A DNA stretch of 11,029 nucleotides from Methanobacterium sp. (GTDB lineage Archaea > Methanobacteriota > Methanobacteria > Methanobacteriales > Methanobacteriaceae): the NCBI GenBank assembly GCA_003166335.1, contig PMWA01000034.1:1-11029 (forward strand). Reading direction: 5' to 3'. Under the pieces are notes generated by a model. The model made no database searches. It was not told where the DNA came from and saw nothing but the letters and a program-made list of their open reading frames with translations. Made by a program: the position numbers and the translations under genes. Position 1 is the first letter of the stretch. Each line of letters opens with the position of its first letter. Positions 1 through 11,029 of this stretch are shown here, in pieces.

Positions 1-77
1 ATATTTAAATCTATCCAAAAAAATTAATCAATAAATTAAAAATTATTTTATGCCCATCCATCAGAGATAATTCATTT

Positions 78-910
78 TTATAACAAAGAATTCAAATCCT
101 GAACAGGATATAGAAAACCATTTCTAGCAGCTTTTAACATATTATCTTTCTTGATAAAATCGAGGGAGTTTTTAAGAGCACCCAAACAGGTGAATATTAA
201 TAATGTGGGCAAGCTTATTCTGGTTACTCCATATTTTTTTAAATCATTAATAGAAAAATTTTCGATGTTATAATGCAATCCTGCAGCAATACTAATTGGC
301 CCTTTAACTTCTTGAGTTATGGTTTTTACCTCATCCAGAGTTTCGACATAGGTTATAAAAGCAATATCCGCCCCTGTTTCAAGATATTGATTAGCCCGAT
401 CTATTGCCAGTTCTAATCCCGTTGATCTATCCACAGTTGATCTCAAGGCATCAGTACGGGCATTTATGATAAAATCAGGATTATCCATAACATCAGCGGT
501 TTCCCGGGCCACACTGATTTTTTGTTCCATTAAATCACTATCCACCACTGAGACCTTTTTCTTTCCGTTAGGTATCTGATCTTCTAAGTTAACACCAGCA
601 ACTCCAATCTGCATAAATCTCTCTAAAGTATTTATTACTTCTTCGGGACTGCCGTATCCATCTTCAGCATCAGCCATGACCGGTATATTAACTGATCTAC
701 AATTCTGTGTGTCCATTCAATATTTTCATCTAAAGAAACATCAATCTCTTTTTTATATCCTGCTGCAATGGAAAAACTATAACCTGAACATTGAACGGCT
801 TTAAATCCCGTATTTTCAATTAGTTTAGCACTTATGGGATCGTATGCGTCGGGTATGATCAAGGTTTCGTCAGAATTTAAAAGATTTTTAAGTATTCCAC
901 TTTTACTCAT
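78..910 (-). pseudogene. Isocitrate lyase/PEP mutase superfamily protein, split by a single-base frameshift at ~694/695
   Basis: The 5' part (ORF 635..928; likely ATG at 910 with GGAG upstream) has PDAYDPISAKLIE..GF.AVQCSG. The 3' part (ORF 78..716) has VNIPVMADAEDGYG, GVNLEDQ, INARTD and GAD motifs. Adding one base after minus-strand GTA GAT joins them as ...HRIVD-x-VNIPVMADAEDGYG. A sequencing error is also possible. Confidence 0.85.
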
Positions 911-1192
911 AAATATTCTCCATTTCAAATTTCTTACCCATTAAATTTCTTTATTTAAATTTCCTACTTATTATTCTTGTCTTATAATACTAAGACCATT
1001 CAATGAACAGGAAAAAAATATTGACCTTTAAAATTTAACATATTTCCTCAAAGAATAATGAACTAGGAGTTTAATTTCTAAGCCAATTTTTTAAAGAAAC
1101 ATGCACTTCAAGTGTAAAATAATTCACTTTACAGGTAAAATAATCAGAGGTGTTAAATCAGAGATCTTACATAATATGTTAGGTGATCAATC

Positions 1193-1588
1193 ATGTTGAA
1201 AATAGATTTTAACACGGAAAATATGGATAAATGTCTCTGTCCGGATTGTCCTGTACAAATAGGGAGTAACTGTGTAAAGGATGAAATTAGGAAAATTGAA
1301 GAAATCCAATCAGAGGATGTAGATGCTGGAGTTATGATAGAACCAGAAGAAGTGCCGAAACTTTACTGCGCAACAGGCAAAACAAACTGTAAAGATTTAT
1401 ATACCCATGAAGAATGTCAATGCCCTAACTGCGATGTATGGAAGGAGAATGATCTTGAAGTTAGAGGAGCACCCGCTTATTTTTGCATTAATGGACGTGC
1501 TGTGGAATGTTGTAAAATAGTCACTGATGATGAGGAACATAAAGCTAAACTACGAGGTCTAAGGCGGACTTATTACACACCAATCTAG
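1193..1588 (+). CDS. Cys-rich DUF2769-like protein (131 aa, 12 Cys)
   Basis: CxCxxCP...LYCxxGK...C...CxCxxCxV...YFC..G pattern typical of methanogen DUF2769. AGGTGA RBS just upstream of the ATG. Confidence 0.75.
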   Translation: MLKIDFNTENMDKCLCPDCPVQIGSNCVKDEIRKIEEIQSEDVDAGVMIEPEEVPKLYCATGKTNCKDLYTHEECQCPNCDVWKENDLEVRGAPAYFCINGRAVECCKIVTDDEEHKAKLRGLRRTYYTPI

Positions 1589-1650
1589 AAAATTTATTTG
1601 AAAAAAATATATGATAATAGTTATTTTAAATGGAGAATGGGAGAAAAAAA

Positions 1651-2082
1651 ATGATAGCTCAAAAAGTTAAAGAAAAGGTTTTAATTATTTGCTACCACAA
1701 TTCAGCCAGATCCCAAATGGCTGAAGGAATTTTAAAATCATTATATGGTGAATATTATGATGTTTACAGTGCCGGTAGTGATCCTACCATTGTTAATCCC
1801 TATGCAATAAAAGTATTGGCAGAGTTGGATGTTGATATATCAGAAAATCGATCCAAAAGTCTTAAAGAATTTGATGGCTTAGAATTTGATTACGTGGTAA
1901 CAGTATGTGGTGGAGAAGAAGCAGCAGCATGTCCATATTTCCCGGGAGGAAAAAAATATCTCCACCAATCATTTGAAGACCCCGCTTCAGTTGGTGGAAC
2001 TGATCAGGACAAAACTGAAGCATTCAGAAGAAGCAGAGACGAAATTAAAGAATGGATAAAAAACACTTTTAAAGTTGAATGA
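1651..2082 (+). CDS. arsC: Arsenate reductase, LMW protein-tyrosine-phosphatase fold (thioredoxin-coupled type)
   Basis: P-loop CYHNSARSQMAEG, SAG, VVTVCG..ACP (two resolving Cys), FEDP and FRRSRDEI. ATG 1651 follows a GGAGA site; the ORF track starts at 1630. Confidence 0.88.
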   Translation: MIAQKVKEKVLIICYHNSARSQMAEGILKSLYGEYYDVYSAGSDPTIVNPYAIKVLAELDVDISENRSKSLKEFDGLEFDYVVTVCGGEEAAACPYFPGGKKYLHQSFEDPASVGGTDQDKTEAFRRSRDEIKEWIKNTFKVE

Positions 2083-2086
2083 AGTG

Positions 2087-2094
2087 TTTATATA
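2087..2094 (+). promoter_or_regulatory. Candidate archaeal TATA box (TTTATATA) upstream of the glutaredoxin gene
   Basis: Consensus-like TTTATATA directly after the arsC stop, ~120 bp upstream of ATG 2213. The AT-rich background weakens the call. Confidence 0.3.
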
Positions 2095-2212
2095 AATTCA
2101 AATAACCTACCTTAATGGTGACGAGGACCCCGAATTAAACCCTACACTTTTAAAAAAAAATTGAAATGTAATACTAGTTTTAATTTTATCAATATTATTG
2201 GAGGAGTTTTTA

Positions 2213-2494
2213 ATGCCAATGGAACATGTTGATGGGAAAAATGAAGTTAAAGTAGTTCTTTATGCTTTAAGTACTTGTGGATGGTGTAAGAAGACTAGAA
2301 TGCTTCTTGAAGAATTAAATGTTGAATATGATTACATATATGTGGACCTTTTAGAGGGTGACGAACGAAATGAAGTTATAGAACAAGTAAAGAAATGGAA
2401 TTCTCAGCTTTCATTCCCAACGCTAGTGATAAATGATGAAGAAACTATCATTGGATTCGATGAAGAAAGGACCAGGAGTCTGTTAAATGAATAA
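2213..2494 (+). CDS. Glutaredoxin/NrdH-like redoxin (methanoredoxin-like)
   Basis: LYALSTCGWCKKT active site, cis-Pro motif SFPTLVI and IIGFDE. GGAGG RBS at ~2200-2204 precedes ATG 2213. Confidence 0.9.
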   Translation: MPMEHVDGKNEVKVVLYALSTCGWCKKTRMLLEELNVEYDYIYVDLLEGDERNEVIEQVKKWNSQLSFPTLVINDEETIIGFDEERTRSLLNE

Positions 2495-3007
2495 TATTAT
2501 AAATAGTGATCTCATTCCAGTTGATGAGCTAATAATTATTATGTGGAGTTGCAGAAACAGATTGAATCATCTGGTTACCGCTTAAATCCAGATTTTGAAT
2601 TCACCGAATCACTCCTAAAGAGTATAATCATAAATGAGAAACGTTATGGTTATGGGGCTTGCCCATGTAGATTGGCGGTTAATGATAAAAAGGAAGATTT
2701 AGATATCATCTGCCCGTGCGACTACCGAGACCCTGATCTGGATGAATACGACGCTTTTAATTGTGGGTTATACGTTTCAGGTGAAATATTTAAAGGTGAA
2801 ACGAAATTGAAATCTATTCCGGAAAGAAGACCCTCACCAGAGGAACGTGAAATCTTAAGGACTAAATCCATCAGTGAAATCATATCATCTTCCTCGACAC
2901 CTATATGGAGATGTAAAGTTTGCGGATATTTATGCGCCAGGGGAGAACCACCAGAAATTTGCCCAATATGTAAAGTAGAAAGAGAACGATTTGAACTTTT
3001 CAAATAG
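2487..3007 (+). pseudogene. Ferredoxin:thioredoxin reductase catalytic domain fused to a C-terminal rubredoxin-like domain (FDR-type), probably frameshifted near 2530
   Basis: GYRLNPD, YGYGACPCR and IICPCDY FTR motifs. C-terminal WRCKVCGY...PPEICPIC. ATG 2487 overlaps the grx stop and has GGAG at 2475-2478, but is out of frame with the conserved body (ORF 2543..3007, in-frame TGA at 2525). The third motif CxC reads FNC. Family identity is firm; pseudogene status is less so. Confidence 0.7.
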
Positions 3008-3083
3008 AAAACCCAAAAATTGGATAAATTTACTACATCAAAAATTTGTAAAAATCTTAAAAAAAAATAAAGGCTGGAAAGCT

Positions 3084-4136
3084 ATGAGTGAAAAAAACTT
3101 GAAAAATAGGGATTTAAATTATTTTTATAACATAGCTCGGAATTTGCTTGAAGATTTTTATAATTGTGATTGTAAACCTGGCTGGATATGTACCCCTGAG
3201 AAGTTTGGAGCTACCATGGGCCTGGGTGCTGCTGGACAGGGAAAGACGTTTGAGGCTAATTATAATACTCTCCATCAATATCGTTTGAAGATGAATTTAA
3301 TTAAAGCACATCATGAGCCTGAAATGTCGACTTCAATATTTGGAAAAGATTTAACCATTCCTGTAATGGGTGCTAGTGTTTCAGGAGTTAAATTGAGTAT
3401 TAATGATATAATTTCTGAGGATGATTTTTACTGGGGGCTTATGAAGGGAGCTCGAGATTTCGGGTCCATCGGAATGGTGGGTAATACTCCGGCTTGTCCT
3501 GATGATTTAGGGATCACTGTTGCTGGGAGGAATGGTGGATGGGGTATTCCAATTATTAAACCGCATTCACAGGAGGAGCTCATTAAGCTATTCCAATTGG
3601 TTGAAGAATTAGATGTAATTGCAGTGGGAGTTGATCTGGATGGGGTGGGATCTCAATTCTGGAATGCTCATGGAAAACCGCTTTATCGGAAAACTGAACA
3701 CGAACTAAGGGAATTAGTGGATTGTACTGAAAAACCAGTGATCTTCAAGGGTATTATGAGTGTTGAGGACGCGGTTAAGGTAGCAGATTCCGGTGCCAGT
3801 GCCTGTTATGTTTCAAATCATGGCGGTAGACCTATGGATTGTGGTCAAGCCGTAGCGGATGTCCTCCCCGATATTGCAAAGGAGATATCTGGGAAGATCA
3901 TTATTTTAGCGGATGGTGCCGTGAGAACTGGATTTGATGTTTTAACGGTTCTGGCTCTTGGTGCGGATGTGGTTTTGATTGGCCGGCCTCTTGCAATGAT
4001 GTCCGTAGTGGGGGGTGTTGAAGCGGTGAAATTGTATTATGAGTATGTTAAAGATGATCTCCGCACTAGCATGATTATGACGGGATGTGATAATCTCCAA
4101 GATGCAACAATGGAAATACTAGTTAGATCAAGATAA
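3084..4136 (+). CDS. FMN-dependent alpha-hydroxy-acid dehydrogenase/oxidase family protein
   Basis: Catalytic SNHGGR, KPVIFKGI, ADGAVRTGFDV, LALGADVVLIGRP and C-terminal MIMTGC. ATG 3084 is preferred over the TTG at 2991, whose extension is Lys/Asn-rich and overlaps the previous gene. Confidence 0.9.
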   Translation: MSEKNLKNRDLNYFYNIARNLLEDFYNCDCKPGWICTPEKFGATMGLGAAGQGKTFEANYNTLHQYRLKMNLIKAHHEPEMSTSIFGKDLTIPVMGASVSGVKLSINDIISEDDFYWGLMKGARDFGSIGMVGNTPACPDDLGITVAGRNGGWGIPIIKPHSQEELIKLFQLVEELDVIAVGVDLDGVGSQFWNAHGKPLYRKTEHELRELVDCTEKPVIFKGIMSVEDAVKVADSGASACYVSNHGGRPMDCGQAVADVLPDIAKEISGKIIILADGAVRTGFDVLTVLALGADVVLIGRPLAMMSVVGGVEAVKLYYEYVKDDLRTSMIMTGCDNLQDATMEILVRSR

Positions 4137-4149
4137 TTTGGCGCTGATT

Positions 4150-4521
4150 TTATTTGAGTAGGTATAATCCAGTTAAATAAGTTGCAGTAAATATTAATAT
4201 GAAAGGTATCCATGTTCCTATAATACTTTTAAACATTTCAAAACTTTTGTTTATTAAAAGAGCAACCACAATAATATCCATTAAGATAACAAAGACCACA
4301 AATATTATGGCTGTTTCTAATGGCGTTGTAAAATTGAAGAAACTAAAATAAACTAATGATAAACCTATAAATATTATGGGAGCAGCAATAGCATGAATTA
4401 TTAAAGTTCTATCCATAGATGTGATTTTCATCCCAATACCCATTACAGTGAAGCAAAGAGCCCATCCTATAAATGCAAAAATCAAAATAATAATCCCAGC
4501 TAATATACTAAAACTTGTCAT
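4150..4521 (-). CDS. Small hypothetical integral membrane protein (~4 TM)
   Basis: 123-aa ORF with four hydrophobic segments (FIGWALC, IIHAIAAPIIF, FVILMD, GTWIPFILIF) and a purine-rich stretch upstream of the ATG. Confidence 0.75.
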   Translation of the reverse strand: MTSFSILAGIIILIFAFIGWALCFTVMGIGMKITSMDRTLIIHAIAAPIIFIGLSLVYFSFFNFTTPLETAIIFVVFVILMDIIVVALLINKSFEMFKSIIGTWIPFILIFTATYLTGLYLLK

Positions 4522-5207
4522 AATAAAACACTTCTTCCATTTTTTTTACAATATAAAAATTAAATACTTACTAATTATTTATTTATTAAATCTACGTGTC
4601 TTTTTTAACCATTTGAACACATTTGAAATCTCTATGACTCATAATAATAATGAAATGGTTAATGTCTTTCGTTACAAATACTAATCTATTTGAACATTTC
4701 AATGTATAAATTCATTTTTATAAATTATATTTAGATTGTTAGTCAATGATTTGAGAATTATAGGGGGAATATCTGGATTAAGATATTTTGTTTTAAAGAT
4801 CAATTCATTTATAAATAAATATACATTTATACAAATACAAATATATTTATTTAATTACAAAACAGTTTGATTATTCTTGAGTATTTAAATAAGTTAGCAG
4901 TTCATGATGATTTAGATATTTAATCAGTTAAAGAAATAAAAAAAGATTAAGATAATGTTTGGAATAATGTTAAGAATTAAAGATAAATACAAAAATACCG
5001 TAATAATCAATTAAGTACTTCAATATGGAGAATATTTATGGAAATATAATTATTTTTTAAATTATAATTTAATAAAAATAAATATTTCTCCAATGTTCGA
5101 ATTTTGAGGAAAAAATATTAAAAAAAAATAAATATTGAGACGTTAACGTTTATACTCATATTATATATTGTAAACATACATTAATTAAGGAACTGGAGGA
5201 AAAGTTT

Positions 5208-5495
5208 ATGGAAATAGAGGTTAAGTTAACATCTGTACATGTTATTGTTGCCATAATAACGGGTTACATTTCATTTATAATTTCAAGCGGATTTATAAGT
5301 GGTGTAGGTAAAAACGAGTATTTGGCGATTTTGATAGGGTTGGTAATCCTTTATATTACTGGTCAAGCATCTGAAAGGGCTTTTGGTAAGGAAGAAGTGG
5401 GTGGTCTCAAAGGATGGTTCTTGAGTGGTATAATACCTTTCTTCTTTGTGTGGGTGCTGACTTGGACTCTTCTTATGAATTATTATTTGATTTAA
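5208..5495 (+). CDS. DUF5379 / archaeal EMC6-like membrane protein
   Basis: 95 aa, three hydrophobic segments, FGKEEVGGLKGW..SGIIPFFFVW motif and a strong GGAGG RBS. Family assigned from recollection of methanogen homologs. Confidence 0.7.
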   Translation: MEIEVKLTSVHVIVAIITGYISFIISSGFISGVGKNEYLAILIGLVILYITGQASERAFGKEEVGGLKGWFLSGIIPFFFVWVLTWTLLMNYYLI

Positions 5496-5535
5496 ATTTT
5501 ATTATAAAACAAAATAATTTTTAATTTTTTTTTAA
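5496..5535 (+). terminator. Oligo-T tracts, candidate archaeal terminator between convergent genes
   Basis: TTTTT and TTTTTTTT runs shortly after the stop at 5495. Confidence 0.35.
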
Positions 5536-5614
5536 TTAAATCTGAAAATTTTAAAATTCTGCAATTATAATGAAAATATTTTCAATGCTTTCTAATTTTA
5601 CGTTTTTGGTAATT

Positions 5615-7444
5615 TTATATTGATGTACCATAGAAAATCCATATAAAAGCAAATACAAGGGCTAATACAAAGACTAATGGTGCAAAAAATTTACTTACTG
5701 CTACAATAGAGCTTATGGTTGTCACTAATTCAGTGGCATGAGTAGGACCTAAAGTCTTAATGTCATTTATCTCAGCCACTTTAACCCCGGCTTTTACAGG
5801 TTCCAAATCATTAATAGCATTTTTAGTACATTTTATTATCGCGTTAATTATTTCATCCTGCATTTTAACACCCACGGGATTATGACCACCTGATAGGGTG
5901 TTTACATAATGAGTGTCGGTAGTCATCACTTCTACACAATCCAAGCCCTCTGGTTTGACCGATTTGATTATCTTTTCTCTGAAACCAATGATCATATTAT
6001 TAGCATCTAAAAGTATATATGCAGTTTTTTGATAACCACCTACTTCTACAATCATCACCTTAACTCCACTTTGACCTATACCTTGCTCTTTGGACATATC
6101 CTCCAATGGGTCGGAGGAGCATCCTACCCTCATAACCTGTTTATCTTCATTTTTACCTAATTTTTCCACGGCATCTAGCAGCTCGAAAACCTCCTTATTA
6201 CCGGGAAGTATTCTACCACCATCTCCTTTAAAACTATTATGACAGTCAACCATCATCACATTATCTGTACAGGTTGATCCCTTAGCAGCGTTCATCACAG
6301 CTAATCCTACGCCGAAATCTATATCATCGAAACCTTTAGGTGAGAAAGTTGCCAGTAACACTAAATTATTGCCGAAATATTGGGCGCCAATTTTTGCTCC
6401 CTGATGCCTTACTCTCTGGAATTCACTGGCATATTCAGAGTAATCCATATCTTTAAGGGAATCTTTTATAACCTTTTCGATTTTACTTATTTCTCTAGAG
6501 GCCACTGGGTTAAAGTCATGGGTGGAGGGGCCATGTGAAACCATTGTAAAGGTATTAAATCTATTTGCTAATATTGTGGGCATGTTACCACCACCAATAT
6601 CTCCTACAGGACCGGGATGAACGCATGGAGATAAAAATATGGCTTTTAAATTATTTTCTCCTTTGAAACTCAGGATACCTACTATTGTTTTTATTGATTC
6701 GCCCATGTCATCGAAGATGGATTCCATGGCTTGTGAACCTTCACTCATATGGGATAGGAATAAGCTTAAAAGTTCTAATGCGCCCACTCCAAGATTTTTT
6801 CTCATAGGTGATTCTATAACAACTACAAAAGAGAATATGGCTAAAACCAGTATTAATGAAGCTATTATGATTTTGAAGAGAACAGCAATTATACTGAATT
6901 CCCCTAAATTAGTAGTTATACTAGTTAAAAATACAATTACCATAACCATACTTAGTATTAAAGCAGGTTGTGTTGAGGCTACTACAACTGATGATAAGAG
7001 ACGTATATTAGAAGTGCCAAAAATCACTATTGTTCTGAATGCGAATACTATGGCGCAGCCATAAATAATAGCGTCTATGGTGTAGTTGTAGATTGAGAAA
7101 TGGGATACTAAACTGCCTACAACGTAGGTTATTGCCACAATTATCATTGCTATAAGGGCTAAAAACATGGACTGCTTCATTTTCATATGTCTACCATCTA
7201 CTACTTTAACTAAGGTGGGAGTTACAGCACCAGCCATTATGGACATAAGACCGAATATCAAGAAACCTGCAGATCCACCATATACGATGCTTGATAGAAT
7301 GTTTGAACCTGTTTGGGGTTCAATTAAAAAGGAAGTAAGACCAGTGATAAAGCTTAAAAATACTATAATGAAAACCGAAATATGTGTTTCGGGTAAAGTT
7401 ACTAGGTATTTAGTGAGATCCGTAAGATTTTCTGATGTGGACAT
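5615..7444 (-). CDS. DUF2070 family membrane protein (COG3356; predicted membrane-anchored metal-dependent hydrolase)
   Basis: 609 aa with an N-terminal multi-TM region, a soluble domain carrying [25 protein letters not shown] and TTDTH motifs, and a C-terminal TM helix. Confidence 0.85.
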
Positions 7445-7653
7445 GATTTATTCCTCGATGTTAAAAGTTAAAATATTCAATTGATAAATTTTTAATATTA
7501 AGACCATAAATAATTGACATTTATATTATTACTAATGAAAAGCTAAACTATTCTTATGTAATTTTTAGATGTATTCAAATTATTCTAATGTAGCGTATGG
7601 TTTTTAAAGCTTTATAAGTTTTATAGTAACAACTTAAAAAGGAATTATTTCCA

Positions 7654-8226
7654 ATGGATGTTAAACTCAAAACACCTCTTTCTCGAGGGGATACATCAAA
7701 ATTAAAGGTTAAGGATATAGTATACGTTTCTGGTATTATTTATACTGCTAGAGATAGTGCACATAAAAGAATAGTTGAAGATGGATCTCCGGTGGATCTT
7801 GGGGGTGCAGTAATATTCCATGCAGGTCCTATAATAAATATTTCTGATAAGTCTGATGGTTCTAAGGATTACCGGGTGGTGGGTATAGGTCCAACTACTA
7901 GTGGAAGAATGAATCCTTACGAACCAAAACTTATCGATGCTGGTGTAAAAGCAGTTATAGGTAAAGGAGGAATGGATGGGGAAACATTAAAGGCTTTAAA
8001 GAGAAATGGGGCTGTATTTCTCACTGCAGTGGGTGGATGCGCTGCACTCTACGCAAAATCAATTAAACATGTTGATAATGTCCACTGGTTAGATCTGGGG
8101 ATTCCAGAGGCAATTTGGGAATTAGAAGTAATAGATTTCGGACCATTATTTGTTACGATGGATTCTCACGGAGGAAATCTCTATGAACAGGTTAAAAGAA
8201 AAATATCCTATAGAGGGATTCATTGA
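7654..8226 (+). CDS. Class I Fe-S fumarate/tartrate hydratase beta subunit (FumA C-terminal/TtdB family)
   Basis: [48 protein letters not shown] and FGPL..TMDSHG motifs. Confidence 0.92.
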
Positions 8227-8965
8227 TACTCATCTGCACACTAGTCCAGATGTGAAACCTCGCATCTTAAATGATATTCAGGCGGCTTTTATGGCTTCAA
8301 AGGAGAAAATGGGTGGCATTATTTTAAAATCTCATGTGGAATCTACTGCTGGTCGAGCTAGATTGGCTGAGATGCTAACCGGGATAAAGGTCATTGGGGG
8401 AGTAACATTGAATCATAGTGTTGGGGGATTGAATCCTGCAGCAGTTGAAGCTTCAGCTTTGATGGGTGGTAAAATGGTTTGGTTTCCCACTACTTCTCAT
8501 GGCAGGATGGATTTAGATTTAGAGCTGATTGAGGATATACTTCATATCATTGCCAAAAACAATCTGGTGTTAGGCACAGGTCATTTAAATCCTGCAGAAA
8601 TTTTTGAATTGTTAGATCTGGCTCATAGTATGGGAATCTGCAAAATACTAGTGAATCATCCCTTCACTCCCATAGTGGGAGCTAGTATTGATGAACAGAA
8701 AGAAATGGCCCGATATGCTTATATGGAGCATTGTTACGTGGCTTGTATGGATAAGCATGATAAAATAGATCCTGAGGTAATTTCACAGGGAATAAAGGAT
8801 GTAGGTTCAAATAAATGCGTAATGGCTACAGATTTCGGGCAATTACATAATCCTAATCCTGTAGTGGGTATGAAAATGTTTATAGATAAAATGATTGACT
8901 TGGAAATCTCACTAGATGATATAATTGTAATGTGTAAAACTAATCCTTTCAAATTGTTTTTTTAA
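8183..8965 (+). CDS. DUF6282-like amidohydrolase-superfamily (TIM-barrel, metal-dependent) protein
   Basis: [10 protein letters not shown] (HxH), LKSH, VWFPT, TGHL, VNHP and ATDFGQ. GGAGG at 8170-8174 precedes ATG 8183. Confidence 0.82.
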
Positions 8966-8974
8966 AAAATGATT

Positions 8975-9000
8975 AATTTTTTTTTATCTTATTTTTTTTT
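8975..9000 (+). terminator. Oligo-T terminator candidate after the hydratase/DUF6282 pair
   Basis: Two runs of about 9 T within 35 bp of the stop codon. Confidence 0.45.
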
Positions 9001-9267
9001 AATTATAAAAAAATACTCTTTTAGTATTGTAAAAAAAAAACTTTTTATATATAATTTGTAAAAAATAAAGTACTAAAAATTAGGTCTAATTAAAGAATAA
9101 TCTTAAAAAAAATATTATTAAATTTTAATTTTTTATATGAATTAAATTTTTCAGCAATTATACTCATCCATAAAAATTCATAACTTTTAAATAGGTGAAA
9201 TAAATCTTATAAAAAATTAGACAGTGAATTATACTTTAGAATATGAGATGAAACGGTGAAAAATATT

Positions 9268-9603
9268 ATGAAAAACGATAAGAAATCTACAATTAATGAA
9301 GAACTCCTTTCTAGAATGGAACAATTCAAAGAGGCAATGAAGGATCAGGAAAAAAGAATAGAATTAGAGAATAATATATTGGGTTCAGAAGTGCTCATCA
9401 GATTTGAAATATTTCTTCCATCAAAAAGTCCTGTAAAATTTTCAGACGGTGTTTTTCTTTATATGAATGATTCTGGTGATATTGTGGATGCTGAATATTA
9501 TATAAGAGATGCGGATGATATTACGATAGTTGGCTTGGAAGCTGATGATTTCAAAGTTGTTAAAGAACTTTTTAAGGATTCTTTTTCACTAGAAATAGAA
9601 TAA
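9268..9603 (+). CDS. Acidic hypothetical protein
   Basis: Open frame of ~111 aa. GGTGA RBS at 9255-9259 fits ATG 9268. T-rich tract downstream. No recognised motif. Confidence 0.75.
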   Translation: MKNDKKSTINEELLSRMEQFKEAMKDQEKRIELENNILGSEVLIRFEIFLPSKSPVKFSDGVFLYMNDSGDIVDAEYYIRDADDITIVGLEADDFKVVKELFKDSFSLEIE

Positions 9604-9611
9604 AATTTCCT

Positions 9612-9646
9612 ATTTTTTTTTAATTTTCTCAAACTCTTTTTTTTTA
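9612..9646 (+). terminator. Oligo-T terminator candidate
   Basis: Two long T runs immediately after the stop at 9603. Confidence 0.45.
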
Positions 9647-9948
9647 ATTAATATAAAAATCAGATTTCATAAATTATTTAGATTAATTTATATGATAATC
9701 ATCTTCTGTTTTATAAATTCAATAAGTTTAAGCTAAAAATTGGGTTATTACTGCTTAAAATATTTTTGTAAAAAAAAGAAGAACACTAAATAAAAATCTT
9801 AATAAGATTTATCACTCTGCGTGTTTGTCAACAGTTATATAGGTCATGTTACACATAAAATAGTATTAATATTAAATAATGTAGAAAATTAGGCCTTATA
9901 AATCCCTTCTTAAATAACCCTGATTTAAAACTCAATAACTTCAAGATA

Positions 9949-9980
9949 CCTATAAATAATTGAAAAAAATTATTTATAGG
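9949..9980. repeat. Perfect 13-bp inverted repeat with a 6-nt spacer
   Basis: CCTATAAATAATT-GAAAAA-AATTATTTATAGG, read directly from the sequence. Confidence 0.85.
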
Positions 9981-10122
9981 GGTCATACAGTAATTCTGAG
10001 TCGACATTCCATTTACAAGATATTTTCTTTATAACATTTTTAGGCCAATGTTTTCATCATTATCACATCATATACTATTAGATAATTTACAACAATTGCA
10101 ACGATATATGGAGATTAAAAAA

Positions 10123-10629
10123 ATGCGTAGTTTTGAAAGATTGAGTTCTCTGAAGGATTATATACCGCTTAAAAGAGGCGAATCTGGAGGAAAGAATATT
10201 GGACTTTTAGTTGATGGGCCTAACATGTTAAGAAAAGAATTCAGCCTAAATCTTGATTTAGTAAGGAAGATAATATCAGAATATGGTAACATGAGAGTTG
10301 GTAAAGTTCTTTTAAACCAATACGCTTCAGATAAACTTATAGAGGCAATAGTTAATCAAGGATTCACCCCTATTGTGGTAGCTGGTGATACTGACGTTTA
10401 CATGGCAGTGGAAGCCATGGAATTAATATACAATCCTAATATTGATATCATTGCTCTTATGACCCGTGACGCTGATTTTTTACCCATAATTAATAAAGCA
10501 AAAGAAAATGGTAAAGAAACCATAGTTATAGGTGCCGAACCAGGATTCAGTGCTGCTTTACAAAATTCAGCCGATAATGCCATTATATTAAAGGCTGAAA
10601 ATAATAAAGAATCTAAAAAACATGATTAA
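10123..10629 (+). CDS. TIGR00288-family NYN domain protein (PIN-like fold)
   Basis: [34 protein letters not shown] and S.ALQNSAD motifs. GGAGA RBS precedes ATG 10123. Confidence 0.88.
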
Positions 10630-10688
10630 ACCAATTAGAAGAAAATAAATTAAATTTTAAAATTAATAGATAAGGACTTATAAAAATA

Positions 10689-11029
10689 ATGCTATTAAAC
10701 TCTAGCCTTCCTGAACTAAAAAGAAGAGAGACTGCATTAAACATAATTAATTCTAAGATCAAAGCACGGAATAGATCACACTTATATGATCTCACCGGTC
10801 TTTCTGGGGGATTCCCCATAAAAAAAGAAGATATTGATCTTCTAGAAACATATGCCGGATCAGCTATTTTTGAAGAAGAAATACAAATTCAGGGAAAGAA
10901 ACATTTAGGCGGGAAAAAAATTCTAGCTCTAAATAGGACTAGCTCTGGGATTTTAGCCTCTATACTGGCATTAGTAAAACCAAATGAAGAAGTGGTACAT
11001 TACCTGCCCCAATTACCATCTCATCCCTC
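10689..11029 (+). CDS. PLP-dependent enzyme, MJ0158/TIGR03576 (SelA-like) family, 3' truncated by the window edge
   Basis: Not in the ORF track. Manual translation: MLLNSSLPELKRRETALNII...LYDLTGLSGGF...LLETYAGSAIFEEE...HLGG..ILALNRTSSGILASILAL...HYLPQLPSHP, open to the end of the window. Confidence 0.82.
   Translation, partial: MLLNSSLPELKRRETALNIINSKIKARNRSHLYDLTGLSGGFPIKKEDIDLLETYAGSAIFEEEIQIQGKKHLGGKKILALNRTSSGILASILALVKPNEEVVHYLPQLPSHP

Follow-up and report, generated by a model that had tools for sequence, protein, structure and literature searches.

The window analysed here, a stretch of 11,029 nucleotides from the genome of a peat methanogen (G000), holds five genes on the same strand between positions 1193 and 4136, in the order DUF2769, arsC, redoxin, FTR/rubredoxin fusion and FMN_dh (Table 1). 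This order, first proposed in a sequence-only reading, was confirmed by Pfam domains. In the following, G002 to G017 are genomes of relatives, L numbers are metagenome loci and C numbers are contigs.

Table 1. Features at and around the arsC-redoxin-FDR block of the window.
Feature	Position	Strand	Family or remark
PEP-mutase/isocitrate-lyase-family gene	78..910	-	PF13714 in two frames; divergent from cluster
DUF2769 Cys-rich protein	1193..1588	+	PF10967, 28.2 bits (cut-off 22.8)
arsC-like LMW-PTP, candidate three-Cys arsenate reductase, intact	1651..2082	+	PF01451
arsC-grx spacer, 130 nt	2083..2212	+	TATA-like TTTATATA at 2087 (pattern scan)
methanoredoxin-like CGWC redoxin (grx), intact	2213..2494	+	PF00462
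FDR pseudogene (FTR catalytic domain and C-terminal rubredoxin)	2487..3007	+	PF02943 and PF21349
FMN-dependent alpha-hydroxy-acid dehydrogenase family gene (FMN_dh), intact	3084..4136	+	PF01070
small membrane protein, convergent	4150..4521	-	no Pfam family matched

The block represents a fragment of an ars island of the Methanobacteriaceae. Relatives carry DUF2769, the PEP-mutase-like gene, arsC and FMN_dh together with arsR-arsM-acr3; the arsenic setting assumed for the arsC-like gene is supported. Among 28 kin arsC loci, which come from close relatives, arsR was present in 18 and acr3 in 15. Neither gene occurs in the window itself; the absence of arsR, acr3 and arsB noticed earlier was borne out among the 15 window proteins scanned. 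The PEP-mutase-like gene adjoins arsC in G017, G002, G012 (two loci), G014, L123 and on C79 of the host genome, and in kin it is part of the ars island. Its frameshift at 695 is polymorphic in the population, with one T inserted at this position in three of four DNA runs. DUF2769 is found directly 3′ of acr3 in G005, G002 and G012:C38, and a paralog with 73% identity is divergent from arsR-arsM-acr3 on C2 of the host genome; the DUF2769 subtype of the window is ars-linked. A paralog of the membrane protein gene likewise lies just after acr3 on C2 (78.8% DNA identity to C2:9174-9570). Two other arsR-arsM-acr3 contigs of the host genome, C43 and C123, break off within arsR. Bin contamination is an unlikely source of these paralogs in a genome that is 99.43% complete with 0.15% contamination.

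The arsC-like gene encodes a candidate arsenate reductase, as judged from its sequence features. It has a CX5R P-loop with Asn (CYHNSAR, residues 14-20; C14-x5-R20), and C86, C94 and D110-P111 align with 1JL3 (E 9e-24), all three cysteines being matched. The LMW-PTP fold, the CX5R loop, the two additional cysteines and the Asp-Pro pair are shared with ArsC of Bacillus subtilis and Staphylococcus aureus pI258 (1JL3, 2IPA, 1LJL) and with the Synechocystis enzyme (2L17). In contrast to the thioredoxin-coupled enzymes, the candidate has a C86-x7-C94 spacing and scores below the cut-offs of both TIGR02691 (111.4 against 174.3 bits) and TIGR02689. Three-cysteine ArsC depends on a protein disulfide reductant and operates through a C10/C82/C89 cascade (PMC6193951), and the best donor for the Synechocystis arsenate reductase is a glutaredoxin (PMC3816324).

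The redoxin, encoded just upstream of FDR, has a Grx fold and an STCxWC motif. Its closest structures are 3NZN (E 1e-29) and 5CAX (E 5e-28), of methanoredoxin from Methanosarcina, and FDR matches 4TPU, the ferredoxin:disulfide reductase of the same genus, over its full length (E 1.5e-58), including the FTR catalytic domain and the C-terminal rubredoxin. The likeness to the Methanosarcina pair suspected from the sequence is thus supported. In FDR, the motifs CPC, CPC and C-(Y/F/H)-C serve the [4Fe-4S] cluster and the active disulfide. CGWC, the motif of the window redoxin, is the commonest one (52 of 101 matches), whereas Methanosarcina methanoredoxin carries CVWC. In Methanosarcina, FDR is known to reduce methanoredoxin. 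Coenzyme M and FDR are both used by methanoredoxin (PMC6491703).

The redoxin-FDR pair of the window duplicates a housekeeping pair on C88 of the host genome (redoxins 87% identical), where the usual thiC-grx-FDR-ligase layout is intact. Such duplication is exceptional: FTR/FDR is single-copy in 119 of the 122 genomes carrying it, and two of the three genomes with a second FTR copy owe it to ars-linked copies. The third, G196, was discarded, since its extra copy repeats the housekeeping locus at 99.4% identity. A search of 72,556 plasmid records for FDR gave no match.

The suspicion that the FDR copy of the window is damaged was confirmed, and the lesions were mapped. The frame opening at ATG 2487 stops after 32 codons, owing to a 7-nt deletion near 2527. 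The third motif, at 2756-2764, reads FNC, a variant seen in the window only; among 110 FDR loci, CYC occurs in 97 and CFC in 11 (one further match in this count was spurious). The FDR of the window is a pseudogene. Intact orthologs retain CPC, CPC and CYC together with the rubredoxin CxxC pairs; the frame is intact in G012:C21, L123 and G000:C88, and CYC is kept in the former two. An assembly error behind the gene order or the lesions was ruled out with four DNA runs, each from a different study and none flagged as a potential source. Their contigs cover 2317-2935 or 2317-3161 with one to three letter differences and no gaps, and in each run a contig bridges the arsC-grx spacer. A joint 2083->3103 in runs X5, X12, X14 and X15 was considered as a deletion allele and rejected; the contigs concerned are only about 91% alike and thus represent a related island copy.

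The order arsC-grx-FDR-FMN_dh was found in three loci only, namely the window, G012:C21 and L123. The link proposed from the window exists elsewhere with an intact FDR, but four sister islands (G017, G005, G002 and G012:C38) do without it, arsC directly preceding FMN_dh there. Altogether, seven island loci have FMN_dh behind arsC, four of them without the redoxin-FDR pair, and the arsC on G000:C79 has neither the pair nor FMN_dh. A neighbourhood search, suggested along with the sequence-only reading, revealed that the link is not general and has one origin. arsC and FDR are linked in 2 of the 87 Methanobacteriales genomes having both genes, the next nearest distance being 81 kb. The remaining 85 keep the genes apart, and a general linkage was rejected. 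Linkage was seen at 1 of 80 metagenome FDR loci, 55 of which had at least 1 kb upstream, and at none of 30 loci in the phylum of G231 or four in that of G040 within 1.5 kb. Halobacteriota and Desulfobacterota were covered insofar as they are present among the metagenome loci. Two apparent arsM matches beside the metagenome FDR loci L196 and L202 proved by sequence to be unrelated methyltransferases. FTR is present in 87 of 96 arsC-bearing genomes and in 35 of 125 others, a co-occurrence confounded by kinship and for this reason not taken as a test. As weak evidence, no ArsC-redoxin or ArsC-FTR fusion was found among 120 listed of 298 longer ArsC homologs, nine longer FDR homologs and 150 listed of 931 FDR representatives.

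The three ars-linked grx-FDR copies group in a clade of their own, with 30 other copies outside it (support 100/98). They are a separate paralog lineage that arose by a single duplication. The ars-linked FDR has a dN/dS of 0.14-0.17 at dS 0.26-0.61, similar to the 0.13-0.14 of housekeeping copies, and such purifying selection indicates that the duplicate FDR was useful for a time. The window redoxin gave dN/dS values of 0.15 and 0.24 against the other two ars-type copies, and the comparison of G012:C21 with L123 gave 1.32 (20 non-synonymous and four synonymous changes). A clade of the three loci is rejected by the FMN_dh tree (AU p 6e-40) and by the arsC tree (AU p 0.002). From FMN_dh onwards, G012:C21 and G012:C38 are 99.1% alike over 6.8 kb, whereas the likeness across arsC and the region before it is only 84%. 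G012:C21 has frameshifts in its PEP-mutase-like and FMN_dh genes, and the arsC-grx spacer of the window is unlike that of G012:C21 and L123. Since the ribosome-binding regions are alike in the four arsC-FMN_dh loci, we lean weakly towards a pair gained once and spread by recombination, rather than gained once and lost at least three times. The redoxin-FDR pair is an optional, lineage-restricted add-on to the island and is dead in this copy.

RNA-library contigs with zero to two differences span the DUF2769-arsC, grx-FDR and FDR-FMN_dh junctions; such contigs cannot show one transcript. None of those listed covers 2119-2213 in the arsC-grx spacer, and the divergent spacer 943-1099 has almost no cover in any of the four runs, gaps in contig cover proving nothing in either case. 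The TATA-like TTTATATA at 2087 may provide grx-FDR with its own promoter.

We tentatively favour, with a little less than even confidence, the view that this is an ars-island copy in decay, in which a duplicate of the housekeeping redoxin-FDR pair at one time came to lie behind arsC, likely feeding extra ferredoxin-derived reductant to the thiol-dependent enzymes of the island, probably to ArsC first. In such a chain, ferredoxin would reduce the [4Fe-4S] cluster and disulfide of FDR, FDR would pass reductant through the CGWC redoxin to the C86-C94 disulfide of ArsC, and ArsC would convert arsenate to arsenite, the substrate for export by Acr3 or for methylation by ArsM, both encoded elsewhere. 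As the FDR is broken, the chain cannot run in cis in this genome. Here, the recycling of ArsC would fall to partners acting in trans: either redoxin copy, supplied by the intact C88 FDR or by coenzyme M, or alternatively an NTR-like reductase and thioredoxin. Direct coupling of ferredoxin, FDR, redoxin and ArsC is plausible, and the genomic case for it is thin: the arrangement has a single origin, occurs in three loci, is often missing and is dead in the window. Complex prediction lends weak support: the intact ArsC of G012 with its own redoxin scored 0.54 against 0.00 for the best control, with runs agreeing in at least 84% of contacts and a partner pLDDT of at least 86. Of 78 solved pairs, 51 passed the mark, as did 2 of 108 mismatched ones; those passing at 0.60 or lower were only five of the 78 solved pairs but all four passing mismatches. 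As a thioredoxin-ArsC complex has already been solved (2IPA), the score may reflect memory. It cannot distinguish family members.

A possible, if doubtful, explanation is general thiol maintenance. The pair would then be kept for dosage against disulfide stress caused by arsenic or oxygen, or for ArsM or MsrB, its position would reflect shared regulation rather than a partnership with ArsC, and ArsC would be recycled mainly by an NADPH-type reductase and a CPYC thioredoxin. The host indeed encodes an NTR-like reductase on C110 (CATC and VHRRNELRA motifs) and a CPYC thioredoxin on C113. Thus the NADPH-independent route put forward in the sequence-only reading is not forced. TrxR-like flavoprotein genes are present in G000 and all four genus relatives tested, and in five of five further genomes tested. 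The msrB gene at the island border in G005, G002 and G012:C38, the separation of arsC and FDR in most genomes having both and the possible promoter of grx-FDR point in the same direction. However, in all three loci the pair stands directly behind arsC and not by arsM or msrB, and the predicted ArsC-redoxin complex, weak and blind to family members as its score is, speaks for a closer partnership.

The single origin of the pair, the mosaic islands, the discordant FMN_dh and arsC trees, the breakage in the window, the absence from five related loci and the elevated redoxin dN/dS in one comparison would also be expected of a passenger that entered through a single chance rearrangement, travelled with recombining island copies, has no role in arsenic metabolism and is now being purged. 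We consider this improbable, since FDR remained constrained up to a dS of 0.61 despite an intact housekeeping pair, and hardly any other genome of the order has a second FDR copy. Very improbable is a pair serving FMN_dh, with the rubredoxin-bearing FDR taking electrons from hydroxy-acid oxidation to the redoxin, so that the donor chain of the island would be driven by substrate. FMN_dh does follow arsC in the seven loci, and in G007 a longer paralog (423-aa frame) begins with a rubredoxin-like CxxC...CPxC part missing from the island form. Yet short non-island paralogs lack this N-terminal part as well, FMN_dh occurs with no such pair in four of the seven loci, and we know of no electron transfer from FMN_dh to FTR.

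The preferred relay resembles two known systems. As in the Methanosarcina methanoredoxin-FDR couple, a redoxin adjoins an FTR-rubredoxin fusion, the differences being that here the pair is a second copy within an ars island and the window FDR is broken. In FDR-NrdH-NrdD of Methanosarcina barkeri, reportedly described by Wei et al. in 2015, ferredoxin likewise feeds FDR, a small redoxin and a neighbouring thiol-dependent enzyme. There the redoxin is of NrdH type, the target is a class III ribonucleotide reductase and the link was reportedly shown biochemically, whereas the ArsC link rests on adjacency in three loci. If the relay is true, arsenate reductase would join the known targets of FDR-fed redoxins. 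In the literature searched, we found neither this coupling nor a report of ArsC as a methanoredoxin or FDR target, nor an answer to what recharges ArsC and ArsM in methanogens, organisms with a bearing on the speciation of arsenic in peat and paddy soils. A broader claim is rather unlikely in our estimate: that an ars-island haplotype in a clade of wetland and soil Methanobacteriaceae encodes its own chain from ferredoxin through FDR to methanoredoxin as the direct donor of three-Cys ArsC, the first arsenate detoxification independent of NAD(P)H and glutathione, and that the unlinked housekeeping pair does the same in many methanogens with both genes.

Ars clusters of the arsT/arsX type carry their own thiol-redox genes, and the present island shares this trait with them and with L209. 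Those clusters rely on TrxR/Trx of the NADPH type or on a single small redoxin, in contrast to the FTR-type [4Fe-4S] reductase found here, for which our searches returned no precedent within an ars cluster. In L209, a PF13192 small redoxin lies beside ArsP, and L211 has similar ORFs; thus a thiol donor is recurring cargo of Methanobacteriaceae ars islands.

ORF listing and Pfam scans of the 15 window proteins confirmed the five co-directional genes recognized in the sequence-only reading, DUF2769, arsC, CGWC redoxin (grx), FTR/rubredoxin fusion (FDR) and FMN hydroxy-acid dehydrogenase (FMN_dh). The window is C66:1-11029 of G000, a 2.49-Mb genome of 126 contigs with an mcrB-like ORF on C79 (label from sequence reading), and all matching runs among those listed (23/23) were peat metagenomes. 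The LMW-PTP protein has the B. subtilis and S. aureus arsenate reductases as nearest solved relatives and retains C14-x5-R20, C86, C94 and D110-P111; against TIGR02691 it scores 111 bits, under the 174-bit cut-off. Among solved structures the redoxin is nearest to 3NZN and 5CAX and the fusion to 4TPU; 5CAX is methanoredoxin and 4TPU is FDR, both of M. acetivorans.

Features of the window and their paralogs on other contigs of G000
Location	Strand	Feature	Basis or remark
Window 78-910	-	PEP-mutase/ICL-family gene	
Window 1193-1588	+	DUF2769	Pfam
Window 1651-2082	+	LMW-PTP protein (ArsC)	Pfam
Window 2213-2494	+	glutaredoxin-like CGWC redoxin	Pfam
Window 2487-3007	+	FTR catalytic domain + rubredoxin fusion (FDR)	Pfam
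Window 3084-4136	+	FMN_dh protein	Pfam
Window 4150-4521	-	123-aa membrane protein	no Pfam match; paralog after acr3 on C2
Window 9256-9603	+	acidic 115-aa ORF	no Pfam or NCBIfam match; long AT-rich spacers on either side
C88		intact grx-FDR pair	locus thiC-grx-FDR-HTH-DNA ligase
C79		second arsC	adjoins PEP-mutase-like gene, DGC, DUF2115, DUF166
C2		DUF2769	divergent from arsR-arsM-acr3
C43, C123		two further arsR-arsM-acr3 clusters	truncated at contig ends
C103		FMN_dh paralog	
C91:3134-3420		broken arsC	

The suspected damage to the FDR copy is real. Relative to three intact orthologs it carries a 7-nt deletion near 2527, so that the frame from ATG 2487 ends after 32 codons; a GTG at 2543, with no evident ribosome-binding site before it, restores the frame. 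The third cysteine motif, CYC in 97 and CFC in 11 of 110 FDR loci (one match being spurious), reads FNC only in the window, and the lost cysteine is presumably a [4Fe-4S] ligand by the plant-FTR model. Both lesions and the arsC-grx junction lie gap-free on contigs of four DNA runs from four studies, picked from 14 strong DNA holders and none marked as a possible source of the window DNA. The window FDR gene is dead and the ars-linked chain is broken in this copy. The frameshift at 695 in the divergent PEP-mutase-like gene is polymorphic between runs, being naturally repaired in three of the same four.

In four relatives' loci (G017, G005, G002 and G012:C38) the arsenic-resistance island variably follows the order (msrB) DUF2769 acr3 arsM arsR / DUF166 DGC PEP-mutase-like / arsC FMN_dh, with FMN_dh directly 3' of arsC and no grx-FDR between. 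Judged by this order, the neighbours of four of the five 'redox' genes are island cargo, and arsR and acr3 are missing from the window because the contig starts just past the PEP-mutase-like gene. All genes of the window block have paralogs elsewhere in G000 (Table), and its ars set is unusually repeated, with three arsR-arsM-acr3 clusters and two intact arsC. On C79, about 45 nt resembling the arsC-grx spacer of G012:C21 and metagenome locus L123 follow arsC and are joined directly to sequence like window 4514-4617; we therefore read C79 as a deletion derivative.

Linkage of arsC with the pair proved too rare to be a general arrangement in Methanobacteriales. Within the genus it occurs in 2/19 genomes (G000 and G012). 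Of the 221 Methanobacteriales genomes with a completeness of 80% or more, 122 encode FTR, 96 arsC and 87 both, not counting the second part of any split arsC match; the two genes share a contig in 33 of these 87 and lie on different contigs in 54, and they are at most 10 kb apart in only two, the next nearest being 81 kb apart. Among 28 arsC loci of the genome collection, 18 have arsR, 15 acr3 and one grx-FDR (G012:C21). Of 473 metagenome FDR loci, the best 80 were considered: 76 include the redoxin and one (L123) arsC, and 55 have at least 1 kb of upstream sequence. No arsC lay within 1.5 kb of FDR at 30 loci in the phylum of G231 (39 matching genomes) or at four in that of G040, and no ArsC-redoxin or ArsC-FTR fusion occurred among the homologs listed (best 120 of 298 longer ArsC, 9 longer FDR, best 150 of 931 FDR).

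The phylogeny of 33 grx+FDR pairs groups the ars-linked copies of the window, G012:C21 and L123 in one clade (100/98). This clade falls inside the genus and is separate from the housekeeping pairs that these genomes carry, which indicates a single duplication. The same three loci were rejected as a clade for arsC (19 rows, AU p 0.002) and FMN_dh (12 rows, AU p 6e-40), and arsC and FMN_dh of the window are nearest to G017 (90-92% DNA identity), which is without the pair. The pair was thus gained once and later either lost several times or moved by recombination. G012:C21 and G012:C38 are 99.1% identical across 6.8 kb from FMN_dh on and 84% identical across arsC and its upstream region, a break explained either by a recombination boundary or by the bin containing another strain.

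What the pair does, or did, beside arsC allows several readings. We tentatively favour, at slightly under even chances, that the duplicate fed ferredoxin-derived electrons to thiol enzymes of the island, ArsC first: FDR would reduce the redoxin, as known for M. acetivorans, and the redoxin would in turn reduce the C86-C94 disulfide of ArsC. The NADPH-independent relay proposed from sequence stands in part: the redox pair is already known, and its setting is new but rare, of single origin and, in the window, broken. For the intact ArsC and redoxin of G012:C21, complex prediction gave 0.54 against 0.00 for the best control, with contact agreement of at least 84% and partner pLDDT of at least 86. 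The prediction mark was reached by 51/78 solved and 2/108 mismatched pairs, while scores up to 0.60 hold 5/78 solved pairs and all 4 passing mismatches; the prediction lends weak support to the putative complex, a similar complex is already solved, and the method is blind to which family member binds. RNA-library contigs with 0-2 differences span 1174-1740, 2317-2731 and 2724-3161 (X15), 1161-1780 (X16) and 1545-1935 (X17); X15 and X16 stem from a study that is possibly the source of the window DNA, and contigs of this kind cannot demonstrate transcription as one unit. Upstream of grx, at 2087, is a TATA-like TTTATATA.

General thiol maintenance, or service to ArsM or MsrB, is a reasonable but lesser candidate. 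G000 also encodes a CPYC thioredoxin and a TrxR-like flavoprotein (336.6 bits, cut-off 343.45) with CATC and VHRRNELRA motifs, the latter presumably a mark of NADPH binding; with housekeeping redoxin/FDR and NTR/Trx thus available in trans, the ars-linked pair is optional. A pair that is simply a passenger appears unlikely. Ars-linked FDRs have pairwise dN/dS of 0.14-0.17 (dS 0.26-0.61), equally low as the housekeeping copies (0.13-0.14), and for the redoxins dN/dS is 0.15 and 0.24 between the window copy and the remaining ars-linked pair of copies, which reach 1.32 between themselves. At G012:C21 the PEP-mutase-like and FMN_dh genes are also broken; at L123 arsC, grx, FDR and FMN_dh are all intact. 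Very improbable is a partnership of the pair with the FMN dehydrogenase, its 3' neighbour.

A review reports use of CoM by MRX and the presence of NTR and FDR in M. acetivorans, with no match to 'arsen' in its available text (PMC7278568). The accessible parts of PMC6491703 connect MRX with CoM and FDR and name arsenic only for ArsB, and matches in those of PMC12713407 are confined to the reference list. On the arsenate reductase side, excerpts describe a C10/C82/C89 cascade and a Trx-ArsC complex (PMC6193951), GrxA as donor of the Synechocystis enzyme (PMC3816324) and a Fusibacter arsC-1 adjoining ferredoxin and thioredoxin genes, FTR being unnamed in section 26 (bioRxiv 10.1101/2022.06.08.495031); Wei et al. 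2015 is cited in PMC11846895. A tie of FDR or methanoredoxin to ArsC was not found in the accessible literature searched; Prakash 2018, McCarver 2017, Wei 2015 and subscription papers may bear on novelty.

Several island genes deserve mention in their own right. FMN_dh lies directly 3' of arsC or arsC-grx-FDR at seven loci (including L062-L065), a linkage steadier than that of grx-FDR. The seven group as one clade (100/99) and evolve under purifying selection, with dN/dS of 0.08-0.15; longer paralogs have an extra N-terminal rubredoxin-like part. The PEP-mutase/ICL-family gene, for which we know of no part in arsenic handling, recurs in Methanobacteriaceae ars islands and is often broken (G017, G002, G012, G014, G018, L210, L123, G000:C79). 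In these methanogens (L203-L228, L062), arsC is regularly accompanied by uncharacterised genes, namely DGC (12/28), DUF166 (10/28), DUF2115 (7/28) and a 4Fe-4S protein (10/28). The Cys-rich DUF2769 subtype of the window, also at G000:C2:5902-6297 and in L063, L064 and L065, is found with arsR-arsM-acr3 and is a candidate arsenite- or metal-binding protein. Other islands (L209:7180-8547; L211:5542-6835) encode a small redoxin of PF13192 adjacent to an ArsP permease and, next to acr3, DsrE/TusBCD-like ORFs (label from sequence reading). In G012 and G002 the island is followed by a fragmented ORF (L061:2602-3404; L065:10527-11278; L064:10696-11265) that resembles a gene of the aminoglycoside 3-N-acetyltransferase family, here in a methanogen. 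At most of the Methanobacteriales loci examined, the housekeeping redoxin-FDR pair (G000:C88, L003-L030) is flanked by thiC and DNA ligase; it may have a role in ThiC activation or protection.
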